Source: Escherichia phage ST20. Taken from it: a stretch of DNA of 44,517 bases. Below are positions 1-44,517 of this stretch, piece by piece. The position numbers and the translations under genes were made by a program. The notes under the pieces were generated by a model. That model searched no databases and was not told the DNA's origin. It saw only the letters and a list, made by a program, of their open reading frames with translations. Numbering within the stretch: the first letter of the stretch is position 1; each line of letters starts with the position of its first letter. Where the stretch lies: the sequence record MF153391.1. The stretch is one strand, 5' to 3'.

Positions 1-77
1 GCCACGCCAACATATTTTCTGGCCTGACATCGCCGTTTGGGGCACTGCCGTACAGAATGCAGTCATTATAGCAATCC
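1..77. repeat. Terminal 77-bp exact direct repeat (copy 1), identical to 44441-44517; consistent with circular closure or terminal redundancy
   Basis: First 77 nt of the window are identical to the last 77 nt by direct reading. Confidence 0.9.
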
Positions 78-139
78 ATAAAGTTCTTTACGGCGGCGGC
101 CTTGTCTAACGTTTTTGTAATAGCGTCTTTTTCTGTCAT
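1..139 (-). CDS. Hypothetical small protein, N-terminal part (ATG at 139-137); the frame runs off the window start and continues in the right-end copy
   Basis: Hand translation MTEKDAITKTLDKAAAVKNFMDCYNDCILYGSAPNGDVRPENMLAW...; its ATG overlaps the TGA of the upstream gene (ATGA); not in the ORF track because it is split by the window edge. Confidence 0.35.
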   Translation of the reverse strand, partial: MTEKDAITKTLDKAAAVKNFMDCYNDCILYGSAPNGDVRPENMLAW

Positions 140-372
140 TCCCCACTCTCCCCTTTGGCAATGCGTTGCTCGGTTTTAGTTATACCCCGGCGCGTGAATA
201 ACACCGGGCTTGTCTTAACGTGTGTCATAAGACGGTTGTTATAAATTACATGACGCTCGCAGTTCACGTCTTTGCTGTACTTCGCAATCGTCATTTCGTT
301 GATGCCTGTTTGTCGGCATGTCTCCGCCATCGTGCCAAATTCTTTTATCAGGTTCGGAATGCTGGTAATCAT
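136..372 (-). CDS. Small putative DNA-binding protein (helix-turn-helix-like segment)
   Basis: ORF track 136..396; first ATG is at 372 with GAGGA about 10 nt upstream; segment TMAETCRQTGINEMTIAKY resembles an HTH. Confidence 0.45.
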   Translation of the reverse strand: MITSIPNLIKEFGTMAETCRQTGINEMTIAKYSKDVNCERHVIYNNRLMTHVKTSPVLFTRRGITKTEQRIAKGESGE

Positions 373-528
373 CCTAAGAAATTCCTCGTTGTCCACATCG
401 CATTCGGATATTTGTTATCGCGGTCCTGCACTACAGCAATCATGTTACCGCGTTGCACCAGGCAGAAGTGCCGTTGCTGCTCGCCGTTGTAGCGACGCCA
501 GATTGCCTCTTCGATTGCTGCGTTAATG

Positions 529-789
529 TCACTGAACATACCCAATACCCCGCATAAATATCATCCCAACTGCTACACCAATAAGAATTGATACTGCAAA
601 ATTAGCCCGCGCTTGGTTGCGTACAATACAAAGTTCAGCTTTGAGAAGTTTGTATTCACAGGTCAAGTTATCAATCTCTAGTTTCGCGGCTGTCAGTTCC
701 TGAGTTGCTTTTGAGTACTTACCGTTAATCTTATCAAGCGCCTTCTTAAGGTCTTTGTTGTTCTTCTTGAGTTGTTCAATCTGTTCCAT
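529..789 (-). CDS. Hypothetical coiled-coil protein with C-terminal transmembrane segment
   Basis: ORF track; charged heptad-like N-terminal region and hydrophobic C-terminus (FAVSILIGVAVGMIF); AAGGG upstream of ATG. Confidence 0.45.
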   Translation of the reverse strand: MEQIEQLKKNNKDLKKALDKINGKYSKATQELTAAKLEIDNLTCEYKLLKAELCIVRNQARANFAVSILIGVAVGMIFMRGIGYVQ

Positions 790-793
790 ACCC

Positions 794-1027
794 TTACCCC
801 ACTATCTCATCACCTAGCCACGCCGTTTCTCGTATATCGTCAACCACACAAGCGGCGTGCTCACGGCTAATTGCAAAAATGTAGAAGCTGAACTTCTTCC
901 CGTCGGCGTCGATGTGGTTAACCGAGTATGGTTTCCACAGGACGCCATCAATAACTACTGGCTCAGGCGACCCCATACGCTTTACCGCACTTAATGCACG
1001 TGGCGCGATGTAACCCACCAACCACAT
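794..1027 (-). CDS. Hypothetical protein (start uncertain; an alternative ATG lies at 976)
   Basis: ORF track; overlaps the upstream ORF, no clear SD at either start. Confidence 0.35.
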   Translation of the reverse strand: MWLVGYIAPRALSAVKRMGSPEPVVIDGVLWKPYSVNHIDADGKKFSFYIFAISREHAACVVDDIRETAWLGDEIVG

Positions 1028-1202
1028 GTAGGTAGTAATCGTGCTCGCAAGGCTTTTCGTCCGCTTTCATGCGCTCAAGCAACAACTTAAACGCCTCCAG
1101 TTGAAATTCACCGTTAATTGACAGTTGTCCGCCTAACGTCTGTTTCTCTGACTCAAGCACCAGAATACGGCGCTCGAGTGATGCGATTGTGATTTTAGGC
1201 AT
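963..1202 (-). CDS. Hypothetical protein with Cys/His-rich C-terminus
   Basis: ORF track 963..1211; ATG at 1202 preceded by AAAGGTGA; C-terminal CEHDYYLHVVGGLHRATCIKCGKAYG. Confidence 0.4.
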   Translation of the reverse strand: MPKITIASLERRILVLESEKQTLGGQLSINGEFQLEAFKLLLERMKADEKPCEHDYYLHVVGGLHRATCIKCGKAYGVA

Positions 1203-1380
1203 TTGCGTCACCTTTGTTCAGGTTGAAGCGGTTAATCAGTTCACGGCGTGTCTCGTAGAGAGACTCTACCATTTGCTCGGCTACCGCTATTTTAGTATTC
1301 AGGACGTGCATCACGTGGCTTATGTCTACGCCGCCGTTAACGGCCTCCACCATCATCTTTTCATATTCGCGGTCAGTCAT
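1195..1380 (-). CDS. Hypothetical early protein
   Basis: ORF track; ATG at 1380 with GAGGTA upstream; 8-nt overlap with the next gene. Confidence 0.45.
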   Translation of the reverse strand: MTDREYEKMMVEAVNGGVDISHVMHVLNTKIAVAEQMVESLYETRRELINRFNLNKGDANA

Positions 1381-1612
1381 TTTTGTACCTCTGAGGCAGT
1401 TTATACGTATTGACCAGCCGCGCGTCTGCTTTCATCTCATCGATGAACTTCGGCAGTTCTCCGTGCTGGCAATTAAATAGCCACCACTGGTCACATATGC
1501 TTTGAGGGATTGCAAGTTCGTAGGTAATACCAAGCTCACGCATTACGGTTTGGGGATGTCGGGTTTCACCCGCATAATACGCACCAATGCTGTCATATCG
1601 TAAATGTTTCAT
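1373..1612 (-). CDS. Hypothetical early protein
   Basis: ORF track 1373..1627; ATG at 1612 lies inside the recurring junction GGAGAGAAGAAATGA (SD plus ATGA overlap). Confidence 0.45.
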   Translation of the reverse strand: MKHLRYDSIGAYYAGETRHPQTVMRELGITYELAIPQSICDQWWLFNCQHGELPKFIDEMKADARLVNTYKLPQRYKND

Positions 1613-1764
1613 TTCTTCTCTCCCCACATGCGATTGAGATACTTGTTCTTGTCAGGCCCGGGGAAACTGTTACGTTTCATCAGTTCCTCGCGTGTCGGGA
1701 ACGGGGTGTGGCTGACTTTACGACCTACTCGTAACGGCTGGCTTGCTGGGCCTTGTTCGCTCAT
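1609..1764 (-). CDS. Hypothetical 51-aa protein (below the ORF-track length cutoff)
   Basis: Hand translation MSEQGPASQPLRVGRKVSHTPFPTREELMKRNSFPGPDKNKYLNRMWGEKK; bounded at both ends by the same junction 15-mer. Confidence 0.4.
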   Translation of the reverse strand: MSEQGPASQPLRVGRKVSHTPFPTREELMKRNSFPGPDKNKYLNRMWGEKK

Positions 1765-2045
1765 TTCTTCTCTCCTATGTATCCAGTTACTGCGCTCCCG
1801 CTGTTAGGGATCCCGTTTATATCATCAACAACTATCGTATCTTTGCTTATACAGCGTCTGTAATAATCTTCGGAATTGCGCTCACCTAGATTAAGCACCC
1901 ACTCCATCCCTTCGCCGTCTGCATCCCACGGGCATTGATGTTTAGCCAACACCTGTTTCCAGTCCGCGCGGTCTATGCGAGAAAGTGTCTTATGCTTTCG
2001 CGACACAACCCTATAACCCGCGCTAATTAACTGTTGGTTTGTCAT
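1761..2045 (-). CDS. Hypothetical early protein
   Basis: ORF track; ATG at 2045 inside the junction 15-mer; C-terminus ...GEKK. Confidence 0.5.
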   Translation of the reverse strand: MTNQQLISAGYRVVSRKHKTLSRIDRADWKQVLAKHQCPWDADGEGMEWVLNLGERNSEDYYRRCISKDTIVVDDINGIPNSGSAVTGYIGEKK

Positions 2046-2251
2046 TTCTTCTCTCCTGCAAACTTAAATTTAGCCTCGAACTCCTTTCTACCAACACAAT
2101 ATTCCAAATAGGATTCATTGAATTTTATCAATGGGTGGTCCGCAATAAGCACGTGGTCCAACCCAACCGCGGTTACGATGAATCTGGCGTTGCCCTCTCC
2201 ATCCCACGAGTAATCACTCTTATAGATGCCACCGATAGTAACGTTGTTCAT
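2042..2251 (-). CDS. Hypothetical early protein
   Basis: ORF track; ATG at 2251 inside the junction 15-mer; C-terminus ...GEKK. Confidence 0.5.
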   Translation of the reverse strand: MNNVTIGGIYKSDYSWDGEGNARFIVTAVGLDHVLIADHPLIKFNESYLEYCVGRKEFEAKFKFAGEKK

Positions 2252-2397
2252 TTCTTCTCTCCTGCATAAGCCGCTTTCAGTGTCTGCATCGCGGCGAACC
2301 AGAACGCGTCCGCGGGGATGCTGTTGCTCAGGTTACTAACGGCGATGCGTGCCATCAGTTGTGCATCTTTGAATGCTTCGATGTCTGTGATTTTCAT
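2248..2397 (-). CDS. Hypothetical 49-aa protein, first gene of the leftward small-gene operon
   Basis: Hand translation MKITDIEAFKDAQLMARIAVSNLSNSIPADAFWFAAMQTLKAAYAGEKK; GGAGTAGAGAAG upstream; sits just downstream of the promoter at 2431-2459. Confidence 0.4.
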   Translation of the reverse strand: MKITDIEAFKDAQLMARIAVSNLSNSIPADAFWFAAMQTLKAAYAGEKK

Positions 2398-2430
2398 CTT
2401 CTCTACTCCGTTCTCGTTGTCTATGAAGTA

Positions 2431-2459
2431 AATATAATAGGGTCGATGATAATAGTCAA
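2431..2459 (-). promoter_or_regulatory. Sigma70-like promoter TTGACT-17-TATATT driving the leftward small-gene operon
   Basis: Reverse complement of 2431-2459 reads TTGACT, 17-nt spacer, TATATT. Confidence 0.5.
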
Positions 2460-2480
2460 CTAGTCATTACAGAAAATAGA

Positions 2481-2513
2481 TAAAAAAAATCCCGGCTGGG
2501 TCAGGGCCGGGAT
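2481..2513 (-). terminator. Intrinsic terminator downstream of the endolysin gene
   Basis: 8-bp stem ATCCCGGC/GCCGGGAT with 9-nt loop, followed on the minus strand by a run of seven U. Confidence 0.6.
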
Positions 2514-2577
2514 AAAACTGGAGAGCAGAAGGATGGAACAGGAGGTGATTTAAGTATCGTCGGATTAGTCTTAGGTG

Positions 2578-3075
2578 TCAACCTTTCACCGCGCGACCGA
2601 TAGCCTCAGCCTCCTGCCACGGTTTACCGTCGAACAGGGCGAGACGACCTGCTGTGCGGCGACGCAGGCCTAGTAACGGTTTGCCGTTCTGGTAGACAAA
2701 CTGGCCCATAATCCGACGACACTCCGCTACATTTCCCAGGCGCACCGCATCATCGAAGTCGGCCAGCCGGTTATCTTTCTCTATAACCCCTGTACCCACG
2801 TTGAAACAAAGGTCACAAATTGCGTCGAACTGCGCTTGATTGAATATCGAGTGTACTAATTCGTCGGCTTTCCTGACGGCCTTAGCCATATCACGATTCA
2901 GTAACAGGAGGCCTTCCCCCGGCGTGATGGTCTTACCTGGCGTTACGTCCGGACCGTAGTGACCGTACCCAATAGTCAGGTACTTCTCGTTTGGTGTAGC
3001 ACGATACGCAGTTCCACGGAACCCCTCAAACGCGGCGGTAAAATGCAATCCATTATCTGAAATGTTTCGAGACAC
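2578..3075 (-). CDS. Endolysin, glycoside hydrolase family 24 (T4-lysozyme-like)
   Basis: ORF track 2578..3126; GH24-like segments AAFEGFRGTAY and TIGYGH; GTG at 3075 preceded by GGAGGA, giving N-terminus (M)SRNISDNGLHF. Confidence 0.8.
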   Translation of the reverse strand: MSRNISDNGLHFTAAFEGFRGTAYRATPNEKYLTIGYGHYGPDVTPGKTITPGEGLLLLNRDMAKAVRKADELVHSIFNQAQFDAICDLCFNVGTGVIEKDNRLADFDDAVRLGNVAECRRIMGQFVYQNGKPLLGLRRRTAGRLALFDGKPWQEAEAIGRAVKG

Positions 3076-3325
3076 GCTTATGTCCTCCGTATGACAGCCA
3101 CGCCTGACGAATCTGACGCAGCGCAACTAATGTGATTAATGTCTCAGGCAGCGTCGGTGACATGCTGCCCTGCAACAGGTGGATACATCCGGCAGCGCAG
3201 ACGATAGCAGTCAGGATATAGAGCACCCTACCAAATAGCCCGTCGTCAACGCTGGGGTGATATACATTAAACAGCGATGTGCCTCCGATTGCCAGCATAC
3301 CGCCGAACCAGAATAGCTCATTCAT
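3053..3325 (-). CDS. Putative holin or antiholin-like small membrane protein
   Basis: Internal ATG of ORF 3053..3418; about 90 aa with two hydrophobic segments; overlaps the endolysin start and the upstream holin stop. Confidence 0.5.
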   Translation of the reverse strand: MNELFWFGGMLAIGGTSLFNVYHPSVDDGLFGRVLYILTAIVCAAGCIHLLQGSMSPTLPETLITLVALRQIRQAWLSYGGHKRVSKHFR

Positions 3326-3626
3326 CCGGGCCTCCTCGACGTGCGATGTATCCTCCGGCAACGATGCCAGAAAGGCGGGAATATATAGGCATCCAGAGAA
3401 TAGCGATGATGAATCCAAGGCCAGCTATCTCGCGCTCCCCGGTAATACCGAACCATTGAGCGGCAAGAGGCGCGCCAAATACGGCGCAAGTGAAGCCAGT
3501 TGCAATAAAGCAGAAGCCATCGATGGGGCCAGAAATAACGGACTTATGTTGTCGTAGTCCGATTACCCCACCAGCTAGTGCGGCAGCGAGAAGCCACCCC
3601 GTTACTGTTTCAGTAAATTTATCCAA
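3318..3626 (-). CDS. Putative holin (multi-pass membrane protein)
   Basis: ORF track; three hydrophobic segments; TTG start at 3626 with GGAGGA 6 nt upstream; immediately upstream of endolysin. Confidence 0.5.
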   Translation of the reverse strand: MDKFTETVTGWLLAAALAGGVIGLRQHKSVISGPIDGFCFIATGFTCAVFGAPLAAQWFGITGEREIAGLGFIIAILWMPIYSRLSGIVAGGYIARRGGPDE

Positions 3627-3632
3627 GATGAA

Positions 3633-3670
3633 TCCTCCAGGTGCGTATTAAGTATGCAGTAACTGGAGGA
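3633..3670 (-). promoter_or_regulatory. Inverted repeat that can sequester the holin Shine-Dalgarno in the mRNA
   Basis: TCCTCCAG at 3633-3640 and CTGGAGGA at 3663-3670; on the minus-strand transcript an upstream UCCUCCAG pairs with the SD CUGGAGGA. Confidence 0.4.
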
Positions 3671-3701
3671 TACCACGGGTAGGAATTATCTTAATAACGG
3701 T

Positions 3702-3995
3702 TTATTTATGACGCCAGATGTACTGTCGTCTCTGTGGTTTAGTCGGAATATCATCATACCCCAGCGATTTCCAGTAATTGAATAACCGATTAGCGATTGC
3801 TGCGCGTTCCTGTGTCTTGAACTCACCGAGATTCACGGCCTTCCCGTTCTGGAATCCACCGGCGCGTATGGCTTTGCGTCTGGCCTGAATCTCTGGGTAC
3901 AGTGCGTTATGGCGGCGCTTGTGTATTCTGGTGTTCGCTCTCGGTGACAGCGGCGCAAGGCCGCTTCGTTTCAGGATGTCAGTTGCAAGGCTCAT
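3702..3995 (-). CDS. Hypothetical basic protein, possibly AP2-like DNA binding
   Basis: ORF track 3702..4052, internal ATG at 3995; segment GKAVNLGEFKTQERAAIANRLF loosely resembles AP2-type domains. Confidence 0.35.
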   Translation of the reverse strand: MSLATDILKRSGLAPLSPRANTRIHKRRHNALYPEIQARRKAIRAGGFQNGKAVNLGEFKTQERAAIANRLFNYWKSLGYDDIPTKPQRRQYIWRHK

Positions 3996-4345
3996 GTCGT
4001 CTCCCCACAACTGCGGCACACAAAATAATCCTCGTCGGGGTCTAGCGCCCAATCATGCTCACCTATTTGGCAACCGGACGGCCCCGTAGCATCTTCGGCC
4101 CCTTCCACATGTGTAATTGACCCACAGTTCGCGCACTCGACGTAATCCGGGAACTGGTCTTTGTATTTCTGTAACTCGGCGTTTACTTCTGCCAGTCTTG
4201 ACACAAGCCCTTCTATTTCCATGTCCGTAGTTGTTATGTAGTCCTGGAAACTGTCGTCCAGTTCCTTGTAATCTTCGTACCCAACCCAGTCACCATCGTC
4301 GTGCGGCCCTATTAAACCGCCTTGTAATAAATATCTCTGTACCAT
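3992..4345 (-). CDS. Hypothetical acidic protein with C-terminal Cys cluster
   Basis: ORF track 3992..4450; ATG at 4345 preceded by AGGAGA; C-terminal CANCGS...CRSCG. Confidence 0.4.
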   Translation of the reverse strand: MVQRYLLQGGLIGPHDDGDWVGYEDYKELDDSFQDYITTTDMEIEGLVSRLAEVNAELQKYKDQFPDYVECANCGSITHVEGAEDATGPSGCQIGEHDWALDPDEDYFVCRSCGETT

Positions 4346-4346
4346 A

Positions 4347-4550
4347 TTATTTCTCCTGTTTACCAAGTCGCTTAGGTGAGCAGATAGCGCGTACCTCTGA
4401 ATCGTTGGGCTTGTCACCCTGAAACAGAAAGTGCGCGTTCTCTGCGGCACGTGCCGCTGACTGGCACGCCTCCATCGAATAGAACGTTTCTGTTGCCGCT
4501 AGTTGCATATGGCCCGTGGACAGTACCCAGATAAAGAGGATGCTGGTCAT
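4347..4550 (-). CDS. Hypothetical protein with hydrophobic N-terminus
   Basis: ORF track 4347..4607; ATG at 4550 in ATGA overlap with the upstream stop. Confidence 0.35.
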   Translation of the reverse strand: MTSILFIWVLSTGHMQLAATETFYSMEACQSAARAAENAHFLFQGDKPNDSEVRAICSPKRLGKQEK

Positions 4551-5020
4551 TTCTTTAACCCGCATATTCTGCACATCATTACGGCGCCCCCATTGTAAAA
4601 GCACCATTCGTGGCTACATTTCTGGGTATCTTCCTTACGGCTACCAGACGGCGCAGAGCCATCTGTTACTACATAATAGAAACTGTAGGGCCATCCTTGA
4701 GTATCTTCTTTACGACTACCAGATGGCTCAGGCCCGTGTTCACCTTTACGGATAAGTTTGTACGCCTCCACGTCACCGGTAGCTTCGGCCAACGCCAGAT
4801 GTAGTTCCTTAACTTGCCCTGTCAGGTGTGATATGTGCTCAGATTTCTTAATGTTGTCTTCCTGTAACTCGTCCACCAGCTCCGACATATCACGTAACTG
4901 GTTCTTAAGTGACTGCACCTCATGCGCCAGGTCTTCACACTGTTTCTTGTACGTGTTGTTAGTTACCTGCTGCCGTAGCTGGTCGATCAGATACTCGAAT
5001 ACTTCGTTTTTAGTGTTCAT
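4547..5020 (-). CDS. Hypothetical coiled-coil protein with internal tandem repeat (PSGSRKEDTQ twice)
   Basis: ORF track; repeated peptide and matching DNA repeat around 4614-4725. Confidence 0.5.
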   Translation of the reverse strand: MNTKNEVFEYLIDQLRQQVTNNTYKKQCEDLAHEVQSLKNQLRDMSELVDELQEDNIKKSEHISHLTGQVKELHLALAEATGDVEAYKLIRKGEHGPEPSGSRKEDTQGWPYSFYYVVTDGSAPSGSRKEDTQKCSHEWCFYNGGAVMMCRICGLKK

Positions 5021-5138
5021 ATTCTTCGCTCACTCCGTTATAAACGCCGTTGTAATCCCCGTCGCAAATGAACGGGTAGAGCATATCCTCGTACTCGTCC
5101 TGCAACTCACCCAAAGTTACTTCGCTATAATCTTTCAT
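5010..5138 (-). CDS. Hypothetical 42-aa acidic protein
   Basis: Hand translation MKDYSEVTLGELQDEYEDMLYPFICDGDYNGVYNGVSEEYEH; AGGAGAG upstream; first gene after the promoter at 5170-5198. Confidence 0.3.
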   Translation of the reverse strand: MKDYSEVTLGELQDEYEDMLYPFICDGDYNGVYNGVSEEYEH

Positions 5139-5169
5139 CTTCAATCTCTCCTCTCGTTCGTGTAAATGA

Positions 5170-5198
5170 ATAGTAGTCTATTCTATCTTAGCGTGCAA
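5170..5198 (-). promoter_or_regulatory. Promoter TTGCAC-17-TACTAT with palindrome GAATAG-TAGT-CTATTC
   Basis: Reverse complement reads TTGCAC, 17-nt spacer, TACTAT; inverted repeat at 5168-5183. Confidence 0.5.
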
Positions 5199-5238
5199 GT
5201 TAATTTTATTGGTGTTTGTATCGCCACCACAGCACAGG

Positions 5239-5406
5239 TTACGAGGTCATCCTCTGCAACACGTCCCATAAATTGGTCTCGGCCTCGCGTTTCCTGCCCC
5301 CAGCGTCGTCCACGCTATAGTAATCAGCTGTTGCGTAGTCCGCGTGCGCCTCTGCAACTGCAATAATCGCATCATATAATGATTGCGCTTGTTCTTTACT
5401 AATCAT
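5239..5406 (-). CDS. Hypothetical 55-aa protein
   Basis: Hand translation MISKEQAQSLYDAIIAVAEAHADYATADYYSVDDAGGRKREAETNLWDVLQRMTS; AGGAGA upstream. Confidence 0.35.
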   Translation of the reverse strand: MISKEQAQSLYDAIIAVAEAHADYATADYYSVDDAGGRKREAETNLWDVLQRMTS

Positions 5407-5460
5407 TGTTGCATCTCCTGCAATAGTCGCTTTGATTGTTGCGTTTGGTGAAATAGAACA

Positions 5461-5497
5461 AAAATGAGAAAAATGATACGCTGCTGTGTAGCAGCGT
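5461..5497 (-). terminator. Terminator or attenuator-like hairpin inside the leftward operon
   Basis: 8-bp stem ACGCTGCT/AGCAGCGT with loop GTGT, followed on the minus strand by a U-rich tract. Confidence 0.4.
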
Positions 5498-5539
5498 AAG
5501 TCACTCAGTAAAATCCCAAACTATTGTTACAATATAACA

Positions 5540-5713
5540 TCACACTTCCGGCGGCTCAGGTAACGGCATCCAGTGAGTCGCGAATTCCGTCCAGTAATAA
5601 TCAACCCAATCAAAGCCGTTATATGAACTAATAATTACAACGGAACCGTCCGTAACAAGAACTGACACCTCTGCATCTGGCATCCGCTCACTACACTTAA
5701 CCCACTCACCCAT
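5540..5713 (-). CDS. Hypothetical 57-aa protein (Trp-rich, possibly DUF551-like)
   Basis: Hand translation MGEWVKCSERMPDAEVSVLVTDGSVVIISSYNGFDWVDYYWTEFATHWMPLPEPPEV; GAGGTGA upstream. Confidence 0.35.
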   Translation of the reverse strand: MGEWVKCSERMPDAEVSVLVTDGSVVIISSYNGFDWVDYYWTEFATHWMPLPEPPEV

Positions 5714-5716
5714 ATC

Positions 5717-5860
5717 TCACCTCGGATTCGCAACAGACAACACACCAGCTTTCCACGCCCGCCACGCTAGACGGGTCCTAACGTTCAGGTATTCTTTCTT
5801 TGAACCCTTGTTAACCGGCAGACCCTCGACGACGGCCCACCGTTCGAATGCTTCTCTCAT
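5717..5860 (-). CDS. Hypothetical 47-aa basic protein
   Basis: Hand translation MREAFERWAVVEGLPVNKGSKKEYLNVRTRLAWRAWKAGVLSVANPR; GGAGGA upstream; its stop overlaps the SD of the next gene. Confidence 0.3.
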   Translation of the reverse strand: MREAFERWAVVEGLPVNKGSKKEYLNVRTRLAWRAWKAGVLSVANPR

Positions 5861-5863
5861 AAC

Positions 5864-6055
5864 TTAGTCCTCCAGAATTTCGCATTCACAGGGGTACACA
5901 ACTACATAGCCGGCGTCGCATTCAATTACGAATGTACCGTCCGCTACGTCGTCCACTTCAAATTCATCACCGACCGCCAAACCCCAGTAACTAAGCGGCA
6001 AATCGTCACCATCGCGCGGGTCCACATAATCAACATCAGTTATACGAATTCTCAT
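5864..6055 (-). CDS. Small acidic protein, paralog A (MRIRITD...)
   Basis: ORF track 5864..6064; ATG at 6055 preceded by GAGGGAGG; shares M-x-I-x-ITD...VGD-F-(D/E)V pattern with the adjacent gene. Confidence 0.45.
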   Translation of the reverse strand: MRIRITDVDYVDPRDGDDLPLSYWGLAVGDEFEVDDVADGTFVIECDAGYVVVYPCECEILED

Positions 6056-6288
6056 TAACGGCAACCTCCCTCAGAGTCGTCGGCACGAGCATCATGATTC
6101 GATGCCGTTGTGTATATTTCCGCTTCGGCCTTAGTTACCGGGATTGTGTATCTTCCTGTCTTAATCCACCAGCCATCCTCACAGGAATCCAGTACATCGA
6201 AAACATCACCTACATTTACGCCTATTTTCTCGAGAGCATCGTCATCTTCTTCATAGGTAACGGTGTTATCTGTAATTATGATTTGCAT
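6055..6288 (-). CDS. Small acidic protein, paralog B (MQIIITD...)
   Basis: ORF track 6055..6300; internal ATG at 6288; similar to the 5864-6055 protein. Confidence 0.45.
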   Translation of the reverse strand: MQIIITDNTVTYEEDDDALEKIGVNVGDVFDVLDSCEDGWWIKTGRYTIPVTKAEAEIYTTASNHDARADDSEGGCR

Positions 6289-6470
6289 CACTTTGCCCAT
6301 TTGAATTTAAAATTGTTGCCGATGAGTTCCATATCCTGTGCGTATAAAACGGTGATATACGATCCTGTTAAAGATGCAGCAAAATAATATCTATTTTCTT
6401 TGTGGGACGCGAATATAACCGAGAGTTCTTTGGTCTCTTTAATTTTAACCAACTGACCCTTCTTAAACAT
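6288..6470 (-). CDS. Hypothetical early protein
   Basis: ORF track 6288..6476; ATG at 6470 preceded by AGAGGAG. Confidence 0.45.
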   Translation of the reverse strand: MFKKGQLVKIKETKELSVIFASHKENRYYFAASLTGSYITVLYAQDMELIGNNFKFKWAK

Positions 6471-6503
6471 AACCACACTCCTCTGTCTCGTTTCGATAAG
6501 TGA

Positions 6504-6532
6504 ATAGTATCCTATTATGTTGGGGTGTGCAA
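6504..6532 (-). promoter_or_regulatory. Promoter TTGCAC-17-TACTAT with inverted repeat GAATAG-TATC-CTATTA
   Basis: Reverse complement reads TTGCAC ACCCCAACATAATAGGA TACTAT, near-identical to the promoters at 5170-5198 and 29313-29341. Confidence 0.5.
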
Positions 6533-6604
6533 GAGATTAGTTACGTTGCCGTTGTGATTCTTCAGGTAGGGTTGTGCCTTTATTCTTATTACTTGGTAAC
6601 TAAA

Positions 6605-6626
6605 GGGCAGGCTTTAAGGCCTGCCC
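6605..6626. other. GC-rich hairpin GGGCAGGC-TTTAAG-GCCTGCCC in the large intergenic region
   Basis: 8-bp perfect stem; only weak U-tracts on either strand. Confidence 0.3.
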
Positions 6627-6726
6627 AATAATCGTTACATTTTTACGGTTGCGAATCTACGGCACTTTAAGAAACTTAAGGAAAATTAGTTACTTATGTA
6701 ACTTAGGGGATTTTTACAATAGACTA

Positions 6727-6858
6727 GTGGCCTTCCGGACGCGTCAGCGAAACTACACTCAGGGCTAATGCCCCGCTCCGTTTCCTGCCGTGACACGGTC
6801 GCTTGTTCATACTTCACAAGCTCAGGTGGAGCTTAGCACATTTTTAGTGAAAAGTCAA
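6727..6858 (+). repeat. Structured non-coding element, copy 1 (about 130 bp); possible small RNA ending in a terminator-like hairpin
   Basis: Near-identical to 38987-39120; hairpins GGGC-TAAT-GCCC (6762-6773), CCGTG-A-CACGG (6788-6798), AAGCTC-AGGTG-GAGCTT (6818-6834), then TTTTT at 6841-6845. Confidence 0.6.
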
Positions 6859-6906
6859 TACCTGTAGCATCTTTTGTATCTTAGTAACTTTGTTGTTGCT
6901 TTTTGC

Positions 6907-6935
6907 TTGAAGTACCATTATCTTGGGTACTTCAA
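6907..6935. promoter_or_regulatory. Perfect 10-bp inverted repeat TTGAAGTACC-N9-GGTACTTCAA upstream of the rightward replication genes
   Basis: Direct reading; lies about 20 bp before the SD of the 6954 ORF. Confidence 0.35.
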
Positions 6936-6953
6936 CAACCGAGGAGTATTTAG

Positions 6954-7097
6954 ATGAAGATTTGCCAGATGTGTAGGAAAGAAAAAGAAGAAGGTGCATT
7001 CCTTAAACGATACGACAGAAAAGGCACACGTAGTTATTGCCGTGAATGTTTCAATGCGTACCGCAAACAATTAAGAGAGGCTAAGAAGAATGCATAA
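6954..7097 (+). CDS. Small zinc-ribbon protein (47 aa)
   Basis: Hand translation MKICQMCRKEKEEGAFLKRYDRKGTRSYCRECFNAYRKQLREAKKNA; GAGGAG 8 nt upstream; CxxC...CxxC. Confidence 0.4.
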   Translation: MKICQMCRKEKEEGAFLKRYDRKGTRSYCRECFNAYRKQLREAKKNA

Positions 7098-7539
7098 ATA
7101 CTTAGACGAGTTTCTGAAATCCTTAAATCTGATATTAGCCGAGAACCCCGGAGCATCACTACATGACATTAAATCGGCAATAGAACTCGACGGGCCGATT
7201 AGCGCGACGGTTACCTTATTGGGTTATTTAGGAGAAGTAGACCGTGTTTATGATGGGAGTAAATATCGGTATTGGGTTAAAGGTGGAAAACCTTTTGATG
7301 TTATATCGGTTCCTTTGCCTGAGAAAGGCAGGCTCACGGAGCTACAAAAACTGGTTTATGGGAAGTGTCTTGAACAGCAAGGACAACGTTTTACGCCTAG
7401 TGCGGTATATGCCCTGGTAAAAGATGACGTCACTAACCTTGGCGCTGTCTGTACCGCCATGCGTGGACTTTGTAAAAAAGGTTTGTTGATTAAAGTGCTG
7501 GACGGCGTGTATGCTCTTGCAGTACCAAACGCCGAATAA
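7090..7539 (+). CDS. Hypothetical protein at the head of the replication block
   Basis: ORF track; start overlaps the end of the upstream small ORF. Confidence 0.55.
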   Translation: MHKYLDEFLKSLNLILAENPGASLHDIKSAIELDGPISATVTLLGYLGEVDRVYDGSKYRYWVKGGKPFDVISVPLPEKGRLTELQKLVYGKCLEQQGQRFTPSAVYALVKDDVTNLGAVCTAMRGLCKKGLLIKVLDGVYALAVPNAE

Positions 7540-7596
7540 AAGAAAGCCCCAGCGTTAGAGCGCCGAGGCCAAATTACTTGCTGAAGGAATTATAAT

Positions 7597-9837
7597 ATGT
7601 CCGATGTAATTTTATCCTACTCGTGGTCACGTCGCAACGCGCTGGCTGAGAAAAAGGATATAAACGTCAGAACCACACACACGGCAACACTGGACGATCT
7701 GAAAGAGTTAATCCAGCCGCTTGATGTTGTTCGTGACGGGGTCAACCCGAAGACCGCGCCTGGCTATATCACAGCCGCGTGCGACTCTACTCACAGCGCC
7801 ATAAAAGACCCTGAAACCGGCGACTTTAAGCAAGCGCGTAAAGGCTTCTTCTATCGCTGTGACGCGTCTGTAAACAAATCGTCGCTGGCGTATCTGGACT
7901 TCGACAGCGCAACACCGGAGGAGTATCAGGAAGCTGTGCGCCTGGTTAAGCGCAGCCGCGTGGCGATGTGCCTCTATACCACGGCGTCCCATACTGAGGA
8001 GTCACCGCGCTTTCGCGTCGTCATGCCGCTGGTCCGCCCGGTTGAGGGGGGTGACATCATCCGTGTTCGTCATGGGTTGCTGGAACACTTCTTTAAAGGC
8101 ATGGGTGCCGACCGCAGCGGGTTTACCCTGTCCCAGCCGATGTACCTGCCGCCGGTCGGCTCTACCGTTATCTGGTCTCGCCGCAACGACCTGATTGACC
8201 CTGACGAGTTACTGGAAGGCATACCGGATTACGAGGTTAGCAGCGCATCGGATTACCAGATACCGGAAGAACTGCGCACCGCGTTTACCGACGCGTTCGA
8301 AGCACTGGCGTTCGAGTACGGCGGTATCATGACGCCGCGCGGCCTGAAGATGCCAGCTACACCGGAACATGCAGAAAACTACAGCGACCCGACACCGCGC
8401 CCGGACGACTTCCTGCTGTGCTTCCCGCGCGAGGGATATGAAGCGCCGAACGTAACCATGATTCACGACACCGACATTACGGCAACCGAAGGCATGTCGC
8501 CGAAAGAGGTGTGGAAGTATGCGTGTGATGCGACCGGGCTGCCGTTCAGTGAAGTCGCCGAGGCTATCGGATGGGGTGCGCGTGAATCTGTTTCATGCAG
8601 CCTCGACGACCTGGAAGACGATGACGGTTCAGAGGAGGACGAGCTACCGGAGCCGGTAAAGGCTGATTTTGTCGTCGAAGGGTACATGCCGTCGGATTGT
8701 ATCTGGGATATCGTCGGGGAATCTGGCACGTACAAATCGTTCTATACGCTGGGGATGATGTACCTAAGCGCTGCCGGATACCGATTTGCGGGGGCAGATA
8801 CCCAGCGTTGCCACCATTTCTATATCGATGGTGAGGGTGGCGCAGCCACACGTACACGTATTGATGCGCTCGCGGCTAAATACGGTGTAGAAGGTAAAGA
8901 TTATGTACACGTCATCGATATGGGCGAAGTCGGCAAACTGAAGAGCCTGATTAAGCTAATGCGCGAAACCGCGGGTGATGAACCAATCGGCATCGTCGCG
9001 TTCGACACCCTTAACCAGACCCTGGCACTGACGATTGATAAGTTCGACGAGAACAGTTCATCCACGGCAATCGGTATGGGTAAAGTTATCGCCATCCTGA
9101 AAGAAGTGCGTGACGCAACTAAAGCCGCGGTAGGCGTTGTCCACCATACGCCGAAAGGCGGAAAGAAAGCCCGCGGTAGTGGGGCGCTGTATGCGGGTGT
9201 CGACGTGGAGCTAACAATTGAGCGTGCTACCGACCGCCGGATAAACGTATATCACTCTAAATTTAAGCACGGGCCTCAGCAGAAGACGGTTGGCATGGTG
9301 CTGGAGTCGGTACAGTTCCGTGAAGCGCCACCGCCGAAAGAGTACCGTGCGGTTGAGTTCCTGTGTAACACAGAGGAATACGGCACAATCGTAAACCTCG
9401 ACCTGCCAGAACCACATAAGGCACTTGTGCTAATGCCGTGGGGCTTCGAGCCGTTCAAGACTGACGAGGAGAAGGAGCGGGAAGAAGGGCTGACGAAAGA
9501 AGGTAAAGAAAACGTAAAGAACGCTGTAAAACGTGGAAAGGATGAAGGGCGTAAGGAATCAATACTCGCCGCGCTGGAAGACCTGCAACAGTCAGACGAC
9601 ACCGGACGAGGTTTTACACAACGGCAGATAGTGGCGAATTCGGGCGACCACGCCATCACCAACCATCATCTCGAGAAGATGCTGAAAGACGGTGAGTTGA
9701 TGTTAGGGTGCGATGTTAACGGCGAAGTTATCCCCGGCACATACCGTATACCGGAAAAGATGGGTGACAGATTAAGACCAAAGACAATATACGAACCGAA
9801 TGAAATGCTGACAGTGACAGAGGAGGATTTGGAATGA
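7597..9837 (+). CDS. DNA primase-helicase fusion (AEP/PrimPol-like N-terminus, RecA-like ATPase C-terminus)
   Basis: ORF track 746 aa; LDFD and SH..RFRVV primase-like motifs; Walker A GESGTYKS and Walker B IVAFD. Confidence 0.65.
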   Translation: MSDVILSYSWSRRNALAEKKDINVRTTHTATLDDLKELIQPLDVVRDGVNPKTAPGYITAACDSTHSAIKDPETGDFKQARKGFFYRCDASVNKSSLAYLDFDSATPEEYQEAVRLVKRSRVAMCLYTTASHTEESPRFRVVMPLVRPVEGGDIIRVRHGLLEHFFKGMGADRSGFTLSQPMYLPPVGSTVIWSRRNDLIDPDELLEGIPDYEVSSASDYQIPEELRTAFTDAFEALAFEYGGIMTPRGLKMPATPEHAENYSDPTPRPDDFLLCFPREGYEAPNVTMIHDTDITATEGMSPKEVWKYACDATGLPFSEVAEAIGWGARESVSCSLDDLEDDDGSEEDELPEPVKADFVVEGYMPSDCIWDIVGESGTYKSFYTLGMMYLSAAGYRFAGADTQRCHHFYIDGEGGAATRTRIDALAAKYGVEGKDYVHVIDMGEVGKLKSLIKLMRETAGDEPIGIVAFDTLNQTLALTIDKFDENSSSTAIGMGKVIAILKEVRDATKAAVGVVHHTPKGGKKARGSGALYAGVDVELTIERATDRRINVYHSKFKHGPQQKTVGMVLESVQFREAPPPKEYRAVEFLCNTEEYGTIVNLDLPEPHKALVLMPWGFEPFKTDEEKEREEGLTKEGKENVKNAVKRGKDEGRKESILAALEDLQQSDDTGRGFTQRQIVANSGDHAITNHHLEKMLKDGELMLGCDVNGEVIPGTYRIPEKMGDRLRPKTIYEPNEMLTVTEEDLE

Positions 9838-10130
9838 ATATTTACGATTTTATAGACAACCCGTTTAAAGCAGTGAGGGCAGGATACCGCCCGTCGTACC
9901 TGACATGTGTTTCCGCTGTAAGCAACAACTGGTGGACTTTTTGTGTGTATGCAGCGGGGATTTTTGCGGAGTTTAAAGACATTTTAGACATGACACTGGC
10001 AGAGATTATAAAGTGCCTTTTCAAATTAACTATCTCGATAGCTATTGTTATAAGTTTTCCGGTAAGTGCGTGGTTTCTGGCCTGGATTCAGTACCTGAAC
10101 GTGCAACACACGATTAAGAATTTGGAATAA
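9834..10130 (+). CDS. Hypothetical membrane protein
   Basis: ORF track; ATGA overlap with the primase-helicase stop; hydrophobic segments. Confidence 0.5.
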   Translation: MNIYDFIDNPFKAVRAGYRPSYLTCVSAVSNNWWTFCVYAAGIFAEFKDILDMTLAEIIKCLFKLTISIAIVISFPVSAWFLAWIQYLNVQHTIKNLE

Positions 10131-10153
10131 CTCAACAAGTTGCAATAAAAAGA

Positions 10154-10172
10154 AAGGGGCGTTAAGCCCCTT
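10154..10172 (-). terminator. Terminator hairpin for the XRE regulator gene
   Basis: Stem AAGGGGC/GCCCCTT with loop GTTAA, followed on the minus strand by TCTTTTTATT. Confidence 0.5.
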
Positions 10173-10377
10173 CACCAAACGCCAGCCACTTAGCGTCTAC
10201 TTGCAGCACTTCCGCCAGTTTAAACAGCGTCGCCGGGCGGACGTCCTGAGTTACCCCGAGTGCCAGCTGGTTAATCGCGCCCTGGGAAACACCAGCCAGG
10301 ACCGCCAGACGGCGCTGGGAGATGCCGAGTTCTTTGCGGCGTTGTTCTACGCGAATGCCTAGTTCAGATGGTTGCAT
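10162..10377 (-). CDS. XRE-family (Cro/CI-type) helix-turn-helix transcriptional regulator
   Basis: ORF track 71 aa; ISQRRLAVLAGVSQGAINQL HTH-like segment; AAGGAG upstream; transcribed divergently from the rightward promoter at 10442. Confidence 0.7.
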   Translation of the reverse strand: MQPSELGIRVEQRRKELGISQRRLAVLAGVSQGAINQLALGVTQDVRPATLFKLAEVLQVDAKWLAFGEGA

Positions 10378-10403
10378 GTCAATTACTCCTTAGTCAGTTG
10401 ATA

Positions 10404-10440
10404 TGTGAATAGTACCATATTAATTATTTTAGAAAAGCCC
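10404..10440 (-). promoter_or_regulatory. Putative promoter of the XRE regulator gene (shares the TACTATTCA element, weak -35)
   Basis: Reverse complement contains TACTATTCACA as in the TTGCAC-type promoters; partial inverted repeat GAATAG-TACC-ATATTA. Confidence 0.3.
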
Positions 10441-10441
10441 A

Positions 10442-10471
10442 TTGACAACATGAATAGTTAGCTATTATAGT
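10442..10471 (+). promoter_or_regulatory. Rightward promoter TTGACA-(17/18)-TATAGT with inverted repeat AATAG-TTAG-CTATT
   Basis: 22-bp core TGAATAGTTAGCTATTATAGTT identical to 13153-13174. Confidence 0.55.
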
Positions 10472-10504
10472 TAGCCCATACCAAACGAGAGGAGAGAGAA
10501 ACAA

Positions 10505-10762
10505 ATGCAGTTAATTGACTTGCTGCTTAAAGAGCTACCTAAGTATGGTGGTTGGCCCGCGGGAGCTACGGAATGTATTCGGTTTGTAGATGAGGCGACG
10601 ATTGACTTCTACGACTCTACCGGAAATTGGCCGTACGATTGTGCAGAGATATATGGCGAGATAGCATCAGGTCTGGTACGCAAGTCGCGCAGACCTCTTG
10701 AAGGTGAAGTAGTTTACTACGAAGACTATAAAAATGCGTTAAATAAACAGGAGAACAAATAA
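10505..10762 (+). CDS. Hypothetical protein
   Basis: ORF track; GAGAGGAGAGAGA upstream of the ATG. Confidence 0.5.
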   Translation: MQLIDLLLKELPKYGGWPAGATECIRFVDEATIDFYDSTGNWPYDCAEIYGEIASGLVRKSRRPLEGEVVYYEDYKNALNKQENK

Positions 10763-11277
10763 TGTTAGAACAATTCTTAAAATTACTGGAACGTTTCGTA
10801 GTTGCCCATGAACTGATTGCTGCGAATAGCGCAAAACGACCGGTGCCGCTGACTGAGCGTGTGGGTGAAATGCTTGTAGACGTGTCGGTTACGGGAGAGG
10901 TACTTGAAGTCGACACAGGTACTGGCGTCGGGAAAGAAATCCCGGTCGAAGGTGAAGACATCATCGACACTAAACCTGCAGAAGAAGAAGAAGAGAAGCC
11001 GAAACGCAAGCCGCGTAAAGCTAAAGTAGAGGAACCTGCGCCCGCCCAGGAAGAAGAGAAAGAAGAAGTCGATTATAAGTCTCTTCGTGACCAGATTCAG
11101 GCTATCGATGATGCGATTAACGAAGGTACGAGCGATGCCGCGTGCGACGATTCCGATGAACTGCTGGAAGAGTTCACCGGTAAGAAGATGAAGATTGCCG
11201 CGATTAAAGACGAAGACCTGGTGGAATACCTGGAACGCCTGACGGCAATCAAGAACAAGTATTTCGAAGAAGAATAA
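10762..11277 (+). CDS. Hypothetical acidic protein with Glu/Lys-rich linker
   Basis: ORF track; start overlaps the upstream stop. Confidence 0.5.
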   Translation: MLEQFLKLLERFVVAHELIAANSAKRPVPLTERVGEMLVDVSVTGEVLEVDTGTGVGKEIPVEGEDIIDTKPAEEEEEKPKRKPRKAKVEEPAPAQEEEKEEVDYKSLRDQIQAIDDAINEGTSDAACDDSDELLEEFTGKKMKIAAIKDEDLVEYLERLTAIKNKYFEEE

Positions 11278-11299
11278 CTACTTAACCGAGGGTAAAGAG

Positions 11300-11551
11300 A
11301 TGAGCTTAGATATCAGCATTAAATGTGAAAACTTAGAGGTTTCTACTGTACGTGGTGAACTATACGTAGACCTTAAAAACGCAGAATTAGCCGAAAACGT
11401 CCCAGTAGAAGATATAGTCGAAGAGTACGGCGCAGACGTGGTGTTGGACGCAATCGGTGGTTTTGAAGACTGGCTGGGCATCACTAACGTTAAATTAAGT
11501 GAGGTAGCGGAGTTCCTGGAATCCAACGGTTATTACGTAGAAAAGAACTAA
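11300..11551 (+). CDS. Hypothetical acidic protein
   Basis: ORF track; GAGGGTAAAGAG upstream. Confidence 0.5.
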   Translation: MSLDISIKCENLEVSTVRGELYVDLKNAELAENVPVEDIVEEYGADVVLDAIGGFEDWLGITNVKLSEVAEFLESNGYYVEKN

Positions 11552-11559
11552 ATTTACAG

Positions 11560-11578
11560 GCGGCCTTTGGGCCGCTTT
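11560..11578 (+). terminator. Weak terminator-like hairpin
   Basis: Stem GCGGCC/GGCCGC with loop TTTG, followed by TTT. Confidence 0.3.
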
Positions 11579-11596
11579 AACTGAGGGGTAGGAATT

Positions 11597-11869
11597 ATGA
11601 TTTACCAACTCTACCGCGCCGTAGACAGGCGGGATAACACAGAGGCGTTGTGGTTGTTGCGTGCGCCGTCCGGTGCGCACCAGATGGGGGAGATGGCGTA
11701 CTTAGGCAAAGTACCGCGGCCTAAAGATATAGGCCGCCACTTGTCGCAGATTAAGCGCACGACTTTCGCCAAACCTGACTTTTATGTCTTCGAGTCTATG
11801 TATGGGTGGGCCATGCACTGTGACCATAAGACACGACATTTAATTGACCAGTGGGAGAACATGGTATGA
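11597..11869 (+). CDS. Hypothetical protein
   Basis: ORF track; GAGGGGTAGG upstream. Confidence 0.5.
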   Translation: MIYQLYRAVDRRDNTEALWLLRAPSGAHQMGEMAYLGKVPRPKDIGRHLSQIKRTTFAKPDFYVFESMYGWAMHCDHKTRHLIDQWENMV

Positions 11870-13140
11870 TTTTAAAGGAACGCGGCGGCAATAACGATGT
11901 GCACGCCTTACTGTCACCGTCAGGTGCTAAAAAGTGGCTTAGCTGCGCCGCATCACTGGCCTGTGAAAAAGATATTCCTAACACGTCCGGTAAATCAGCC
12001 GTTACAGGAACCGCGTGCCACACTATAGCTGAAGTCCATCTAAACCAGTACATCAAAGGCACTGCGTTGCCGTTAGAGCGTGAAGTTGGTGCTTATGTGC
12101 TGGACGAGGGTAAAGGCCAGATTAAGGCACTAATCCGCCCGATGAAAGGCGCGGTACTGATTACGTCGGACATGATTGAGCAGGTGCGCAAGTACACCGA
12201 CTACTGCAAAGCAATTATAGACGTAGCGACTTACGCCAAGCTGGAAATGCGGGTAAATCTTACTCAGGTATTGCACCCAGGGTACAAAGTACCAGCTGAG
12301 GGTGAAGCGGACGAAGAAGATGATTTAGAGACGTTCGGAACCGCCGACCTTGTTGCCGTGTTGGAGAAAGCAAATACAGACGAATTTATACTTAATATCA
12401 CAGACCTGAAAACCGGACGACATCGTGTCGAAGCGAAAGAAAACAAACAGCTTATGCTTTACGCTCTCGGTGTTTATCGCCGCCTCAAGAGACGTTATAA
12501 CATCACAGTTGTTCGTCTGGTAATCTTCCAGCCTTACGCTGGTGGTGCGTCGGAGTGGGACATCTCGGTCGAAGGTCTGGAACTGTTCGCTAAGTTTGCG
12601 CAGAAACGTGCACTGTTAGCCCTCGACGCGTATTTCCGTGGCAAGAAGAACCTGAAAGCGTCGGATTTCAGGCCGTCGGTAGATGGATGCCAGTGGTGCC
12701 GGTTCTCTGAACAATGCGCCGCGCGTACAAAAACCGTTAACGCGGTACTGGCGGAAGAACTTGAAGACGACTTTGCGCTGGAGCTTACGCCGGAGCAACT
12801 CGTAGCTGAGTATGAGAAGTTGCCGTTGTTGCGCCAGCACATCGACAAGGTTGAAAAAGCTATGGCTGCCGCGTTGCATTCCGGTAAGAAAGTGCCGGGG
12901 TACAAACTGGTTGAAGGTCGCGCGGGTAATCGTGCGTGGAAAGATGCAGAGAAAGTAGCAGAACTCTACGGCGACAAGCTGACTAAAGAAGTGCTCATGA
13001 CGCCGACCGAAGCTGTTAAAGTCATACCGGAAGAAGAACTGAAAGACTTCATCACCCGTAAGCCAGGCGCGCCATGCGTCGCAACGGCAGACGACAAACG
13101 TCCTGAGTGGAATCGGGTTAGTGAAGAAGATTTAGAATAA
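11866..13140 (+). CDS. Cas4/RecB-like PD-(D/E)XK nuclease with Cys cluster
   Basis: ORF track 11851..13140, ATG at 11866; D...DLK...QLMLYA nuclease-like motifs; N-terminal Cys plus C-terminal CQWCRFSEQC. Confidence 0.55.
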   Translation: MILKERGGNNDVHALLSPSGAKKWLSCAASLACEKDIPNTSGKSAVTGTACHTIAEVHLNQYIKGTALPLEREVGAYVLDEGKGQIKALIRPMKGAVLITSDMIEQVRKYTDYCKAIIDVATYAKLEMRVNLTQVLHPGYKVPAEGEADEEDDLETFGTADLVAVLEKANTDEFILNITDLKTGRHRVEAKENKQLMLYALGVYRRLKRRYNITVVRLVIFQPYAGGASEWDISVEGLELFAKFAQKRALLALDAYFRGKKNLKASDFRPSVDGCQWCRFSEQCAARTKTVNAVLAEELEDDFALELTPEQLVAEYEKLPLLRQHIDKVEKAMAAALHSGKKVPGYKLVEGRAGNRAWKDAEKVAELYGDKLTKEVLMTPTEAVKVIPEEELKDFITRKPGAPCVATADDKRPEWNRVSEEDLE

Positions 13141-13144
13141 AGTG

Positions 13145-13173
13145 TTGACACCTGAATAGTTAGCTATTATAGT
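13145..13173 (+). promoter_or_regulatory. Rightward promoter TTGACA-17-TATAGT with inverted repeat AATAG-TTAG-CTATT
   Basis: Direct reading; same core as 10442-10471. Confidence 0.55.
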
Positions 13174-13228
13174 TCTAATCACTGGCCGGGCAGTTCCCGG
13201 AGTAAACTGAAAACTGAGGAATCGAGAT

Positions 13229-13855
13229 ATGGGACTGAAATTAAATCTGCGTAAAGTAAACACTGCATGGGTTAACGTATTCGAACGCGAAAAAGACCGT
13301 GAAAACGACGATGGCTCAATCACTAAAGGACAGTACAGCGCAACTATTATCCTGCCGTCTGACCATGCTCAAATCGATGCGCTCTACGACACCGTTTACG
13401 CTGTAGTCGAAGAAGCATTAGGGGCCGCCGCTGCCGAGAAGTGGATGAAGTCCAACTACGGCGAAGGTAAGCACATGGATAAATGTGCGATTAAAGACAT
13501 TGCCGAGCGCGACAATCCGTTTGAGGACTTCCCGGAAGGCTTCTACTTCAAAGCGAAGGCACAGAAACAGCCGCTGATTGTGACCTCTAAAAAAGGTGAG
13601 ACTCAGGTAGAGCAGGACTTCAATGTAGACGGCGAACAGATTGAAGGTGAGCAGGTTTACAGCGGCTGCGTCGCTAACGTAAGCGTTGAAATCTGGTTCA
13701 GCCAGAAATACAAAGTCCTCGGCGTTAACCTGCTGGCGATTAAATACGTCGGCGAAGGTAAAGCGTTCGGCGGTTCTAAAGTCGCCGCAAGCGTCAATGA
13801 CCTGGAAGATGACGAAGAAGATGAAGCACCGCGCCGCGAACGTCGTCGCCGCTAA
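13229..13855 (+). CDS. Putative single-stranded DNA-binding protein with acidic C-terminal tail
   Basis: ORF track 208 aa; C-terminal DLEDDEEDE; sits between the nuclease and the DNA polymerase. Confidence 0.45.
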   Translation: MGLKLNLRKVNTAWVNVFEREKDRENDDGSITKGQYSATIILPSDHAQIDALYDTVYAVVEEALGAAAAEKWMKSNYGEGKHMDKCAIKDIAERDNPFEDFPEGFYFKAKAQKQPLIVTSKKGETQVEQDFNVDGEQIEGEQVYSGCVANVSVEIWFSQKYKVLGVNLLAIKYVGEGKAFGGSKVAASVNDLEDDEEDEAPRRERRRR

Positions 13856-13874
13856 TATCTGAATCAATTTAACT

Positions 13875-13897
13875 AAGGCCCTTCATTGGGCCTTTTT
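13875..13897 (+). terminator. Intrinsic terminator
   Basis: Stem AAGGCCC/GGGCCTT with loop TTCATT, followed by TTTTT. Confidence 0.6.
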
Positions 13898-13914
13898 ACT
13901 AAGGGTCAAAAATA

Positions 13915-16155
13915 ATGAGTTACCTGTTCTTAGACTTTGAGACATTCTCCGAAGCCGATTTAAAGAAAGTCGGCTCCTACGCTTACGCCGAACACCCGTC
14001 AACCGAAGTGCTTATCTGTACCTATGCTTTTGATGACAAGCCTGTACAGGTATGGGACTGCACAGACGGCAGCGACATGCCGGGCGATTTGCACCGCGCG
14101 CTACGCCGCCTGGTTAAGCCAAACAGTCGCATCAAGATGGTGTGGCACAACGGTGGACTTTTCGATAGGCTCATCATGAAACACTGCTGGGGCTTCGATA
14201 TACCGGTAAGCAACACTATCGATACGATGATTTGGGCGTTTCGTCACGCTCTGCCGGGTTCACTTGATGCGCTGTGCGAAGTGCTGGGCGTATCTGCGGA
14301 CAATGCGAAAGACAAACGCGGCAAGGCGCTGATTAAGCGTTTTTCTAAACCTACGCCAAAGACCTACAAAATCCGCCGCTACACTGCAGAAACACACCCG
14401 GACGAGTGGGCGCTGTTCATCAAGTACGCCGTGAGTGACATTACTGCGATGCGTGAAGTCTTCCACAAGCTGCCGCGTTGGGGTAACTCTGAGTTTGAGG
14501 ACCGGGTGCTGGAACTGGACCAGTTAATCAACGACCGCGGGTTTAAGGTTGACGTCGCACTGGCGGAAGCCGCGATTGAAGCCGTGGAGAAGCACAAAGC
14601 GCAGTTGCAGGAAGAAGCCCAACGCAAATACGGCGGCTCGCTTACTGGTAAGGACTTTCTGCCGATTCTGCGTGAACTTGCACCTGCGCACCGGATTCAC
14701 AACGCACAGAAGTCAACGCTTAACGACCTGCTGGCGGACGATGATTTACCTGACGACGCCCGCACGATTATAGAGATGCGACTCGGGGCAGCGTCTACCG
14801 CGTCAACGAAATATAACCCGCTGCTGTTGGGCCGCTCGTCGGACGACCGCCGTCGTGGTTGCATCCAGTATGGTGGGGCAAAGCGTACGTTACGGTTTGC
14901 GGGTAAAGGCTTCCAGCCGCAGAACCTTGCACGCGGGTACTATCACGACGACCCGAAGAATGAAAAGAAGAAAGTACGTTATGACTGGATGTCAGAGAAG
15001 GACTGGTGGAGAGTAACCCACCCATTGTCCTACGGAATCGACCTGTTGTTAAAAGGCCGGGCACACCGCCGTTTTGACGTAGCCAAGCTGACGGCATCGA
15101 CGGTTCGTAGCTGCATCATACCGGAAGCTGGGCATAAGTTTGTCGTTGCCGACTACTCTAACGTTGAGGGTCGTGGGCTTGCGTGGCTGGCGGGTGAAGA
15201 AGATTTAATAGAAGTATTTGTAAACGGGGTTGATGTGTATAAGAAACTCGCGTCAACGGTGTTCAACGTTGCTTATGAGGATGTAACAAAGGACCAAAGA
15301 CAAATAGCCAAAGCAATGGTTCTGGGCCTCGGCTACGCGGGGGGTGTCGGTGCTTTCGTCACGTTTGCTAAAAACTTAGGTCTTGATTTGAACGATATGA
15401 CCCGCACTTTAGACGGGACATTCCCTGACCACATCTGGGCCGCTACCGCACGCGGATATGAGTGGGCACGCATTCAGGAAGCCAAGAGACCGCCGCGCCC
15501 CGGCGAAAAGGATGACCGACCGTCGTATATTCTGGATAAGAAAGTGTGGCGTACCTGTGACGCTTTAAAGCGCATGTACCGAGAAGCTAATCCTGCGATA
15601 GTCCAATTCTGGCGTGATATTGAAGACGCAGCTATGGCGGCTATCCGCAATCCGGGCAAAGAGTTCACCGCAGGGCCGCGAGGCGTCAAGTTTTCGCGTA
15701 ACGTAGAAACAGACAACAACGGCAACAAAGTCGCCGGTTGGTGGTTGCGCATGACGTTGCCGTCGGGCCGCGTTATGTCTTATCCGGGCGTCGGGTTAAG
15801 CGTATCGAAAGAGACAGACGAAGACGGAAAGGTGTCTACTAACGTGCGCATCAAGTACCAGGGGGAGAATCAGTTAACCCGTCAGTGGGGATTCCAGTAC
15901 ACATATTCCGGTAAACTGGTGGAAAACTGCACTCAGGCGTTGTGCCGTGATTTGCTGGCTAATGCCCTGCTGAACGTAGAAGCCAACGGCTACCCGATTG
16001 TGCTTCATGTTCACGATGAGATTATCTGTGAGACACCAGATTTACCGGAATACAATGTTGCAGAGCTTGAGCGGTTGATGTGTGCGTTGCCGGAGTGGGC
16101 GGAGGGGTTCCCTCTTGTGGCGGAAGGTCAGGAGTTAAAACGTTATGCTAAGTAA
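13915..16155 (+). CDS. Family A DNA polymerase with 3'-5' exonuclease domain
   Basis: ORF track 746 aa; exonuclease motifs FLDFETFS, HNGGLFD, YAVSDI; polymerase motifs DYSNVEGR, RQIAKAMVLGLGYAGG, HVHDEI. Confidence 0.85.
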   Translation: MSYLFLDFETFSEADLKKVGSYAYAEHPSTEVLICTYAFDDKPVQVWDCTDGSDMPGDLHRALRRLVKPNSRIKMVWHNGGLFDRLIMKHCWGFDIPVSNTIDTMIWAFRHALPGSLDALCEVLGVSADNAKDKRGKALIKRFSKPTPKTYKIRRYTAETHPDEWALFIKYAVSDITAMREVFHKLPRWGNSEFEDRVLELDQLINDRGFKVDVALAEAAIEAVEKHKAQLQEEAQRKYGGSLTGKDFLPILRELAPAHRIHNAQKSTLNDLLADDDLPDDARTIIEMRLGAASTASTKYNPLLLGRSSDDRRRGCIQYGGAKRTLRFAGKGFQPQNLARGYYHDDPKNEKKKVRYDWMSEKDWWRVTHPLSYGIDLLLKGRAHRRFDVAKLTASTVRSCIIPEAGHKFVVADYSNVEGRGLAWLAGEEDLIEVFVNGVDVYKKLASTVFNVAYEDVTKDQRQIAKAMVLGLGYAGGVGAFVTFAKNLGLDLNDMTRTLDGTFPDHIWAATARGYEWARIQEAKRPPRPGEKDDRPSYILDKKVWRTCDALKRMYREANPAIVQFWRDIEDAAMAAIRNPGKEFTAGPRGVKFSRNVETDNNGNKVAGWWLRMTLPSGRVMSYPGVGLSVSKETDEDGKVSTNVRIKYQGENQLTRQWGFQYTYSGKLVENCTQALCRDLLANALLNVEANGYPIVLHVHDEIICETPDLPEYNVAELERLMCALPEWAEGFPLVAEGQELKRYAK

Positions 16156-16276
16156 ACTGATAATCACGGTACTGGCGGGATTCGCCGCCGGTGTCTACTG
16201 TCACGAGGGTCAATACGGCATGATGGTTGCTATATTGGGTATGTTCATCGCAATTTATCTGTGGGTGCTGGAATGA
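16145..16276 (+). CDS. Hypothetical 43-aa membrane protein
   Basis: Hand translation MLSKLIITVLAGFAAGVYCHEGQYGMMVAILGMFIAIYLWVLE; overlaps the polymerase stop. Confidence 0.3.
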   Translation: MLSKLIITVLAGFAAGVYCHEGQYGMMVAILGMFIAIYLWVLE

Positions 16277-16371
16277 AAATTTACTGGTTCTACGAAGAAG
16301 ACTGTCGAATCTGTCCACGCTGCGGAATTGAGCACACGAAACGCGAGGGGTGCGTAGATGAGTACGCCTGA
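16273..16371 (+). CDS. Hypothetical 32-aa Cys-rich peptide
   Basis: Hand translation MKIYWFYEEDCRICPRCGIEHTKREGCVDEYA; ATGA overlap upstream; very short. Confidence 0.2.
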   Translation: MKIYWFYEEDCRICPRCGIEHTKREGCVDEYA

Positions 16372-16645
16372 GGGCCGCATCCAGAAATACGCAAAAGAGC
16401 GATTCGAGGCCATTGGTGGTCTCGTTCGTAAACTGTCTTATGAGGGGCGTTCCGGCGCTCCTGACCTGCTGGTAATTCTCCCCGGTGGCATCATCTGGTT
16501 CGTCGAGGTGAAGAAAGACGAAAATACGAAGCCAGACCCGCACCAGATACGCGAGCACGAGCGGATGCGTAAACGCGGTGCAAATGTTTTTGTCGTCGGT
16601 TCGTTTAAACAGGTTGACGACCTAATAGCGAACTATTATAGTTAA
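16358..16645 (+). CDS. VRR-NUC domain nuclease (PD-(D/E)XK)
   Basis: ORF track 95 aa; PDLLVILPGG...FVEVK; GAGGGG upstream. Confidence 0.65.
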   Translation: MSTPEGRIQKYAKERFEAIGGLVRKLSYEGRSGAPDLLVILPGGIIWFVEVKKDENTKPDPHQIREHERMRKRGANVFVVGSFKQVDDLIANYYS

Positions 16646-16675
16646 TCACACACCAACAATATAAGGAATTGAGAA

Positions 16676-16783
16676 ATGAAACACGAATATGACCACAAAC
16701 CGGCACGTGACATCGTACCAGGCGACATGATTTTCAACGTTAAGACCCGTCGTCCTGTTGCCGTTGATACGGTGTTCGTCTAG
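16676..16783 (+). CDS. Hypothetical 35-aa protein ending at an in-frame TAG
   Basis: Hand translation MKHEYDHKPARDIVPGDMIFNVKTRRPVAVDTVFV; AAGGAA upstream; the frame stays open after the TAG to 16867. Confidence 0.25.
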   Translation: MKHEYDHKPARDIVPGDMIFNVKTRRPVAVDTVFV

Positions 16784-16863
16784 TCGAACGGTAAACTTGT
16801 TATCGAAGATGTAACCGGTAACGTTACCGCGTTCGGGCGTAAAGAGTTAGTTCTGGTGCTGAA

Positions 16864-17913
16864 ATGAACTATTACAATGAGTGGGATAAAGGCGCAGCCG
16901 CGTGGCTGCGTGAATTAATAAAACAGGGGCATATACCTTTTGGAGTTGTAGATGAAAGAAGCATTACCGAAGTTAAGCCAGAAGACCTCGACGGGTTCAC
17001 CCAGTGTCATTTTTTCGCTGGTATCGGCGGCTGGCCTCTCGCGCTCAGACTTGCGGGAGTTTCGGAAGATACGCCTATCTGGACGGGAAGCCCGCCGTGC
17101 CAACCGTTTAGCGCGGCAGGAAAGCAACTCGGACAGTTCGACCCAAGACACCTCGCGCCCGTATTCCTTGACCTCATCAGCGAGTGCCGCCCTCCAGTCC
17201 TCTTTGGGGAACAGGTTGCGCCAGCAATTGCAAAATCGTGGATGTGCGATTTACAAACTCACCTGGAAGGAGAAGACTACGCCGTCGGGTTTGCCGTACT
17301 CCCAGCTTGTAGCGTCGGCGCACCGCACAAACGCGACCGACTTTTCTTCGGCGCGCATAGATTGGCCCACGCCAGCGGTATCACTGATAACAAACGACGT
17401 GAACATGCGCAGCACAGACGGCAGGACGAAACCGAACAAACTGGGGTGGGCCGCCGCGATGGCGGCATGGGCGACGCCGACCGCGAACGACTTCAAAGGG
17501 AGCGGAGAGACAGTGATTCGCAAGGACGGAAAGGACAGAACATTCGACAGGCTGGACTATTCAACGGAACAGGGTCTGAAACTGACAAATTGGCCCACCC
17601 CTCGCAGTGCCGACGGGGAGAAGAACGTGAGGACATTAGAAGGCTCGATGTCAGAGATTCAGAGGAAGGGTGGACCCCAGGACGTGGCGCAAGCGGCGGC
17701 TATAGCACAACCAATACGCATCACGGCTTCTGGTCAGATACTGACTGGCTCGGATGCCGGGATGGAAAATTCAGGCCAGTTGAACCCGGCACATTCCCGC
17801 TGGCTAATGGGGTACCCGCCCGAGTGGGACGATTGCGCGGTTACGGCAATGCCATCGTCCCGCAAGTAGCCGCTGAATTTATAAAGGCGTTCATGGGGGT
17901 TGTAAATGTCTAA
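16864..17913 (+). CDS. DNA (cytosine-5)-methyltransferase; the middle of the gene appears to be encoded in the overlapping frame 16952-17869
   Basis: ORF track frame 1: [33 protein letters not shown], and C-terminal [13 protein letters not shown]; the frame-1 middle is Arg/Asp/Glu-rich low complexity while frame 2 carries WPTP-type repeats and [10 protein letters not shown]. Confidence 0.6.
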
Positions 17914-19330
17914 GTTTCAAAGGCGCGAGTACCAAAAGCTCATGACTTCGTTCATGTTGCAGCACCCTCGCTGTAATATTTGGGCTTCGATGGGTAGCGG
18001 CAAGTCGGGGTCAACGTTGTGGGTTCTCAACCGACTGTTCCGTAATGGGCAACTTAATGACGACGACCGAGTGTTAATTCTGGCCCCTTTACGTGTTGCG
18101 TCAGGTACGTGGCCAGCGGAACAGGCACGTTGGAACTTCCCGTGTCTGAGTGTCGTAGATGCAACTGGTTCAGAGAAGCGCCGCATCGCGGCGCTGGAGT
18201 CGGATGCTAACGTGGTGTGCACGAACTACGAAGTTATCGAGTGGCTGATTGACTACTACGGCAAAGATGACTGGCCTTTTACCGTTATCGTTGCCGATGA
18301 AAGCACGAAACTGAAATCATTCCGCAGCCGTTCGGGTGGTAGCAAGCGTGCAAAGGCGCTCAGTAAGGTTGCGTTCGGAAAGGTTAAGCGTTTCATCAAC
18401 CTGACGGGCACACCGTCGCCAAATGGCCTCAAGGACTTGTGGGGCCAGAACTGGTTTATCGACGCTGGCGAGCGCCTTGGTTCTTCATACACGGCATTCA
18501 CAGACCGCTGGTTTAACTCAGTACAGAAAGGCAAATCTGCTATGGCGCGTGAATACCATGCGCGCCCGGGCGCAGACAATGAGATTCATCAGAAGATGAA
18601 GGACATTAGTCTCACAATTGACGCTGCCGAGTGGTTCGGTTGCGAAGCGCCTGTTATCGTGCCGGTTGAAATCGACCTGCCGAAGAAAGCGCGCCAGGCG
18701 TATATCGATATGGAGGAGAAGTTATTCGCGGAACTGGAGAGCGGAGAAGTTGAGGCGGCTAACGCCGCGGCGAAGACGTCTAAGTGTCTGCAGATTGCCT
18801 CCGGTGCCGTATATGTATCAGGACCAGACGGAGAAGCAACCAAAGACTGGGAGAAAGTGCACGACACGAAACTGGATGCGCTGGAGTCCATTGTCGAGGA
18901 GTTGCAGGGTGCACCGTTGCTTGTGGCCTATCAGTTTAAGCACGAACTGGAGCGCATCCTTAAGCGTTTTCCACAGGCGCAGGCGTTCGCCAAAGGCGCT
19001 AAGGGTAATAAGCAGATGGAAGCGTGGAACCGTGGTGAGATACCTATGCTCCTGATACACCCAGCTTCTGCGGGCCACGGGCTGTCGCTACAACACGGCG
19101 GACATCACATGGCCTTTATGAGTCAGGGATGGAACTTGGAACACTATTTGCAGGTTATCGAACGCATAGGTCCGGTAAGGCAGATGCAATCTGGATACAA
19201 ACGGTCTGTATTCATTTATCAAATAATAGCCCGAAATACTCTTGATGAAGTTGTCGCCGCTCGTACAGACGAGAAAAGGTCTGTACAGGACGAACTACTT
19301 AATTATATGAAGCGCAGAGGTAAGAAATGA
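17906..19330 (+). CDS. SNF2/DEAD-like superfamily 2 helicase
   Basis: ORF track 474 aa; Walker A MGSGKSG and motif II VIVADEST. Confidence 0.7.
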   Translation: MSKFQRREYQKLMTSFMLQHPRCNIWASMGSGKSGSTLWVLNRLFRNGQLNDDDRVLILAPLRVASGTWPAEQARWNFPCLSVVDATGSEKRRIAALESDANVVCTNYEVIEWLIDYYGKDDWPFTVIVADESTKLKSFRSRSGGSKRAKALSKVAFGKVKRFINLTGTPSPNGLKDLWGQNWFIDAGERLGSSYTAFTDRWFNSVQKGKSAMAREYHARPGADNEIHQKMKDISLTIDAAEWFGCEAPVIVPVEIDLPKKARQAYIDMEEKLFAELESGEVEAANAAAKTSKCLQIASGAVYVSGPDGEATKDWEKVHDTKLDALESIVEELQGAPLLVAYQFKHELERILKRFPQAQAFAKGAKGNKQMEAWNRGEIPMLLIHPASAGHGLSLQHGGHHMAFMSQGWNLEHYLQVIERIGPVRQMQSGYKRSVFIYQIIARNTLDEVVAARTDEKRSVQDELLNYMKRRGKK

Positions 19331-19512
19331 AACTTAATGTTGGTGATGAAATATACAGCGTACATTCTTTCAATACTTTCTACATCGAGTACATATCAAA
19401 AGACGGCAACAGCTTTGTTTTGGTAAGCTCGGACGGTAAATACGAAAAGTCACGCTGCTACACGCTGCCAGACATAAAGCGCAGTTTCAAGAAAAGCGAA
19501 GGTAAGAAATGA
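19327..19512 (+). CDS. Hypothetical protein
   Basis: ORF track; ATGA overlaps at both ends with a GGTAAGAAATGA junction. Confidence 0.5.
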   Translation: MKLNVGDEIYSVHSFNTFYIEYISKDGNSFVLVSSDGKYEKSRCYTLPDIKRSFKKSEGKK

Positions 19513-19646
19513 ACATCATAGCCCCAATTCCGGCATTGCAAAAACGTATCAAGGAACTCGAAGAAGAGGTTCTGCGACTACGGCAGCAGAGAGACGCCGC
19601 TAATGCGCAACTGGCGTTTGTACTGGAGAAGTTATCAGAAGAGTAG
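19509..19646 (+). CDS. Hypothetical 45-aa coiled-coil protein
   Basis: Hand translation MNIIAPIPALQKRIKELEEEVLRLRQQRDAANAQLAFVLEKLSEE. Confidence 0.4.
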   Translation: MNIIAPIPALQKRIKELEEEVLRLRQQRDAANAQLAFVLEKLSEE

Positions 19647-19650
19647 AGAA

Positions 19651-19677
19651 AAGGCCCCGTTTGGGGCCTTAGTTTTA
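19651..19677. terminator. Bidirectional terminator between convergent transcription units
   Basis: Stem AAGGCCCC/GGGGCCTT with loop GTTT, U-rich on both strands; same family as 31958 and 40973. Confidence 0.65.
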
Positions 19678-22221
19678 CTGGAAATACCCAGATTGCGAGT
19701 ATCCAGTTTTTGCTGTTGAAGCCGTAACAACAGTGCCAGTTATGGTAGCTCCAAACTCTGTAGCAGTTCCGATGATAAAAGTCGTGTTGGTATCAACACT
19801 CTGCCCGTTCCCTATGGGAACAGATGCGGATGTGTAATCAACATAATTGTTGAAAATACAGTCCTGGATAGTAACCTTTATCGCACCGCGAAATCTTGTT
19901 CCGTTGAACTCAGTTCCATAAAAAGATATACGGTTTGATGTACCCGCCGTGCCTGTGAAGTAAGTAATGCTCCCTCCATAAACTTTTGTGCGTATATAGT
20001 TACCTTCCGCACGCAAGCTCTGCCACGGGCAGTCACGAACAGTCATATAGATTCTGGTGTTTGTTCCGGTAGTAAGGATGGTATTTGTGCTGTTAGCGTC
20101 ATCAAGTATGGTCTCTCCGTATGTCGCCGGGTCTATATTTACAACACCTTTCACGCGGATGTTCACGTCATGTCGCCGTATCTCAGAACGCTGTAAAGTG
20201 TTCCATTCCACCCCGCGGACCTTAAATTTATTTGTACCAGAACTGTTATCACACGTTATGTTTTCTATATCTATATTACTTGGGTAAATAACACTAGAGA
20301 CTATTGCAGAGGTACAACCAACCCCTAATGCACGCAGATAACTTCCAGGCATGGTGTTTATGATGAAAGTGCAATCTTTAATAGATATGCTCTTGGGCAT
20401 AACGACTGTACGCATAAAATCGTGTGCACCCACGGTGGAATCGATAAATGCCGACACTATAGATGCCGTTATGCCAGTAGACGATGAGTAGAAGTTACTG
20501 AAGTCGAAAATAACATTCTTAACTACGACGGCTCCGTCCCACTCAGCACCGTAGTCACCTCGAAGGGCTACGACAGTGTACTGTTCATCGGATACCGTGG
20601 ATGATTCCGCATAAACCTTGATGTTTTCCACATGGAGTAATCCTCCTCCGGAAACAGCGATGCAGCGCCCCCTTCGTGCCGTGAGGTTTTTGAAAGTGTA
20701 GTCGTAGCACCTAAAGTGAGAGCCTACACGGTCGATTATGGAATCACTAATAGAAACATTTCGGCAATAGTTGCCGTCAAGCTGCGCCCAACCATCAAAA
20801 GATGTCATATTTCTGATGGAAATTTTAGAACTTGTCCATGTGTTTATAACGTAGTTGTAATCAACGATACCTACACTCAACGGGTCACATGAGATACCCT
20901 CTATAGTTACGTTATAACAAAATTCTACGCTGAGTAGGGATTGAACCGGTATTGTTGCTGATGTCGTGCCTTTCTCATAGTAGAAATTTTTTATGACAAC
21001 GTTGTTCCTTTGAACGCCGAAGGGGTTGGCATTGGTTAACGCACCCTCAGACCGCAACCGGAAACCATCAATGGTTATAGTCGGTAGAAGGATACTTTGA
21101 ATTTTAATCGCAGATATTGAGCTGAAAGTCGTCCACAGTGGCGCGTCAAGAGTTCCGTCCTTGCCAATTACTACCGGTTGACGTTTAAGTTGCAACGCAG
21201 GGCCAGTATCACGTTTACGATTTAGGTCGGTTTCCGTAGACTGAATAGCTGCGTAACAGTTTGCGTAACCGGACAGACTTGGAATCTTCATCCGTGTTGC
21301 TACGAACTCAGAAATAACAACATCACTCTGTGAGAGGGTTATCTCATCAGCAACAGAGCGTACGACAAACCCACGGCCAGTGATTGAATTTGAACTGAAC
21401 TTAAACCCACCGGTAAACGCGGCATCAGTGTTAAATACAATCTGCCGGGAGGAGTCGTTTGGGGTGACGAAAGCATTACCACCATTTTGCACAATAGGAA
21501 TTTTATTAGCGTTAGCGTAGGTGTGCGCCGCTACCACCGGTAATGTATCGTCTGTTGCCCCGTCAAGCTCCGCACCAAACATGTAATAATCAACACTGTC
21601 TGTTTTTAGACGCCACCCGTGACCTGTCGCATCGTAAAATAAAGCTTCTGTTCCGCTAGACGGAGTGCCTGTAGTTCCGGTCTTAACGTACTCCGCCGGG
21701 CCTTTACCTTCTGTGTGGTGTCCTAAAGTGCGTAATGTTTTAGAGTTAACGTTTTCTACAAGTTTAGCCGACTCAAAAGTATCTACGACATATACAGACC
21801 CTCCTACTAACGACGCACCAGATGTGGATGTTAGCTCGTTGCGTAAATCGGGGTCAGTTTGCGGTTTCCAGTCAGCGTTTCCCACAGGGTTAAAACCGGC
21901 TGGAACTGTAACAGGAAGTGCACCCGCATACGAGTACCACGTTTTACTTACAGGGTCATACACCACTTTGTCGCGGCCATTAACTGTCAACGTACCGCCC
22001 GTGGAGAAATCCCACGATACTGGAGAAAACCCAGCATAGCGCAGTACCGCCGGGAGCGTCTTCTGCGTCTGACCCGTAACAGCATTGGTCGCGTAATCAA
22101 TATCAGCGCCAGTAGCCACCCCGCCGGATTTACCGGTGATAACCTCGGCTTCGAAAATCTGGTGCTTCTTGGCGGTTTGTAAATCCGCCAGGCTTAAAAC
22201 GTCACCGCATCCGCTTGACAT
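19675..22221 (-). CDS. Tailspike or tail fibre (receptor-binding protein)
   Basis: ORF track 848 aa; last gene of the tail operon; Ser/Thr/Asn/Gly-rich repetitive composition typical of beta-helix tailspikes. Confidence 0.6.
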   Translation of the reverse strand: MSSGCGDVLSLADLQTAKKHQIFEAEVITGKSGGVATGADIDYATNAVTGQTQKTLPAVLRYAGFSPVSWDFSTGGTLTVNGRDKVVYDPVSKTWYSYAGALPVTVPAGFNPVGNADWKPQTDPDLRNELTSTSGASLVGGSVYVVDTFESAKLVENVNSKTLRTLGHHTEGKGPAEYVKTGTTGTPSSGTEALFYDATGHGWRLKTDSVDYYMFGAELDGATDDTLPVVAAHTYANANKIPIVQNGGNAFVTPNDSSRQIVFNTDAAFTGGFKFSSNSITGRGFVVRSVADEITLSQSDVVISEFVATRMKIPSLSGYANCYAAIQSTETDLNRKRDTGPALQLKRQPVVIGKDGTLDAPLWTTFSSISAIKIQSILLPTITIDGFRLRSEGALTNANPFGVQRNNVVIKNFYYEKGTTSATIPVQSLLSVEFCYNVTIEGISCDPLSVGIVDYNYVINTWTSSKISIRNMTSFDGWAQLDGNYCRNVSISDSIIDRVGSHFRCYDYTFKNLTARRGRCIAVSGGGLLHVENIKVYAESSTVSDEQYTVVALRGDYGAEWDGAVVVKNVIFDFSNFYSSSTGITASIVSAFIDSTVGAHDFMRTVVMPKSISIKDCTFIINTMPGSYLRALGVGCTSAIVSSVIYPSNIDIENITCDNSSGTNKFKVRGVEWNTLQRSEIRRHDVNIRVKGVVNIDPATYGETILDDANSTNTILTTGTNTRIYMTVRDCPWQSLRAEGNYIRTKVYGGSITYFTGTAGTSNRISFYGTEFNGTRFRGAIKVTIQDCIFNNYVDYTSASVPIGNGQSVDTNTTFIIGTATEFGATITGTVVTASTAKTGYSQSGYFQ

Positions 22222-22233
22222 ATAGAGTCCTCT

Positions 22234-24792
22234 TTAATTAAAACCATTGCTGAATCCGTCGGAGAAACCGCTGCCGTATGGCGCGACGCCGTCGTATTTA
22301 TAGAATCCGTCGTCATAGTTGTAGCCAGTAATCTTGACCGTGCGGTCGTCGCCAGGGTCGATTGAAGAAACAACTATCTTCTGAGCATTATGCCTTGCTT
22401 CGTTGCCGAATGAAAACTCAGTTTTTAGCGCACTATTCCCCGTGTATATTGCCTCCTCCGGAGCGGAGAGCATAATCACCTCGCGGTCGTGGCTTCCTTT
22501 GATAACAGAGATACTTTGCACCGAGCCATCGCGCTTCTTGAGGATGATGGAGTGGTCATCGCCCGGGGTAAACGTAACAGGCTGCGACAGCGTCAGCGTA
22601 AGCCCATTAACGGCAACAACATAGCCGTCCTGTGGCGCGATGCGTGAACCTTTAACTACGCTGATTACCCCACCGGGCGTAGCGAGCGCACCCTCTTCCG
22701 TAGCTTCGAACTCTACGACAACTTTACTTAACGCGTTGCGCTGATAGCGACGCCACGCCAGCCAGTACGCCTGCTGATAGTTACGAACGCCCTTCGATTC
22801 GTATTCCTCAGTGTTTGCGCCGAGTTCTTCCGGGATATAAATCGTTTCCTGTACGTTCGTATCCGGGTCGATGTACGAGAACGACAGGCTATCGTAGGTT
22901 GTCGAATCGTTGAACGTGCGCGTCCATTTCTCCGTACCTGTCGTCTTACTGCGGTGGGTGAACACCATTTCAGGCCCCGCGACAGGACGGTCAAAGCGCA
23001 ACATAATATCAGCGCCTTTACGGTACGCAGTACAGAACACGGCTTCCGCTATGGTCTGGACAATATCCTGCATCGTGGTGTCGTAATCGTCGAACGTGTA
23101 GCAGAACTGACCTGCTAACTCACTTCCGAAATAGGACTCAATCTCTTCCTGCACAGCAAGTAACTTATCCATGTTTGCCGTTGTCAGTTCCAGATTGCCT
23201 ACTGCGGGGTCACGTGCCAGTCTGATTAGCGACTGCACCGCCTGTGTATTAGGTGCCATTACCGTATCGAATACGCCATTACCGAGGTATTTGTAGCACA
23301 TCTCGGTTGCAATCATGCGCAGTTCCGGGTTGTCGACACTGGCTGCACGCGGTGTCTGTTTACGGGCGCAATGTACGGTAGTTCTGTTGCCGTAATGTGG
23401 GGTTGTGTCCAGAGACTGCCCGTACAGGTTAATGAACGTTATCTCGTCACTTACCGTACCGTCGTAGTCTTTATCGAAATTCGTTATACGGCGCATACGG
23501 GCACGGAACCGAGACGCGGTCGGTAACTGCCCGTAGATAGACGTACCGACGTAATCCGTGCTATTACCAGTAATTGTAGCCCGTACCGTGTAAATGTCGC
23601 TCAAAGGGTTACGCTGAGAGTCAATCGTCTGGTACTGGAGTTCTACCGTTACGCTGGCGCGGTTATATCCACCGTCGTATTTGTAGAGGCCGTTTTGCCC
23701 TGCAACGTTAACTAGCACCCGGTCAACTTCTCCGCGCACCATGTAGTACCAGTCCGAAAGCGACGGCCCATAAGTGTCCTTAGGCCCGATAAACGTGATT
23801 GATTGCTCGGTCAGGTCGTAGGTGGTGCTCCCGAGGTTAGGCCATTGGTTAGTACCACCTGTAGCTATTCTCACCTCAAAATCGTCCACGTAAAGCACTT
23901 CAAACTCCCCATCTAAAACGGCAACGTCCTTAACCCAAAATTCAGTTAAGACCGCAATGTCTCCGACATTAAGAAATTCGGTAAAGGCGGAATCCCCGGA
24001 GCTGTCATATATGTAGCCTATTTTAGTAGACGAGTCGTAACGAACTCTCCCGTCAGCGCTCGGGTTAGCTCCGATGTCGTTGGGTGCTTTCAGTACAATA
24101 CCGTCAACATCGTCGTTGGAGTATGTCACATAGAGTTTCTGGTCAATGACGTCGCCGATTTGTAGTTGCGGTGAAGCGGTGTTGTTCGGCGAAGTATACG
24201 GCGCATACACGGCAACAGAGGAACCTGTGATATCACTTATCAGGGTGTCACCTTCCGTGACGCCATCAGCCTCGATATGCAGATGCCCGCGCCCTGCGTC
24301 ATAGTACGAATACTCCAGCAAAGCACCAGTGGAGTTGAATGCCTTGTACGTCTGCATCAGGTCATTAGGGATTGTCTGCACAGTCCCGCAGATGTCATAA
24401 GAGCGCTCGTAAGGGCGCGGCTTGTTGGAGCGGTCTGTTAGGCTGTTATTCGGGGACGTTGTCTGGTTGTTAGTCGCCGTGTAGTTGGCGTTTGCGGACA
24501 TGTTCAGCCCAAATAACTTAGCGATTGGCTTAAGGATAAAACCGAACACCTTACTAACGGCACCAAGCGCCCCGCTACCCGCGCCCTCAATAATGTGGTA
24601 CACGGCGTCTTCGTCTTTAAGCGCGTCGAAGTCGTCAGTTACGTCGGTATCGTCGCCAATCTCGCCGAGGTAGACGCGCACAGGCACGCCGTCTGGGATA
24701 CGGTTAACGACAAACTCCATCGGCATCCCGACGTGTTTTGTACGGTCGAAAGCGCCGTCGGCGTTTCGCGTGTAGTGCAGGATTATCGCCAA
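22234..24792 (-). CDS. Tail tip protein (J-like central fibre)
   Basis: ORF track 852 aa; position downstream of the distal tail genes. Confidence 0.5.
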   Translation of the reverse strand: MAIILHYTRNADGAFDRTKHVGMPMEFVVNRIPDGVPVRVYLGEIGDDTDVTDDFDALKDEDAVYHIIEGAGSGALGAVSKVFGFILKPIAKLFGLNMSANANYTATNNQTTSPNNSLTDRSNKPRPYERSYDICGTVQTIPNDLMQTYKAFNSTGALLEYSYYDAGRGHLHIEADGVTEGDTLISDITGSSVAVYAPYTSPNNTASPQLQIGDVIDQKLYVTYSNDDVDGIVLKAPNDIGANPSADGRVRYDSSTKIGYIYDSSGDSAFTEFLNVGDIAVLTEFWVKDVAVLDGEFEVLYVDDFEVRIATGGTNQWPNLGSTTYDLTEQSITFIGPKDTYGPSLSDWYYMVRGEVDRVLVNVAGQNGLYKYDGGYNRASVTVELQYQTIDSQRNPLSDIYTVRATITGNSTDYVGTSIYGQLPTASRFRARMRRITNFDKDYDGTVSDEITFINLYGQSLDTTPHYGNRTTVHCARKQTPRAASVDNPELRMIATEMCYKYLGNGVFDTVMAPNTQAVQSLIRLARDPAVGNLELTTANMDKLLAVQEEIESYFGSELAGQFCYTFDDYDTTMQDIVQTIAEAVFCTAYRKGADIMLRFDRPVAGPEMVFTHRSKTTGTEKWTRTFNDSTTYDSLSFSYIDPDTNVQETIYIPEELGANTEEYESKGVRNYQQAYWLAWRRYQRNALSKVVVEFEATEEGALATPGGVISVVKGSRIAPQDGYVVAVNGLTLTLSQPVTFTPGDDHSIILKKRDGSVQSISVIKGSHDREVIMLSAPEEAIYTGNSALKTEFSFGNEARHNAQKIVVSSIDPGDDRTVKITGYNYDDGFYKYDGVAPYGSGFSDGFSNGFN

Positions 24793-25148
24793 AATTCAAT
24801 CTCCGTGTACGTGTCTCTGAGGTCCGCCAGCCTGTCAAGCCGTACCTGACGGGACGCAAGCTCGCAATGACTCACCATACCGTCGAAGTAAACTCCTGCG
24901 TGCCACACAATACGACCGCCACGTCGGTACCCCATAAGCACCGCACAGAAGTTTTCAGGCTTATCAATTTTTGTAAGCCCCTTCGTGTTGCGGTGACCTT
25001 CGTCAAACGCTTCGTTAATTGCCGTTGGGCTTGTAACGTCGAACGCCGGGGTTTCTAACCCGGCATCCGCGCGGACAATGCGCACATGATGCCAGCAATT
25101 GCGTTTACGAAAGTCGTAAGGTATGCCCGTGTAGTCGTTAATATTCAT
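24783..25148 (-). CDS. Tail assembly protein, putative NlpC/P60-type (K-like)
   Basis: ORF track 121 aa; Cys/His pair in NCWHHVRIV; position. Confidence 0.4.
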   Translation of the reverse strand: MNINDYTGIPYDFRKRNCWHHVRIVRADAGLETPAFDVTSPTAINEAFDEGHRNTKGLTKIDKPENFCAVLMGYRRGGRIVWHAGVYFDGMVSHCELASRQVRLDRLADLRDTYTEIEFWR

Positions 25149-25660
25149 GTGGTCAACAGGCCGCGCAATAACGGTATCTCTTTAGGTGTCATCAGTATAC
25201 CAGTGCTTCGTTGGTTCAGCATAGGTGTACCAACATCTGCAGAGAACTCGCCTTTCTCCTGGTTGATTGCCTGCAACTCGTACACGACGGGGCCGTCGGC
25301 CGGATAAGACAGGTCGGTGCTGACGTAACGGCGGAAGACGAACTTCGGCAGCTCCGTATTGCTCATCGGAATTTTATCCATCTCATCATCCAGTTGATTG
25401 AGAATATCCGGTAAAGTAAATGTTGTCGTCTGGTCCATGTCGTTATTGTTAGCCGCCCCCGACGCCTCCATCGGGGTGGGTTCGAACGTGATTGTTTCGC
25501 CCGTCTCCAGTGTTGCCGTGAGTTCCTGTAGCCCGCGCACAAGATAATACGTCTTCGATAGCAACGGGTGGCTTATTTGCAACGTGATGTAGTCCATCTC
25601 GCCGTCGGGATTTGAGGCCAGCTTACGGCGATAGGCTGCTTCTACTGATTCCTGACTCAT
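25145..25660 (-). CDS. Minor tail protein (L-like)
   Basis: ORF track 25145..25675; ATG at 25660 in ATGA overlap with the upstream stop. Confidence 0.4.
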   Translation of the reverse strand: MSQESVEAAYRRKLASNPDGEMDYITLQISHPLLSKTYYLVRGLQELTATLETGETITFEPTPMEASGAANNNDMDQTTTFTLPDILNQLDDEMDKIPMSNTELPKFVFRRYVSTDLSYPADGPVVYELQAINQEKGEFSADVGTPMLNQRSTGILMTPKEIPLLRGLLTT

Positions 25661-26157
25661 TGCATAGGGTCCCAAATTCGTGGAAACGTTGATTGCGCAG
25701 TTCCGTAGGCTTTAAGGAAACATCCCAGCCCGTCGCCATAGCAACCATACAAATCTGGCAGATTATTAATCAGGCACTGGTTCTCAAGGTCCTGGAACGG
25801 TGATTTCTCCGCGGTTGCCGTGAAAGTAATCGTCCAGTTAATCCCGTCTTCGGTGGACTCGGCGATGGTGGACGTGATGGTGACCTGATAATCCTCTATA
25901 CCCATGCCGAAGTCGTGCGCCATCCAGAAACTTGACGCACCACCATCGACTTTCTCAAGGAACGACAGAAACGCCTGCCGCCCCAGCGCGGAGGTAATCA
26001 GGGTTACACTTATTGGGAACACGTCGTAATACGTGTCGCGGCCCTGACGCGCCCCGCCACCAGCTAAATCGACACTCCAGACGTTGTTGCGTCTGGTCAT
26101 TGAGTAGCCTTTTGATACCACCGGCTTAAGGCTACGTGGAAAGTATAAGTCGCTCAT
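25657..26157 (-). CDS. Minor tail protein (M-like)
   Basis: ORF track; immediately downstream of the tape measure gene. Confidence 0.4.
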   Translation of the reverse strand: MSDLYFPRSLKPVVSKGYSMTRRNNVWSVDLAGGGARQGRDTYYDVFPISVTLITSALGRQAFLSFLEKVDGGASSFWMAHDFGMGIEDYQVTITSTIAESTEDGINWTITFTATAEKSPFQDLENQCLINNLPDLYGCYGDGLGCFLKAYGTAQSTFPRIWDPMQ

Positions 26158-28430
26158 TATTTAAACCCCGGCGCGTTTCTTGTGGCCTTGCGGGCCTTGC
26201 TAATCTTACTGTTGCTGTTCTGCAAAGAGGCCGCCACTTGCTCCTCGATGATGATACGCAGACGGCCTTCATCATCTTGTTCGGTGGATACGCGGCCAAT
26301 CTGACTCGATGTGTTATTTACAATGGTAACATTAGACGGGCCGGAAGAAGACCCGTTTTGCCCCATAATTTCTCTCATCTGCTGTGCTGTGCGTACACGC
26401 GACGCGCCAGCGGGCATGATAACTTCTGGTTTACCGCGTTCGGCGATGGTGGAAGCCTGCCCTGCGGATAACTGGCCACCCTGTTCACGTGCTGAACGGA
26501 TGGCAGAAACCTGCGCCATACCTGCCCCAACGGCAGCGGCAGCAGCTACAGGAGCCAGGAACGGGCCAACTACAGGGATAGCCGCCGTGGACTTGTACGC
26601 CTCGATAGCTGCGGTGTACGTGGCTATGGTGGCCTGTACGATAGCGAATGCCTTATACGCACCAGAAGCCTCACCCAACGCGGCCCCGATGTTTGAAGCC
26701 ATGTTACCGAAGGCGGTTGCCGTTGCGTCGGCACGCTTGGTTGCGTATTGCTCGTTGATGGCGTTAAGCGCGGCCTGATACTGCTTCTCACTAATAAGCC
26801 CTTGCTCACGGTACTTATCTGCGACCGCCAGTTTCTGCTGCTCCTGGATATCAAGAAGCTCAAGCTCCGTGGCGTTCTGGCCCATAATCTGAGCCATGAA
26901 GTCGTCACCTTTCTGCTGTTTTTCTTGGGCTTCTTTCTGGCGCTTATCCAGTTCATCTTGTCGTTTTTGCCCTGCTTCTAGGACAATAGCCGTTTTTGCT
27001 TGCTCGTATTCTTTCAGTGACAGCGCGCCCTGGCTGTAGAACTCTTTTGCCTTAGCCAGTTTCTGCTGTTCCTGCGCGTTAATAGCCTTTAACTCATCGT
27101 TGTTCTGACGAGCCAAAGTGTCCAGATAATCTTGGGCCTGCTTACGCAATTGCTCTGCTTTCTTGGCGGCGGCTTTTGCTGCTTTATCGTCGGCGTTTCC
27201 GGTGCCACCAGTTCCGTCCTTTTTATTAACAAGGCTGGCTAAGTCAATCTCTTGCTTCTTGCGCTCATCATACTGCTTGCGCTGTTCCTCGATTTCTTTC
27301 TTACGCTGTTTCGAGCGGTCAGTTATTGCCTGTGATTCGGCCTCTGCACGTTTTATGCTGGCGGCGTATGCGGCGTCGGCCTCCGCGGTCAGGTTTTTAA
27401 ACGTGAGCGCTGCTGTTTTGCTCGGGTCAAACACGTCGGCAAGGGTCCGGCCTAACGCTACGGCGTAATCGTCAATGCGCTGGAACCACGCAATAACCTC
27501 GTGGAATGTCTGCTGGATGTCAGGCAACCACTCTCGGATGGCGTCAGGGATAGTTCCCAGCGAGTCTGACATATCCGCGGATTTGTCCTCGGTGTCGTAT
27601 GCCAGGTCGTTCAAAGCGTCAGAAATAAACTTGAACGACTCATTGAACAGCGTCGCCCAATCCTGGAGTGTGGCGGCTATCTCATTAGATGCGATGGCGT
27701 CGGTAAGCGCCGTTACAGCGTCTTCCGCCATCGCTGCTTGCTCACCTACGGCATCACCAAAACCGGATTGCGCTACCGCAAGAACAAGGCCGTCGAAGGA
27801 GTCGGCGAGGCTCGATAACTGACCATCTAAGGTCTTCGAACGCGTCTCCATCGCTCCGGCGAAATCAGTGTTACCGATATTTAGCAGGTATTTCTGAATC
27901 TCTTCTGAGTTCTTTTTAACCGTGGTTGTTACGCCGCGGAACGTAAACGAAACTGTATCCGCCTGTTGGGAAGACTTGATACCGAACTCTTTTAAGCGCT
28001 CAAATTCAAAGGTACTGGCGTCCGCCACGGCCTCAATCATCTGATTAAGGTCTTTACCCATAGCAGCCGCGGTGTTGCCGTAGGAGATTAATGCCTCTTT
28101 GCTGGGGTTCAGACCGAGGGCTACAAGTTTAGTGAAGCCTTCTACCGCCTGATTGAGGCCATACGGGGTTTCTTTTGCGAACTGTTGCAGGACGCTGAAC
28201 GCCTTAGCCGCGTTCTCTGCGCTTCCGGTCATTGTGATGAGGCCGGAATTCAGCTTATCGAAGTTGCGCTGAGAGTCCACCAGCGCGCTGAACACCTGCT
28301 TAGCGGTTTCCAGACTGACAACGGCAGCGGCAGCAGCCCCCGCTGCCTTAGTAAGCCCGTTCAGTTGGGATGTGGTTTTATCGACGCCGGTCGATGATAC
28401 TCGTACTATCAAGCTAGCGGTATCAGCCAT
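26157..28430 (-). CDS. Tail tape measure protein
   Basis: ORF track 26157..28445 (start taken at MADTASL); about 757 aa, Ala/Gln/Lys-rich coiled-coil segments; follows the chaperone pair. Confidence 0.75.
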   Translation of the reverse strand: MADTASLIVRVSSTGVDKTTSQLNGLTKAAGAAAAAVVSLETAKQVFSALVDSQRNFDKLNSGLITMTGSAENAAKAFSVLQQFAKETPYGLNQAVEGFTKLVALGLNPSKEALISYGNTAAAMGKDLNQMIEAVADASTFEFERLKEFGIKSSQQADTVSFTFRGVTTTVKKNSEEIQKYLLNIGNTDFAGAMETRSKTLDGQLSSLADSFDGLVLAVAQSGFGDAVGEQAAMAEDAVTALTDAIASNEIAATLQDWATLFNESFKFISDALNDLAYDTEDKSADMSDSLGTIPDAIREWLPDIQQTFHEVIAWFQRIDDYAVALGRTLADVFDPSKTAALTFKNLTAEADAAYAASIKRAEAESQAITDRSKQRKKEIEEQRKQYDERKKQEIDLASLVNKKDGTGGTGNADDKAAKAAAKKAEQLRKQAQDYLDTLARQNNDELKAINAQEQQKLAKAKEFYSQGALSLKEYEQAKTAIVLEAGQKRQDELDKRQKEAQEKQQKGDDFMAQIMGQNATELELLDIQEQQKLAVADKYREQGLISEKQYQAALNAINEQYATKRADATATAFGNMASNIGAALGEASGAYKAFAIVQATIATYTAAIEAYKSTAAIPVVGPFLAPVAAAAAVGAGMAQVSAIRSAREQGGQLSAGQASTIAERGKPEVIMPAGASRVRTAQQMREIMGQNGSSSGPSNVTIVNNTSSQIGRVSTEQDDEGRLRIIIEEQVAASLQNSNSKISKARKATRNAPGFK

Positions 28431-28755
28431 GATTTCTACCTTCAAAGATTGCTTCTAAGCCCATGATAACGTCTATCTCGAACAGGCTAAGCTGTTTTTG
28501 CGTAACATCGAGATAGGCTTTCAGGTCTTGCCACGTAACGGATTCTCTTGCAAACAATACTACAGCGTCCTCGCGCACGTGTCGCGTAAACTTAATGTCA
28601 CAGTACGTCTCAAAGGTGGATATAAAAAGGGGCGGGCATTCTGGCCCACCCCGTCGCGCTGCACGTTTTTTCTTATCGATTACACCCATCGCGATAAGCG
28701 CCTGTTCGTGTCCGTCGGCTATAGAATCAAACTCTCTGATTTTATGCTTATCCAC
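28423..28755 (-). CDS. Tail assembly chaperone, frameshift extension (T-like)
   Basis: ORF track; no SD; this frame is open upstream to 28818 and overlaps the last codons of the 28788-29204 gene in the -1 frame. Confidence 0.4.
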   Translation of the reverse strand: MDKHKIREFDSIADGHEQALIAMGVIDKKKRAARRGGPECPPLFISTFETYCDIKFTRHVREDAVVLFARESVTWQDLKAYLDVTQKQLSLFEIDVIMGLEAIFEGRNHG

Positions 28756-28787
28756 AAACTCGTAGGTGGCGAACCTGTACAGCGCGT

Positions 28788-29204
28788 CTACTTTTCCTGT
28801 AATGCTTTGCGTTCGGCGTTATGGAACGCCGCCACCTGTGTACCTAATGCCTTGAACTGGTCCAGCAATTTGTTAAATGCTTCTTTAGAGAAAGGCTCAT
28901 CAAAGCTCCAGCCGTTTACGACTTCTGCCGCGAGTTGTCGATTGAGGTCTTCCGCCAGTTCGTTGACCGCCAGGTTATATTCAGTATAGTCGCCGGATTC
29001 TTTGGCGGCTTTTTCCAGTTCTTCGAAACGCGCCAGCCCGCGTCGGTACGCGATAATGAAAGCACGCCCTGCTTTAACGGCGGCATCTGCATCGGGACTT
29101 ACGACGTTAAGCCACTCACCAGAGTCTTCGCCGTTTGGTAGTAGAATCGGCATCTTCTTGCCTACCAGTGCTTTCTCTTCGAAATAAAAATCAGAAAGTT
29201 TCAT
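28788..29204 (-). CDS. Tail assembly chaperone (G-like)
   Basis: ORF track 138 aa; acidic; AAGGA upstream; directly upstream of the T-like frame and the tape measure gene. Confidence 0.45.
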   Translation of the reverse strand: MKLSDFYFEEKALVGKKMPILLPNGEDSGEWLNVVSPDADAAVKAGRAFIIAYRRGLARFEELEKAAKESGDYTEYNLAVNELAEDLNRQLAAEVVNGWSFDEPFSKEAFNKLLDQFKALGTQVAAFHNAERKALQEK

Positions 29205-29312
29205 TCTTTAATCCTTTGGTTAAGAGGTTACTGGTTAACGGTAAATGCGCCAGACGGGAACCACCCGCTTTTCGTGTGCGACACTAGGCGCAAACTTATT
29301 CTAGCACACTAC

Positions 29313-29341
29313 TTGCACACCCCAATATAATAGGGTACTAT
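29313..29341 (+). promoter_or_regulatory. Rightward promoter TTGCAC-17-TACTAT with inverted repeat TAATAG-GGTA-CTATTC, driving the accessory cassette
   Basis: Direct reading; near-identical to the leftward promoters at 5170-5198 and 6504-6532. Confidence 0.55.
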
Positions 29342-29371
29342 TCACCTACACCAACAATGAAGGAGTTTAAA

Positions 29372-29563
29372 ATGTCCAGTTTACCAGTTTCCTTAATTCT
29401 GTTTGCACTGCTCGCCTATTTCGCACCTTTCCTGGTTGCGTATTTCCGCGACCATAAAGCGAAGTTAGCGATATTCATGGCCAACCTGTTTCTTGGCTGG
29501 ATTCTGCTGCCGTGGGTATTTATTTTAATCTGGGCTTGCAACTCGAATGTCAAAGAGAAGTGA
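29372..29563 (+). CDS. Small membrane protein with two transmembrane segments
   Basis: ORF track 29357..29563; ATG at 29372 preceded by AGGAG at 7 nt. Confidence 0.5.
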   Translation: MSSLPVSLILFALLAYFAPFLVAYFRDHKAKLAIFMANLFLGWILLPWVFILIWACNSNVKEK

Positions 29564-29600
29564 GCTAGTATAGGACAAATCCTAAGCGTGAGGAATAAGC

Positions 29601-30731
29601 ATGGCCCGGAAGAAAATAACCGACGAACAGTTGCAGGAAGAATTGAACGCCGGTATGAAGAATATCGACATCGCCCGTAAATACGGCATCTCAGACCGCG
29701 TTATTCGCATCCGTAAAGCGAAGCTGGCAAAGAAAGGCGTAGGTCACGGGCGAGACGTTAGCCATCTTGTACCAGACGGCTACAAGATTAAAGGCACGTC
29801 GTCACTGGTGGACGAGTTCGGCAACACTAAGTTGCAATGGGTTAAGACTGACACTGACGCCGAACGTCAGGTTGAGTTGATGAAAGCCGTAATCGAGGGC
29901 ATGAAGTCAGAGATTACCCCCGTTGCACCTGTTAAAGCGACCCGAGCCAAACGCGACGATAAACTGCTTAATCTTTACACTGTATCTGATTTCCATCTAG
30001 GTATGCTGGCATGGGCCGACGAGAGTGGCGACGACTGGGACATGAAGATTGCGGAAGACCTGTTCTCCAGCTGGTTCGATGCTGCGTTTCAGAAAGCGCC
30101 GGATGCAGGAACAGGAGTTATTAATCTGCTGGGCGACCTCGCTCACTTCGATAGTCTGGACGCGGTTACGCCGGCGAGCGGCCATATTCTTGACGCGGAC
30201 ACGCGCTATCAGAAACTGGTCCGCTACATGATTCGTATGGTACGTCGTGTCGTTGATATGGCTCTTGTTAAGCATAAAACTGTTCGCTTGCTTATCGTGC
30301 AAGGGAACCACGACGAATCGGGTATGATTTGGTTGTCTGAGATGTTCAGTACGCTGTACGACAATGAGCCTCGTGTGCTCGTCGATACGTCGCCGGATGT
30401 TTACAAGATGGTGCAACACGGCAAAACGACGCTGTTCTTCCATCATGGGCATAAAGCACGCTTCGACGCTATTGAGCCTGTTATGATTGCCAAGTTCCGC
30501 AAAGCGTTCGGCGAGAGTGTTTACAGCTACGCCCACGTAGGCCACCTGCACCATCAGAAGATTGTAGAAAGCCGTAACATGATTGTTGAGCAACACCGCA
30601 CCCTGGCGGCTAAAGACGCCTACGCCTCCCGCGGCGGATGGATGTCAGGCCGTAGTGCAAATGTAATTACTTATAGCGCCGAATATGGCGAGGTCGCACG
30701 TTTAACTATTTCACCGGAGATGCTTGGATGA
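29601..30731 (+). CDS. Calcineurin-like metallophosphoesterase with N-terminal helix-turn-helix domain
   Basis: ORF track 376 aa; metallophosphatase motifs DFHLG, GDLAHFD, GNHDE, GHLHH; N-terminal IARKYGISDRVIRIRKAKL. Confidence 0.6.
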   Translation: MARKKITDEQLQEELNAGMKNIDIARKYGISDRVIRIRKAKLAKKGVGHGRDVSHLVPDGYKIKGTSSLVDEFGNTKLQWVKTDTDAERQVELMKAVIEGMKSEITPVAPVKATRAKRDDKLLNLYTVSDFHLGMLAWADESGDDWDMKIAEDLFSSWFDAAFQKAPDAGTGVINLLGDLAHFDSLDAVTPASGHILDADTRYQKLVRYMIRMVRRVVDMALVKHKTVRLLIVQGNHDESGMIWLSEMFSTLYDNEPRVLVDTSPDVYKMVQHGKTTLFFHHGHKARFDAIEPVMIAKFRKAFGESVYSYAHVGHLHHQKIVESRNMIVEQHRTLAAKDAYASRGGWMSGRSANVITYSAEYGEVARLTISPEMLG

Positions 30732-31216
30732 AAGATATTGTTATTTTCGATTTAGACGGGACATTGGCGGATGGTACTCATCGTTTACATCTGCTGCCGA
30801 AAGATAACTATGGCGAAACCTGGGCGTGGAAGCCTTTTAACATGGCCTGTAAAGATGATGCGCCGATATATGACAACATTCACTTGTGCAACACACTGTG
30901 GCATACCGGGATGACCATAATAATCCTTACCGGGCGCAGTGATGATGCTGAGGATGAGACTCGTAAATGGTTGCGAGAAAATAACGTTAAGTTTGACACG
31001 CTGATAATGCGCAGCAAACACGTCAACAGAAAAGACATCGTAATTAAAGAAGAAGTGTTGCGCGCTATCGGGCTGGAAAGAATCTTGTGTGCATTCGATG
31101 ATTCTCCGGCGGTAATAAAGCATTTCCGCGAACTCGGCATAACCACTCACGCGGTTACTGAATACGACTGTAACGGGAACTCAACACACTTAAAACCACA
31201 TGGGAGCGATAAATAA
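30728..31216 (+). CDS. HAD-family phosphatase resembling the T4 polynucleotide kinase 3'-phosphatase domain
   Basis: ORF track 162 aa; VIFDLDGTLA, IIILTGRSD, KDIVIKEEVL, CAFDDSPAVIKHFRELGI compared from memory with the T4 Pnk phosphatase domain. Confidence 0.55.
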   Translation: MKDIVIFDLDGTLADGTHRLHLLPKDNYGETWAWKPFNMACKDDAPIYDNIHLCNTLWHTGMTIIILTGRSDDAEDETRKWLRENNVKFDTLIMRSKHVNRKDIVIKEEVLRAIGLERILCAFDDSPAVIKHFRELGITTHAVTEYDCNGNSTHLKPHGSDK

Positions 31217-31785
31217 TGGCTAAGGTAATTATTCTTAATGGCCCTGCGGGTTGCGGGAAAGACACGCTTGCTATGGCACTGGTAGAAATGGGCTTTGCAA
31301 AAGGAACTGCCAGTTTCAAGAATCCAATGTTCAATATTGCTTTGGCAGCGTTAGGCCCGGATGCTTACCATGAGTTTCTCGACGGCTACGACGACCGGGC
31401 GCGTAAAGAAAAGCCAGAAGGCTTCCTTAACGGCTTGTCGCGACGTCAGTTCATGGTTGCTATCTCTGAGCAATTCATTAAACCTGTACTCGGTAGTGAT
31501 TATTTCGGTAAGTATCTTGCTGAAAACTTGCCAGACGGCAACGAAGTTTTTGTAGTGTCCGACGGTGGATTCGCCAGTGAAGTAGCCCCTATCATCGCCG
31601 CGGGGCATGATGTGAGAATCGTTCGCTTGCACAGAGACGGCTATACGTTTGAAGGGGACAGCCGTGGTTATCTGTATGATATTGATGGTGCGGTATGTCA
31701 TGACGTCGCCGTCATTCCGGGCGAGATTACATTAACAGCGGCCGTGATTGCTAATAGAATCCTGGGGATTTACCCAAATGCGTGA
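31216..31785 (+). CDS. P-loop kinase, dNMP-kinase-like (resembles T4 gp1)
   Basis: ORF track 189 aa; Walker A GPAGCGKDT; segments VFVVSDGGFASEV and GHDVRIVRLHRDG compared from memory with T4 gp1. Confidence 0.5.
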   Translation: MAKVIILNGPAGCGKDTLAMALVEMGFAKGTASFKNPMFNIALAALGPDAYHEFLDGYDDRARKEKPEGFLNGLSRRQFMVAISEQFIKPVLGSDYFGKYLAENLPDGNEVFVVSDGGFASEVAPIIAAGHDVRIVRLHRDGYTFEGDSRGYLYDIDGAVCHDVAVIPGEITLTAAVIANRILGIYPNA

Positions 31786-31954
31786 AGGCACAATGGGAAC
31801 AATATACGTTATCCGCGTATATGACGAAGAATGGGATGAATGGGTTGATATTTACGCCGTAGGTAGCAAGGAAGAGGCCTCTAAAGAAATGACAGAACGA
31901 AGTGACCGAGGCCAGTTAACTAACTTCTACGAAATGCCATTCAAAAGTGAGTAA
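31778..31954 (+). CDS. Hypothetical acidic protein, last gene of the cassette
   Basis: ORF track 31748..31954; ATG at 31778 or 31793. Confidence 0.35.
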   Translation: MREGTMGTIYVIRVYDEEWDEWVDIYAVGSKEEASKEMTERSDRGQLTNFYEMPFKSE

Positions 31955-31957
31955 GAA

Positions 31958-31984
31958 AAGGCCCCGAAAGGGGCCTTAGTTTTA
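31958..31984. terminator. Bidirectional terminator
   Basis: Stem AAGGCCCC/GGGGCCTT with loop GAAA, followed by AGTTTTA; near-identical to 19651-19677. Confidence 0.65.
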
Positions 31985-33157
31985 TGCGTAGGTAATACGC
32001 TGGATAACAATAGACGACTGGTACTGGTTGCCGGTAGCCTGCCCTTCAATGGACTGAGTGATTGACTCAGGCCCGCCAATCTCTGGTGTGACTGCCGTAA
32101 GCTCTGCACGTTTCAGGCTGAAAGACATAGCCCCGTTTACCCCCGCCAGAATAGAGTTAATCTCCACCTGTTGCTCGTTGATAAACTTCTGAATCATCGC
32201 CATGTCATACAGCTTGCCGGAGATGGAGAATGTGTTAGCTGCACGGCCTCGCTCCACGAACGCGACGCTACTGTTGCCTAGTTCGAACTGCGCGGAAGCA
32301 CCGTTGTCGTTGGTGATGGTCAGGGTATCGCAACGCAACGGCGTAGAACCGTCGAACACAGACACATCTACGGACGAGAACGGCTCGTCAGTGAATGTGA
32401 CCTGAGAGAAATCAGAGCCAGACGGCGGAGCGGTGAGAATCTCCTGACTCAGGCCGATGAACGGGAAGCTGCCTGTCACCATCGCGTTTACGGCCTGCTC
32501 GATAGTAAAACCGGAGATTTCCACACCTTTGGTAAGCATGTACGCGTCAGGGTTGCCGCACTGGCCCTTGAACCATGTCAGGATGGAGAACGTCTTACAC
32601 GCATTACCGGTTTCCAGTTTGTCGCCGGTTTTGCCATCGGTCTCGATAGGGCCTTCGGCGGTAAGGGTGTGCTGAATGCCTGCGCCAGTAACCACAGTAG
32701 CTGTTACGGCAGTAACGATGAACGGCTTAGAGTTATCGCCAGTTAAAGCATCAAAATATAGAAGGTCCCCGACCTCTACGCCGTCAGTAATGAAACTACC
32801 AGTGCCGCGTGTGAAAGTTTTTGCTACCGGGTCTACCGTAATACCGACAGCGGATAAGGTTACCCCATCCTGCCACGTAGAAGTCATAGCGCCCGCAAGG
32901 AAATCATCCTGGCTACGGGAGCTAAGCTCGATAGCATATTCTCCGCTAACCTGCTTGTTGCCGGTGCGGATGGATGTAGTTTCACGGCTGCCGTCCAGCT
33001 CGTTGGAGGTCAGCGCATCGCGGGTTACCGCAGGAACGCCGCCCGTATTGCGCAACGGCGACCATACCGGGTTATCAGGTGTTACGCCCGGGGTCACTTC
33101 CGCCACATAGAATTGCGCGGTATTCGCGCCCTTAAAAGGAGTTGTAGCCATATTCAC
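31982..33157 (-). CDS. Major tail protein (V-like)
   Basis: ORF track 391 aa; Thr/Gly/Ser-rich; follows the tail terminator-like gene and precedes the chaperone genes in transcription order. Confidence 0.5.
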   Translation of the reverse strand: MNMATTPFKGANTAQFYVAEVTPGVTPDNPVWSPLRNTGGVPAVTRDALTSNELDGSRETTSIRTGNKQVSGEYAIELSSRSQDDFLAGAMTSTWQDGVTLSAVGITVDPVAKTFTRGTGSFITDGVEVGDLLYFDALTGDNSKPFIVTAVTATVVTGAGIQHTLTAEGPIETDGKTGDKLETGNACKTFSILTWFKGQCGNPDAYMLTKGVEISGFTIEQAVNAMVTGSFPFIGLSQEILTAPPSGSDFSQVTFTDEPFSSVDVSVFDGSTPLRCDTLTITNDNGASAQFELGNSSVAFVERGRAANTFSISGKLYDMAMIQKFINEQQVEINSILAGVNGAMSFSLKRAELTAVTPEIGGPESITQSIEGQATGNQYQSSIVIQRITYA

Positions 33158-33567
33158 AGCCTCTTGGTGAATGCAATAAAGTTAATAGACAATGGTCTTT
33201 TGGCCCATCCGTTTTCTACAATCAGCGGCCCCAGGCTAACCGATTGAACCTCGGCGCAGATGTCGTTACGCGAAAATGACTTACCTGCTTTAAACGCCGT
33301 GTTAAGTAAGTCTGCCATTTTATTGATTGGCGCGCTACCTTTCACCGATGCGTAGTTAATGTCAACCTGATAAATACCAGAGCGTTGTTCCGTGAAGAAC
33401 AAATCCGCCTGCTCTGTATCTGCCAGCAACATGTAACTTGCCAGATACGGCGTATCGGTTGACGTCGGCGCGTCGATGTTTTCAAGTGCTACCTTGATGC
33501 CGTTGGCGGTTCCGAAGGCTACCAGCGGCACATCAAACGCTTTTGTTAAATCCTCAAAGTAGCCCAT
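33154..33567 (-). CDS. Tail terminator-like protein
   Basis: ORF track 137 aa; position directly upstream of the major tail gene. Confidence 0.4.
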   Translation of the reverse strand: MGYFEDLTKAFDVPLVAFGTANGIKVALENIDAPTSTDTPYLASYMLLADTEQADLFFTEQRSGIYQVDINYASVKGSAPINKMADLLNTAFKAGKSFSRNDICAEVQSVSLGPLIVENGWAKRPLSINFIAFTKRL

Positions 33568-33962
33568 TATTTCACCTTGTTGGCTTCTTCGTTAATGAGT
33601 TGCTGGAAGCGAGACACATTAGTCCTGACAACCCCGGCTGGCGCCTGTTGTGACCAACCATACTCCAGCCGTTGTGCATACGGCAGATTATTTGTCAACG
33701 TGAACTCGCGCCAGTCGGCGGCTTTCAGCACGAAACTTGTAGCGTTTCCGATTGCTATGTTTCCTGATTTATCTGTAGCATCCGTAACCCCTGAAGCAGG
33801 ATTACCGCCAGACGCCATCCAGTTCATACGAAACCGACCAGTATCTACCGGACTCGCCTTTATGATAGCGGAAAACAGCTTGATAGACACCTGACGCATC
33901 ACCTTCTCAGGGTTCTTCTTCGCCTTTTCTACGAACTTAGAGACATCAAGCGCGAAACTCAT
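33567..33962 (-). CDS. Tail completion protein (HK97 gp10-like)
   Basis: ORF track 131 aa; SPVDTGRFRMNW segment; position. Confidence 0.45.
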   Translation of the reverse strand: MSFALDVSKFVEKAKKNPEKVMRQVSIKLFSAIIKASPVDTGRFRMNWMASGGNPASGVTDATDKSGNIAIGNATSFVLKAADWREFTLTNNLPYAQRLEYGWSQQAPAGVVRTNVSRFQQLINEEANKVK

Positions 33963-34318
33963 TTTCTTACCTGAATAAAGTAGGCCACGATATCATCGTT
34001 AACCATCTTCTTCTCGATAGCTACGACAGACCATTGCTCGCCACCGAATTGCACCTTGTCTTCCATCTTCGGAACGACACCGCAATCCGCTTTAACAATC
34101 ATGTCGCCCGCCTGAATCGTCGTACCGTTTACCAGTCCCGCGTTTACCGGAACCGGAACGGCCTTCAACGGCAGCACTTCATCCGTGGACCATACGTACT
34201 CGCCCAGAACTTCATCCCACACTTTCGAGCCAGCGCGAATCAGAGATACCGTGCTACCGAATTTGGTTAGCAGGCGCGTACCCACGCCTTGCATACGTTT
34301 ACTGAAAGCTGTGCCCAT
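33959..34318 (-). CDS. Head closure / head-tail joining protein
   Basis: ORF track 33959..34372, internal ATG at 34318. Confidence 0.35.
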   Translation of the reverse strand: MGTAFSKRMQGVGTRLLTKFGSTVSLIRAGSKVWDEVLGEYVWSTDEVLPLKAVPVPVNAGLVNGTTIQAGDMIVKADCGVVPKMEDKVQFGGEQWSVVAIEKKMVNDDIVAYFIQVRK

Positions 34319-34932
34319 TACGCGGCCTCCAGTCTCGAGATAACCAGTAGAGCGGAGGGCGCTGTACCCCATGCGGTTACGGTAGCCGCTTGCGGGTATA
34401 CGCCGCCGAAGTTGCTTCCGGCGCTATCTCGCATAATCTGAACGGCAAACGTCTGGCCAGCGGCGGGGTTGATAACGACGCGGGATTCAATCGGTATTGT
34501 TACGTCGGCGCTTACCAGCTTAGTTGCTGCAGGAGAGCCGTACTGAGCACCGTTTACTAAAATACGTGATAGCAGGATGGACGTCCCGCTCGCACCAGTG
34601 CGCCCCGCCTGTAACTTGATGCGAACGGCGTAGTTACCTGCGGTGTTGAACGTAACCAGCCCCGCAGCATTTATCATTACAGTGTCGGATGCGCTACCCT
34701 GAGCGGAGCCGAAAGTTAACTGCAACGCCGTGTCCGTCGCGGTTGGCGCTTGTATTACGGTAGACGCAGCGCGGAGGACTTCAACCTCTTTAACCCCCGG
34801 AGTGGCATAGATAGGAGAGTCCGCCATCTGTGTCATTACTTCGCGTAACTTCTCGGGTGTGATAAGCCCGGTGGTGTTATCTGGAAGGTTCTCACCGATG
34901 AGGGTAAACATCTCTGTTTTAGTCTTCGCCAT
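34318..34932 (-). CDS. Hypothetical structural protein (neck region)
   Basis: ORF track 204 aa; Ala/Thr/Gly-rich. Confidence 0.4.
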   Translation of the reverse strand: MAKTKTEMFTLIGENLPDNTTGLITPEKLREVMTQMADSPIYATPGVKEVEVLRAASTVIQAPTATDTALQLTFGSAQGSASDTVMINAAGLVTFNTAGNYAVRIKLQAGRTGASGTSILLSRILVNGAQYGSPAATKLVSADVTIPIESRVVINPAAGQTFAVQIMRDSAGSNFGGVYPQAATVTAWGTAPSALLVISRLEAA

Positions 34933-34934
34933 TT

Positions 34935-35444
34935 TTAACCCCGGTACACGTTAAACGAGAAGCCATTGTTAAGACCACCACACAGTAACGGGCGTAAGGC
35001 GTCGTCCGCAGCGGTAATCGCGGTCGTAGCCCCACTGCTGCCGTTGTTGAAGTAGGTGACGGTTACTGCGCCCTCTACGCGCTCAGTCTGCACAGCGCGA
35101 CCGTCAGAGTTAGCCCGCACTTCCGTACCTGCGCCATATGTAACCGCGGCGATTACTTGCGCCCGGATTAACTGCGCCGGAATAACATTATCTGCTACCG
35201 GGAACCCGTTTAACGTTACCCCGGTACGAGGGTACGCAAGAGACTGTTCGGCGGATACGCGACGCCCGCACATCTGCGGTTCTGCAAGCCCGACATAAGT
35301 AGCGCCGTTGCGCAGAGCTACTTCTGCGGCGGTATCGTCTTCCGGTAGCTCAAGGCCATAATTAGCCGCTAACGCGCGGGCGTCCGCTAATGAGATGTAC
35401 GAATCGGCCCCCTCTATAATTTGGCCTGTTTCTACAATTAACAT
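34935..35444 (-). CDS. Putative head-tail connector protein
   Basis: ORF track 169 aa; position between the capsid-side genes and the neck genes. Confidence 0.35.
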   Translation of the reverse strand: MLIVETGQIIEGADSYISLADARALAANYGLELPEDDTAAEVALRNGATYVGLAEPQMCGRRVSAEQSLAYPRTGVTLNGFPVADNVIPAQLIRAQVIAAVTYGAGTEVRANSDGRAVQTERVEGAVTVTYFNNGSSGATTAITAADDALRPLLCGGLNNGFSFNVYRG

Positions 35445-35590
35445 TTATCACCACCCACGTATCTGATTGCGCCGCATTTTGTGCACTCTTGGCAGTATCG
35501 CTTGTAATTTCTACCAATTATCTCGTCACCATACACGACTCTTACCGTTAGGTATTTGTGGATACAGAGCAAGCGCCGCATGATATTCAT
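35438..35590 (-). CDS. Hypothetical 50-aa Cys-rich protein
   Basis: Hand translation MNIMRRLLCIHKYLTVRVVYGDEIIGRNYKRYCQECTKCGAIRYVGGDKC; stop overlaps the start of the next gene. Confidence 0.25.
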   Translation of the reverse strand: MNIMRRLLCIHKYLTVRVVYGDEIIGRNYKRYCQECTKCGAIRYVGGDKC

Positions 35591-35593
35591 GCC

Positions 35594-35773
35594 CTAATCC
35601 TCTGACTTACGGCGACGACGCTTAGTACCACCACCGTTGTTGTGCGCTTCTTCATTGTCCGGTTGGGTTGCGACCAGTTCATCCGCTTCTACAACACCGC
35701 GAACAGGCATCACCTGACCGTCAACAACGTCAACATGCGTGTACTTTTCGCGGATTACATAATTATCTGCCAT
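35594..35773 (-). CDS. Hypothetical 59-aa protein with basic C-terminal tail
   Basis: Hand translation MADNYVIREKYTHVDVVDGQVMPVRGVVEADELVATQPDNEEAHNNGGGTKRRRRKSED; AAGGAAAGG upstream. Confidence 0.3.
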   Translation of the reverse strand: MADNYVIREKYTHVDVVDGQVMPVRGVVEADELVATQPDNEEAHNNGGGTKRRRRKSED

Positions 35774-35809
35774 GACCTTTCCTTATTACGGCCCCGAAGG
35801 GCTGTTGAA

Positions 35810-36163
35810 TTAAGACACAGTTGCTACGGTGCTGCTGGAGATAATATTACCATATACGTCGTGAACAACCACTTTATACGTACCGGAGTCGGTAGACGCA
35901 ACGGTGGTTGATTTGGTGTACGTAGCCGCAGTAGCGCCCGCGATGGCGTTGTTATCCTTGAACCACTGATAGGAATAAGGAGCCAAGCCGCCGGTTGCCA
36001 CGACGGTAAGAGTTAATGCCGCTGGTGCGGTAACAGCGGTAGTAGCCGCAAGCGCGGTAGAAAAAGATGCTGGCGAGATATTTTCCATATCGATTTCAAC
36101 CTGACCATCGGCCGGGGAGTCGTCAGAGACACCAGTAATGCGACGTTTAATTACATCAACCAT
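35810..36163 (-). CDS. Ig-like domain protein (possible capsid or tail decoration)
   Basis: ORF track 117 aa; YSYQWFKDNNAIAGATAATYT...DSGTYKVVVHD Ig-like signature. Confidence 0.5.
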   Translation of the reverse strand: MVDVIKRRITGVSDDSPADGQVEIDMENISPASFSTALAATTAVTAPAALTLTVVATGGLAPYSYQWFKDNNAIAGATAATYTKSTTVASTDSGTYKVVVHDVYGNIISSSTVATVS

Positions 36164-36175
36164 TTTTAAGCTCCT

Positions 36176-36475
36176 TTAGCTTACAGTTCCTGCGTTTTTA
36201 AGCGCGGTTAACAGGTTCGCTACGGTAGTGCGCAGCGCGGTAACATCAGTTCGGAGTTTGTTGTACTCCGCTACAAGGGCATCGAACTCGACTTTAGTCG
36301 GTTCAGCAGCGGACTGCGCACCGGCGGCGGCGGTAATGGCCGCAGGTGCAGCCACAGTAGCTGACTTTTTAACCCCACCTACTACGCTGGTAGTAGCAGG
36401 CGTGACTGGGATATCAAAGTCGCCGAAATCGACATTCTGAAGGCTGCGCGGCAAGCCTTTTCCGGTCTTAGCCAT
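36176..36475 (-). CDS. Hypothetical Ala-rich protein downstream of the capsid gene
   Basis: ORF track 99 aa; AAGAGGTAAA upstream. Confidence 0.4.
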   Translation of the reverse strand: MAKTGKGLPRSLQNVDFGDFDIPVTPATTSVVGGVKKSATVAAPAAITAAAGAQSAAEPTKVEFDALVAEYNKLRTDVTALRTTVANLLTALKNAGTVS

Positions 36476-36498
36476 AATTTACCTCTTAGTAAATGAAA

Positions 36499-36518
36499 AG
36501 AGGGACCGAAGTCCCTCT
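36499..36518 (-). terminator. Terminator immediately downstream of the major capsid gene
   Basis: Stem AGAGGGAC/GTCCCTCT with loop CGAA, followed on the minus strand by UUUCAUUU. Confidence 0.55.
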
Positions 36519-36534
36519 CGATTATATCTTAACC

Positions 36535-37584
36535 TTAAGCCCCGACACCAGTTACCAGGAAGGCAATCGGTACGTGCTTACGTTCAACCACACGGTTCCA
36601 GTTGGAGGCATTCGCCAGGTCCTGCCAGGAAGCGGAGCGTGCGACGGTCTCGGTGCCGTTACCGGTGATTACCGCGCTGGTGAAGCTGTAACCAAACGGA
36701 TGCAGCAACCAGGTCTTACGGGTCCACAGGGTTTCTACGCCGCCGCCGTTGCCGCGAGACGCTTCGCGCTCGTATTCCAGCGGGTTGGACGGAGAACCTT
36801 CACCGTAACCGATAGCGCCGTTGCCGAAGATGATGGAGATGAACTTGCGGCTCGGGCCAGTACCAACTACGGTCATGCTGTCGTCAACAATCACGCGGTA
36901 TCCCTGGTAGGTGGCGAACAGGGTGTCGTTGTCAGCGTCTTTGATGAAGTCAATAAGCTGCTGCTTACGGGCCTGCGCATAAACGAAGCTGTGCATCGCG
37001 ATAGCACCCAGCACTTCACCGCCGTTCCCCATCAGAGCATCACCCATAGTCTGGGTGGCGTCGATGAACGCGCCGGAGTCGAAGCCCAGAGTAGCGGACA
37101 CGTCGATTACCATGTCGTTCTGCTCGTGGTACGCGTCGGTAGCGGCTACGTTGTCGTTGTACAGACCGAGCGCGGTAGCAATCAGACGGCGTTGCGCCTG
37201 GCGCTGCCAGAAGTTATCCAGACGGGATGCTACGGATTGCAGCGGGTTCTGGCTGGTCAGTTCGACAGTCAGGTCAGCCTGGCCGAAACCTTCGTTCAGG
37301 TACGCAACTCGCGCCATCATCTCACCGGTTTGCACGTTACGCGGGGTTGCGATGTCCTGGTATACGTCGTTCGAGTAGTTAGGCTCGATAGAGGTATCAA
37401 TCGCTTTCCAGAAAGGAATATTAGCGACGTTGGACGGGCCGCGGGCAATCTCGGCAGCGTACGGAGTCGGGGTCAGAATACCGGACTGGAAGAACGCGGT
37501 TTTTTCTACCGGGTCCTCGGTCATATAAGACGCCAGGACCGGGATGTTGCCAGTTACGATATCGCCGATAGTGGTAATTGCCAT
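36535..37584 (-). CDS. Major capsid protein
   Basis: ORF track 349 aa; lies between the scaffold-like gene and a strong terminator. Confidence 0.7.
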   Translation of the reverse strand: MAITTIGDIVTGNIPVLASYMTEDPVEKTAFFQSGILTPTPYAAEIARGPSNVANIPFWKAIDTSIEPNYSNDVYQDIATPRNVQTGEMMARVAYLNEGFGQADLTVELTSQNPLQSVASRLDNFWQRQAQRRLIATALGLYNDNVAATDAYHEQNDMVIDVSATLGFDSGAFIDATQTMGDALMGNGGEVLGAIAMHSFVYAQARKQQLIDFIKDADNDTLFATYQGYRVIVDDSMTVVGTGPSRKFISIIFGNGAIGYGEGSPSNPLEYEREASRGNGGGVETLWTRKTWLLHPFGYSFTSAVITGNGTETVARSASWQDLANASNWNRVVERKHVPIAFLVTGVGA

Positions 37585-37586
37585 TA

Positions 37587-38288
37587 TTATTTCCTCAGGG
37601 CTTTAAGTTGCCGTTCAAATTCGGCAGGGTTCGATTTATACAGAGCTAAACGCTCCGCTTCACTCATGTCTTTAAACGCTGGTGCGGCCCCGCCGCCTTT
37701 GCTACCGGAAGCCCCGCCGCCGGAAGCTGCATTCGCTTTAATCAAATGCGAAAACGCTTTGTGTTCGCGCAGGTATTTGCGGAACTGTTCCGGGTCAGTC
37801 GTGATTACGTTGCCATCTGCGCCGACGAACTTAGTAACCACGTCATCGCCTTCGAACTCAGTCTTAACGAACGGCGCAAGAATGTCCACTGCTTCCGGGG
37901 TAATAAAGTCACCCGCGAAAGAGCCTAACACCGCCTTACGTTCGCTGCCGAGGATGCGCTCTGCCATTTTGGAGATGCGACCATCTTTCTCGGCTAACAC
38001 CGGGTCATACTGGCTACGAATCGTCTTTTCGAACTCGTCCATCTTACCAGCGGCTTTTAACGCCTCCTGGTGTGCGCGCTGCCGTTCTTCTTCGGCCTCT
38101 TTTGCTTTACGGGCGGCTTCTTTCTTCTCCGCCAGCAATGCTTCCTGATTAGCCTTAAGCCCGGCAACTTCTTTCTCAATCAGCGCCTGAACTTCTTCGG
38201 CAGTGAACATTTTCGGCGCGTCACCGCCGCCAGATTTATCTTCTGCCCCAGCTTCTTCCTGGAACGGATAACGTAAAAAACGATTCAT
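37587..38288 (-). CDS. Scaffolding protein
   Basis: ORF track 37587..38342, internal ATG at 38288; Ala/Glu/Lys-rich coiled coil; directly upstream of the capsid gene. Confidence 0.55.
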   Translation of the reverse strand: MNRFLRYPFQEEAGAEDKSGGGDAPKMFTAEEVQALIEKEVAGLKANQEALLAEKKEAARKAKEAEEERQRAHQEALKAAGKMDEFEKTIRSQYDPVLAEKDGRISKMAERILGSERKAVLGSFAGDFITPEAVDILAPFVKTEFEGDDVVTKFVGADGNVITTDPEQFRKYLREHKAFSHLIKANAASGGGASGSKGGGAAPAFKDMSEAERLALYKSNPAEFERQLKALRK

Positions 38289-38370
38289 AGTCAGTATGTC
38301 CCCTGGACGTTGGAATCCGGGCCACCCGGATTTACATGTCAAGAATAAATTATTCCAACATGCAAGGCAA

Positions 38371-38634
38371 CTATTCCAGAATATTCCTCACGTAATCCTG
38401 CAACATGAACACTTTCAGGCGCAGTTGCCGTACGCATTCTGCGTTCTGAACGTCGATAGCTAAATCCTCGTCGGCGTCGCTACTTGGTGCCGCCAGTTTG
38501 CACGGCGGCTGCATCATCGTCGTATCCGGGGATGGAATTGGCGTTTGCGACGGCGCGGGACTTGAGCTGCATGCGCTCAGGGTCAAAAGCGCACACGCTG
38601 CGACCAGGCGTTTTAATGTACTTAACGACTTCAC
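38371..38634 (-). CDS. o-spanin (outer-membrane lipoprotein, Rz1-like), overlapping the i-spanin gene
   Basis: ORF track 87 aa; signal peptide with lipobox LTLSAC, then Pro-rich; starts inside the 38480-38866 gene in another frame. Confidence 0.6.
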   Translation of the reverse strand: MKSLSTLKRLVAACALLTLSACSSSPAPSQTPIPSPDTTMMQPPCKLAAPSSDADEDLAIDVQNAECVRQLRLKVFMLQDYVRNILE

Positions 38635-38866
38635 GGGTAATCACCTCTGATTTCGTCTTGCCTTCGTTGTCAGCGGCCGCGGCCTTTGATTCATCCTGCT
38701 GCTGCCGTTGTGTTTTCTTCGCTAACTCGGCCTGTGCCTTCTGCTGTTGCTGCGAAACGAGATTCGCCCGGCCTTCGTTCCAGCCGCTGCGATACTGGTA
38801 GATGCCGTGTGTGTAAGCCAGGATGATGAAACATGCTCCTGCTACGACAGTTGCTTTAAGATTCAT
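38480..38866 (-). CDS. i-spanin (Rz-like)
   Basis: ORF track 128 aa; N-terminal transmembrane segment then Gln/Ala/Lys-rich coiled coil; AAGGAGAAAC upstream. Confidence 0.6.
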   Translation of the reverse strand: MNLKATVVAGACFIILAYTHGIYQYRSGWNEGRANLVSQQQQKAQAELAKKTQRQQQDESKAAAADNEGKTKSEVITREVVKYIKTPGRSVCAFDPERMQLKSRAVANANSIPGYDDDAAAVQTGGTK

Positions 38867-38986
38867 GTTTCTCCTTTCTCGATAAGTAAAGCCCCGCCGT
38901 AAAGCGGGGCGCTAGTCCTTATCATTTAAACATAGAAACGGCGTAATCTCAGTAAACCCGTTACTTTTTACACAAGCAATATAGTA

Positions 38987-39120
38987 TGGCCCTTCCGAAC
39001 GCGTCAGCGTAACTACACTCAGGACTTACGTCCCGCTCCGTTACCTGCCCGCGCCGCGGTCGCTTGTTCATACTTCACAAGCTCAGGTGGAGCTTATCAT
39101 ATTTTTAGTGAAAAGTCAAC
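38987..39120 (+). repeat. Structured non-coding element, copy 2 (about 130 bp)
   Basis: Near-identical to 6727-6858; hairpins GGAC-TTAC-GTCC (39022-39033) and CCGCG-C-CGCGG (39049-39059) carry compensatory changes relative to copy 1. Confidence 0.6.
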
Positions 39121-39180
39121 TATTCGAATAGTTTATTCCAACATTTACAATTTAGAGGAATAACTGGAATAATCACAGAC

Positions 39181-39205
39181 ACTAAAAAGCCCCTTTCGGG
39201 GCTTT
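39181..39205 (-). terminator. Intrinsic terminator downstream of the Ig-like gene at 39209
   Basis: Stem AAAGCCCC/GGGGCTTT with loop TTTC, followed on the minus strand by UUUUUAGUG. Confidence 0.6.
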
Positions 39206-39208
39206 AGG

Positions 39209-39670
39209 TTATTCTGGCTTAGCGACCTTCGCCGCTTCGCTTACTGCCTCTACACCATCGGCATCGGTGACTTTAACGAAGTATTCGCCAGCCGCATTAA
39301 CAGTCAGAGACAAAGCCTCTTCCGGGGCGTTTACTACTTCCTTACCGTCTTTGTACCAGGTCAGCGCATATGGTGCTTTACCCGCCTTAACTTCGACCGT
39401 GATAGTTGCGCTGCCGTCTGCCAGTTCGGCGTCTTTCGGTTGCACTGAGAAATACACGTCGCCAGCATCAGCAAGATACGGAATTTCGTAAAGCATACCC
39501 GCTGCCGGCAGCGCAATACCGGTCTTGTCGGCAAACGGCATATCACCCACAGGTGCACCTAGTACACTTTCATCTTCAATAAACACCACGTTCTCGCCGG
39601 AGCCAGACACGCGGGCGTACTGGACTACGCGGCGTGAAGGCACATCGGTTACTTTGAAAAAGCCCATCAT
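39209..39670 (-). CDS. Ig-like domain protein
   Basis: ORF track 153 aa; PYALTWYKDGKEV...AGEYFVKVTDADG Ig-like signature. Confidence 0.5.
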   Translation of the reverse strand: MMGFFKVTDVPSRRVVQYARVSGSGENVVFIEDESVLGAPVGDMPFADKTGIALPAAGMLYEIPYLADAGDVYFSVQPKDAELADGSATITVEVKAGKAPYALTWYKDGKEVVNAPEEALSLTVNAAGEYFVKVTDADGVEAVSEAAKVAKPE

Positions 39671-40713
39671 TATTCCCCTTTCAGATAATCAGCAACACGT
39701 TTATCGAGTTCCGCCATCTGCTTAAGCGTGAGCGGATTCCCGAAACCATCTACAGATATTACGCGAAACTCTTCCGGCGATATACCGCTGTTACGGAAAA
39801 TCTTACCCCGCACCGGGCCGAGCGCTTCATCCTGAAACCACGCCGGTTGTTGTTTCAGGAACTCGTAGTAAGTGGTGTCCGCGCTTACCTGAGTACCGCC
39901 TTCCGCACCTTTAGCCGCTCGCTTCGCTCCTTTATCCAGGAAGTCGAACTCGGAACTGATTACCGGAGCCGTACACGACCGACAGTTCGGATGGGCGGGG
40001 GGCATCGGCCCTTTACCGATTTCCCACGTCATCCCGTCTCTGGCTCTGCAAATCGTACTGGTTCGGCTGTCCAGCGTTGACACCCACTCATACTTCTCGA
40101 TGATGTCGTCGTTCTGGCGGTACGTCTCGTTACGGGCTTCGTTGGATACGTGGGACAACGCTGTGCGGATTACCGTAGCGGCGTTACGCTCAGAGATGTC
40201 GGCCAGCCCGCCGGCGCCAACAACATTCTTAACAATCTGCCGTGTGGTTTGGCCTTGTACAAAGCCCATCTTAACGCCAGTTACCAGGCGCGCGACCTCC
40301 GTTTCACCCCAGCCATTCATCAGCTTAGTAAAGTCGACCGGCTTGTCGCTTAACGATAAGGGCTGAAACTCTGCTGCGGCCCACACTTGCTCGGCAGTAG
40401 GCGTAACAAATTCCGCGTCTACGTTGGCGGTAAGTGTCTTTACGTTCCACTCAGCCTCATACGCGGCAAGTTCCTTAAGGTCTTCTGTCAGCTTTGTTTG
40501 CCAGTCACCTGTAAGCCCAGTTAGCGCTTCTTCGAGGTCACGTAACAGTTTATTAAGTCGGGCCGTGCTGCGACCATCGTCACCAAATAACAGCACCTGC
40601 CGTTTGATTTCATCCCGCATCTCCTGAATGAACGGCGCGAGGTCTTTCACCTCACCGGAGGCGGTGCGTTGCAGCCATATCTGGTGGCTGATTAAGGATG
40701 TAAGTAGTGGCAT
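39670..40713 (-). CDS. Head morphogenesis protein (Mu F / SPP1 gp7-like)
   Basis: ORF track 347 aa; position directly downstream of the portal gene; TSTICRARDG segment. Confidence 0.6.
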   Translation of the reverse strand: MPLLTSLISHQIWLQRTASGEVKDLAPFIQEMRDEIKRQVLLFGDDGRSTARLNKLLRDLEEALTGLTGDWQTKLTEDLKELAAYEAEWNVKTLTANVDAEFVTPTAEQVWAAAEFQPLSLSDKPVDFTKLMNGWGETEVARLVTGVKMGFVQGQTTRQIVKNVVGAGGLADISERNAATVIRTALSHVSNEARNETYRQNDDIIEKYEWVSTLDSRTSTICRARDGMTWEIGKGPMPPAHPNCRSCTAPVISSEFDFLDKGAKRAAKGAEGGTQVSADTTYYEFLKQQPAWFQDEALGPVRGKIFRNSGISPEEFRVISVDGFGNPLTLKQMAELDKRVADYLKGE

Positions 40714-40800
40714 ATTTTATCGTCTCGATAAACAATTCGATTTGAAGGTGTCATGTATATGTACGATACTACATTCGTTGATTAAACAGGAGGCTTAAAC

Positions 40801-40968
40801 ATGAACTACCATAAACTGATTACCGCTTTCATCAATAACGGTTTGACCGAGAAAGACGCTTTTGATGCGGCATACGCATATAGAAACTGTGACTTGACGC
40901 TTGAAGGGGACTCTCAAGAAGATTATGACGAAGCGGTAAGAGAAGAAATTAGTTGCTGGGAGAGTTAA
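40801..40968 (+). CDS. Hypothetical 55-aa acidic protein on the opposite strand inside the head module
   Basis: Hand translation MNYHKLITAFINNGLTEKDAFDAAYAYRNCDLTLEGDSQEDYDEAVREEISCWES; AGGAGG upstream; terminator immediately downstream. Confidence 0.4.
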   Translation: MNYHKLITAFINNGLTEKDAFDAAYAYRNCDLTLEGDSQEDYDEAVREEISCWES

Positions 40969-40972
40969 AACT

Positions 40973-41000
40973 AAGGCCCCTTACGGGGCCTTTTTTTTTT
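40973..41000 (+). terminator. Strong intrinsic terminator
   Basis: Stem AAGGCCCC/GGGGCCTT with loop TTAC, followed by ten T. Confidence 0.65.
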
Positions 41001-41002
41001 CT

Positions 41003-42472
41003 TTACTCCTGTTGCGGCGCCGACTGCGGAATCTCTCCCTCCACCTTAGTAACAGCCCCTAACGGCAGCGGTGCGTCCTCTATAGCGTTCTGAATGTCCT
41101 CGTCGGTCCAGTCAGTTACACCGGCCTTACGCAATGCTGCGTAATAAGCAGTAGCCGGTAACAGGCCAGCGTTAATATCCGCCATCCACTGAGCGCGGTC
41201 TTGGGCGGTCATCGGTTGCAGGAAGAACTCCATGTTCAGCTTGAACTCAATCTCTGTGGCTTCACGCAACCCTAGCATCGCAGCCACCCAGCGCAATGCG
41301 TCGGCGTACGCCATGCTTACGTTACGTGCGATTGTCGCCATAACGGACGTATCAGCGCCACGTTGCAGACGGGCAGATTCAGCGGTGATTTGCTGCGTCG
41401 GGGTGATAAGCTGCGCACCAATCTGGATCGCCTGATTCTCTTTATCCAGCATGTTCTGTTTGGCGAGGTTGTTCTCTCCTGCCTGAACCAGAAACGCGTT
41501 GCCGCCCTCACCGATGTTATGGCCTGAACGCGACCCCATGCGTACCCCGTGTGGGTTGGCTTCTTTCCACTGCTCCATGCTCATATTCCCGCCCGGGGCG
41601 ATGAACAGAGTGGGCTGGCCCACAACGAAGCTGGACTCCTCATTGTCTGCACTGTTGCGGAAATGTCCGATATTAAGCTCGGCTAACGGTAGCAAAGGCG
41701 CATCGTCTATGGTTGCGTCGTTGTTGCTTGCCCCAATGAACGTGAACGGGATTTTACCGCGCAACTGTTCACCAAGTTCAGGGAATATTTCGATTACGTC
41801 ACCATGAGCGCCACCTTCTGCATCGAAGCGGTAAATGCGCTGGCGGTAGCGGCCTTCAATCAGGTCAAGAACACGATACTGCTCACCAAACTTGGTTTCG
41901 AACTCTGCGCCTGGTTCTGAGTATTCCCATACCTCACGCAACACGACCATTGTCACTCGGTTCACTGAACCGATGCGGGTCAGTCGCCAGTTGATGATGT
42001 TCTCTGCGGTGTAGAATGCGATGACCGGGTTTAATAATCCCGCGTTCTGCTCTGCCGCCGTTGCTGCGGCTGTCTCCGGCGCGTCCACCAGCAACCCGCC
42101 ACGGCCTACCGAGTCAATCTCCATTAGCGTATCCTGCGCGTGCTGCCACAGCCCGACACCAGAACCATCGGCGTTGCATAACAGGTACTCCAGTTCAGGC
42201 GGAATAATCTGTTCAGGGTCTTTGCGCATCACCGACCCCACCATCCCGGCAAGGGTACGTTTGGTGAAGTTGTAGCAGATAGCGCCGTTCTCGTATTCTT
42301 CCTGGCGCTGCGCCGCGTAGGTTGGGTCCGGTTCGTTCTTGCCAACATTACGGAGATAGCGAATAAGGTCGCCCTCCAGCGCGTGGCGTACCTTCTGCCA
42401 TTTATCGAAGTGGTGCAGCCATTCCCGGTGTTTTGTCTTAACACCCTGATTCTGACCGTTCATAGTTAACAT
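41003..42472 (-). CDS. Portal protein
   Basis: ORF track 489 aa; immediately downstream of the terminase large subunit gene. Confidence 0.65.
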   Translation of the reverse strand: MLTMNGQNQGVKTKHREWLHHFDKWQKVRHALEGDLIRYLRNVGKNEPDPTYAAQRQEEYENGAICYNFTKRTLAGMVGSVMRKDPEQIIPPELEYLLCNADGSGVGLWQHAQDTLMEIDSVGRGGLLVDAPETAAATAAEQNAGLLNPVIAFYTAENIINWRLTRIGSVNRVTMVVLREVWEYSEPGAEFETKFGEQYRVLDLIEGRYRQRIYRFDAEGGAHGDVIEIFPELGEQLRGKIPFTFIGASNNDATIDDAPLLPLAELNIGHFRNSADNEESSFVVGQPTLFIAPGGNMSMEQWKEANPHGVRMGSRSGHNIGEGGNAFLVQAGENNLAKQNMLDKENQAIQIGAQLITPTQQITAESARLQRGADTSVMATIARNVSMAYADALRWVAAMLGLREATEIEFKLNMEFFLQPMTAQDRAQWMADINAGLLPATAYYAALRKAGVTDWTDEDIQNAIEDAPLPLGAVTKVEGEIPQSAPQQE

Positions 42473-42484
42473 TGAATAATCCTC

Positions 42485-43756
42485 TTAAAGTGCGAAAGTC
42501 ACCGGGACGTTAATAACTGGTTTGCGAATCGGCATTTCATATGCAATTGGGTATGTGGTTCCGTCATTCTGGTGGTCCACGCCGCCAGATTTATCCGGTT
42601 CGCCGTTCTTGTCGTAAGCCTGTTGCTCCAGGCATCGCGCAGTAACTGGGCAAGCCTGTTCATTAATCATGACCATACCAGATTCAAGCGCCTTATTCAT
42701 CGCCGATACGCGGTCTTTAACCGGTGGGTTTGTCGATTTAGCGCGTACTTCGAAACCGGCCTGCTGTAACTGAGCGATGTCTGAGGTACTGGCGTTGTTG
42801 CTTTTACGGTTTTTGCCGCTGGCGTCCGGGTACATAACGATATAGTGGCCCTTACTTTTCCATCGCTCGGTTATAGCCCGCACTACATCCGGCGTATCGA
42901 ACATATCAACCAACTCGGCAACAGCGTGCCATACCTTACCACGTTGCACGTAAACGGTACTCGCCATGTGACCTACGTTAAAGTCCTGCCCGATATACAG
43001 AGTCTCGCCAGGCTTGATTGTTTCACGACTGCTGTTTTTCCTGCGGTCGTAAGCATAGTATACCGTTCCAGACGTGAGGTTTACGAACTTGCCGTCGATG
43101 TAAGCATCAATCAACTGCCCGGGGTAGGTGTCGCGCAAAGACTGCACATAATCTTCTGGCAGGAATGGATTAGACAGGGTAGATGCCTGAATCATCTCAT
43201 AACCAGGGTTCTTTTTGACTACCCAGCGGTCATGTACGAAACGGAATCCCTCCGGCGTAGTGAACACGGAAACGGTATTAGCCGGTTTCGGCGTAATAGG
43301 TTTATATGTCCGCGGCAACTGGCGGTTACGGGCGATAACTTTGTTCCACGCGTGCTCGGCGTGTTCCATGTTCAGGGTGTCCAACTCGTCTATTTTTGCG
43401 CGAAACGATTCATAACCGACAATTCGTGCTGGATTATCAAGTGTACGCAGAACAAAATCACCGAATTGTCCGGATGACGTATAGATTATGTTGTCGGACT
43501 TGTTGTATTTGTATCTGATACCCCAGTCCGTCAGCTTCTCTTCCATGCGAGGCGCAAGGATAAGACGTACCAGGTCGTAGGTAGGCTCGTACATTGCGAT
43601 GACAGAATCGCTACCACCCTCCATGCTGTCCAGTAGCGCGGAATTACACATAACCTCTGATTTCCCGGTGCCGAATCCTGCTACGAATGCCGGAAACTTG
43701 CAATGCATACCGAGAAACGCGCCTTGCGGTTCCGTTGCCGTGATATTAACGTTCAC
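42485..43756 (-). CDS. Terminase large subunit
   Basis: ORF track 423 aa; Walker A-like GFGTGKS near the N-terminus; followed by the portal gene. Confidence 0.8.
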   Translation of the reverse strand: MNVNITATEPQGAFLGMHCKFPAFVAGFGTGKSEVMCNSALLDSMEGGSDSVIAMYEPTYDLVRLILAPRMEEKLTDWGIRYKYNKSDNIIYTSSGQFGDFVLRTLDNPARIVGYESFRAKIDELDTLNMEHAEHAWNKVIARNRQLPRTYKPITPKPANTVSVFTTPEGFRFVHDRWVVKKNPGYEMIQASTLSNPFLPEDYVQSLRDTYPGQLIDAYIDGKFVNLTSGTVYYAYDRRKNSSRETIKPGETLYIGQDFNVGHMASTVYVQRGKVWHAVAELVDMFDTPDVVRAITERWKSKGHYIVMYPDASGKNRKSNNASTSDIAQLQQAGFEVRAKSTNPPVKDRVSAMNKALESGMVMINEQACPVTARCLEQQAYDKNGEPDKSGGVDHQNDGTTYPIAYEMPIRKPVINVPVTFAL

Positions 43757-44255
43757 CGGACACCACCTTAATGGTTACTTCACTGATTGGCTCGTCGCGT
43801 ACTTCTTCGGCGGCAACAGTTTTGTTCAGCCCAAGTTTCGCGGCAGCGAACGTAGCGGAGATACCCGCCGCGCCTGTCTCAGTGAAGTACGCCTCTTCCA
43901 GCGCCTGTGCGGTCTCATATGCTTCTGCGAATGCGGGAATCTCACGCAGCCACAGCTTAATAATCGGGATAGTTACGCCGATGTGTAGGGCGAAGCGGGC
44001 CAGTGACGGCGGTTTATCCTGAATCAGCGGGCGTTCGTCTCCCTTAGACGTAGGCACAAGTTCCCATGACGTGCGGTCAAAGAACTCGATTAACGCGTCG
44101 CAATAGTCCGGGTCCCACAACGCGGCGGAATTACGGGATGATTGATAAAGGCTCTGTTTACCGCGCGGTCGTTTACGGCGACGATTTGCGCTAACAGCTT
44201 CTTCATGTGCAGCTTGCACCACCTCTGGCGATGGCTGCTTGAGTTTCAGCTTCAT
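43746..44255 (-). CDS. Terminase small subunit (putative)
   Basis: ORF track 43746..44294; ATG at 44255 (MKLKLKQ...) preceded by AAGGGGA; overlaps the large subunit start. Confidence 0.5.
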   Translation of the reverse strand: MKLKLKQPSPEVVQAAHEEAVSANRRRKRPRGKQSLYQSSRNSAALWDPDYCDALIEFFDRTSWELVPTSKGDERPLIQDKPPSLARFALHIGVTIPIIKLWLREIPAFAEAYETAQALEEAYFTETGAAGISATFAAAKLGLNKTVAAEEVRDEPISEVTIKVVSGER

Positions 44256-44384
44256 AGAATCCCCTTGCATATGCGTCTGACCATCAGAGCGCACCAGACG
44301 CGCCCTACGCGTCTAAAGGGATTATATAAGGGGATTGGGCGGGATGTACAGAAAAGCCCTCCGTAGATGGCTTGTATAAGTTAT

Positions 44385-44517
44385 CTACCTTTTATCCATG
44401 TACTCATCGACTATGTCAATTATGTACCTGTGCTCTACAAGCCACGCCAACATATTTTCTGGCCTGACATCGCCGTTTGGGGCACTGCCGTACAGAATGC
44501 AGTCATTATAGCAATCC
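44385..44517 (-). CDS. C-terminal part of the wrap-around small ORF whose ATG lies at 139
   Basis: Same frame as 1-139 across the 77-bp overlap; ends ...LVEHRYIIDIVDEYMDKR with stop at 44385-44387. Confidence 0.3.
   Translation of the reverse strand, partial: DCYNDCILYGSAPNGDVRPENMLAWLVEHRYIIDIVDEYMDKR
44441..44517. repeat. Terminal 77-bp exact direct repeat (copy 2)
   Basis: Identical to 1-77. Confidence 0.9.

Follow-up and report, generated by a model that had tools for sequence, protein, structure and literature searches.

A single 15-nt sequence joins four consecutive pairs of small, mutually unrelated genes in Escherichia phage ST20 (MF153391.1), and in aligned relatives the ends of whole-gene insertions and deletions fall inside it. 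The DNA analysed, called the window in what follows, is 44,517 nt long and comes from a Kagunavirus-like (Guernseyvirinae) lytic siphovirus of E. coli. We read the 15-mer as a translational-coupling junction that would be copied along with gene cassettes and would also act as a short homology linker for exchanging them, and we give this reading a probability of about 0.65. The junction marks, and probably mediates, cassette exchange.

An exact-match search of the window finds TCATTTCTTCTCTCC four times within 650 bp, at 1609-1623, 1761-1775, 2042-2056 and 2248-2262, as the first-pass annotation of this DNA had claimed; there are no further copies in the window with up to two mismatches. In 100 dinucleotide-preserving shuffles the mean number of matches was 0.05, and no shuffle reached four. 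The repeat is exactly 15 nt long, or 18 nt for two of the copies (GCAGGAGAGAAGAAATGA). Read on the minus strand, which carries all the genes here, it is GGAGAGAAGAAATGA, and a plus-strand function of the motif was rejected; the terminator-like match at 1747-1763 is within chance expectation. Inspection of the 15-mer reveals no inverted repeat, and neither a promoter nor a stem-loop terminator is present within it. Rfam recognizes no RNA family anywhere in the window. In IMG/VR the bare 15-mer has at least 120 matches, mostly single and unrelated, which we dropped as evidence, taking them for noise in a very large collection.

We name the genes A to E in operon order, so that the copies, all on the minus strand and read from the sequence, are the A-B (2248..2262), B-C (2042..2056), C-D (1761..1775) and D-E (1609..1623) junctions. 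At 4/4 of them the stop codon of one ORF and the start codon of the next overlap as ATGA, leaving no gaps between these same-strand genes. The codons at the junction are GGA GAG AAG AAA TGA. The Shine-Dalgarno sequence, AGGAG at A-B, B-C and C-D and GGGAG at D-E, lies inside the upstream coding sequence, and the spacer AGAAGAA sets it 7 nt from the ATG, a workable distance. The several roles that had been proposed for the 15-mer are thereby borne out: it encodes the C-terminal G-E-K-K with which ORFs A, B, C and D all end, it supplies the Shine-Dalgarno of the next gene as (A)GGAG 7 nt before the ATG, and at four junctions in a row it contains the ATGA in which stop and start overlap. The claim of at least four consecutive proteins of 49-94 aa with GEKK ends also holds, at 49, 69, 94 and 51 aa. 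The same genome has ∼20 other ATGA junctions with different upstream 11-mers, so the 15-mer is not required for coupling. We also weighed, and rejected, programmed -1 frameshifting as a way of fusing successive genes at these junctions: in the frame required, AAG AAA T does not form a slippery heptamer, and the Lys-tRNA would not re-pair on GAA.

Gene A (2248..2397, minus strand; 49 aa; PHROG 2180) is the first of the operon and ends AYAGEKK; it has 56 homologues in related loci. Gene B (2042..2251, minus; 69 aa; PHROG 20019) is a cassette ending FAGEKK, missing from most relatives. Gene C (1761..2045, minus; 94 aa), a cassette ending GYIGEKK, has a partial match to PHROG 8098. Gene D (1609..1764, minus; 51 aa), ending MWGEKK, belongs to the Pfam DUF2737 family. 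Gene E (1373..1612, minus; 79 aa), an ORF that starts at the fourth junction copy, is a rare cassette, joined to gene F by a different, 8-nt overlap, ATGACTGA. Neither gene C nor gene E has a DNA match in 50,697 GenBank phage records; gene C is present in metagenome assemblies in the arrangement A-C-D, and both cassettes were placed only via one IMG/VR locus (L014) and metagenome contigs.

The small genes are real: they match PHROG families and DUF2737, and substitutions among relatives concentrate at third codon positions (variable columns at positions 1/2/3: A, 21/14/36; B, 16/14/31; C, 0/3/10; D, 17/11/33). They are also unrelated to one another. Each of A to D falls in a PHROG family of its own, and in an all-against-all BLASTP comparison the small proteins have only their C-terminal 4-9 residues in common, at E ≥ 0.09. 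With units of different PHROG families that share a tail only, tandem duplication seems excluded as the origin of the array.

The operon is flanked by the lysis cassette, with holins and endolysin, on its upstream side; downstream the gap-free chain of small genes runs on to the terminase genes. An intrinsic-terminator-like hairpin on the minus strand (2482..2511; CCCGGC, 9-nt loop, GCCGGG, then T8) closes the lysis cassette; our hairpin scan was limited to loops of ≤8 nt and this one was therefore read directly from the sequence. It is followed, before gene A, by a sigma-70-like promoter, TTGACT-17-TATATT (2431..2459, minus), called from its consensus match only, at 10/12 positions. The homologous spacer of phage fBC-Eco01 has an annotated terminator, a prediction only, and predicted promoters are annotated at the equivalent place upstream of gene A. 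A second, weak promoter-like site lies inside the gene chain at 1220-1192. A later gene of the operon has a weak NinH match, and homologues of gene D (DUF2737) are also found in P22, HK140, HK106 and Stx phages; on the strength of DUF2737 and the weak NinH-like match, the operon looks like a nin-type region of lambdoid phages set into a lytic genome.

Relatives were compared at ∼70 loci, comprising 55 IMG/VR loci with a gene A homologue, 4 GenBank relatives and metagenome contigs carrying C. The first-pass annotation had staked its reading on the junctions being conserved in relatives, and they are kept in most of 59 related loci. Gene A nearly always ends in the 15-mer, and the gene that follows it varies. 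The window order A-B-C-D-E has the most junction copies seen. Other loci have A-D (L003, L011), A-B-D (L004, L008), A-C-D-E (L014), A-f116-D (L021) or A-B-f31-D (L001), where f116 and f31 are further cassette families; in L056 the B gene, here B', comes after D (A-D-B'), and metagenome contigs supply A-C-D and A-C-f31-D. Where whole genes are inserted or deleted between aligned relatives, the ends of the difference fall inside the 15-mer. Counted at ≤1 mismatch in 60 loci, the junction stands at the end of 5 unrelated families and at the start of 14, which makes 24 upstream-downstream pairings, and among close relatives a genome has from 0 to 4 copies of the 15-mer.

Among GenBank phages, 436 records match this stretch of DNA. 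The highest coverage is 58%, and the matches are split into 2-4 pieces, with breaks at 1609-1618. The best-matching relative of the window changes at each gene boundary. No recent parent of the window was found, each segment being 89-98% identical to a different relative, and for that reason no single recombination event can be dated.

The 15-mer is not the only route. Relatives have ∼nine cassette families in the interval from A to D, and no more than three of these, B, C and f116, have it at both ends; the right-hand junctions of f31, f46, f43, f112 and f200 differ from it. Since only some families carry the 15-mer at both ends, cassette exchange also happens without it. Jerseyviruses carry other sequences at the same junctions, GGAGAACAAAAATGA and GGTAAGAAGAAATGA. 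In one of them (L040), A ends GGAGAACAAAAATGA and an inserted B ends AGAGAACAAAAATGA, that is, the local variant and not the Kagunavirus one; a crossover of the B-end junction with the resident A-end junction would give this co-variation, which is seen in a single lineage and speaks, indirectly, for copying of the junction by recombination within it. A distant relative keeps the order A-C-D with the junctions TAATG and TAA-N5-ATG instead. Extra constraint on the junction nucleotides was considered and dropped: third-position conservation at the gene A junction is 0.94/0.81/0.85/1.0 against a gene A mean of 0.82, only marginally above the rest of the gene.

The first-pass annotation had listed variants of the 15-mer at three further places. 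By our count these are 4547-4561 on the minus strand (GGGTTAAAGAAATGA, 4 mismatches), and 19316-19330 (AGAGGTAAGAAATGA) and 19498-19512 (GAAGGTAAGAAATGA) on the plus strand, with 3 mismatches each. They are real ATGA junctions, and to that extent the listing stands; as copies of the 15-mer they are much weaker matches, having 3-4 mismatches and only AAGAAATGA in common with it. The plus-strand pair is a second duplicated junction, independent of the 15-mer. An exact 13-mer, AGGTAAGAAATGA, occurs at 19318 and 19500; the first copy belongs to the junction at the end of an SNF2-type helicase gene (19316..19330, plus), the second to the junction at 19498..19512 (plus), and a 61-aa cassette gene, seen as an ORF at 19327..19512 (plus), lies between the duplicated 13-mers. 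In Kagunavirus LM08P2 and phage 590B the 61-aa gene is missing and the helicase gene is joined directly to the next gene, with one 13-mer copy. In Salmonella phage SE479 its place is taken by an HNH fragment. The majority of GenBank matches end at 19330 or resume at ∼19500-19510.

From the anatomy of the junctions, the lack of homology between the units, the boundaries of insertions and deletions and the diversity of pairings, we infer a mechanism of coupling and recombination. Transcription from the one sigma-70-like promoter, which lies downstream of the lysis-cassette terminator, would give a polycistronic mRNA of gap-free small genes. A ribosome finishing an upstream gene would sit on (A)GGAG, and the next gene would probably be translated by re-initiation. 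At the DNA level, identical in-register junctions would offer 15 nt of homology for an out-of-register crossover or template switch. Such an exchange, within one genome or between co-infecting relatives, could add, remove or reorder one or more whole genes, and an exchange at the junction would automatically keep the upstream stop together with the downstream ribosome site and start codon. An A-B-C-D-E array like that of the window would be expected from crossovers of A-B-D-type with A-C-D-E-type arrangements, both of which exist.

Fifteen nucleotides of homology are fewer than RecA- or Red-type recombination usually needs. Searching 30 ORFs against Pfam turned up no Rad52-like annealing protein and no integrase, transposase, site-specific recombinase or endonuclease; the only candidate recombination proteins among them are a DUF2800 PD-(D/E)XK nuclease and an Enc34-type single-strand-binding protein. 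A bolder version of the linker reading makes the 15-mer an active, preferred hotspot and the promoter-proximal region of Guernseyvirinae an integrase-free cassette array, with the phage's DUF2800 nuclease and Enc34-type protein catalysing exchanges, and perhaps the formation of single-cassette mini-circles, at ribosome-binding sites. We hold this version to be doubtful. If it were true, translation signals would serve generally as in-frame joints of phage mosaicism.

Several accounts need no linker. The junctions might independently have reached the same optimal re-initiation sequence, the gene content being due to random illegitimate recombination with selection and the repeat having no role in recombination. 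The sequence does unite ATGA with a near-ideal Shine-Dalgarno and an A-rich spacer; ATGA junctions rich in purines and lysine are also found beside the C homologue of an unrelated phage (L180, GGTTATAAGAAATGA) and at the DUF2737 gene of P22 (GAGGAAAGATAAATG), and many cassettes lack the 15-mer on one side. Convergence by itself is nevertheless unlikely, given that the ∼20 other ATGA junctions of this genome differ upstream, that exact identity over 15-18 nt at five unrelated gene ends is hard to reach in this way, that in the Jerseyvirus L040 the junctions before and after B have changed to the variant together, and that the ends of insertions and deletions lie within the repeat itself. Random recombination with selection for working junctions could still explain part of the pattern. 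Alternatively, the 15-mer might be a cis-regulatory RNA site by which a phage or host factor co-regulates the genes, such as a translational repressor or an endoribonuclease cutting at GGAG, of which T4 RegA and RegB are examples. Its identity exceeds what ribosome binding needs, a fact that such a site would account for. The 15-mer is not dispersed over a regulon, however; it is found only in a single short series of neighbouring genes, with a copy number that varies from 0 to 4 among close relatives; Jerseyviruses tolerate GGAGAACAAAAATGA and GGTAAGAAGAAATGA at the same junctions, and no candidate factor was identified, all of which makes regulation improbable as the main explanation. On the other side, the repeated start-associated sequences (SAS) of Cluster K mycobacteriophages are suspected of a regulatory role (PMC3203893).

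Selection might instead act on the protein, with GEKK as a functional C-terminal peptide for degradation, localisation or interaction; the last four residues are, after all, the same in five unrelated proteins. The variation found in relatives speaks so consistently against such a tag that we give it hardly any credence. Junction variants are mostly non-synonymous (GDKK, GENK, GDEK, GEKE, EEKK) or truncating (a premature stop in L056), with the gene retained, and there are almost no synonymous variants of the four GEKK codons, the opposite of what peptide-level selection leaves. In relatives gene D ends ERKE, RKND, GKKK or GKRK, homologues of C end TGYRG, TGYRGK or TGYRDKTK, and the B' of L056 ends GGVESD. 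Because the variants are mostly non-synonymous or truncating and homologues exist without the EKK tail, GEKK is a by-product of the nucleotide sequence; it is no conserved peptide. Gly is the last residue of the native proteins, and the junction dictates EKK: the GG comes from the native Gly codon, the Shine-Dalgarno completes Gly-Glu and the A-rich spacer gives Lys-Lys. Very improbable, too, is an array made by tandem duplication and divergence, or of cassettes moved by an integron-like recombinase or a homing endonuclease. Direct repeats flanking each unit, a promoter followed by promoterless cassettes in an integron-like layout, and the HNH fragment in the second-locus slot of one relative would all fit. 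Duplication, however, would leave similarity between the units, and none is detectable beyond the tail; as for mobility, the 30 ORFs compared with Pfam include no integrase, transposase or endonuclease, the 15-mer lacks an attC-like inverted-repeat structure, and the cassettes encode proteins of 49-94 aa with no nuclease domain.

The junction as a coupling element and exchange linker bears on a long-standing debate over phage mosaicism, linker exchange versus random recombination. Hendrix and Hatfull are said to hold that modules are exchanged by random illegitimate recombination, followed by selection. Part of the support for that view is the usual failure to find linkers (PMC3029335). The present locus, from a group of lytic phages with therapeutic use, is a compact and clear case: a single element of 15 nt bounds at least 14 gene families whose order is interchangeable, and the intermediate arrangements occur naturally, making the linker hypothesis directly testable here. 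The junction may also be a practical place for insertions when these phages are engineered. The lesson for annotation is that small phage proteins with no kinship can end in identical C-terminal tails as by-products of a junction.

The 15-mer element combines known ideas and adds no new principle. We found no literature description of the 15-mer junction in Guernseyvirinae, in a search that was incomplete and is weak evidence. ATGA-linked chains of coupled small genes are classical, the model being lambda ninR, where Kroger and Hobom reportedly described a chain of interlinked genes in 1982. Like ninR, the operon consists of same-strand, gap-free small genes with ATGA overlaps and the Shine-Dalgarno inside the upstream gene, and it holds nin-region-type genes (DUF2737 and the weak NinH-like match). 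Unlike ninR, it has four consecutive junctions identical over 15 nt, so that unrelated proteins share a tail, and it is found in a strictly lytic siphovirus, between lysis and terminase genes. The junction at the DUF2737 gene of P22 differs in sequence from the 15-mer. With integrons the likeness is one of layout only, one promoter and then promoterless cassettes; there is no tyrosine-recombinase integrase among the 30 ORFs compared with Pfam, and there are no attC-type inverted repeats. A paralogous tandem array differs in that its units are homologous to each other, which those of the window are not.

Repeated elements of other phages come closer. In T4-type phages, PeSL is a repeated short regulatory element that flanks non-essential ORFan genes in a hyperplastic region, and recombination between its copies accounts for insertions, deletions and replacements between close relatives, much as we propose for the 15-mer. 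PeSL, however, is an intergenic sigma-70 promoter with a stem-loop terminator, making each cassette its own transcription unit, whereas the 15-mer would act in translation, is embedded in coding sequence and contains neither promoter nor hairpin. The SAS of Cluster K mycobacteriophages, GGGATAGGAGCCC, for which a regulatory factor is suspected (PMC3203893), is likewise an asymmetric repeat, of ∼13 nt, with a Shine-Dalgarno core a few bases before the ATG of non-structural genes of different families. It is dispersed over many genes in half the genome, in contrast to the four adjacent copies of the 15-mer, which differs in sequence, varies in copy number between relatives and is directly linked to gene gain and loss.

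The idea that short conserved boundary sequences guide modular exchange is old, going back to Susskind and Botstein (1978) and to Clark et al. (2001) on HK620, both as cited in PMC3029335. Linker sequences cannot be found at most mosaic boundaries (PMC3029335), so that clear examples are few. As with the lambdoid boundary linkers, one short sequence here bounds non-homologous modules and mosaic breakpoints coincide with it; unlike them, it is only 15 nt long, is part of coding sequence and combines stop, start and ribosome site. The first mycobacteriophage case, a shared ∼50-bp 3′ gene end at gp67/gp68 of Island3 (PMC3029335), is the closest structural parallel to the 15-mer junction.

The operon of consecutive small minus-strand genes (A to E) also varies among relatives at its upstream end. 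In some related loci an extra small gene lies 5' of gene A (L189 596-784, L001 3187-3384 and L002 2204-2392) and is linked to A through another ATGA junction, which in L189 reads GGAGATGATAAATGA, so the slot in front of gene A is variable too. The end of gene A itself differs in the related locus L056, where the junction (3636-3650) reads GGATAGAAGAAATGA and gene A stops three codons early while the downstream gene is kept, which shows that A can do without its EKK tail. In the IMG/VR Jerseyvirus locus L040 (3845-3890), the small gene f41/f43 (MKVYIV...) carries an internal deletion relative to locus L039, lying between two 7-nt direct repeats, CGGATGG. This deletion provides independent evidence that deletions in the small-gene region are driven by very short repeats.

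Neither of the cassettes C (1761-2045, minus strand) and E (1373-1612, minus strand), that is, genes gained, lost or moved among relatives at the junction, has a DNA match among 50,697 GenBank phage records. In metagenome assemblies, 75 indexed blocks contain the identical C protein, mostly in the gene order A, C, D. The C protein aligns only to positions 141-209 of the 237-position profile PHROG 8098, and therefore C may elsewhere be a domain within a longer protein.

Bases 1-77 of the window are identical to bases 44441-44517, a 77-nt match that most likely reflects either terminal redundancy or the contig overlap of a circular assembly (k = 77). Counted once, the genome comes to ∼44 440 bp; its small-gene operon crosses the window ends, heading toward the terminase genes. 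Directly 5' of the SNF2-type helicase gene, on the plus strand at 16864-17913, lies a gene for a protein with a C-5 cytosine DNA methyltransferase domain, presumably with an anti-restriction role.

Two further repeats were found in the window. A direct repeat of ∼120 bp (∼90% identity) occupies two intergenic sites, 6741-6858 and 39001-39119 in plus-strand coordinates, one copy lying at the divergence point of the early region and the other between head genes. Read on the minus strand, it starts with the promoter-like TTGACT-17-TAAGCT; its transcribed part folds only slightly better than shuffled sequences (z = -1.9), and Rfam gave no match for it. Possibly a promoter has been duplicated here together with its leader. 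The exact 22-mer TGAATAGTTAGCTATTATAGTT occurs twice on the plus strand (10451-10472 and 13153-13174), upstream of replication-module genes, and resembles a promoter or operator present in two copies.

Gene D (1609-1764, minus strand) encodes a DUF2737 protein, and a weakly NinH-like protein is encoded at 136-372 on the same strand. Both are typical of lambdoid nin/ea regions, such as the P22 ea region and those of HK140, HK106 and Stx phages. The DUF2737 and weak NinH-like genes lie here in a strictly lytic siphovirus, between its lysis and terminase genes, which suggests that temperate and lytic enterobacterial phages exchange genes.

Follow-up and report, generated by a model that had tools for sequence, protein, structure and literature searches.

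The window analysed here, i.e., the whole stretch of 44,517 nucleotides from Escherichia phage ST20 (MF153391.1), carries a lysis cassette on its minus strand, which also holds every other local gene around the leader of the cassette. The first gene of the cassette (3318..3626, minus strand) encodes a protein of 102 amino acids that matches the PHROG holin family phrog_2359 (E = 2e-29), and the designation "holin candidate" in the first-pass annotation was therefore reasonable; in relatives, the same protein is annotated as class II holin-like or as antiholin/holin. Its start codon is the TTG at 3624..3626, which is the earliest start codon in the open reading frame, aligns with the ATG of homologues beginning with MDK, and is annotated as the start in phage Schulenburg, together with a ribosome-binding site at the same place as here. 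The coding sequence begins with TTG GAT AAA TTT ACT GAA and has one start codon, since no second in-frame ATG, GTG, or TTG occurs in the first codons. It is followed on the minus strand by a second holin-like gene (3053..3325; PHROG match to phrog_2508) and by an endolysin gene (PF00959, E = 6e-24), the first-start open reading frame of which spans 2578..3126 with a TTG at 3126 and a preferred GTG start at 3075. The stop of the first holin gene and the start of the second overlap by 8 nt in ATGAATGA (3318-3325, minus strand), with GAGGAGG just before, an arrangement that suggests translational coupling of the two membrane proteins. Upstream of the holin gene lies a co-oriented gene (3702..3995, minus strand; phrog_9632, function not assigned) that ends with a TAA at 3704..3702.

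The 2-kb region around the leader has matches in 233 phage records; those that cover its full length come from siphophages of E. coli in the genus Kagunavirus (Guernseyvirinae). The family of the holin comprises just 29 clusters, and a search of 185,579 bacterial and archaeal genomes found no relatives, which leaves no prophage copies for comparison. Scans of metagenomes and IMG/VR returned mainly near-identical Kagunavirus and Dhillonvirus copies.

The leader RNA reads ...CCGUGG-U-AUCCUCCAG-UUACUGCAUACUUAAUACGCAC-CUGGAGGAU-UCAUC-UUG. The 5' arm AUCCUCCAG (3671..3663, minus strand), an anti-Shine-Dalgarno sequence, is perfectly complementary over 9 bp to the 3' arm CUGGAGGAU (3640..3632), which contains the Shine-Dalgarno sequence GGAGGA (3638..3633) set apart from the TTG (3626..3624) by the 6-nt spacer UUCAUC. 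Between the arms lies the 22-nt loop UUACUGCAUACUUAAUACGCAC (3641..3662), which shows weak internal UGC/GCA pairing in the fold. The first-pass annotation had described a TTG start with GGAGGA 6 nt upstream and an exactly complementary arm about 30 nt further upstream, both of which can be read directly from the sequence, as the starts of the arms are 30-31 nt apart; the stem, given there as 8 bp, is indeed a perfect complement and is one base pair longer. The inverted repeat was detected by a dedicated scan and by folding, and was missed by a general repeat finder. In RNAfold the hairpin is both the minimum free energy (MFE) and the centroid structure, with all bases of GGAGGA paired. A 56-nt segment folds with -16.8 kcal/mol (z = -2.63; 3 of 200 shuffled sequences were equally good), and a 106-nt segment with -23 kcal/mol (z = -2.77). 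No match was obtained in a search of Rfam 15 with positions 3400..3900 on both strands at E values up to 1.

The energy needed to open the Shine-Dalgarno zone is higher at the holin gene (12.5 kcal/mol) than at any other of 74 crude gene calls (median 3.8, standard deviation 2.5), by a modest margin over the runners-up at 10.6, 9.9, and 9.7 kcal/mol. These belong to the minus-strand genes at 33959..34318, 22234..24720, and 3702..3995, respectively, the last of which is the gene directly upstream of the holin gene. With arms of 8 bp or more and loops of 3-30 nt, perfect inverted repeats are not rare: the window contains 28, compared with 15.2 +/- 3.4 in Markov simulations, and the 3' arm of such a repeat covers the Shine-Dalgarno zone in 2 of the 74 gene calls. 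The other gene of this kind is 25657..26100 (minus strand), with a perfect 8-bp repeat at 26104-26135, a 16-nt loop, and an opening energy of 6.5 kcal/mol. Taken alone, these single-genome statistics are suggestive and not decisive.

A further small hairpin, UUACUG-AAA-CAGUAA, is located just inside the holin coding region at codons 4-9 (3597-3616, minus strand). It recalls the intragenic stem-loop of lambda S, and its pairs include freely varying third-codon positions. Its 3' half could instead pair with GUUACUG in the leader loop. The alternative pairing of CCAGUUACUG with codons 7-9 was set aside, as the third-codon positions of the partner vary regardless of pairing.

To compare leaders within Kagunavirus, sequences were collected from IMG/VR, metagenomes, and GenBank. 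In GenBank, the leader is present in 120 records, always with an identity of at least 87%. In 58 distinct leader-plus-holin sequences, the 45 nt that precede the start codon have a nucleotide diversity of 0.012, whereas third and second codon positions of the holin gene have 0.32 and 0.028, respectively; the last ~20 nt, from the 3' arm to the first codons, were fixed by the anchoring pattern and carry no weight in the leader figure. The leader is thus probably under purifying selection, which we count as support for the reading preferred below. Eight of the nine stem pairs never vary within the genus, and no co-variation was found. Because the leader hardly varies, counting covariation in Kagunavirus is uninformative. 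The 5' arm is invariant in 53 distinct leaders except for one A-to-G change (L039/L126), which gives a G.U pair. Two leaders (L025 and L034) carry changes that lengthen the stem, and a singleton (L131) has an A.C mismatch in it. All arm variants that are common retain pairing by way of wobble.

Conservation extends to the whole 75-nt leader: neither the loop nor the segment upstream of the helix varies more than the stem does. The leader is also unchanged where a gene for an HslV-like protease replaces the upstream gene. A mosaic boundary falls exactly at the start of the conserved leader (3702-3711; seen in L003, L005, L010, and others, ~71-78 nt upstream of the holin start): upstream of AAAC(CGT/AAC)TATTA lies either the phrog_9632 gene or the HslV-like protease gene, with the same leader following. 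Conservation of the entire 75 nt exceeds the needs of a simple hairpin and would fit a DNA operator for a dimeric regulator at a lysis promoter, or a fortuitous complementarity in which only a promoter and a ribosome-binding site are conserved. Both possibilities are very improbable in light of the arm changes in L039 and in a diverged contig described next, which keep pairing only through G.U and so break the symmetry of the DNA.

The diverged contig is L152 (unclassified), whose holin is 69% identical. It has the same 3' arm, the 5' arm AUCCUCUGG, an unrelated 9-nt loop in place of the near-invariant Kagunavirus loop, and the tail UUUAUUUUG. Its 5' arm differs by two transitions, both of which yield G.U pairs and keep the helix; the pairing therefore survives only at the RNA level. 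Equivalent hairpins were found beyond this contig. Between-group alignments of the hairpins are structural and were made by eye, without statistical scoring. Dhillonvirus leaders (holins 47-50% identical) read GUCCCAGUGAG-6 nt-CUUACUGGGAC-U7-AUG, and the variant L098 (49% identical over the aligned part) is Dhillonvirus-like with an additional, compensated C/G insertion. In the KLB16-like group (28-37% identical), the arms are UCCCCGGA..UUCGGGGA-U7, AUCCCCAAA..UUUGGGGAU, and AACCCCGU..ACGGGGUU, with compensatory differences among them. Such differences within groups thus separate L098 from Dhillonvirus and L043 from L153 and L154. The Jerseyvirus Shelanagig, whose protein is a remote homologue (24% identity, E = 4e-8), has AAUCUCCGAAGGU-6 nt-ACUUUCGGAGAUU-UUUUAUU-GUG before the first gene of its lysis cassette, where its depositors annotated a terminator with a ribosome-binding site inside. 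In the Cornell-like contigs (L168-L172), whose proteins share 63-74% identity with that of Jerseyvirus, a helix covers GGAG and there is no U-rich tail.

In every group examined the hairpin ends 5-11 nt before the start codon, with its G-rich 3' arm at the Shine-Dalgarno position. Although the distance between the arms differs from group to group (6 to 22 nt), the hairpin keeps its position with respect to the start codon; this also speaks against a DNA operator or chance complementarity, as do the short loops and U-tails of the relatives, which are typical of RNA elements. The existence and conservation of a hairpin that masks the holin Shine-Dalgarno sequence are thereby confirmed, and the structural part of the earlier proposal, i.e., an anti-Shine-Dalgarno helix that occludes the ribosome-binding site, is borne out by the MFE and centroid folds, by conservation, and by the equivalents in other genera. 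The comparison further supports the view that the helix is a selected RNA-level feature.

Only some lineages have the U-run. A scanning tool reported terminator-like hairpins in Dhillonvirus, the KLB16-like group, L152, and Jerseyvirus, and the hairpins of L041, L043, L153, L152, and Jerseyvirus L157 are intrinsic terminators by its criteria. Together with the Shelanagig annotation, these hairpins would suit an attenuator, i.e., a leaky or decayed intrinsic terminator that limits read-through and overlaps the Shine-Dalgarno sequence merely as a by-product of tight packing. We consider this unlikely, because an intrinsic terminator should have a G+C-rich stem, a loop of 3-8 nt, and a U-run directly after the stem, whereas the window hairpin has a 22-nt loop and the tail UUCAUCUU and received no call from the tool, and because the Cornell-like contigs keep the helix over GGAG without a U-tail. 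As both the Cornell-like contigs and the window retain the helix without this tail, the feature common to all groups is the masked Shine-Dalgarno sequence on the G-rich arm.

The 5' arm adjoins a second element. Each of the ten leader types has a sigma-70-like -10 element (TGnTAnnnT, or TTGACC-17/18-TAnnAT) that either borders on the arm or shares bases with it. In the window, it consists of the hexamer TATCCT (3667..3672, minus strand; 4 of 6 consensus bases), the last five bases of which are the first five of the 5' arm, and of a TGn motif (3673..3675, TGG here) in which TG is invariant and n is polymorphic. A weak -35-like hexamer, TTAAGA (3689..3694; 4 of 6, with A or G at position 4), is situated 16 nt from the -10-like hexamer. 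The complete site, TTAAGA-16-TGg-TATCCT (3694..3667), scores 8.9 with an approximate sigma-70 matrix, the target sites having been chosen after inspection. It is the best mRNA-strand site in the leader and ranks 20th of 8016 intergenic positions and 68th of 88,980 overall, far below the strong promoters of the phage at 13-16. The promoter match in the window is accordingly modest. Other placements in the leader, e.g., GATAAT at 3690..3685, scored much lower and were rejected, and the matrix scan gave no convincing candidate for an antisense promoter in the leader. A stricter promoter-scanning tool made no call at the TATCCT site of the window, and two published Kagunavirus genome papers predict neither a promoter nor a terminator at the leader. 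The transcriptome time course of Kagunavirus K1B4 was published as coarse gene classes.

Five of the six hexamer bases also serve the anti-Shine-Dalgarno sequence, and conservation of the hexamer is therefore not independent evidence for a promoter. The TG lies outside the core helix and hence is not required by the hairpin. Guernseyvirinae leaders share the motif TGnTA(A/T)(T/C)CT, and each of the four bases occurs at n: Kagunavirus sequences have G (35) or C (23), Jerseyvirus has T or C, and the Cornell-like contigs have A or C. A fixed TG followed by a free base is the pattern that would be expected of an extended -10 element; in the window, TGNTANNNT has a background rate of one in 1329 positions. 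The Dhillonvirus equivalent is TGaTATAGT. In L041, L098, L043, L153, and L154, which represent three sequence groups, the stem-abutting site ranks first of ~4000 positions on both strands. The scanning tool placed a promoter (TTGACC-17-TACTAT) at 752-780 in the KLB16-like L043, with a terminator directly after it at 781-803, and in L153 a promoter (TTGACC-18-TAACAT) at 938-967 that overlaps a terminator at 966-990. The -35-like spacing in L152 is 15 nt, and the Jerseyvirus site scores only 5.1.

Stronger promoter-like sites elsewhere in the window are associated with two repeated sequences. The 20-nt motif TGAATAGTAnCCTATTATnT, which contains the palindrome AATAG-N4-CTATT, occurs at 5167-5186, 6501-6520, 10406-10425, 10451-10470, and 13153-13172 on the plus strand and at 29325-29344 and 2447-2466 on the minus strand. 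It was called a "phage RNA polymerase promoter" with PHIRE in a Kagunavirus paper (PMC9825357). The copies at 13153-13172 and 10451-10470 overlap the spacer and -10 element of the top sigma-70-like sites of the window (TTGACA-17/18-TATAGT), and in appearance the motif is closer to a promoter of the host type in which the operator of a phage regulator is embedded. The second repeat comprises near-identical ~63-nt copies at ~6775-6895 and 39036-39156 (minus strand) of the form TTGACTTTTCACTAAAAAT(G/A)TG(C/A)TAAGCTCCACCTGAGCTTGTGAAGTATGAACAAGCGACCG, i.e., a strong promoter-like site and its downstream leader duplicated at two distant places in the genome.

If the -10-like element of the leader is used, transcription is predicted to start within 3658..3662, at about 3660 (an A). 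With the start set seven bases past the hexamer, each of the ten leader types would begin its transcript at the end of the 5' arm or close to it, and eight of them on a purine. The predicted transcripts keep at most ~5 bases of the arm, and usually 0-3. Nine leader types were folded in this truncated form, and the Shine-Dalgarno zone opens at 1.6-5.6 kcal/mol, compared with 9-20 kcal/mol in the full-length RNAs; the exception is full-length L152, at 5.1 kcal/mol, whose 120-nt fold does not adopt the hairpin. For the window, an RNA beginning at 3660 lowers the opening energy from 13.0 to 4.2 kcal/mol and has no significant structure (z = -0.24). Promoter-like sites exist upstream, and the scan reported nothing resembling a terminator on the minus strand from 5477 to the holin gene (3627). 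With co-oriented genes upstream and no terminator candidate in this interval, upstream transcripts should enter the holin gene.

The reading that we prefer, with a probability of about one half, is that the leader is a module of the T4 gene e type, which silences transcripts that read through from upstream and permits translation of those that the cassette itself initiates. Transcripts entering from upstream would contain both arms and, as predicted, form a hairpin of 9-13 bp (~-17 kcal/mol) that buries GGAGGA and bars the 30S subunit from the holin Shine-Dalgarno sequence. The DNA encoding the 5' arm would double as the -10 element and discriminator of a weak sigma-70 extended -10 promoter, and a polymerase starting at ~3660 would produce a 34-nt leader that lacks the 5' arm and leaves the Shine-Dalgarno sequence open. 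The 22-nt loop would then be the start of the cassette's own 5' untranslated region, and holin would be made only from the weak promoter of the cassette, with no contribution from the abundant mRNA that arrives from the genes before it. It is the placement of the -10 element, such that the transcript lacks the 5' arm, that points to insulation against read-through. In the relatives (Jerseyvirus, Dhillonvirus, the KLB16-like group, and L152), the U-run after the hairpin should terminate read-through as well, and in the present Kagunavirus leader these terminator features, judging from its loop and tail, would have decayed with occlusion of the Shine-Dalgarno sequence remaining. Use of the window motif as a promoter, the position of its start site, and the arrival of upstream transcription at the leader are all inferred from sequence. 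The insulator-plus-promoter module offers no specific reason why the 22-nt loop should be nearly invariant in the genus.

The first-pass annotation had proposed that the hairpin times or throttles holin translation. Masking of the Shine-Dalgarno sequence, on which that proposal was built, holds; a general throttle is possible and is not the best-supported reading, as a helix of -15 to -17 kcal/mol over a gene with a TTG start would nearly silence the gene instead of tuning it, and in every leader type a promoter-like -10 element is placed such that a transcript begun there would lack the 5' arm. In a constant throttle, there would be no internal promoter, every holin mRNA would carry both arms, and the hairpin and the weak TTG would together keep holin low and lysis late, with breathing of the helix, ribosomes, or helicases allowing a trickle of synthesis. 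The stability and conservation of the hairpin fit such a throttle, as do the weakness of the promoter-like site in the window, L152, and Jerseyvirus and the fact that most of the window hexamer is also anti-Shine-Dalgarno sequence. There is also a precedent in lambda S, in which leader stem-loops over the Shine-Dalgarno sequence tune holin output and lysis time (bioRxiv 10.1101/2025.05.14.654169). On the other hand, a helix of about -17 kcal/mol on a gene that starts with TTG would be expected to cut initiation by orders of magnitude. The general relation of helix stability to translation initiation is reportedly due to de Smit and van Duin. Translational coupling cannot open the helix, since the upstream stop codon lies ~30 nt before the 5' arm (14 nt in the alternative gene context), and coupling from the upstream gene was itself ruled out by distance. 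A throttle also leaves unexplained both the fixed TG with a free base before the hexamer and the top-ranked promoters that abut the hairpins of the relatives. We regard it as the main rival of the insulator-plus-promoter module and as less probable than the latter.

A regulated version, in which the leader is an RNA-level lysis timer (pseudoknotted, bound by a factor, or kinetically switched) whose Shine-Dalgarno sequence opens late in infection, appears improbable. A pseudoknot could be formed by UAUUA(A/G)G (3696..3690) and CUUAAUA in the loop (3652..3646), and the A/G polymorphism remains pairable; in L034, the partner U is changed to C opposite G. This AU-rich pairing of 7 bp is about as frequent as expected by chance, and L152 lacks it. 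Two other candidates were examined and rejected: binding of CsrA to GGA motifs, because the upstream GGA is polymorphic, and processing by RNase III, for which a 9-bp stem is too short.

The amount of holin determines when lysis occurs, and gating of holin translation therefore gates phage fitness and burst size. If the insulator-plus-promoter module is correct, one compact design would be common to Kagunavirus, Jerseyvirus, Dhillonvirus, and their relatives, which include coliphages and Salmonella phages, many of them candidates for therapy. With it, a lysis cassette could stand last in an early or middle transcription unit and not kill the host prematurely, and the module would explain why pipelines annotate a terminator with a ribosome-binding site inside at this spot. 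It would also extend the principle of T4 gene e to phages that rely on host sigma-70, and offer a small, portable insulator part. The principle of a masking hairpin is already known, and none of it is new in principle.

Inhibitory pairing between an anti-Shine-Dalgarno and a Shine-Dalgarno sequence is shared with RNA thermometers and with the MS2 coat/lysis structures. Unlike in those systems, there is no sign here of a ligand, temperature, or coupling trigger, and an RNA thermometer was rejected because a helix of this stability does not melt at 37-42 C. In phage lambda, the terminator tR' follows the promoter pR', so that the transcript of the promoter includes the terminator and needs Q antitermination. 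The leaders of the relatives resemble this arrangement in having a hairpin and U-run directly before the first lysis gene, beside a promoter; they differ in that the -10 element abuts the stem and the transcript should begin past the 5' arm, which implies no antiterminator.

The lambda S (sdi) leader is similar in that a stem-loop directly upstream of the holin gene includes the Shine-Dalgarno sequence and controls ribosome access, and changes in this stem-loop alter lysis timing (bioRxiv 10.1101/2025.05.14.654169). The lambda stem-loop splits initiation between Met1 and Met3, whereas the present gene has a single TTG; with only one start, dual-start control of the lambda S type does not apply. 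The helix is also much more stable than that of lambda S and would act as an on/off block.

The closest likeness is to T4. According to the relevant passage of PMC3014915, which cites McPheeters 1986, long transcripts of T4 gene e, soc, 49, and I-TevI form a hairpin in which the Shine-Dalgarno sequence is inaccessible, and the productive promoter lies inside the DNA encoding the 5' strand of the hairpin, giving an RNA without the inhibitory arm. As in gene e, a lysis gene here lies downstream of co-oriented genes, from which earlier transcription would enter, and the geometry of the candidate -10 elements in the ten leader types matches that of T4. The T4 element is the late promoter TATAAATA, which acts with gp55/gp33; this sequence does not occur in the present leader, where the hexamer is TATCCT with an upstream TG and the candidate is a host sigma-70 promoter of the extended -10 or -35/-10 type. 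Gene e encodes lysozyme, an endolysin, whereas the present gene encodes a holin, and there is no sequence homology between them. The transcription start of gene e has been mapped, while that of Kagunavirus is predicted from sequence alone. In several relatives of this phage, unlike in T4 gene e, the hairpin is also a complete intrinsic terminator. The leader is thus an analogue of T4 gene e in mechanism and not a member of the T4 regulon, from which it differs in promoter type, in the gene controlled, and in phage lineage.

Follow-up and report, generated by a model that had tools for sequence, protein, structure and literature searches.

Six exact copies of the palindrome AATAG-N4-CTATT, each lying on a promoter-like sequence, are distributed over the genome of Escherichia phage ST20, and comparative analysis leads us to conclude that this 14-bp dyad is very probably a selected protein-binding site. 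Its binder is probably the 71-aa Cro-like XRE protein encoded beside one of the copies, which would act as a repressor. The window analysed is the whole stretch of 44,517 nt; its bases 1-77 are an exact repeat of 44441-44517 in a self-comparison, so that the window is a whole phage genome, circular as assembled and about 44,440 bp long. By megablast it belongs to Kagunavirus, in the subfamily Guernseyvirinae, with Escherichia phages SZH-1, UTEC10 and others as the nearest matches (about 91% identity over two thirds of a 10-kb segment) and hundreds of weaker matches between the window and Salmonella jerseyviruses. Kagunavirus relatives are described in the literature on them as strictly virulent, with integrase absent. 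An earlier note on this DNA had likewise found no recognisable integrase, which is borne out by comparison with the annotations of Salmonella phage SE2 and of the Cornellvirus-like SP-031: all large ORFs have their counterparts among replication, structural or lysis genes, with no integrase, recombinase or lysogeny function, and none of the ORFs with homologues in either annotated genome corresponds to an integrase gene.

Searching the whole genome for AATAG-N4-CTATT returns exact matches at 5169, 6503, 10453, 13155, 16624 and 29329, against 0.01 expected. When one mismatch is allowed the count rises to nine (1.1 expected), and sites with exactly two mismatches fall to chance level (15 against 17.5 expected). 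When every 5+5 palindrome with a spacer of 0-8 bp is counted without bias, AATAG-N4-CTATT ranks first in the genome, above the terminator hairpins. All six exact sites are intergenic and sit on sigma-70-type promoter-like sequence followed by a Shine-Dalgarno sequence and a gene, and the structural gene regions contain no exact copy in the whole-genome search. The earlier note had described an inverted repeat of the form (G/T)AATAG-N4-CTATT(C/A) and suggested a genome-wide motif search; the repeat recurs exactly at six places, one beyond those that it listed, the sixth copy being the omitted site at 16614-16642 (promoter G below). In its extended form the operator reads (T/G)AATAG-N4-CTATT(A/C) around the 14-bp dyad core. 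Most sites combine one TGAATAG half with one TAATAG half, the exceptions being site G, which has no TGAATAG half, and site A, whose second half is GAATAG.

The features concerned, in order along the window, are:

2431 to 2464, minus strand: promoter H, TTGACT-N17-TATATT (2459-2431), with the palindrome ACTAG-TTGA-CTATT (2464-2451) over the -35; targets are small ORFs, the NinH-like one included, upstream of the terminase gene
5167 to 5198, minus strand: promoter A, class 1, -35 TTGCAC at 5198-5193 and -10 TACTAT at 5175-5170; targets are small early ORFs, first ATG at 5138
5182 to 5169, minus strand: operator A, AATAG-ACTA-CTATT, centre near -12.5
6501 to 6532, minus strand: promoter B, class 1, -35 TTGCAC at 6532-6527, -10 TACTAT at 6509-6504, operator at 6516-6503; targets are a 60-aa ORF (ATG at 6470) and the leftward early genes
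10173 to 10153, minus strand: intrinsic terminator of the XRE gene
10162 to 10377, minus strand: XRE/Cro-like regulator of 71 aa, monocistronic, with its own Shine-Dalgarno sequence and recognition helix GVSQGAINQLALG
10404 to 10440, minus strand: promoter D, the XRE gene's own, -10 TACTAT at 10414-10409 preceded by TGG, -35 unusable (CTTTTC)
10421 to 10408, minus strand: operator D, imperfect, AATAT-GGTA-CTATT, one mismatch
10442 to 10471, plus strand: promoter E, class 2, TTGACA-N18-TATAGT; targets are an operon from an 85-aa ORF to a PD-(D/E)XK nuclease
10453 to 10466, plus strand: operator E, TGAATAG-TTAG-CTATTA, in the spacer, centre near -18.5
13145 to 13173, plus strand: promoter F, class 2, TTGACA-N17-TATAGT, operator at 13155-13168; targets are the genes for an Enc34-type ssDNA-binding protein (SSB) and DNA polymerase
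16614 to 16642, plus strand: promoter G, class 2, TTGACG-N17-TATAGT, operator AATAG-CGAA-CTATT at 16624-16637; targets are a 35-aa ORF (16676), a C5 methylase and an SNF2 helicase
29313 to 29344, plus strand: promoter C, class 1, -35 TTGCAC at 29313-29318, -10 TACTAT at 29336-29341, operator at 29329-29342; targets are a superinfection-immunity protein, a metallophosphoesterase, a polynucleotide kinase and a dNMP kinase
Operator DNA TGAATAGTTAGCTATTCA: candidate target for an XRE dimer

Two promoter classes carry the exact site. In class 1 (A, B and C; TTGCAC-N17-TACTAT) the dyad has its centre near -12.5, so placed that its right half-site runs into the -10, and in class 2 (E, F and G; TTGAC(A/G)-N17/18-TATAGT) the spacer contains the entire dyad, with a centre near -18.5 and a final base that is the first T of the -10. 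Scored against the sigma-70 consensus, class 2 reaches 10-11/12 (E and F 11/12) with spacers of 17-18 bp, and class 1 only 7/12 (TTGCAC/TACTAT, N17); the position of the class-1 promoters upstream of a Shine-Dalgarno sequence and gene is conserved. The earlier note had reported that the promoters at 5198(-), 6532(-) and 29313(+) share TTGCAC-N17-TACTATTCA, and the sequence is indeed exact at 5198-5167(-), 6532-6501(-) and 29313-29344(+), three occurrences against 0.00 expected. Its identical 22-bp core at the 10442 and 13145 promoters is recovered as the 22-mer TGAATAGTTAGCTATTATAGTT (10451-10472 and 13153-13174), inside promoters E and F. The 'weaker copy' that it placed at 10404-10440 stands only in part: TACTATTCA is present there, but TTGCAC is absent, with CTTTTC in its place, and the palindrome has one mismatch. 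The mismatched T of this operator D appears to create the TGG (TGn) in front of TACTAT, and so an extended -10. Operators D and E are 45 bp apart, centre to centre. The six operator promoters head all of the non-late units, namely two early units read leftward, three replication units read rightward and the immunity/nucleotide-kinase cassette behind promoter C, which runs rightward, is embedded in the late/tail region and has its orthologous site in phage SE2 at 33752.

Two one-mismatch palindromes, at 2451-2464 and 39111-39124, straddle a -35 TTGACT, a geometry unlike that of classes 1 and 2. The first of these, at promoter H, is conserved in Kagunavirus, and in Jerseyvirus the mismatch falls in the other half-site (AATAG-TTGA-CTAGT); it is possibly a weak operator. 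We also considered whether the class-2 palindrome could be an opposite-strand promoter, and rejected this, as TATAAT is present but there is no -35 at the proper distance.

Comparison with relatives separates the half-sites from the remainder of these promoters. To avoid ascertainment bias, orthologous promoters were located through flanking genes and not through the motif, with anchors at the start codon of XRE, at the gene for SSB and at the genes that follow promoters G (35 aa) and B (60 aa). Loci were drawn from 51 IMG/VR contigs and two reference genomes, the entropy set comprising about 50 Kagunavirus and Jerseyvirus loci. Mean column entropy is 0.16 bit at half-site positions outside the -10 as against 0.97 for N4. 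Between these values come the other spacer positions (0.74), the first 10 downstream nt (0.56), the -35 (0.36) and the -10 (0.29); the half-site conservation difference has a Mann-Whitney p of 9e-8, in a test whose columns are not fully independent. At promoter E, the Kagunavirus loci show TTCG, TTAG, TTCA, CTCG, TTTG and CTAG as N4 between an invariant AATAG and CTATT, and among relatives the stretch of 4-5 bp that separates the -35 from the dyad differs in length as well as in sequence. Every orthologous promoter of SE2 has a different N4 (AACA, TACT, AGTA, TGTA, TGGC) between half-sites with at most one mismatch. One subclade (L104-L107), in which XRE has 77-78% identity and an unchanged recognition helix, keeps every site with new N4 sequences, and at the XRE promoter it retains the half-sites, the imperfect one included, with GGTA changed to GCTA. 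Half-sites that are conserved above the hexamers even where they lie in the spacer, and where sigma-70 does not need them, fit an operator for a sequence-specific dimeric protein and not a promoter feature.

The same comparison bears on the improbable alternative that the repeats are duplicated promoter cassettes, held together by common descent and by sigma-70 and spacer requirements with no dedicated regulator. The promoters have the leader ACnAAACGAGAGGAG and Shine-Dalgarno sequence in common, cassette A is conserved in relatives ahead of genes that differ between phages, which suggests mobile promoter modules, and the right half-site of class 1 overlaps the -10. Such an origin would nevertheless leave unexplained why dyad symmetry occurs in two registers relative to the -10, and why in class 2 the half-sites, outside both hexamers, are more conserved than the hexamers themselves. 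The most variable columns are N4 and the adjacent 4-5 bp, and the turnover of N4 across genera around invariant half-sites argues for selection. The earlier note's view of the sites as operators for one repressor is thus upheld as far as the operators are concerned, with half-sites conserved across two genera while N4 and flanks drift; that the repressor is XRE we infer from the evidence below.

The ORF at 10162-10377, which the earlier note had called an XRE-type regulator divergent from the 10442 promoter, does encode an HTH_3 protein of 71 aa in that arrangement. Residues 11-65 match Pfam HTH_3 (PF01381), scoring 48.1 bits where the cut-off is 23 (E = 1.2e-12). Its best match among all PDB sequences is phage 434 Cro (E = 5e-7, residues 6-68, about 40% identity), followed by the 434 repressor DNA-binding domain and P22 c2. 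An AlphaFold2 model (pLDDT 79) has helices at 5-17, 21-28, 32-39, 48-57 and 62-66, and Foldseek against the PDB ranks 2cro and 1pra at the top with TM 0.73-0.79. By sequence and predicted fold, XRE is a full-length homologue of 434 Cro. It consists of a single domain of about 70 aa and has no C-terminal dimerisation/peptidase domain. Glutamines are retained at two positions, Gln32 and Gln37, that we take, from our own mapping of the alignment, to be equivalent to Gln28 and Gln33 of the 434 repressor, and the otherwise different recognition helix would fit a different half-site.

Pfam scans of about 50 ORFs turned up no clear helix-turn-helix regulator other than XRE, and no second XRE/CI protein. 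Nor is there a tandem OR1-OR3 array, each promoter having one operator. Being of Cro size, with neither a CI partner nor a C-terminal domain, XRE is not an immunity repressor. Homologues occur in 567 phage records, essentially the whole of the virulent subfamily Guernseyvirinae, and are routinely annotated as transcriptional repressor or regulator. Occurrence without an integrase is therefore not anomalous in a gene found throughout the subfamily, and we do not share the earlier note's surprise at finding a regulator and operator set in such a genome.

Several features connect this protein with the dyad. The XRE gene has a perfect site beside it and an imperfect one on its promoter, which is the classic autoregulatory layout. 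Homology to 434 Cro and to a Klebsiella Cro suggests that the XRE lineage binds 14-bp dyads with variable centres, the format found here. A weaker hint comes from the base just outside AATAG, which is always T in Jerseyvirus and is G in 36% of Kagunavirus half-sites, a difference between genera that runs parallel to differences in the recognition helix (VSQSLITH in Jerseyvirus, VSQGAINQ in Kagunavirus).

It is also possible, albeit unlikely, that the operator is genuine and is bound by something else, either a small early phage protein or an E. coli/Salmonella host regulator, in which case XRE would control only its own neighbourhood or serve some other role. Cornellvirus-like phages supply one reason for considering this: SP-031 and three contigs (L049-L051) retain an XRE homologue of about 40% identity and have no palindrome. 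Their recognition helix, VTQSAISH, resembles that of Jerseyvirus about as closely as the Kagunavirus one does, with greater divergence in helix 1 and in the loop after helix 3. Orthologous promoters in these phages have degenerate dyads with 2-4 mismatches (e.g. ATTAG-TTTA-GTATT), and neither de novo counts of 4+4 and 5+5 dyads nor scans of all intergenic promoters yielded a replacement palindrome in SP-031 and L049-L052. Since the Cornellvirus-like XRE occurs without the palindrome, the phyletic pattern is no proof of a link between XRE and the site. There are, besides, many small early ORFs with no recognisable domain, some of which are found in the window and SE2 and not in SP-031 (e.g. 4547-5020, 963-1211 and 16676-16783). 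Against a different binder, no ORF other than XRE among the approximately 50 has an above-threshold DNA-binding domain, the 14-bp, 5+4+5 geometry is that of 434/P22-type HTH dimers, and the imperfect site falls on XRE's own promoter with a perfect one 45 bp away. To our knowledge, the motif matches no host regulator consensus.

Individual candidates for such a binder were also discarded. The SE2 Xis-like gp15 and DNA-binding gp49 are both absent from this genome; the NinH-like ORF (136-396) does not reach the Pfam threshold and has a well-conserved counterpart in SP-031, a phage without the motif; and a 47-aa CxxC ORF (6954-7097) has no family match. Wider searches were made for independent XRE-operator pairs: a scan of genome contigs outside the subfamily gave eight loci, none of them useful, and a search of 5.8 billion proteins for XRE relatives gave Guernseyvirinae-like clusters only. 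Among the IMG/VR matches listed for TGAATAG-N4-CTATTAT, stretches with multiple matches belong to Kagunavirus only, and unrelated contigs contribute single chance matches.

Comparison with known systems points to a probable Cro-type repressor/operator system and not to a lambdoid immunity region, there being no CI partner, tandem OR array or integrase. Closest is 434 Cro (PDB 2CRO, 3CRO), likewise a 71-aa protein with a single five-helix HTH_3 domain and the best fold match, whose OR/OL operators are also 14-bp dyads, conserved in the outer bases and variable at the centre, that overlap promoter elements, and whose early-promoter repression in lytic growth is the function that would be expected here. 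The two differ in recognition helix (KQQSIQL in 434 Cro, SQGAINQ in XRE) and half-site (ACAA as against AATAG), and in arrangement: the CI partner, tandem OR1-OR3 and PRM/PR switch of 434 have no counterpart here, single operators are instead dispersed over six or seven promoters genome-wide, and the XRE gene, which is found in the 'cI position' and is transcribed divergently from the replication operon, is a monocistronic unit encoding a DNA-binding domain alone. The closest homologue outside Guernseyvirinae, the Cro of lambdoid Klebsiella phage RCIP0098 (45% identity), is also encoded next to 14-bp operators, but RCIP0098 is of temperate type, with CI-cro-cII and Q, and its operators, which belong to the 434 type (ACAA..TTGT), form a cluster in the cI-cro interval.

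More distant parallels differ further in context. P22 operators have a 7+4+7 layout with an uncontacted central 4 bp and AG/CT by the centre, resembling TGAATAG-N4-CTATTCA. The P22 c2 protein (PDB 2R1J, 3JXB) is related in fold and sequence; unlike XRE, it has a C-terminal oligomerisation/cleavage domain and maintains lysogeny, and its half-site sequence differs. Controller proteins of restriction-modification systems such as C.AhdI and C.BclI are good fold matches, being small XRE-fold dimers that bind palindromes upstream of their own gene, but they serve a single operon through concentration-dependent activation followed by repression, and their context and regulon differ from those of XRE. 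In P1 C1 and in the 'stoperators' of mycobacteriophage L5 gp71, as here, a small repressor governs many units through a site repeated genome-wide. Those phages are temperate, with asymmetric sites that in L5 also occur in transcribed regions, whereas the present phage is virulent and its sites are symmetric and confined to promoters.

The repeats themselves have been published before, and what we add is the operator reading, for a type of mechanism that is familiar from Cro. In the Kagunavirus fBC-Eco01, seven repeats found with PHIRE, TGAATAGTAGTCTATTCTAT and TGAATAGTACCATATTAATT included, were called phage RNA polymerase promoters (PMC9825357), and the Golestan paper likewise reports seven PHIRE promoters (PMC7203180); our literature search found no paper that reads them as operators. 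That the 20-mers are promoters for a phage-encoded RNA polymerase has a negligible chance of being correct, despite the listing of the same sequences as PP1-PP7 with the consensus tgAATAGTa-ccTATTat-T in the former paper and the seven promoters of the latter. PHIRE reports repeated words and is uninformative on the polymerase, and the sites have dyad symmetry and lie within -35/-10 pairs of the sigma-70 type. No phage RNA polymerase gene was found in the window or in annotated relatives, whose annotations assign all of the large ORFs to replication, packaging, head, tail or lysis. The published label is wrong for phages that have no RNA polymerase gene, and gene content in effect refutes it.

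Starting from the observed sites, their promoter-like positions, the purifying selection on the half-sites and the Cro homology, we infer binding by XRE, dimerisation, repression and the timing that would follow. The dyad would probably serve as the operator of XRE, bound as a dimer in the manner of 434 Cro, and the dimer would cover the -10 in class 1 and positions -25 to -12 in class 2. As the operator lies over the -10 in the former and abuts it within the spacer in the latter, a bound dimer would exclude sigma-70 RNA polymerase, and the six promoters would be shut to the host enzyme. XRE itself would be made from its monocistronic unit through the extended -10 promoter, with the imperfect operator D allowing a weaker negative autoregulation at higher occupancy. 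Accumulating XRE would then damp or shut off early and middle transcription, covering the early, replication and superinfection-immunity operons of a phage with no CI partner, integrase or lysogeny.

Published expression data from a related phage bear on the timing and on the direction of regulation. In an RNA-seq time course of the Kagunavirus K1B4, four genes peak early, the sole annotated one among them encoding an HTH-domain protein, and this transcript peaks before the replication genes, most of which peak later, as judged by gene-level kinetics (PMC12645636). The gene, K1B4_008, is a putative XRE orthologue, and its early peak alone does not show repression. This order of expression would also be expected if XRE were an activator or dual regulator that is expressed early and then turns on the replication (middle) promoters, and the half-site words do form a palindrome of 16 bp whose centre is at about -41.5 relative to the promoter at 39119. 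We nevertheless regard activation as improbable, because the class-2 promoters are near consensus (10-11/12, spacers of 17-18 bp) and would have little need of it, and because a dimer at -25 to -12 or over the -10 would occlude RNA polymerase. The half-sites at 39133-39118 are, moreover, oppositely oriented relative to each other, and the palindrome is absent from SE2.

A combined reading, in which the orphan Cro would serve as a single timer that closes the six early and middle operons and also helps to fire the late promoter, is highly doubtful. Its late role would act through the inverted half-site words AACTATTC.GAATAGTT at 39133-39118, again centred about -41.5, and the late promoter would transcribe a put-like structured RNA followed by the lysis and head genes downstream.

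Repression of early and middle promoters by XRE, the reading that we prefer, would have practical consequences. For biocontrol of Salmonella and E. coli, the Guernseyvirinae (Jerseyvirus and Kagunavirus) rank among the most frequently proposed siphophages, and their small 'transcriptional repressor' gene has repeatedly been flagged or ignored in lifestyle and safety screens. If it encodes an orphan Cro that governs six or seven promoters through a defined operator, its retention in a strictly virulent phage would be explained. The published 'phage RNA polymerase promoter' annotations would then be corrected, and a testable model would be available for early versus late timing in a phage with no polymerase or sigma factor of its own. 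The promoter-operator pairs, which join strong sigma-70 promoters to a compact 14-bp operator, may together with the 71-aa protein provide an orthogonal repressor/promoter set.

A search of the whole window against Rfam gave no match at the gathering score, only noise at E up to 10 around 38850-39150. The late region has a conserved architecture of its own, with a GGAATA-N3-TATTC dyad abutting weak -35 elements. It also contains a duplicated, promoter-proximal structured RNA of about 105 nt ahead of terminators, which may be the more novel feature of this genome.

Repeat comparison recovered two directly repeated copies of a segment roughly 145 bp long in the window, with 84-93% identity between them:

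6717-6858, sense strand minus, one copy of the repeat
6626-6605, minus strand, intrinsic terminator after this copy
38977-39119, sense strand minus, other copy of the repeat
38910-38891, minus strand, intrinsic terminator after this copy

Each copy opens with a promoter, TTGACT-N17-TAAGCT, followed by about 105 nt of non-coding sequence, then the terminator, and then genes: promoter B with early and lysis genes at one locus, the Rz spanin and head genes at the other. When 10 variants of the roughly 105-nt RNA taken from related phages were aligned, the resulting consensus structure contained four compensatory base pairs, and a search of the window against Rfam returned no family matching it. 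In phage HK022, putL and putR are cis-acting antitermination RNAs, and by analogy the ST20 element would recall them in being a structured, promoter-proximal RNA present in two copies with terminators downstream. As an alternative to this antitermination-like reading, the same duplicated, structured element could be a small regulatory RNA.

The late copy adjoins a perfect palindrome and lies close to one of two copies of a separate dyad:

39118-39133, minus strand, 16-bp palindrome AACTATTCGAATAGTT, centred at about -41.5 relative to the promoter at 39119
39126-39138, GGAATA-N3-TATTC dyad
38343-38355, GGAATA-N3-TATTC dyad

The palindrome contains the half-site words of the early operator (AATAG-N4-CTATT) in reversed relative order; the majority of Kagunavirus loci keep it, as do some from Jerseyvirus, but SE2 lacks it. 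The dyad sits immediately next to weak -35 elements that precede the Rz/spanin and scaffold genes, and more GGAATA/TATTCC copies lie 20-30 bp further upstream. It is kept in all three genera (at 23055 and 23811 in SE2; at 25438, 26069 and 26596 in the Cornellvirus-like SP-031), among them Cornellvirus, where the early operator is missing. The dyad looks like a putative site for an activator of late genes that is distinct from XRE, which is the 434-Cro-like candidate binder of the early operator.

In many relatives one more exact AATAG-N4-CTATT, lying outside any obvious promoter, occurs just 5' of a terminator hairpin, TACGCTGCTACACAGCAGCGTA (for example L004 5998, L008 14595 and L106 14413), and the window retains a decayed counterpart:

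5512-5525, AATAG-TTTG-GGATT

A common leader that ends in a Shine-Dalgarno sequence comes after several promoters, and promoter F has a leader associated with SSB behind it:

5141-5160, 6480-6497, 10480-10496 and 2401-2420, shared leader AC(N)AAACGAGA(N)GGAG
13180-13203, SSB leader CACTGGCCGGGCAGTTCCCGGAGT, just downstream of promoter F

The first gene behind cassette A (promoter A plus leader) varies among relatives, so that this unit of promoter and leader acts like a boundary between mosaic segments. In an SSB-anchored alignment, the SSB leader is nearly invariant across Kagunavirus and Jerseyvirus, and in Cornellvirus-like loci too; this leader, which includes the hairpin CCGGG-N5-CCCGG, may serve the SSB/polymerase mRNA as a translational operator or as a site of processing.

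The first gene of the helicase-primase operon is an unannotated ORF without a match in a Pfam search, its position being held in relatives by an HTH_17/Xis-like gene:

6954-7097, plus strand, 47-aa ORF with two CxxC pairs (MKICQMCRKEKEE...YCRECFNAY...)
6907-6935, 10-bp inverted repeat TTGAAGTACC-N9-GGTACTTCAA, just upstream of this ORF

Finally, positions 1-77 of the window are duplicated exactly at 44441-44517, and this 77-bp terminal duplication means that the window is a complete genome, about 44,440 bp long, assembled as a circle.

Follow-up and report, generated by a model that had tools for sequence, protein, structure and literature searches.

Genomic setting of the repeat pair

The window analyzed here, i.e., the whole stretch of 44,517 nt recorded for Escherichia phage ST20 (MF153391.1), is a complete Kagunavirus-type phage genome, that of a lytic siphovirus of E. 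coli in the subfamily Guernseyvirinae. It shares ~90% identity with phages of the K1G, K1H, and K1ind group and is collinear with phage Snoke, in reversed orientation. Its ends carry an exact duplication of 77 nt, so that the unique genome amounts to 44,440 bp.

Two intergenic segments of this genome, 6717-6858 (copy 1) and 38977-39119 (copy 2), are direct repeats with ~88% identity overall, as seen in a MAFFT alignment and in a repeat search, and their flanks are unrelated. This bears out an earlier note on the same DNA, which had described two intergenic copies of ~130 bp and 85-90% identity; the homology additionally reaches ~10 nt to the left of the coordinates given there (6727-6858 and 38987-39120). 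The repeat search resolves the pair into two abutting blocks separated by a 1-nt indel, the first (6717-6789 versus 38977-39049) with 84% identity and the second (6788-6858 versus 39049-39119) with 93%. The terminal duplication aside, no direct repeats in the window are longer, which excludes chance as the origin of the pair. A coding role can be ruled out as well: copy 2 overlaps no ORF of at least 40 aa, and the sole ORF overlapping copy 1, a 43-aa ORF with a GTG start, has its frame destroyed by indels among related phages.

Both copies lie ahead of long runs of leftward genes (Table 1). Copy 2 is located 110 nt upstream of the i-spanin gene, which is followed by the genes for the o-spanin, the scaffold, the major capsid protein, the head-tail connectors, and the tail tube. 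Copy 1 precedes a run of small genes by ~240 nt; according to the gene order of phage Snoke, this operon goes on with an HslV-like protease, holins, and an endolysin, and then continues across the genome ends into terminase, portal, and head-morphogenesis genes. The operons run to ~7 kb or more and contain possible termination sites: terminator-like hairpins are present after the capsid gene (36519-36498) and at the operon end (31977-31958), and terminators are annotated within both operons in Snoke. From this arrangement, the two copies are predicted to be the 5' leaders of two major leftward transcription units.

Table 1. Predicted features of the two copies and of their surroundings (positions in the window).
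Feature	Position	Strand	Basis or detail
Copy 1 promoter, predicted	6830..6858	-	Match to TTGAC-N14-16-TGNTANNNT; key positions invariant
Copy 1 promoter parts	-35 TTGACT 6858-6853; TG 6838-6837; -10 TAAGCT 6835-6830	-	17-nt spacer ending in TGC
Copy 1 leader RNA, predicted	6717..6823	-	Covariance model match (124.9 bits); fold; homology with copy 2 ends here
Copy 1 P1 hairpin	6801..6821	-	GCUUGU, loop GAAGUAUGA, ACAAGC; +3 to +23
Copy 1 long irregular hairpin	6735..6798	-	P2a, bulge, P2b, P3, internal loop, P4
Copy 1 H2, GC-rich hairpin	6605..6626	-	GGGCAGGCC..GCCUGCCC, tail UUUAGUUACC; terminator-like
First gene of copy 1 leftward operon	6288..6476	-	62 aa, function not assigned
Probable operator DNA, upstream of copy 2 promoter only	39120..39172		Reading of the sequence
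Copy 2 promoter, predicted	39091..39119	-	Same pattern match; key positions invariant
Copy 2 promoter parts	-35 TTGACT 39119-39114; TG 39099-39098; -10 TAAGCT 39096-39091	-	Spacer ending in TGA
Copy 2 leader RNA, predicted	38977..39084	-	Covariance model match (141.8 bits); predicted start G39084
Copy 2 P1 hairpin	39062..39082	-	Folding
Copy 2 long hairpin	38995..39059	-	Alignment, covariation, folding
Copy 2 H2, GC-rich hairpin	38891..38910	-	GCCCCGCU-UUAC-GGCGGGGC, tail UUUACUUAUC; terminator-like
First gene of copy 2 operon, i-spanin	38480..38866	-	Region 97% identical to Snoke 6380-6650, which adjoins annotated i-spanin

Promoter and orientation

On the minus strand, each copy opens with TTGACT, a 17-nt spacer ending in TGn, and TAAGCT, and the minus-strand homology between the two copies begins precisely at this -35 hexamer. 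The promoter pattern of Table 1 occurs twice in 44.5 kb, against 0.36 matches expected, and both occurrences are those of the two copies. When 47 distinct promoters from relatives, belonging to five classes of leader, are compared, only T.GA.T, TG, and TA...T are invariant across classes; these are the positions at which a sigma-70 promoter with an extended -10 is contacted. The presence of a host-type promoter of this kind in each copy is hence well supported by sequence comparison: a TTGACA-like -35, a 17-nt spacer, TGn, and TAnnnT are conserved where the rest varies. Transcription is predicted to start 7 nt after the -10 (G6823 in copy 1, G39084 in copy 2). A candidate second promoter inside the leader (CTGACG-18-TATATT) was rejected, its -35 part not being conserved.

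The strand of the RNA is a point on which the initial reading has to be revised. The earlier note had seen in each copy a plus-strand small RNA ending in its own terminator, the hairpin AAGCTC-AGGTG-GAGCTT followed by TTTTT. This hairpin is present, but the minus-strand -10 hexamer shares bases with its left arm, its T run begins only 6-7 nt after the AAGCTC/GAGCTT stem, and TTTTT is the complement of AAAAA in the promoter spacer; the supposed terminator is the sigma-70 promoter read in reverse. In a terminator scan, only the copy 2 version was called, with a weak 6-bp stem, and that of copy 1 was not. The conserved helices described below point in the same direction, as they comprise 118 G.U cells in the alignment, which become A.C mismatches when read on the plus strand; 94.6% of the cells pair on the minus strand versus 85.1% on the plus strand, and the alifold energies are -56 and -44.5 kcal/mol, respectively. 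Judged from the aligned sequences, the compensatory changes and the G.U pairs fit the minus strand only. Together with the promoter, this favors an alternative that had been mentioned at the outset, namely leader elements of leftward transcripts.

The DNA around the two promoters differs. Upstream of copy 2, a palindrome, CTATTCGAATAG, abuts the -35 and is accompanied by TTATTCC/GGAATAA repeats, and the same motifs are found upstream of the versions of the element termed class J and class C below. Copy 1 is surrounded by other operator-like repeats, GTAACTT/AAGTTAC. Since these motifs differ between the sites, expression seems to be timed by DNA outside the shared cassette, an indication that the role of the leader is cis-acting and independent of timing.

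Fold of the predicted leader RNA

The predicted leader consists of a 5' hairpin, P1, and a long irregular hairpin, P2-P4, of ~65 nt and ~23 bp. The base of the latter, preceded by GA, is made of P2a (CCG/CGG), a bulged C, and P2b (GGYGCG/CGCRUU, with two G.U pairs). It is followed by P3 (CAG+GUAAC paired with GUUAC+g+CUG), by a purine-rich internal loop (GGAG/AGUGUA), and by P4, a helix of 5-6 bp closed by a variable loop (GUAA, AUUA, GUUA, CUCG, or CACA). The tail comprises a single-stranded AAGGGCC, a spacer of fixed length and variable sequence, and YUAUUG, with the copy 1 leader ending at a conserved CUAUUG. In copy 2, whose minimum free energy and centroid folds are identical, the long hairpin reads CCG/CGG, bulged C, GGCGCG/CGCGUU with its two G.U pairs, and then, in the outer part, CAG+GUAAC/GUUAC+g+CUG, the internal loop GGAG/AGUGUA, and CGGGAC-GUAA-GUCCUG. 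Conservation is concentrated at the base of the long hairpin, while the outer parts vary freely and yet remain paired; the P1 stem is invariant in the Kagunavirus form of the element (class K).

Several lines of evidence support this architecture. RNAalifold recovers both P1 and the long hairpin, and eight sequence types from IMG/VR and metagenomes each fold independently into the common structure. In the MAFFT alignment, 93.3% of the cells pair, a share that falls to 30-41% if the partners are shifted by 1-3 columns, and the covariation is 0.176 versus 0.074 after shuffling, a value reached in none of 500 shuffles. A covariance model, R1, was built from this MAFFT alignment and used to align class K together with the more distant class J. 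In this joint alignment, which is biased toward the model's own structure, 94.6% of the cells pair (28-44% when slid), 16 of the 29 pairs change on both sides, and the covariation is 0.298 versus 0.110 in shuffled controls; here, too, not one of 500 shuffles attained the observed covariation. The independent covariation events behind these figures are few (~8 sequence types plus class J), and the alignments took in a subset of the ~450 GenBank copies. Thermodynamic z-scores of the two window copies are weak to modest (-1.25 and -1.77). Overall, the many compensatory changes among related phages uphold the proposal that selection acts on the secondary structure of this non-coding element.

Within the ST20 genome, P1, P2, and the tail are common to both copies, and P3 and P4 differ. 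Three compensatory pairs set the copies apart: G-C versus A-U in P4, A-U versus U-A in P3, and U-A versus C-G in a local hairpin. The first corresponds to the stem change GGGC/GCCC versus GGAC/GTCC reported in the earlier note, which proves to be a true compensatory pair, and the second (GAAAC/GUUUC versus GUAAC/GUUAC) had been overlooked there. The other stem reported at that time, CCGTG/CACGG versus CCGCG/CGCGG, has a more mixed status: the change is compatible with the local hairpin, but a competing long-range helix, P2b, is better supported by covariation. The local hairpin, CCGY-nnn-RCGG, fits all sequences (99.2% paired) and carries little information because partners slid by 2 columns pair too, whereas P2b is supported by a switch from C-G to U-A in 17 of 40 sequences. 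In copy 1, P2b has two mismatches and the local alternative, CCGU-GUC-ACGG, is intact. The two structures may form in turn during transcription. A kissing interaction between the P1 loop AGUAUG and a downstream CAUACU was considered and rejected, as the loop is invariant and its 3' partner varies freely.

Each leader is separated from the first gene by a further hairpin, H2, which in copy 2 ends ~25 nt short of the start codon. Its value as a terminator is doubtful: the U tract is interrupted, the outer helix is AU-rich, the class J version has no U tract, and the Snoke annotation does not call it a terminator. The outer helix covaries between classes (GAUAAG/CUUAUC versus UAUACG/CGUAUA). H2 also resembles the stem of the type I-E CRISPR repeat, a likeness judged coincidental, H2 being different in class J and at copy 1-type loci.

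Distribution of the element

The class K form was detected by blastn in 180 GenBank phage records, many of them with two places per record, from phages of Escherichia, Salmonella, Raoultella, and Shigella. The Jersey-type form, class J, is present in 268 records, at one place each, which brings the element to ~450 GenBank phage records for the two classes together. R1 detects class J in typical Jersey-type Salmonella phages with E ~1e-7; these phages have one diverged copy, which precedes the spanin, scaffold, and capsid genes at the capsid operon. P2 and the tail (CGG-AAGGGCC...UAUUG) are retained in class J, while P1 is replaced by another short hairpin (ACGCU-UUC-AGCGU), P3 by UCGCG/CGCGA, and P4 by GGGCGU-CACA-ACGCCC, in which U-A changes to C-G within the class. 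Classes K and J also differ, by 12 nt, in how far the conserved core lies from the promoter. A further group of leaders, class C (six loci), has CGGAAGGGYC in common with the element and is not scored by R1.

The position of the element also varies. Phage SETP13, a Jerseyvirus, carries a single class K copy at the capsid operon. The Jersey-type phages do not have the element on their lysis and terminase operon, and at this second position phage Jersey has a different leader. At two loci, the flanks of the capsid position surround a core of the type of the other copy, indicating that the cassette moves between the two sites. From this distribution, the capsid-operon site appears to be the ancestral one.

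Beyond GenBank phage records, occurrences are rare. No copy was found in 5,426 complete E. coli genomes, and a set of genomes from 100,044 species gave only two real matches, both apparently on phage contigs within assemblies. Scanning IMG/VR for the core motif returned 48 stretches, all but three on contigs of ~40-45 kb, like this type of phage, and a metagenome scan added few variants. The Rfam comparison proposed in the earlier note matched no family: Rfam 15 gave no match at the gathering threshold over the whole window, and chance-level matches only at E<=10 around the copies. ARAGORN detected no tRNA or tmRNA in the window. No description of the element came up in searches of the literature on Guernseyvirinae, Jerseyvirinae, or antiterminator RNAs. 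Several GenBank records annotate a hypothetical protein across it, such as gp08 of phage Jersey.

Taken together, these data argue for a real, conserved, and apparently undescribed structured RNA that belongs to no known family. Each copy is very probably a portable promoter-leader cassette of the minus strand, producing a folded non-coding leader of ~105 nt. Whatever its function, it defines a covariation-supported RNA family in ~450 sequenced phages of E. coli and Salmonella, many of which have been proposed for therapy or biocontrol, and which is currently either unannotated or mis-annotated as a hypothetical protein. It would additionally pinpoint the start of two major transcription units and provide a handle for studying the timing of gene expression in these phages.

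Possible functions

The leading proposal, a tentative one drawn by analogy, is that the leader acts in cis to make RNA polymerase resistant to terminators, in the manner of the put RNAs of phage HK022. The nascent leader would act on the very polymerase by which it was synthesized and keep the elongation complex resistant to pausing and to terminators, such that transcription would pass H2 just downstream, as well as the terminators inside operons of ~7 kb or longer. The start of transcription, the contact with RNA polymerase, and the read-through are all steps that we infer. The context is suggestive, with a terminator-like hairpin after each leader, and no homologue of Q, N, sigma, or RNA polymerase was recognized by PHROGs among the 30 small or functionally unassigned proteins that were scanned. 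Several observations nonetheless speak against a put-like action. The terminator after the capsid gene is conserved, which suggests that termination there still matters, and H2 is a weak terminator candidate in the first place. Moreover, Jersey-type phages do without the element on the lysis/terminase operon, and conservation is limited to the base of one hairpin, while put contacts the polymerase via both of its stems. A bolder version of this proposal, to be held more loosely still, is that the leader would be a second class of factor-independent antiterminator RNA after put, unrelated to it in sequence, riding on the RNA polymerase of E. coli or Salmonella, and carried across Guernseyvirinae, a subfamily of strictly lytic phages, as a movable, terminator-proof promoter cassette. 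To our knowledge, there are very few natural examples of promoter-proximal leader RNAs that reprogram the polymerase, essentially put and EAR; a leader working in this way would be of use as a compact new tool and for learning how RNA controls elongation.

Among the other explanations, a serious rival, though rather improbable in itself, is that the element governs the processing or stability of the RNA, with P1 guarding the transcript against 5'-end-dependent decay and the long hairpin, with or without H2, forming an RNase III-type site; it would then set the 5' end and half-life of the operon messages. P1 indeed begins at +3 of the predicted transcript, the long hairpin covers about two helical turns broken by internal loops, and its outer parts need only remain paired. 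The build of H2, a compound hairpin whose outer helix is AU-rich and which lacks a clean U tract, is in keeping with this as well, as is the ability of the cassette to work ahead of unrelated genes. Left unexplained is the conservation across genera of the bulged C, the tandem G.U pairs, and the AAGGGCC tail, and P1, the supposed guard, is wholly different between classes K and J.

The non-Watson-Crick features of the conserved core are typical of protein sites, and the leader could instead be the docking site of a trans-acting protein of the phage or the host controlling elongation, attenuation, or translation of both operons, as N does at nut or as an autoregulatory coat or scaffold protein might. 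The agreement of the two copies in P1, P2, and tail and their difference in P3 and P4, the hairpin between leader and first gene, and the many phage proteins without assigned function would all suit such a model. It is a serious rival too, though less probable than a processing element. Against it, the analysis turned up no candidate protein, motifs resembling boxA or boxB are absent, the apical loops vary, and the two operons are apparently of different timing.

It is unlikely that the conserved segment is part of a free small RNA of the minus strand, one that would span ~215-240 nt between the promoter and H2 and target host or phage messages in trans. The succession of a promoter, a structured 5' part, an AU-rich stretch, a GC hairpin, and a U-rich tail is that expected for such an RNA. 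Yet no other promoter for the downstream genes is evident between H2 and the ribosome-binding sites, where copy 2 leaves ~25 nt, each copy has an AU-rich part of its own, and no trans target of the conserved AAGGGCC tail rises above chance in the window.

Two further readings are very improbable, to a similar degree. The tail could load ribosomes: AAGG(G) would serve as a weak Shine-Dalgarno sequence, with UUG opening a start-stop or a mini-ORF (1-18 codons), and would couple ribosomes to a leader that is long and untranslated. In 48 of 52 distinct contexts, a UUG follows AGG at exactly 11 nt, and the sequence in between varies. This spacing is nevertheless long for a Shine-Dalgarno sequence, the four remaining variants have UUA or CUG instead, the peptide is not conserved, and class C does not have the feature. 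Alternatively, the element could work as DNA, as an operator, a single-strand initiation signal, or an origin hairpin. Palindromes do overlap -10 and +1 (AAGCTC-N5-GAGCTT), and structured single-stranded DNA would covary too, but the repeat unit starts exactly at -35, the promoter-to-core distance shifts by 12 nt between classes K and J, G.U pairs are abundant, and no replication or packaging gene is nearby.

Finally, the plus-strand small RNA hardly survives, for even though the copy 2 hairpin passes a loose terminator scan and a possible promoter motif (6497-6533, plus strand) could drive transcripts across copy 1, the AAGCTC/GAGCTT hairpin overlaps the minus-strand -10 and is not kept in class J, its T run comes late, the G.U pairs turn into mismatches, and copy 2 has neither a plus-strand promoter upstream nor a plus-strand gene downstream.

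Comparison with known systems

The long irregular 5'-leader hairpin with its internal loops is reminiscent of RNase III signals, such as those of T7 early RNA and of the lambda N leader. These sites, however, do not have a sequence-specific basal helix conserved across genera, and cleavage is hypothetical in the present case.

As with lambda nut (boxA and boxB, recognized by N), an RNA signal is present twice, close to where two divergently arranged operons begin. The element differs from nut in having no boxA, no conserved small hairpin loop, and no N-like arginine-rich protein recognized among the 30 scanned: by eye, neither the leaders nor the spacers contain a boxA (CGCUCUUA-like), and only partial matches to ops or boxA motifs were seen.

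The late start of lambdoid phages (pR', qut, 6S RNA, and tR') is comparable in that a constitutive-looking sigma-70 promoter is followed by a non-coding leader of ~200 nt and a hairpin, with genes for lysis, packaging, and structural proteins coming next. Antitermination by Q, in contrast, relies on a DNA site and a sigma-dependent pause rather than on a covarying RNA fold, and no Q homologue was found among the 30 scanned proteins of the phage. As a candidate for a promoter-proximal, -10-like pause element, GAGCTT at +1 to +6 is only NANNNT-like, and H2 is a weak terminator candidate.

The closest likeness in layout is with putL and putR of HK022. The put RNAs suppress termination independently of any factor, and their action is blocked by mutations in the zinc-binding domain of the beta-prime subunit. 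In both systems, non-coding RNAs acting in cis (presumably so in the case of the present element) are found just downstream of phage sigma-70 promoters, with the predicted promoter lying 7 nt upstream of the leader in both ST20 copies. Both have two stem-loops, here P1 and the long hairpin, whose compensatory changes support the fold but whose proportions are unlike those of put, and both occur as two copies per genome that have diverged with their pairing preserved. Both are located on operons with internal terminators, and a dedicated antiterminator protein is recognized in neither. In both, moreover, the second stem is followed at a constant distance by a conserved feature, put acting on a pause 21 nt downstream. 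The differences are as clear: the element is longer (~105 nt versus ~70 nt for put), its first stem is short and its second very long, it is conserved only at the hairpin base, and its phage is a strictly lytic siphovirus whereas HK022 is lambdoid. Membership of the put family can be ruled out, since R1 finds no match at E<=1 in the put region of HK022 and no similarity is visible by eye. The element thus resembles promoter-proximal leader RNAs such as put in its layout, while apparently standing outside all known families.

Candidate operators beside the two copies

Upstream of copy 2 of the leader element, a perfect palindrome, CTATTCGAATAG, adjoins the -35 box of the promoter and is followed by three TTATTCC/GGAATAA repeats. 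The same repeats are found upstream of the class J (Jersey-type Salmonella phage) and class C (further leaders sharing CGGAAGGGYC) versions of the element in other phages, and palindrome and repeats are probably operators for a regulator of the capsid operon. A promoter-like site in the same region is directed at a terminator, and no gene separates the two. In relatives this position is occupied by an accessory gene on the opposite strand, such as a sliding-clamp-like gene in phage Snoke or an endonuclease VII gene in SETP13, and the site looks like the leftover of a lost accessory gene.

Copy 1 lies within a divergent control region with repeated GTAACTT/AAGTTAC motifs, among which is the palindrome AGTTAC-TTAT-GTAACT. 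Jersey-type phages have such motifs in the corresponding region (L002, 35990-36230; L135, phage Jersey, 38890-39080), and the motifs are probably operators of the Cro-like or HTH regulators. Beside copy 1, the rightward early operon opens with the gene for a basic protein that contains two CxxC pairs. In HNH/endonuclease VII and Lar-like families this protein matches the zinc ribbon only; it is a possible small nucleic-acid-binding regulator.

Features around the leader element and elsewhere in the genome
Feature	Position	Strand	Remark
37-nt motif, GTGAATAGTAyCCTATTATrTTGGGGTGTGCAAG	6497-6533	+	Inverted relative to next
37-nt motif	29312-29348	-	
Further sites noted with 37-nt motif	about 10453, 13155, 16624	+	
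GTAACTT/AAGTTAC motifs	6660-6715, 6875-6890		
Gene for 47-aa protein	6954-7097	+	
Palindrome CTATTCGAATAG	within 39120-39172		Repeats in same interval
Promoter-like site, TTTACA-18-TGn-AATAAT	39144-39173	+	
Hairpins AAGGCCCC-nnnn-GGGGCCTT	19647-19677, 31954-31984, 39182-39212, 40969-40999		Near-identical; U/A-rich flanks
gp08, phage Jersey (L135)	7265-7456		Gene call covering element

Leaders, gene calls and contigs in other records

The promoter type of the element is also present upstream of more distant scaffold-gene loci (L128, L129 and L134, and L132 and L133; scaffold protein 55-70% identical), for example as TTGACTTTTACGAAATAAAATGATAAGCT, where it is directed away from the scaffold gene and followed by other GC-rich leaders with compensatory changes between relatives. 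In these leaders, as in class C, a sequence complementary to the -10 region appears again 65-85 nt downstream of it.

Many blastn matches to the element carry GenBank "hypothetical protein" genes called over it, such as Jersey gp08, and these calls are probably spurious. The phage element, as scored with covariance model R1, built from the element alignment, is also present in a "Bacillota bacterium" MAG contig (L152, JAEWLW010000073; 105 bits) and in a scaffold from a Taishania pollutisoli assembly (L153; 738 nt long; 38 bits). Both are probably contigs of phage origin that binning or assembly placed in unrelated bacterial genomes.

Terminators and genome ends

The four hairpins of the table, placed where gene blocks of opposite orientation meet, are one family of bidirectional terminators. 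An identical 77-nt stretch occupies both ends of the window (1-77 and 44441-44517); the most likely source of this exact duplication is overlap in the assembly of a genome that is circularly permuted and packaged by headful, and the unique length would thus be 44,440 bp.

A 37-nt promoter-like motif

The 37-nt motif is present twice, in inverted orientation. Near-matches to its core, AATAGTnnnCTATTAT, number 12, versus 2.7 expected. The minus-strand copy of the motif faces the tail genes; the plus-strand one (6497-6533) lies downstream of copy 1 of the element and is directed towards it, and could therefore give rise to antisense transcription across copy 1. The motif matches the "phage promoter" consensus tgAATAGTa-ccTATTat-T, found by PHIRE in the Kagunavirus fBC-Eco01 (PMC9825357).

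Follow-up and report, generated by a model that had tools for sequence, protein, structure and literature searches.

The DNA cytosine-5 methyltransferase locus of Escherichia phage ST20 (sequence record MF153391.1) is probably a nested two-subunit gene, in which one stretch of DNA provides an alpha subunit from one reading frame and a beta subunit from another. Alpha is read in frame 1 and beta in the +1 frame (frame 2) of the same strand, and the features of both are collected in Table 1, numbered by the window, that is, the whole 44,517-nt stretch of DNA that was analyzed. An initial annotation had placed the outer frame at 16864-17913 and the inner one at 16952-17869 (305 codons), and had quoted short sequence motifs from each; both ORFs were found there, and all of the motifs are present at the places given for them.

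Table 1. Features of the alpha/beta methyltransferase locus of phage ST20, in window coordinates
Feature	Position	Strand	Remarks
Alpha ORF, frame 1, 349 aa	16864..17913	+	annotated in relatives as DNA cytosine methyltransferase; PHROGs phrog_363
Alpha catalytic part, selected in frame 1	16864..17361	+	motifs I, IV, VI and VIII
Motif I, FAGIGG	17014-17031		frame 1
Motif IV, PCQPFS	17095-17112		frame 1
Motif VI, GEQV	17206-17217		frame 1
Motif VIII, RDRLFF	17332-17349		frame 1
Alpha tether, Arg/Asp/Glu/Gly-rich, unselected, stop-free	17362..17721	+	read in frame 1; ~120 aa
Alpha motif X (17845-17883) and C-terminus	17845..17910	+	pure frame-1 selection signature
Beta ORF, +1 frame, 305 aa, fully inside alpha	16952..17869	+	PHROGs phrog_1008
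Internal ribosome-binding site for beta	16942..16954	+	GGAG (16942-16945), 6-nt spacer, ATG 16952
Beta leader, ~75 aa, stop-free, without frame-2 amino-acid constraint	16955..17181	+	from dN/dS and stop counts
Beta WPTP repeat region, selected in frame 2	17362..17721	+	modules start at 17363, 17468 and 17591
Beta motif IX-like segment, 17 aa	17777-17827	+	frame 2
First doubly constrained stretch	17182..17316	+	alpha motifs VI-VIII over a conserved beta element
Second doubly constrained stretch	17722..17844	+	alpha GFWSDTDW...PARVGRL over putative beta motif IX (17777-17827)

Motifs of the two frames and their relatives

Frame 1 carries the catalytic motifs I, IV (PCQ), VI and VIII of the C5-methyltransferases and aligns with M.HhaI over motifs I-VIII (residues 72-162 against M.HhaI 74-168). 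Its match to the Pfam family PF00145 (E = 6.8e-17, 62.3 bits) is confined to residues 72-186, equivalent to positions 64-182 of the 324 in the profile, in keeping with the earlier view that the middle of frame 1 does not look like a methyltransferase. Motifs IX and X and the target-recognition region are not all found with motifs I-VIII on the frame-1 chain: the Pfam match stops at 182/324, a motif IX-like segment lies in frame 2 while motif X is in frame 1, and the middle of frame 1 shows no selection on its amino acids. M.HhaI has all ten motifs and its target-recognition domain on a single chain and in a single frame, whereas the ST20 locus divides the motifs over two frames. The neighboring genes are a DNA polymerase, a VRR-NUC-like gene and a helicase, and the alpha stop codon shares bases with the start of the downstream helicase gene (ATG 17906).

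The frame-2 protein matched no Pfam family and has no Pfam model, and the PHROGs label is "DNA methyltransferase" for the alpha and beta groups alike. A 217-aa database protein of phage ST20 has exactly the sequence of the C-terminal part of frame 2. The three beta modules open with WPTP, WATP and WPTP, respectively. Downstream of them, the 17-aa segment aligns with M.HhaI motif IX, KLHPRECARVMGYPDSY (M.HhaI 270-289), just before the position of motif X; the M.HhaI motif IX segment alone scores -2.4 bits, and the assignment of this segment as motif IX, made from a short alignment, is a weak one. The family motifs are thereby divided as the initial annotation had described, with I-VIII and X in frame 1 and the WPTP modules and the candidate motif IX in frame 2. 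This is also the division known from M.EcoHK31I (alpha I-VIII and X, beta IX), with the motif IX call weak when taken alone. Several apparent motifs in the 5' half of frame 2 are, from a comparison of the codons, shadows of frame-1 motifs: ASLSARQ corresponds to PCQxFSxAG, LENRL to GEQV, and ASARRTS to GAPHxRxR.

At the DNA level the closest matches are Kagunavirus and related Guernseyvirinae phages. From two scans of viral contigs we obtained 91 loci (L003-L093) with 41-96% protein identity, representing 66 distinct gene sequences, and in essentially all complete loci frame 2 is open from frame-1 codon 18-41 to a few codons before the frame-1 stop. The two-frame layout is present in 218 phage records and in genomes of 58% to 64% GC; it recurs in Salmonella phage epsilon15, Rhodobacter phage RcAqua (63% GC) and cyanophage Cr-LKS3, the record of which annotates the frame-2 ORF alone. 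Further frame-2 matches lie within the methyltransferase genes of N15 (gene 58) and BcepC6B, and frame 2 matches 10,359 clusters at 50% identity (E ≤ 1e-3). Taken alone, frame-2 homology is poor proof, since any frame lying over a conserved gene looks conserved. Single-frame relatives were sought among the database matches, and only a few in-frame fusions were detected, joined at scattered positions; these look like indel variants.

Both ORFs are already annotated in some relatives. The records of phages K1ind2 and K1ind3 list the pair in GenBank as a "putative C-specific methylase" with a nested "putative Mte8-like protein," and in RefSeq both ORFs are named "DNA methyltransferase." The Mte8-like label on the nested ORF of the K1 phages is only a lead. 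No published description of the two-frame layout for this phage family was found in the literature searched.

Open frames, selection and overlapping segments

That two frames stay open over the same DNA had been judged unlikely to happen by chance, and the randomizations agree. When frame 1 was shuffled synonymously 5000 times, the longest stop-free +1 run had a mean of 133 codons and was at least 305 codons long in 0.02% of shuffles, and a 305-codon +1 run was reached by 0/5000 codon permutations of frame 1. Stops abound in the third frame. By contrast, none of 66 sequences has a stop when motifs I-VIII are read in frame 2, where synonymous shuffles lead one to expect 1-3, and none of 63 has one when the middle is read in frame 1, where the shuffles predict 2-12 and lack stops altogether in only 0-8% of cases. 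The lack of stops in these unselected stretches argues that each frame is translated right through, since a frameshifting ribosome would never read them.

The frame under selection was determined along the gene from the codon phase of substitutions. MAFFT-alignment dN/dS of the middle was saturated, poorly aligned and ~1 in both frames, and phase counts were used instead, taken from high-identity BLAST segments between loci (935 pairs) and repeated with 23 disjoint pairs. Across the 935 pairs, mismatches at frame-1 codon positions 1/2/3 numbered 2847/1272/8097 for the N-terminal part, a pattern normal for frame-1 coding; for the middle they numbered 3266/1007/1240, with the maximum at what is the third position in frame 2. 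Synonymous and nonsynonymous changes in the middle, again over 935 pairs, were 3163/2350 when read in frame 2 versus 1052/4461 in frame 1. The 23 disjoint pairs gave 152/68/449 for the N-terminal part and 423/155/162 for the middle. When resolved in 15-nt bins, selection switches sharply from frame 1 to frame 2 at ~17347-17365 and returns, equally sharply, to a pure frame-1 signature at ~17830-17845, matching the switch points of 17340-17365 and 17825-17840 named by the initial annotation. The selected frame is frame 1 to ~17361, frame 2 over ~17362-17829 and frame 1 again from 17845, and every segment is under purifying selection in its own frame. In the beta leader, dN/dS is ~1.5 in frame 2 versus ~0.10 in frame 1. 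For the composition of the alpha tether, the mean z of -0.86 amounts to a slight and unconvincing bias against hydrophobic residues.

Near each of the two junctions there is a stretch that appears to be constrained in both frames. Frame-1 synonymous divergence is 0.34 at 17182-17316 and 0.135 at 17770-17829, versus 0.42-0.60 in the flanking parts. The depressed frame-1 synonymous change in the first of these stretches suggests that functional segments of both frames overlap at the first junction. The AlphaFold2 model of beta reaches a pLDDT of 66-76 in this stretch only, which is weak evidence from a model that is uninformative overall: mean pLDDT was 45 for the frame-2 ORF (78-sequence alignment) and 36 for the frame-1 ORF (56 sequences), and the catalytic domain was not folded either. 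At the second junction, PARVGRL of frame 1 (17815-17835) and GYPPEW of frame 2 (17810-17827) are written in shared bases. An insertion separates this second overlap in three loci (L019, L020 and L024); the separated upstream copy keeps the frame-2 sense only (RWLMGFP.HW) and the downstream copy the frame-1 sense only (21 aa). In L019, L024 and L047 the PARVGRL-type and GYPPEW-type readings are each conserved when apart. Since each copy keeps one sense after separation, both readings matter, and because the functional segments overlap at the second junction, one chain cannot hold both.

These data bear on the claim, made in the initial annotation, that a coherent enzyme would need a +1 and a -1 shift. 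A single polypeptide produced by two programmed frameshifts, +1 at ~17355 and -1 at ~17830, would be a conventional enzyme with motifs I-VIII, target-recognition domain (TRD), IX and X in order, and the selected frame does change at exactly those two places. The spliced 1-2-1 translation extends the PF00145 match to residues 72-339, profile positions 64-318 of 324, and a database protein, P0125, is an in-frame fusion at the first junction, equivalent to deleting T17358. The likeness of the spliced product to the C5-methyltransferase family nevertheless held for reach and not for score, which did not rise (60.3 bits, against 62.3 for frame 1 alone), and P0125 probably reflects an indel or a misassembly, as other assembly fusions join the frames at arbitrary places. 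Genes with programmed frameshifts, such as prfB, dnaX and those of phage tail chaperones, likewise draw coding sequence from two frames of one locus, but they have a conserved slippery site and do not keep the unused frame open, and neither is true of the ST20 locus. No slippery site is conserved at either junction: the first varies among CTT TTC TTC GGC, CTC TTC TTC GTG, TTG TAC TGG GTG and CTT TGG TTC GTG, and the second is equally free at synonymous sites. In a frameshift gene the abandoned frame should be closed or unconstrained beyond the shift site, yet in every locus both frames run stop-free well past the junctions, contrary to the shuffle expectation. Nor would shifting explain why, in every locus, frame 2 lacks stops over 130 codons upstream and frame 1 over 120-260 codons of the middle. 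Frame 2 has, in addition, its own conserved Shine-Dalgarno (SD) sequence and ATG, and the overlapping PARVGRL and GYPPEW segments are each retained where they have come apart. We therefore consider double frameshifting very unlikely, and the premise that a coherent enzyme needs the two shifts is not supported.

Two compensating sequencing indels, or a pseudogene with frames open by accident, would give the locus the same superficial appearance, and a few assembled contigs do contain frame-fusing indels. The probability of either is close to nil: the layout is the same in ~66 distinct loci of 41-96% identity in 218 phage records and in genomes of 58% to 64% GC, each segment is under purifying selection in the frame assigned to it, and the middle has gained or lost DNA in multiples of three (120 nt in one case). 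Among the explanations listed in the initial annotation, indel errors and decay are excluded because the layout recurs in these loci and in unrelated phages with each part under purifying selection; recoding is unlikely; and an overlapping gene is the one that stood, most likely in the form of a second subunit encoded out of frame.

A probable nested two-subunit methyltransferase

The internal ribosome-binding site of beta is written inside the alpha codons for F-G-V-V-D. In distant clades the beta ATG is found six codons further on, as AGGAG, 8 nt and ATG, where the alpha codons for R-S-I-A-D-V are spelled AGG AGY ATT GCA GAT GT. The rare AGG codon is used at that Arg in 23/42 cases in the distant clades, versus 12% elsewhere in the same genes.

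The closest published architecture is that of M.EcoHK31I (E. coli HK31, target YGGCCR), a heterodimeric C5-methyltransferase in which beta is encoded within another frame of alpha (PMC2836561; PMC3404938). Removal of the beta start codons by changes silent in alpha abolishes methylation by M.EcoHK31I, and beta supplied from a second plasmid restores it (PMC2836561); both chains are needed, and N-terminal truncation of beta weakens the association (PMC2836561; PMC3404938). The likeness to the ST20 locus, one of published architecture, consists of the same nesting and the same split of motifs: the ST20 beta ORF lies wholly inside alpha in another frame, and this nesting is kept in ~66 loci. There are also differences. 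The literature assigns the predicted target-recognition domain of M.EcoHK31I to alpha, which is not what we find at the ST20 locus, where selection on the variable region acts in the beta frame alone and its alpha reading is an unselected tether. The ST20 beta, moreover, nearly equals alpha in length (305 versus 349 aa), and it begins close to the 5' end, its first part being an unconstrained leader. M.AquI is another natural C5-methyltransferase made of two polypeptides, the association of which is required (PMC3404938); it resembles the ST20 system in having two chains but differs in that, at the ST20 locus, beta is nested and motif X stays on alpha.

From the published M.EcoHK31I case we infer that both ST20 chains are translated, associate and are jointly required. 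In the proposed mechanism, ribosomes starting at ATG 16864 would read frame 1 from end to end to produce alpha, consisting of AdoMet-binding and catalytic motifs I-VIII, a hydrophilic tether of ~120 aa and a conserved C-terminal segment with motif X. The sequence of the tether would simply be what frame 2 leaves behind, having only to remain free of stops to keep motif X joined to the catalytic domain. Other ribosomes would start at the internal SD and ATG 16952, in the +1 frame, and produce beta, in which an unconstrained leader of ~75 aa is followed by a short conserved element, then by three WPTP repeats of ~40 aa and the putative motif IX. The leader would likewise only need to stay open for ribosomes from 16952 to reach the repeats. 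Alpha and beta would then associate non-covalently to rebuild a normal two-domain enzyme, with beta supplying the small-domain parts that alpha is left without, namely motif IX and probably the target-recognizing region. Its presumed role is to protect the phage DNA, by methylation, from host restriction. Several points count against a two-subunit enzyme, besides the weak motif IX assignment, the Pfam score left unimproved by splicing and the placing of the target-recognition domain on alpha in M.EcoHK31I: a leader of 75 aa that is translated yet unconstrained is odd, and selected segments that complement each other almost perfectly (I-VIII; repeats and IX; X) would also be expected of a single spliced chain.

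Alternatively, alpha alone could be the methyltransferase and frame 2 an independent overprinted gene, for example with a DNA-binding or anti-defense role. Frame 2 does have its own start signal and its own selection, it belongs to no Pfam family, and there are genomes in which it forms an in-frame fusion with downstream Dam or PD-(D/E)XK/DUF2800 proteins. An independent gene is nonetheless unlikely, if somewhat less so than double frameshifting, in view of an alpha that has neither motif IX nor a selected variable region, a motif IX-like segment that sits in frame 2 where it would be expected, just before motif X, and two frames that are never apart in the loci examined. The M.EcoHK31I precedent points the same way, such an alpha being inactive without beta (PMC2836561). 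The two-subunit enzyme is accordingly the reading that we prefer.

WPTP modules and consequences for the family

Across 214 proteins, 647 WPTP-type modules were detected; each protein has 1-8 of them, and the median module is 40 aa long. Compared with K1ind-type phages, the ST20 module at 17582-17701 amounts to a clean indel of 120 nt, and modules have been gained and lost as whole units. In loci L049-L051 the middle is expanded to 4-5 WPTP modules (450 and 422 aa) with both frames still open. No module types could be defined, as single-linkage clustering put 595 of the 647 modules into one cluster. Actinophage methylases with in-frame LLPTP repeats, considered as possible relatives, were dropped because tblastn found no actinophage matches.

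The multispecific C5-methyltransferases of Bacillus phages SPR and phi3T carry tandem target-recognition domains on a single chain in one frame. What they share with the ST20 family is a variable number of modules of ~40 aa between motifs VIII and IX, and by analogy with those tandem domains one may speculate that the WPTP modules define target sequences. We put forward only tentatively the broader proposal that, family-wide, the part recognizing the DNA target resides on the nested beta as a swappable array of 1-8 WPTP modules, the variable region of alpha being a mere stop-free tether.

The nested alpha/beta design is already known from M.EcoHK31I (1995-2009), and no new mechanism is established here. 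The residual novelty lies in the scale of the family, in the likely placing of target recognition on beta, and in beta having been missed by most annotations and by Pfam. Most phage and prophage records call frame 1 only. With beta missing from Pfam and from most annotations, any methylome prediction or expression construct based on the alpha ORF alone would probably fail. If the proposal for the family is true, thousands of proteins annotated as "DNA cytosine methyltransferase" would be incomplete alpha subunits, and it would be the exchange of cassettes, in a frame absent from most annotations, that sets specificity and possibly multi-specificity. The locus is a same-strand dual-coding region of ~900 nt with a functional rationale, in that its frames appear to encode two parts of one enzyme, and its thousands of homologs, with clean borders between singly and doubly constrained stretches, constitute a natural data set on how two frames share constraint.

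Joining and annotation of the two frames

Several database proteins derived from assembled reads join frame 1, which encodes the cytosine methyltransferase motifs I-VIII and X (ORF alpha), in frame to frame 2, which encodes the WPTP modules and a motif IX-like segment (ORF beta), and they do so at scattered positions (P0125, P0093, P0112, P0122, P0135, P0230, and P0268). In P0125 the join lies exactly at junction 1, where the selected frame changes from frame 1 to frame 2, and is equivalent to deletion of T17358. Indel variation or faulty assembly probably accounts for these proteins, but some may be natural fused forms. In the record of Cylindrospermopsis phage Cr-LKS3 (L096, g58), the beta ORF alone is annotated, with the label "methyltransferase," and the full-length overlapping alpha ORF is left without annotation, whereas in most other records the opposite frame was chosen.

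Stops, fusions, and insertions at related loci

Among the related loci on other contigs, L043 is the sole one with a frame-2 stop within the repeat region, and its frame 1 is intact; this locus also has ~13 additional codons separating motif IX from motif X. The beta frame of some genomes has no stop and continues into the next gene, yielding in-frame fusions in which the partner of beta is a Dam N6-adenine methyltransferase (PF05869) or a DUF2800/PD-(D/E)XK protein; examples are P0149 and P0147, both representative frame-2 matches, and the 454-aa frame-2 ORF of L024.

In L019, an HNH endonuclease ORF (Pfam PF01844, 22 bits) directly follows the beta stop in frame 2 and is placed between motif IX and motif X, as is likewise the case in L020. 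The insert in these two loci spans ~170 codons, with frame 1 open throughout, and because its flanks are partially duplicated, each copy keeps the sense of a single frame. The same insertion site seems to recur in L024, L027, and L062, where the HNH ORF is missing.

Neighboring ORFs and possible WPTP module exchange

The alpha stop overlaps the start of the adjacent gene, which suggests translational coupling of the methyltransferase to the SNF2-type helicase. Two pairs of long ORFs on opposite strands in the window may be ordinary shadow ORFs; one antisense ORF of these pairs is 349 aa, equal in length to the methyltransferase.

Coordinates of features in the window and of related loci
Feature	Position	Remark
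WPTP module	17582-17701	whole module, 40 codons; missing in K1ind-type relatives
Alpha stop/helicase start overlap	17906-17913	TAA 17911-17913; ATG 17906
Opposite-strand long ORF pair	36493-38148 (+) / 36535-37584 (-)	
Opposite-strand long ORF pair	29601-30731 (+) / 29997-30596 (-)	
L019	1492-2937	HNH endonuclease ORF
L043	1447-2646	frame-2 stop
L096 (Cr-LKS3)	1135-1872	beta ORF annotated

Near-identical counterparts of the tabulated WPTP module are found in the very distant family members P0136, P0137, P0150, and P0158, a distribution suggesting that WPTP modules are exchanged.

Follow-up and report, generated by a model that had tools for sequence, protein, structure and literature searches.

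An accessory-gene slot in the tail region of the Kagunavirus genome of Escherichia phage ST20

The leftward tail genes of Escherichia phage ST20 are interrupted by a cassette of five rightward genes, which occupies a swappable accessory-gene slot of the Guernseyvirinae. The region is already annotated in related phages and is not a new system. The window analysed here, the whole 44,517 nucleotides of record MF153391.1, is a Kagunavirus (Guernseyvirinae) genome, and its cassette is no novelty of ST20, as it is annotated in many published Kagunavirus genomes from K1ind1 (2010) onward. On balance, we favour the view that the slot lies where tail transcription is naturally interrupted, with the terminator of the tail tube gene on one side and, on the other, a structured leader and a promoter of their own for the chaperone and tape-measure genes. 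It would hold three separable sub-modules, namely an Imm envelope protein, an HTH-fused metallophosphoesterase (MPE), and an exchangeable pair of a HAD phosphatase and a gp1-type kinase, with an acidic orphan, and the pair would act as a nucleotide recycler.

Layout and variability of the slot

The cassette described in the first-pass annotation was reproduced in all its parts: five rightward ORFs with a promoter and a terminator, and the assignments of their products as a two-pass membrane protein, an HTH-MPE, a Pnk-like HAD phosphatase, a dNMP-kinase-like P-loop protein and a small acidic protein. The flanks are also as claimed, with the leftward major tail gene on one side and the frameshifted chaperone pair on the other (Table 1). 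The cassette runs in the direction of the replication genes, and antisense ORFs within it match no PHROG family. The ORF of gene 1 opens at 29357, but a start at 29372 is indicated both by its ribosome-binding site (AAGGAG) and by the length of the annotated orthologues (192 nt). The junctions between the ORFs (ATGA, TAATG and ATGCGTGA) indicate that the cassette genes are translationally coupled. In K1ind1, the orthologue of the chaperone pair is annotated as joined (frameshifted). Two alleles of the chaperone gene occur among close relatives (97-99% versus 50-57% amino acid identity), and homologues of the major tail protein with at least 60% identity are found in 494 phage records.

Table 1. 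Features of the slot and its flanks, in window coordinates
Feature	Position	Strand	Remarks
Tail assembly chaperone pair, frameshifted (left flank)	28423-29204	-	ORF 28788-29204 with frameshift extension 28423-28755
int-alpA-like structured RNA, 5' leader of the chaperone/tape-measure transcription unit	29230-29294	-	Rfam RF02996
Extended -10-like element, putative leftward chaperone-operon promoter	29298-29306	-	back to back with the cassette promoter
Cassette promoter, phage-specific family	29313-29341	+	TTGCAC-17-TACTAT; 8/12 match to sigma-70 consensus
Gene 1, Imm-type superinfection-immunity membrane protein	29372-29563	+	63 aa; two transmembrane segments; PF14373, phrog_1039
Gene 2, HTH-fused metallophosphoesterase	29601-30731	+	376 aa; phrog_704 at 8e-167
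Gene 3, stand-alone Pnkp-type HAD phosphatase	30728-31216	+	162 aa; PF25109 HAD_PNKP at 1.4e-19
Gene 4, P-loop kinase, T4 gp1 (dNMP kinase)/animal phosphomevalonate kinase fold	31216-31785	+	189 aa; phrog_139 at 2e-44
Gene 5, small acidic orphan	31778-31954	+	58 aa; pI 4.4; ATG overlaps kinase stop
Intrinsic terminator, bidirectional, of the cassette and of the major tail gene that faces it	31958-31977		scored on both strands
Major tail (tube) protein gene (right flank)	31982-33157	-	from the ORF list

Across 41 IMG/VR loci, the slot ranges from 343 to 2936 bp. Among the 40 informative loci, it is near-empty in 6, holds the MPE and a small ORF in 18, and holds the MPE, HAD phosphatase and kinase in 16. 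The HAD phosphatase and the kinase never occur apart in these loci, and they are present in 16 of the 34 slots that carry the MPE. The slots of phiEap-2 and of six IMG/VR relatives are free of enzymes and measure 343-519 bp; that of phiEap-2 contains one small ORF, and its genome lacks the MPE, HAD phosphatase and kinase altogether. In the outgroup Vibrio phage 1.206.O, which has a homologous tail tube gene, the chaperones follow directly after the tube gene, without a cassette. The breakpoints at 30738 and 31948 are clean and coincide with the MPE stop and the terminator. The HAD-kinase-acidic block between them (30739-31947) is a clean replaceable unit, with a GC content of 46.5% against 50.8% for the genome.

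The absence of the cassette from the outgroup, the enzyme-free slots, the patchy presence of the HAD/kinase pair and the clean breakpoints bear out the earlier suggestion of an acquired or exchangeable module, and the comparison with related genomes establishes that the slot is variable and the cassette not universal. The idea that the three enzymes form one unit did not hold up: the MPE mostly occurs without the other two, so they are not an obligate unit and need not share a pathway. Gene 5 is an orphan restricted to the genus. It has no family in Pfam, PHROG, NCBIfam or PADLOC, occurs in 22 phage records, of which 20 are named as Escherichia phages, one as a Shigella phage and one as a Kagunavirus, and accounts for just 2 cluster representatives among 1.84 billion proteins. 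Among close relatives, its presence or absence is independent of that of the HAD/kinase pair.

Promoters, leader RNA and terminator

A promoter scanner placed the cassette promoter below its threshold. The element is kept in Jerseyvirus (Jersey, wast) as TTGCAT-17-TATTAT, and the window contains a copy identical at 27 of 29 positions (6504-6532, minus strand) and a third copy (5170-5198, minus strand). Since its extended core pattern also has 6 matches against 0.04 expected, the promoter is more than a chance match. The extended -10-like element on the opposite strand, TGCTAGAAT, occurs as a single exact copy within the window. It is kept as TGnTAGAAT, with a varying N (C, T, A or G), in Kagunavirus, AH01 and phiEap-2, and may drive the chaperone operon leftward. 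Both promoters are predictions from the sequence.

The predicted leader RNA matches the full RF02996 model with 33.8 bits (E 1.3e-5), 2 bits short of the gathering score of 35.8, whereas the orthologous site of EcoPhCCP1 reaches it with 36.6. In 11 distinct sequences, 96.8% of the cells in the helices pair, compared with 30-61% when the helices are slid, and compensatory changes are seen in 5 of 14 pairs. The leader resembles int-alpA RNA in spanning the full model and in the covariation of its helices, but it precedes a tail chaperone gene instead of lying between int and alpA, and no integrase is annotated in the closest annotated relative. We regard the three-copy promoter family of the cassette, and the chaperone-operon promoter-like element with its covarying leader RNA, as new side findings.

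The terminator hairpin has 8 bp, 6 of them G-C, and its twin at 19651-19670 (AAGGCCCCGTTTGGGGCCTT, then AGTTTTA) ends the rightward replication module. Transcription of the cassette would thus start from the phage's own repeated promoter family and stop at a terminator of the replication-module type, and its timing may be early or middle. Phage vB_Eco_K1B4 is one that we take to be a related Kagunavirus. In its transcriptome, the Imm gene is among the late genes (PMC12645636), which does not agree with a simple early-expression model.

Cassette proteins and their probable functions

Gene 1 matches PF14373 (Imm_superinfect) at 2e-12 and 47.2 bits, well over the cut-off of 27.9, and phrog_1039 at 7e-24. 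Like T4 Imm, it has two membrane-spanning segments, and its product is most likely a superinfection-exclusion protein, predicted to act in the envelope. In contrast to T4 Imm, its position in relatives is taken by one of three types of protein, namely a close Imm allele, an Imm allele of about 65% identity, or a small protein whose N-terminus looks like a signal peptide.

Gene 2 consists of an HTH (residues 8-44), a beta-hairpin plus helix (61-104) and an MPE domain (119-376). Matches to the Pfam Metallophos families stay below gathering thresholds. The AF2 model (pLDDT 88.8) finds its best PDB folds in Mre11, Rv0805 and PolD DP1, a match that is generic (E 2e-9 for Mre11 versus 1.7e-8 for Rv0805, TM 0.35-0.46). 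D130, H132, G178, D179, N236, H237, H282, G314, H315 and H317 are invariant among 114 MPE sequences, and an insertion between motifs II and III, T-P-x-S-G-H-x-L-D-x-D-x-R, is conserved. As the metal-binding and catalytic residues are invariant across such diverse homologues, catalysis appears to be under selection. With its HTH and intact predicted active site, gene 2 most likely encodes a DNA-binding metallo-nuclease of Mre11/SbcD-like type that would cut or trim DNA.

The N-terminal domain resembles the HTHs of LuxR/GerE or sigma-70 region 4 and a late-transcriptional-activator PHROG. The MPE gene is often found where replication genes give way to lysis or packaging genes (Rogue1, slur05, Vibrio 49E30, Webervirus), is present in 508 of 522 Drexlerviridae (PMC13164509), and lacks the HAD/kinase pair in most lineages. 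Gene 2 might thus mainly act as a DNA-binding regulator, or as a processing factor, when the phage passes from replication to late functions, with the other genes as passengers that have no common biochemical theme. We consider this distinctly unlikely, in view of the invariant active site and of a Campylobacter phage homologue without any HTH. Moreover, phiEap-2 and the six IMG/VR relatives share the structural backbone and lack the MPE, genome-wide in the former and in the slot in the latter, so the protein is no indispensable switch in this backbone.

The presence of the cyclic-nucleotide phosphodiesterase Rv0805 among the top structural matches, and of accessory genes in the slot, as is often the case in anti-defence loci, could suggest that the MPE, alone or with the HAD phosphatase, degrades the cyclic (oligo)nucleotide messengers of CBASS, Pycsar, Thoeris or type III CRISPR. 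This explanation is highly improbable. The known phage sponges and nucleases for such signals (Acb1, Apyc1, Tad, Acb2) have other folds, the HTH argues for a DNA-bound enzyme, and motifs I (D-x-H-L-G) and II (G-D-L-x-H) resemble those of Mre11/SbcD. Persistence in nearly all Drexlerviridae whatever the host is also unusual for an anti-defence gene (PMC13164509). The degradation of signalling nucleotides proposed earlier is thus less well supported than salvage, and nothing points to cyclic-nucleotide breakdown.

For the remaining pair, the gene neighbourhoods are informative. By sequence, gene 3 matches Pnkp1 (4xrp) and the T4 Pnk phosphatase domain (5uj0, 1ltq) in the PDB, and D8, D10, T12, R19, R70, R101-K102-D103 and D125 are invariant in the alignment with T-even Pnkp. 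Its closest T-even relative, in JSE, stands alone as well, immediately after nrdB and not far from denA. In Autographiviridae, the HAD gene, with or without the kinase gene, directly follows exonuclease or endonuclease genes (exo-hyp-endoVII-hyp-HAD-P-loop in Ahp1, exo-endo-HAD in KpV48). The orders are MPE-PNK-kinase in Webervirus and PNK-HNH-kinase in T1. PNK and dNMP kinase are the most frequent genes after the MPE in Drexlerviridae, for which nucleotide supply has been proposed (PMC13164509). Together, these contexts point to DNA-precursor metabolism. The AF2 model of gene 4 (pLDDT 93.6) has 1DEK as its best PDB match (E 8.6e-6, TM 0.67). A Pnk-type polynucleotide kinase was rejected for gene 4, as the fold is the small-molecule one of T4 gp1 and T4 Pnk is not among its top 50 structural matches.

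Nucleotide salvage or DNA-precursor supply is the function that the evidence supports best. The phosphatase would take 3'-phosphates off mono- or oligonucleotides, the kinase would convert dNMPs to dNDPs, and the pair would most likely return nuclease breakdown products of DNA to the dNTP pool. However, the characterised HAD relatives (T4 Pnkp, Pnkp1) have the 3' ends of polynucleotides as substrates, not free nucleotides, and the close link of phosphatase and kinase could just as well reflect an end-healing enzyme in two parts. In end healing, the MPE would open 2',3'-cyclic phosphates or trim damaged ends, the HAD protein would remove 3'-phosphates and the P-loop protein would phosphorylate 5'-OH ends, after which a host ligase would reseal the DNA or RNA that a defence or toxin nuclease of the host had cut. 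The membership of gene 3 in the Pnkp phosphatase family would fit, as would the genes of the pair, which are always adjacent or co-present like the two Pnkp domains. In the Pnkp/Hen1 repair system, bacterial Pnkp also combines a kinase with an MPE, and the HTH-less Campylobacter MPE adjoins a DNA ligase gene. We nevertheless judge end healing unlikely, because the kinase is of gp1 type, the stand-alone HAD homologues lie among nucleotide-metabolism and nuclease genes, and the pair is missing from about half of the closest relatives. The annotation of the most similar annotated genome contains neither a ligase, in agreement with the first-pass annotation, nor Hen1. E. coli is not known to encode an Rnl-type ligase that joins 3'-OH/5'-P RNA ends, so RNA end healing would be futile. 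Salvage, end healing and signal degradation had been offered side by side; the evidence now favours, short of proof, the reading that the enzymes are nonspecific dNMP-metabolism proteins only, which the first-pass annotation had set against its own proposal.

Comparison with known systems

Gene 2 shares with Mre11/SbcD the calcineurin-type phosphoesterase fold and all metal-binding motifs, and Mre11 is its top PDB match. It differs in the low TM score (about 0.4-0.46), the N-terminal HTH and beta-hairpin domain and the conserved insertion, and the closest annotated genome has no gene labelled as a Rad50/SbcC partner. Gene 3 has the HAD_PNKP domain of T4 Pnk/3'-phosphatase (PseT, PDB 1LTQ/5UJ0), with its invariant DxDGT, Arg, R-K-D and DD residues. 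Unlike PseT, it stands alone, without the N-terminal P-loop kinase domain; the adjoining kinase is of a different lineage, and an RNA ligase partner is absent from the annotation of the closest annotated genome. Gene 4 shares PHROG 139 and the G-x-x-G-x-G-K-D type of P-loop with T4 gp1, but is only 19% identical in sequence and shorter (189 versus 241 aa). The combination of kinase and metallophosphoesterase chemistry is reminiscent of bacterial Pnkp/Hen1 (kinase - metallophosphoesterase - ligase). In contrast to that system, the cassette has separate genes, a gp1-type kinase and an extra HAD phosphatase, and a close relative has no annotated ligase or Hen1 methyltransferase.

As a whole, the cassette is closest to ORF20-ORF17 of K1ind1/K1G (GU196279, NC_041897), with the same position, orientation and order (Imm - MPE - HAD - P-loop), amino acid identities of 91%, 98%, 87% and 84%, respectively, and nucleotide identity of about 88-91%. 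K1ind1 lacks the acidic fifth gene, which is present in ST20, EcoPhCCP1 and about 20 other records. The order MPE-PNK-dNMP kinase has already been described in Drexlerviridae (PMC13164509). In Klebsiella phage phi1_146057, the block [quoted passage not shown] comprises the same three families in the same order, at 41% (MPE), 57% (HAD) and 49% (kinase) amino acid identity. In T1, an HNH gene separates PNK from kinase, and both lie away from the MPE. Unlike the ST20 cassette, the Drexlerviridae block has no Imm gene in front and lies not in the tail operon but in the replication/lysis arm, upstream of the lysis cassette and on the strand of its neighbours.

Architecture and transcription signals of the cassette

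For the 2.8-kb region, 204 phage records match with a nucleotide identity of about 80-91%; almost all belong to Escherichia Kagunavirus and Salmonella Jerseyvirus, in the subfamily Guernseyvirinae. Complete 44-kb genomes such as that of EcoPhCCP1 are collinear with the window, which is therefore essentially a whole Kagunavirus-type genome. The first-pass annotation had read five rightward genes in the gap between the leftward tail tube and chaperone genes (here called the slot), and ORF calling confirms that all five plus-strand ORFs are real. For gene 1, the start in the table is the most likely one: the longer ORF contains an internal AAGGAG ribosome-binding site, and orthologues are annotated with a length of 192 nt. 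The genes for the metallophosphoesterase (MPE), the Pnkp-type HAD phosphatase, the kinase and the acidic protein overlap successively by 4, 1 and 8 nt, which indicates translational coupling. Antisense ORFs within the cassette had no PHROG family match and were treated as non-coding. The cassette and the replication genes share one orientation. None of its five proteins had a significant match among the PADLOC profiles of anti-phage defence proteins, and NCBIfam profiles added nothing further.

Coordinates of the cassette, of associated signals and of features in related phages
Feature	Coordinates	Strand	Remark
Gene 1, Imm-type	29372-29563	+	
Gene 2, HTH-MPE	29601-30731	+	
Gene 3, HAD	30728-31216	+	
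Gene 4, kinase	31216-31785	+	
Gene 5, small acidic	31778-31954	+	
Cassette terminator hairpin	31958-31977	+/-	scores on both strands
Tail tube gene	31982-33157	-	
Chaperone genes	28423-29204	-	
Chaperone with two alleles	28788-29204	-	
TGnTAGAAT, extended -10-like	29306-29298	-	conserved; just left of cassette promoter
int-alpA-like RNA, chaperone 5' leader	29294-29230	-	full-length RF02996 match; also L001 6025-6089
Closest promoter copy	6504-6532	-	
Third promoter copy	5170-5198	-	
Weaker promoter copies	10402-10421, 10447-10466, 39105-39124	-	
Twin terminator	19651-19670	+	
Protein of about 110 aa, Jersey	L007 3109-3438		N-terminal signal-peptide-like segment, then Cys; replaces Imm-type
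Same, phiEap-2	L017 6202-6534	-	as for Jersey
Same, AH01	L015 8012-8356	-	as for Jersey
MPE homologue, CP30A	L013 1652-3951		
'Amidase' island, EcoPhCCP1	L020 41067-41720		

The promoter initially proposed for the cassette matches the consensus at only 8 of 12 positions and was missed by the scanner, but it is conserved in Jerseyvirus and has copies within the window. The closest copy is identical at 27 of 29 positions, spacer included, and both it and the third copy stand ahead of leftward small-ORF clusters. The family follows the pattern CTTGCAC..AATAGnnTACTATTCAyTTA, and its extended core, AATAGnnTACTATTCAyTTA, has six matches in the window, where 0.04 would be expected. Judged by these repeats, the cassette promoter is a member of a phage-specific promoter family that precedes leftward small-ORF clusters. 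The conservation of the spacer and start region across the copies suggests an extra regulator-binding site. The proposed terminator held up, its hairpin scoring on both strands. A near-identical hairpin, AAGGCCCCGTTTGGGGCCTT followed by AGTTTTA, marks the end of the rightward replication module at its convergent junction with the tailspike gene. In relatives, inserted genes are flanked by additional copies (for example two in the IMG/VR locus L025). Together, the promoter copies and the twin terminator indicate that the cassette is wired into the phage's own transcription signals.

On the chaperone side, the element TGnTAGAAT lies 9 bp from the -35 box of the cassette promoter. The N position differs from relative to relative, which fits an extended -10 promoter, and no additional copies of the element are present in the window. 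The arrangement implies a pair of putative divergent promoters, back to back. Downstream, the leader of the chaperone operon resembles the Rfam motif int-alpA (RF02996); with the gathering score at 35.8 bits, the copy in the window falls 2 bits short at 33.8 and its EcoPhCCP1 orthologue passes at 36.6. Across 11 distinct Guernseyvirinae sequences, 96.8% of the cells in the three helices are paired, versus 30-61% when the helices are slid. Compensatory changes on both sides occur in 5 of 14 pairs, and the observed values are reached in 0-4 of 500 shuffles. The covariation spans Kagunavirus, Jerseyvirus, AH01 and phiEap-2. The leader is present in a single copy, a second one being absent from the window. 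An AlpA-like regulator accompanying the RNA was also considered, but the candidate, the 'excisionase/regulator' gene of EcoPhCCP1, has no homologue in the window and no Pfam match there.

The TGnTAGAAT element and the structured leader suggest that the 'tail operon' is really two transcription units. The first would include the tail tube gene and stop at the terminator. The second would begin with the promoter-like element and the putative leader and take in chaperones, tape measure and the genes beyond. Between the two lies the gap that the cassette fills. The orphan int-alpA motif thereby gains a defined genomic context in a seemingly strictly lytic phage.

Variation of the slot among relatives

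Homologues of the tail-tube protein with at least 60% identity were found in 494 phage records. In a Vibrio outgroup (tail tube 34% identical), the chaperones follow directly after the tail tube. The slot of phiEap-2 measures 519 bp and holds a single small opposite-strand ORF, and MPE, HAD and kinase are absent from the entire genome. Pantoea phage AH01 carries a small protein whose N-terminus resembles a signal peptide, an MPE and a nuclease at this position. Besides the first gene and MPE, the slots of Jersey and wast contain a small ORF and a KilAC-domain protein; an HNH endonuclease is not always present. Among 41 IMG/VR loci with a tail tube 79-93% identical to that of the window, the slot is nearly empty (343-481 bp) in 6, holds MPE and the Jersey-type small ORF in 18, and holds MPE, HAD and kinase in 16; one locus is truncated and uninformative. 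HAD and kinase co-occur in every case in this survey. The acidic gene 5 is present in six of the surveyed loci, with or without HAD and kinase; it is an orphan found in 22 phage records and, among 1.84 billion proteins, in two cluster representatives. The small ORF present instead of HAD and kinase in half of the relatives was considered as a counterpart of the SH3/DUF7244 protein of Drexlerviridae, but Pfam gave no such match.

The exchanges have sharp borders. Relatives without HAD and kinase align with the window up to 30738, just past the MPE stop codon at 30731, and again from 31948, shortly before the terminator at 31958. The block in between has 46.5% GC, versus 50.8% for the genome. 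The chaperone gene next to the slot occurs as two alleles in the IMG/VR loci (L021-L061), with 97-99% versus 50-57% amino acid identity, in phages with tail-tube proteins 86-93% identical; recombination thus appears to extend into the structural gene adjoining the slot. The first slot gene comes in three types, namely an Imm allele of at least 91% identity, an Imm allele of about 65%, and a protein with a signal-peptide-like N-terminus. The last, about 110 aa long in Jersey, phiEap-2 and AH01, has no Pfam match in these phages and is probably an alternative envelope or exclusion protein.

On these comparisons, the slot region is a recombination hot spot with exchanges at gene boundaries. The suggestion that the cassette is an acquired module is borne out at the scale of the subfamily by slot contents, breakpoints and GC content, but the module is not peculiar to the ST20 genome. 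EcoPhCCP1 has a second opposite-strand island with an 'amidase' gene, flanked by the head morphogenesis and portal genes. The window lacks this island at 40900-41100, and the site may represent a further variable slot of the structural arm.

Encoded proteins and their likely roles

Gene 1 matches PF14373 (Imm_superinfect) with 47.2 bits and an E-value of 2e-12, versus a Pfam gathering cut-off of 27.9, and phrog_1039 at 7e-24. Its two hydrophobic stretches of about 20 residues, with RDHKAK between them, fit a small two-span inner-membrane protein, and the wast orthologue also has two hydropathy peaks. By profile, the protein belongs to the T4 Imm family, and superinfection exclusion is the role favoured by family, fold and context. 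An Imm gene is found among the late genes in the transcriptome of a phage taken to be a related Kagunavirus (PMC12645636).

For MPE and kinase, single-sequence and profile searches against the PDB returned only HTH or P-loop fragments, so that structure prediction was needed. A first search for MPE homologues found only sequences of at least 96% identity; a second, seeded with distant phage homologues, gave the diversity for the model (pLDDT 88.8). Gene 2 consists of an HTH at residues 8-44 (similar to LuxR/GerE and sigma region 4), a beta-hairpin with a helix, and the MPE domain. The metal-binding motifs DxH/GD/GNH/H/GHxH are present, with the nuclease-type sequences DxHLG as motif I and GDLxH as motif II, and no variation occurs at D130, H132, G178, D179, N236, H237, H282, G314, H315 or H317 in 114 diverse homologues. 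Phrog_704 captures the protein at 8e-167; it stays below the Pfam gathering scores for Metallophos (20.7 vs 27) and Metallophos_2 (17.6 vs 21.5). The model has a four-layer alpha/beta fold and 161 PDB matches with E <= 0.001, the top 50 all being metallophosphoesterases. By motifs and model, the family is a divergent branch of the calcineurin-like metallophosphoesterases. Mre11 ranks first (E 2e-9), closely followed by Rv0805, PolD DP1 and YfcE, but the TM scores are only 0.35-0.46, so that the label 'DNA repair exonuclease' is a loose analogy. Between motifs II and III, residues 190-205 form an insertion, T-P-x-S-G-H-x-L-D-x-D-x-R-x-x-K, which is missing from the textbook motif set and near-invariant in the same 114 homologues. 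Possibly it forms a substrate or metal site particular to this family.

The MPE family has 2038 phage records, usually without HAD and kinase (Rogue1, Dhillonvirus, Jedunavirus, Vibrio phages, roseophages). Of 522 Drexlerviridae, 508 carry it, immediately ahead of the lysis genes (PMC13164509, 2026). In Campylobacter phage CP30A, a homologue without HTH directly follows a DNA ligase gene; among the contexts seen, this one alone hints at a role in end processing. No literature on escape mutants or defence involving this 'DNA repair exonuclease' was found. Family, fold and context favour a DNA-directed nuclease role for the HTH-MPE. A purely regulatory role, as the HTH might suggest, conflicts with the invariant active site and with the absence of MPE from some relatives.

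Gene 3 matches PF25109 (1.4e-19) and, by sequence in the PDB, Pnkp1 and T4 Pnk. D8, D10, T12, R19, R70, R101, K102, D103 and D125, which include the DxDGT nucleophile, are invariant with a Mosigvirus (T-even) Pnkp. The gene encodes a stand-alone Pnkp-type HAD phosphatase. For gene 4 (phrog_139, 2e-44), the predicted structure (pLDDT 93.6) has its best fold match in 1DEK, the T4 gp1 dNMP kinase (E 8.6e-6, TM 0.67), with phosphomevalonate, adenylate and gluconate kinases next in rank. In its P-loop, GxxGxGKD, G14, K15 and D16 are invariant, and G9, P10 and G12 nearly so. The model thus assigns it the T4 gp1-type dNMP kinase fold, of the mononucleotide type.

The first-pass annotation had offered end healing, nucleotide salvage and degradation of signalling nucleotides as roles for the enzymes, and had seen no ligase. 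Indeed, no RNA or DNA ligase is annotated among the 87 genes of the closest annotated relative. In unrelated phages, the HAD gene, alone or with the kinase, lies beside genes for DNA breakdown or precursor synthesis: after nrdB and near denA in JSE, and after exonuclease and endonuclease genes, with or without kinase, in the Autographiviridae phages Ahp1 and KpV48. The pair follows MPE in Webervirus, and is found in the early arm of T1. The lack of an annotated ligase in that relative, the kinase type and these neighbourhoods favour nucleotide salvage or dNTP supply by the HAD-kinase pair. The pair may instead heal ends, since a phosphatase constantly accompanied by a kinase is reminiscent of a split Pnkp. 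We regard it as improbable that all three enzymes form a ligase-independent system that cleans DNA ends. Through the trio, phage DNA that host defence nucleases have nicked or broken would then regain 3'-OH/5'-P ends, which host LigA would reseal; the HTH-MPE family, found in over 2000 phage genomes, would act as a nuclease in counter-defence or genome maintenance and not as a salvage enzyme. Degradation of signalling nucleotides has no specific support.

Relation to known gene sets and enzymes

The cassette corresponds to ORF20-17 of K1ind1 (2010) and is annotated in many later genomes, and the enzyme trio has been described in Drexlerviridae, the T1-like phages (PMC13164509). It is therefore already known, and ordinary for Kagunavirus. 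The present analysis contributes a census of the slot with its breakpoints mapped exactly, a gp1-type assignment of the kinase by fold, families of promoters and terminators, and an int-alpA-like leader, with covariation, ahead of the chaperone operon. As a discovery, the cassette matters little; its value is that of a natural experiment with well-defined limits. Between close relatives, the HAD-kinase block, the first envelope gene and the orphan gene are cleanly exchanged, so that isogenic comparisons could show what each contributes. Such comparisons would be most relevant to the HTH-MPE, given its wide occurrence and its persistence in Drexlerviridae.

With respect to known enzymes, Mre11 and SbcD have an ATPase partner, Rad50 or SbcC, whereas neither the cassette nor the genome of the closest annotated relative encodes one. 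T4-type Pnkp carries a fused N-terminal P-loop 5'-kinase, whereas gene 3, with 162 aa, aligns to the C-terminal half of the 299-aa Pnkp only. Gene 4 in turn appears unlike the Pnk kinase lineage, T4 Pnk lying outside its top 50 fold matches.
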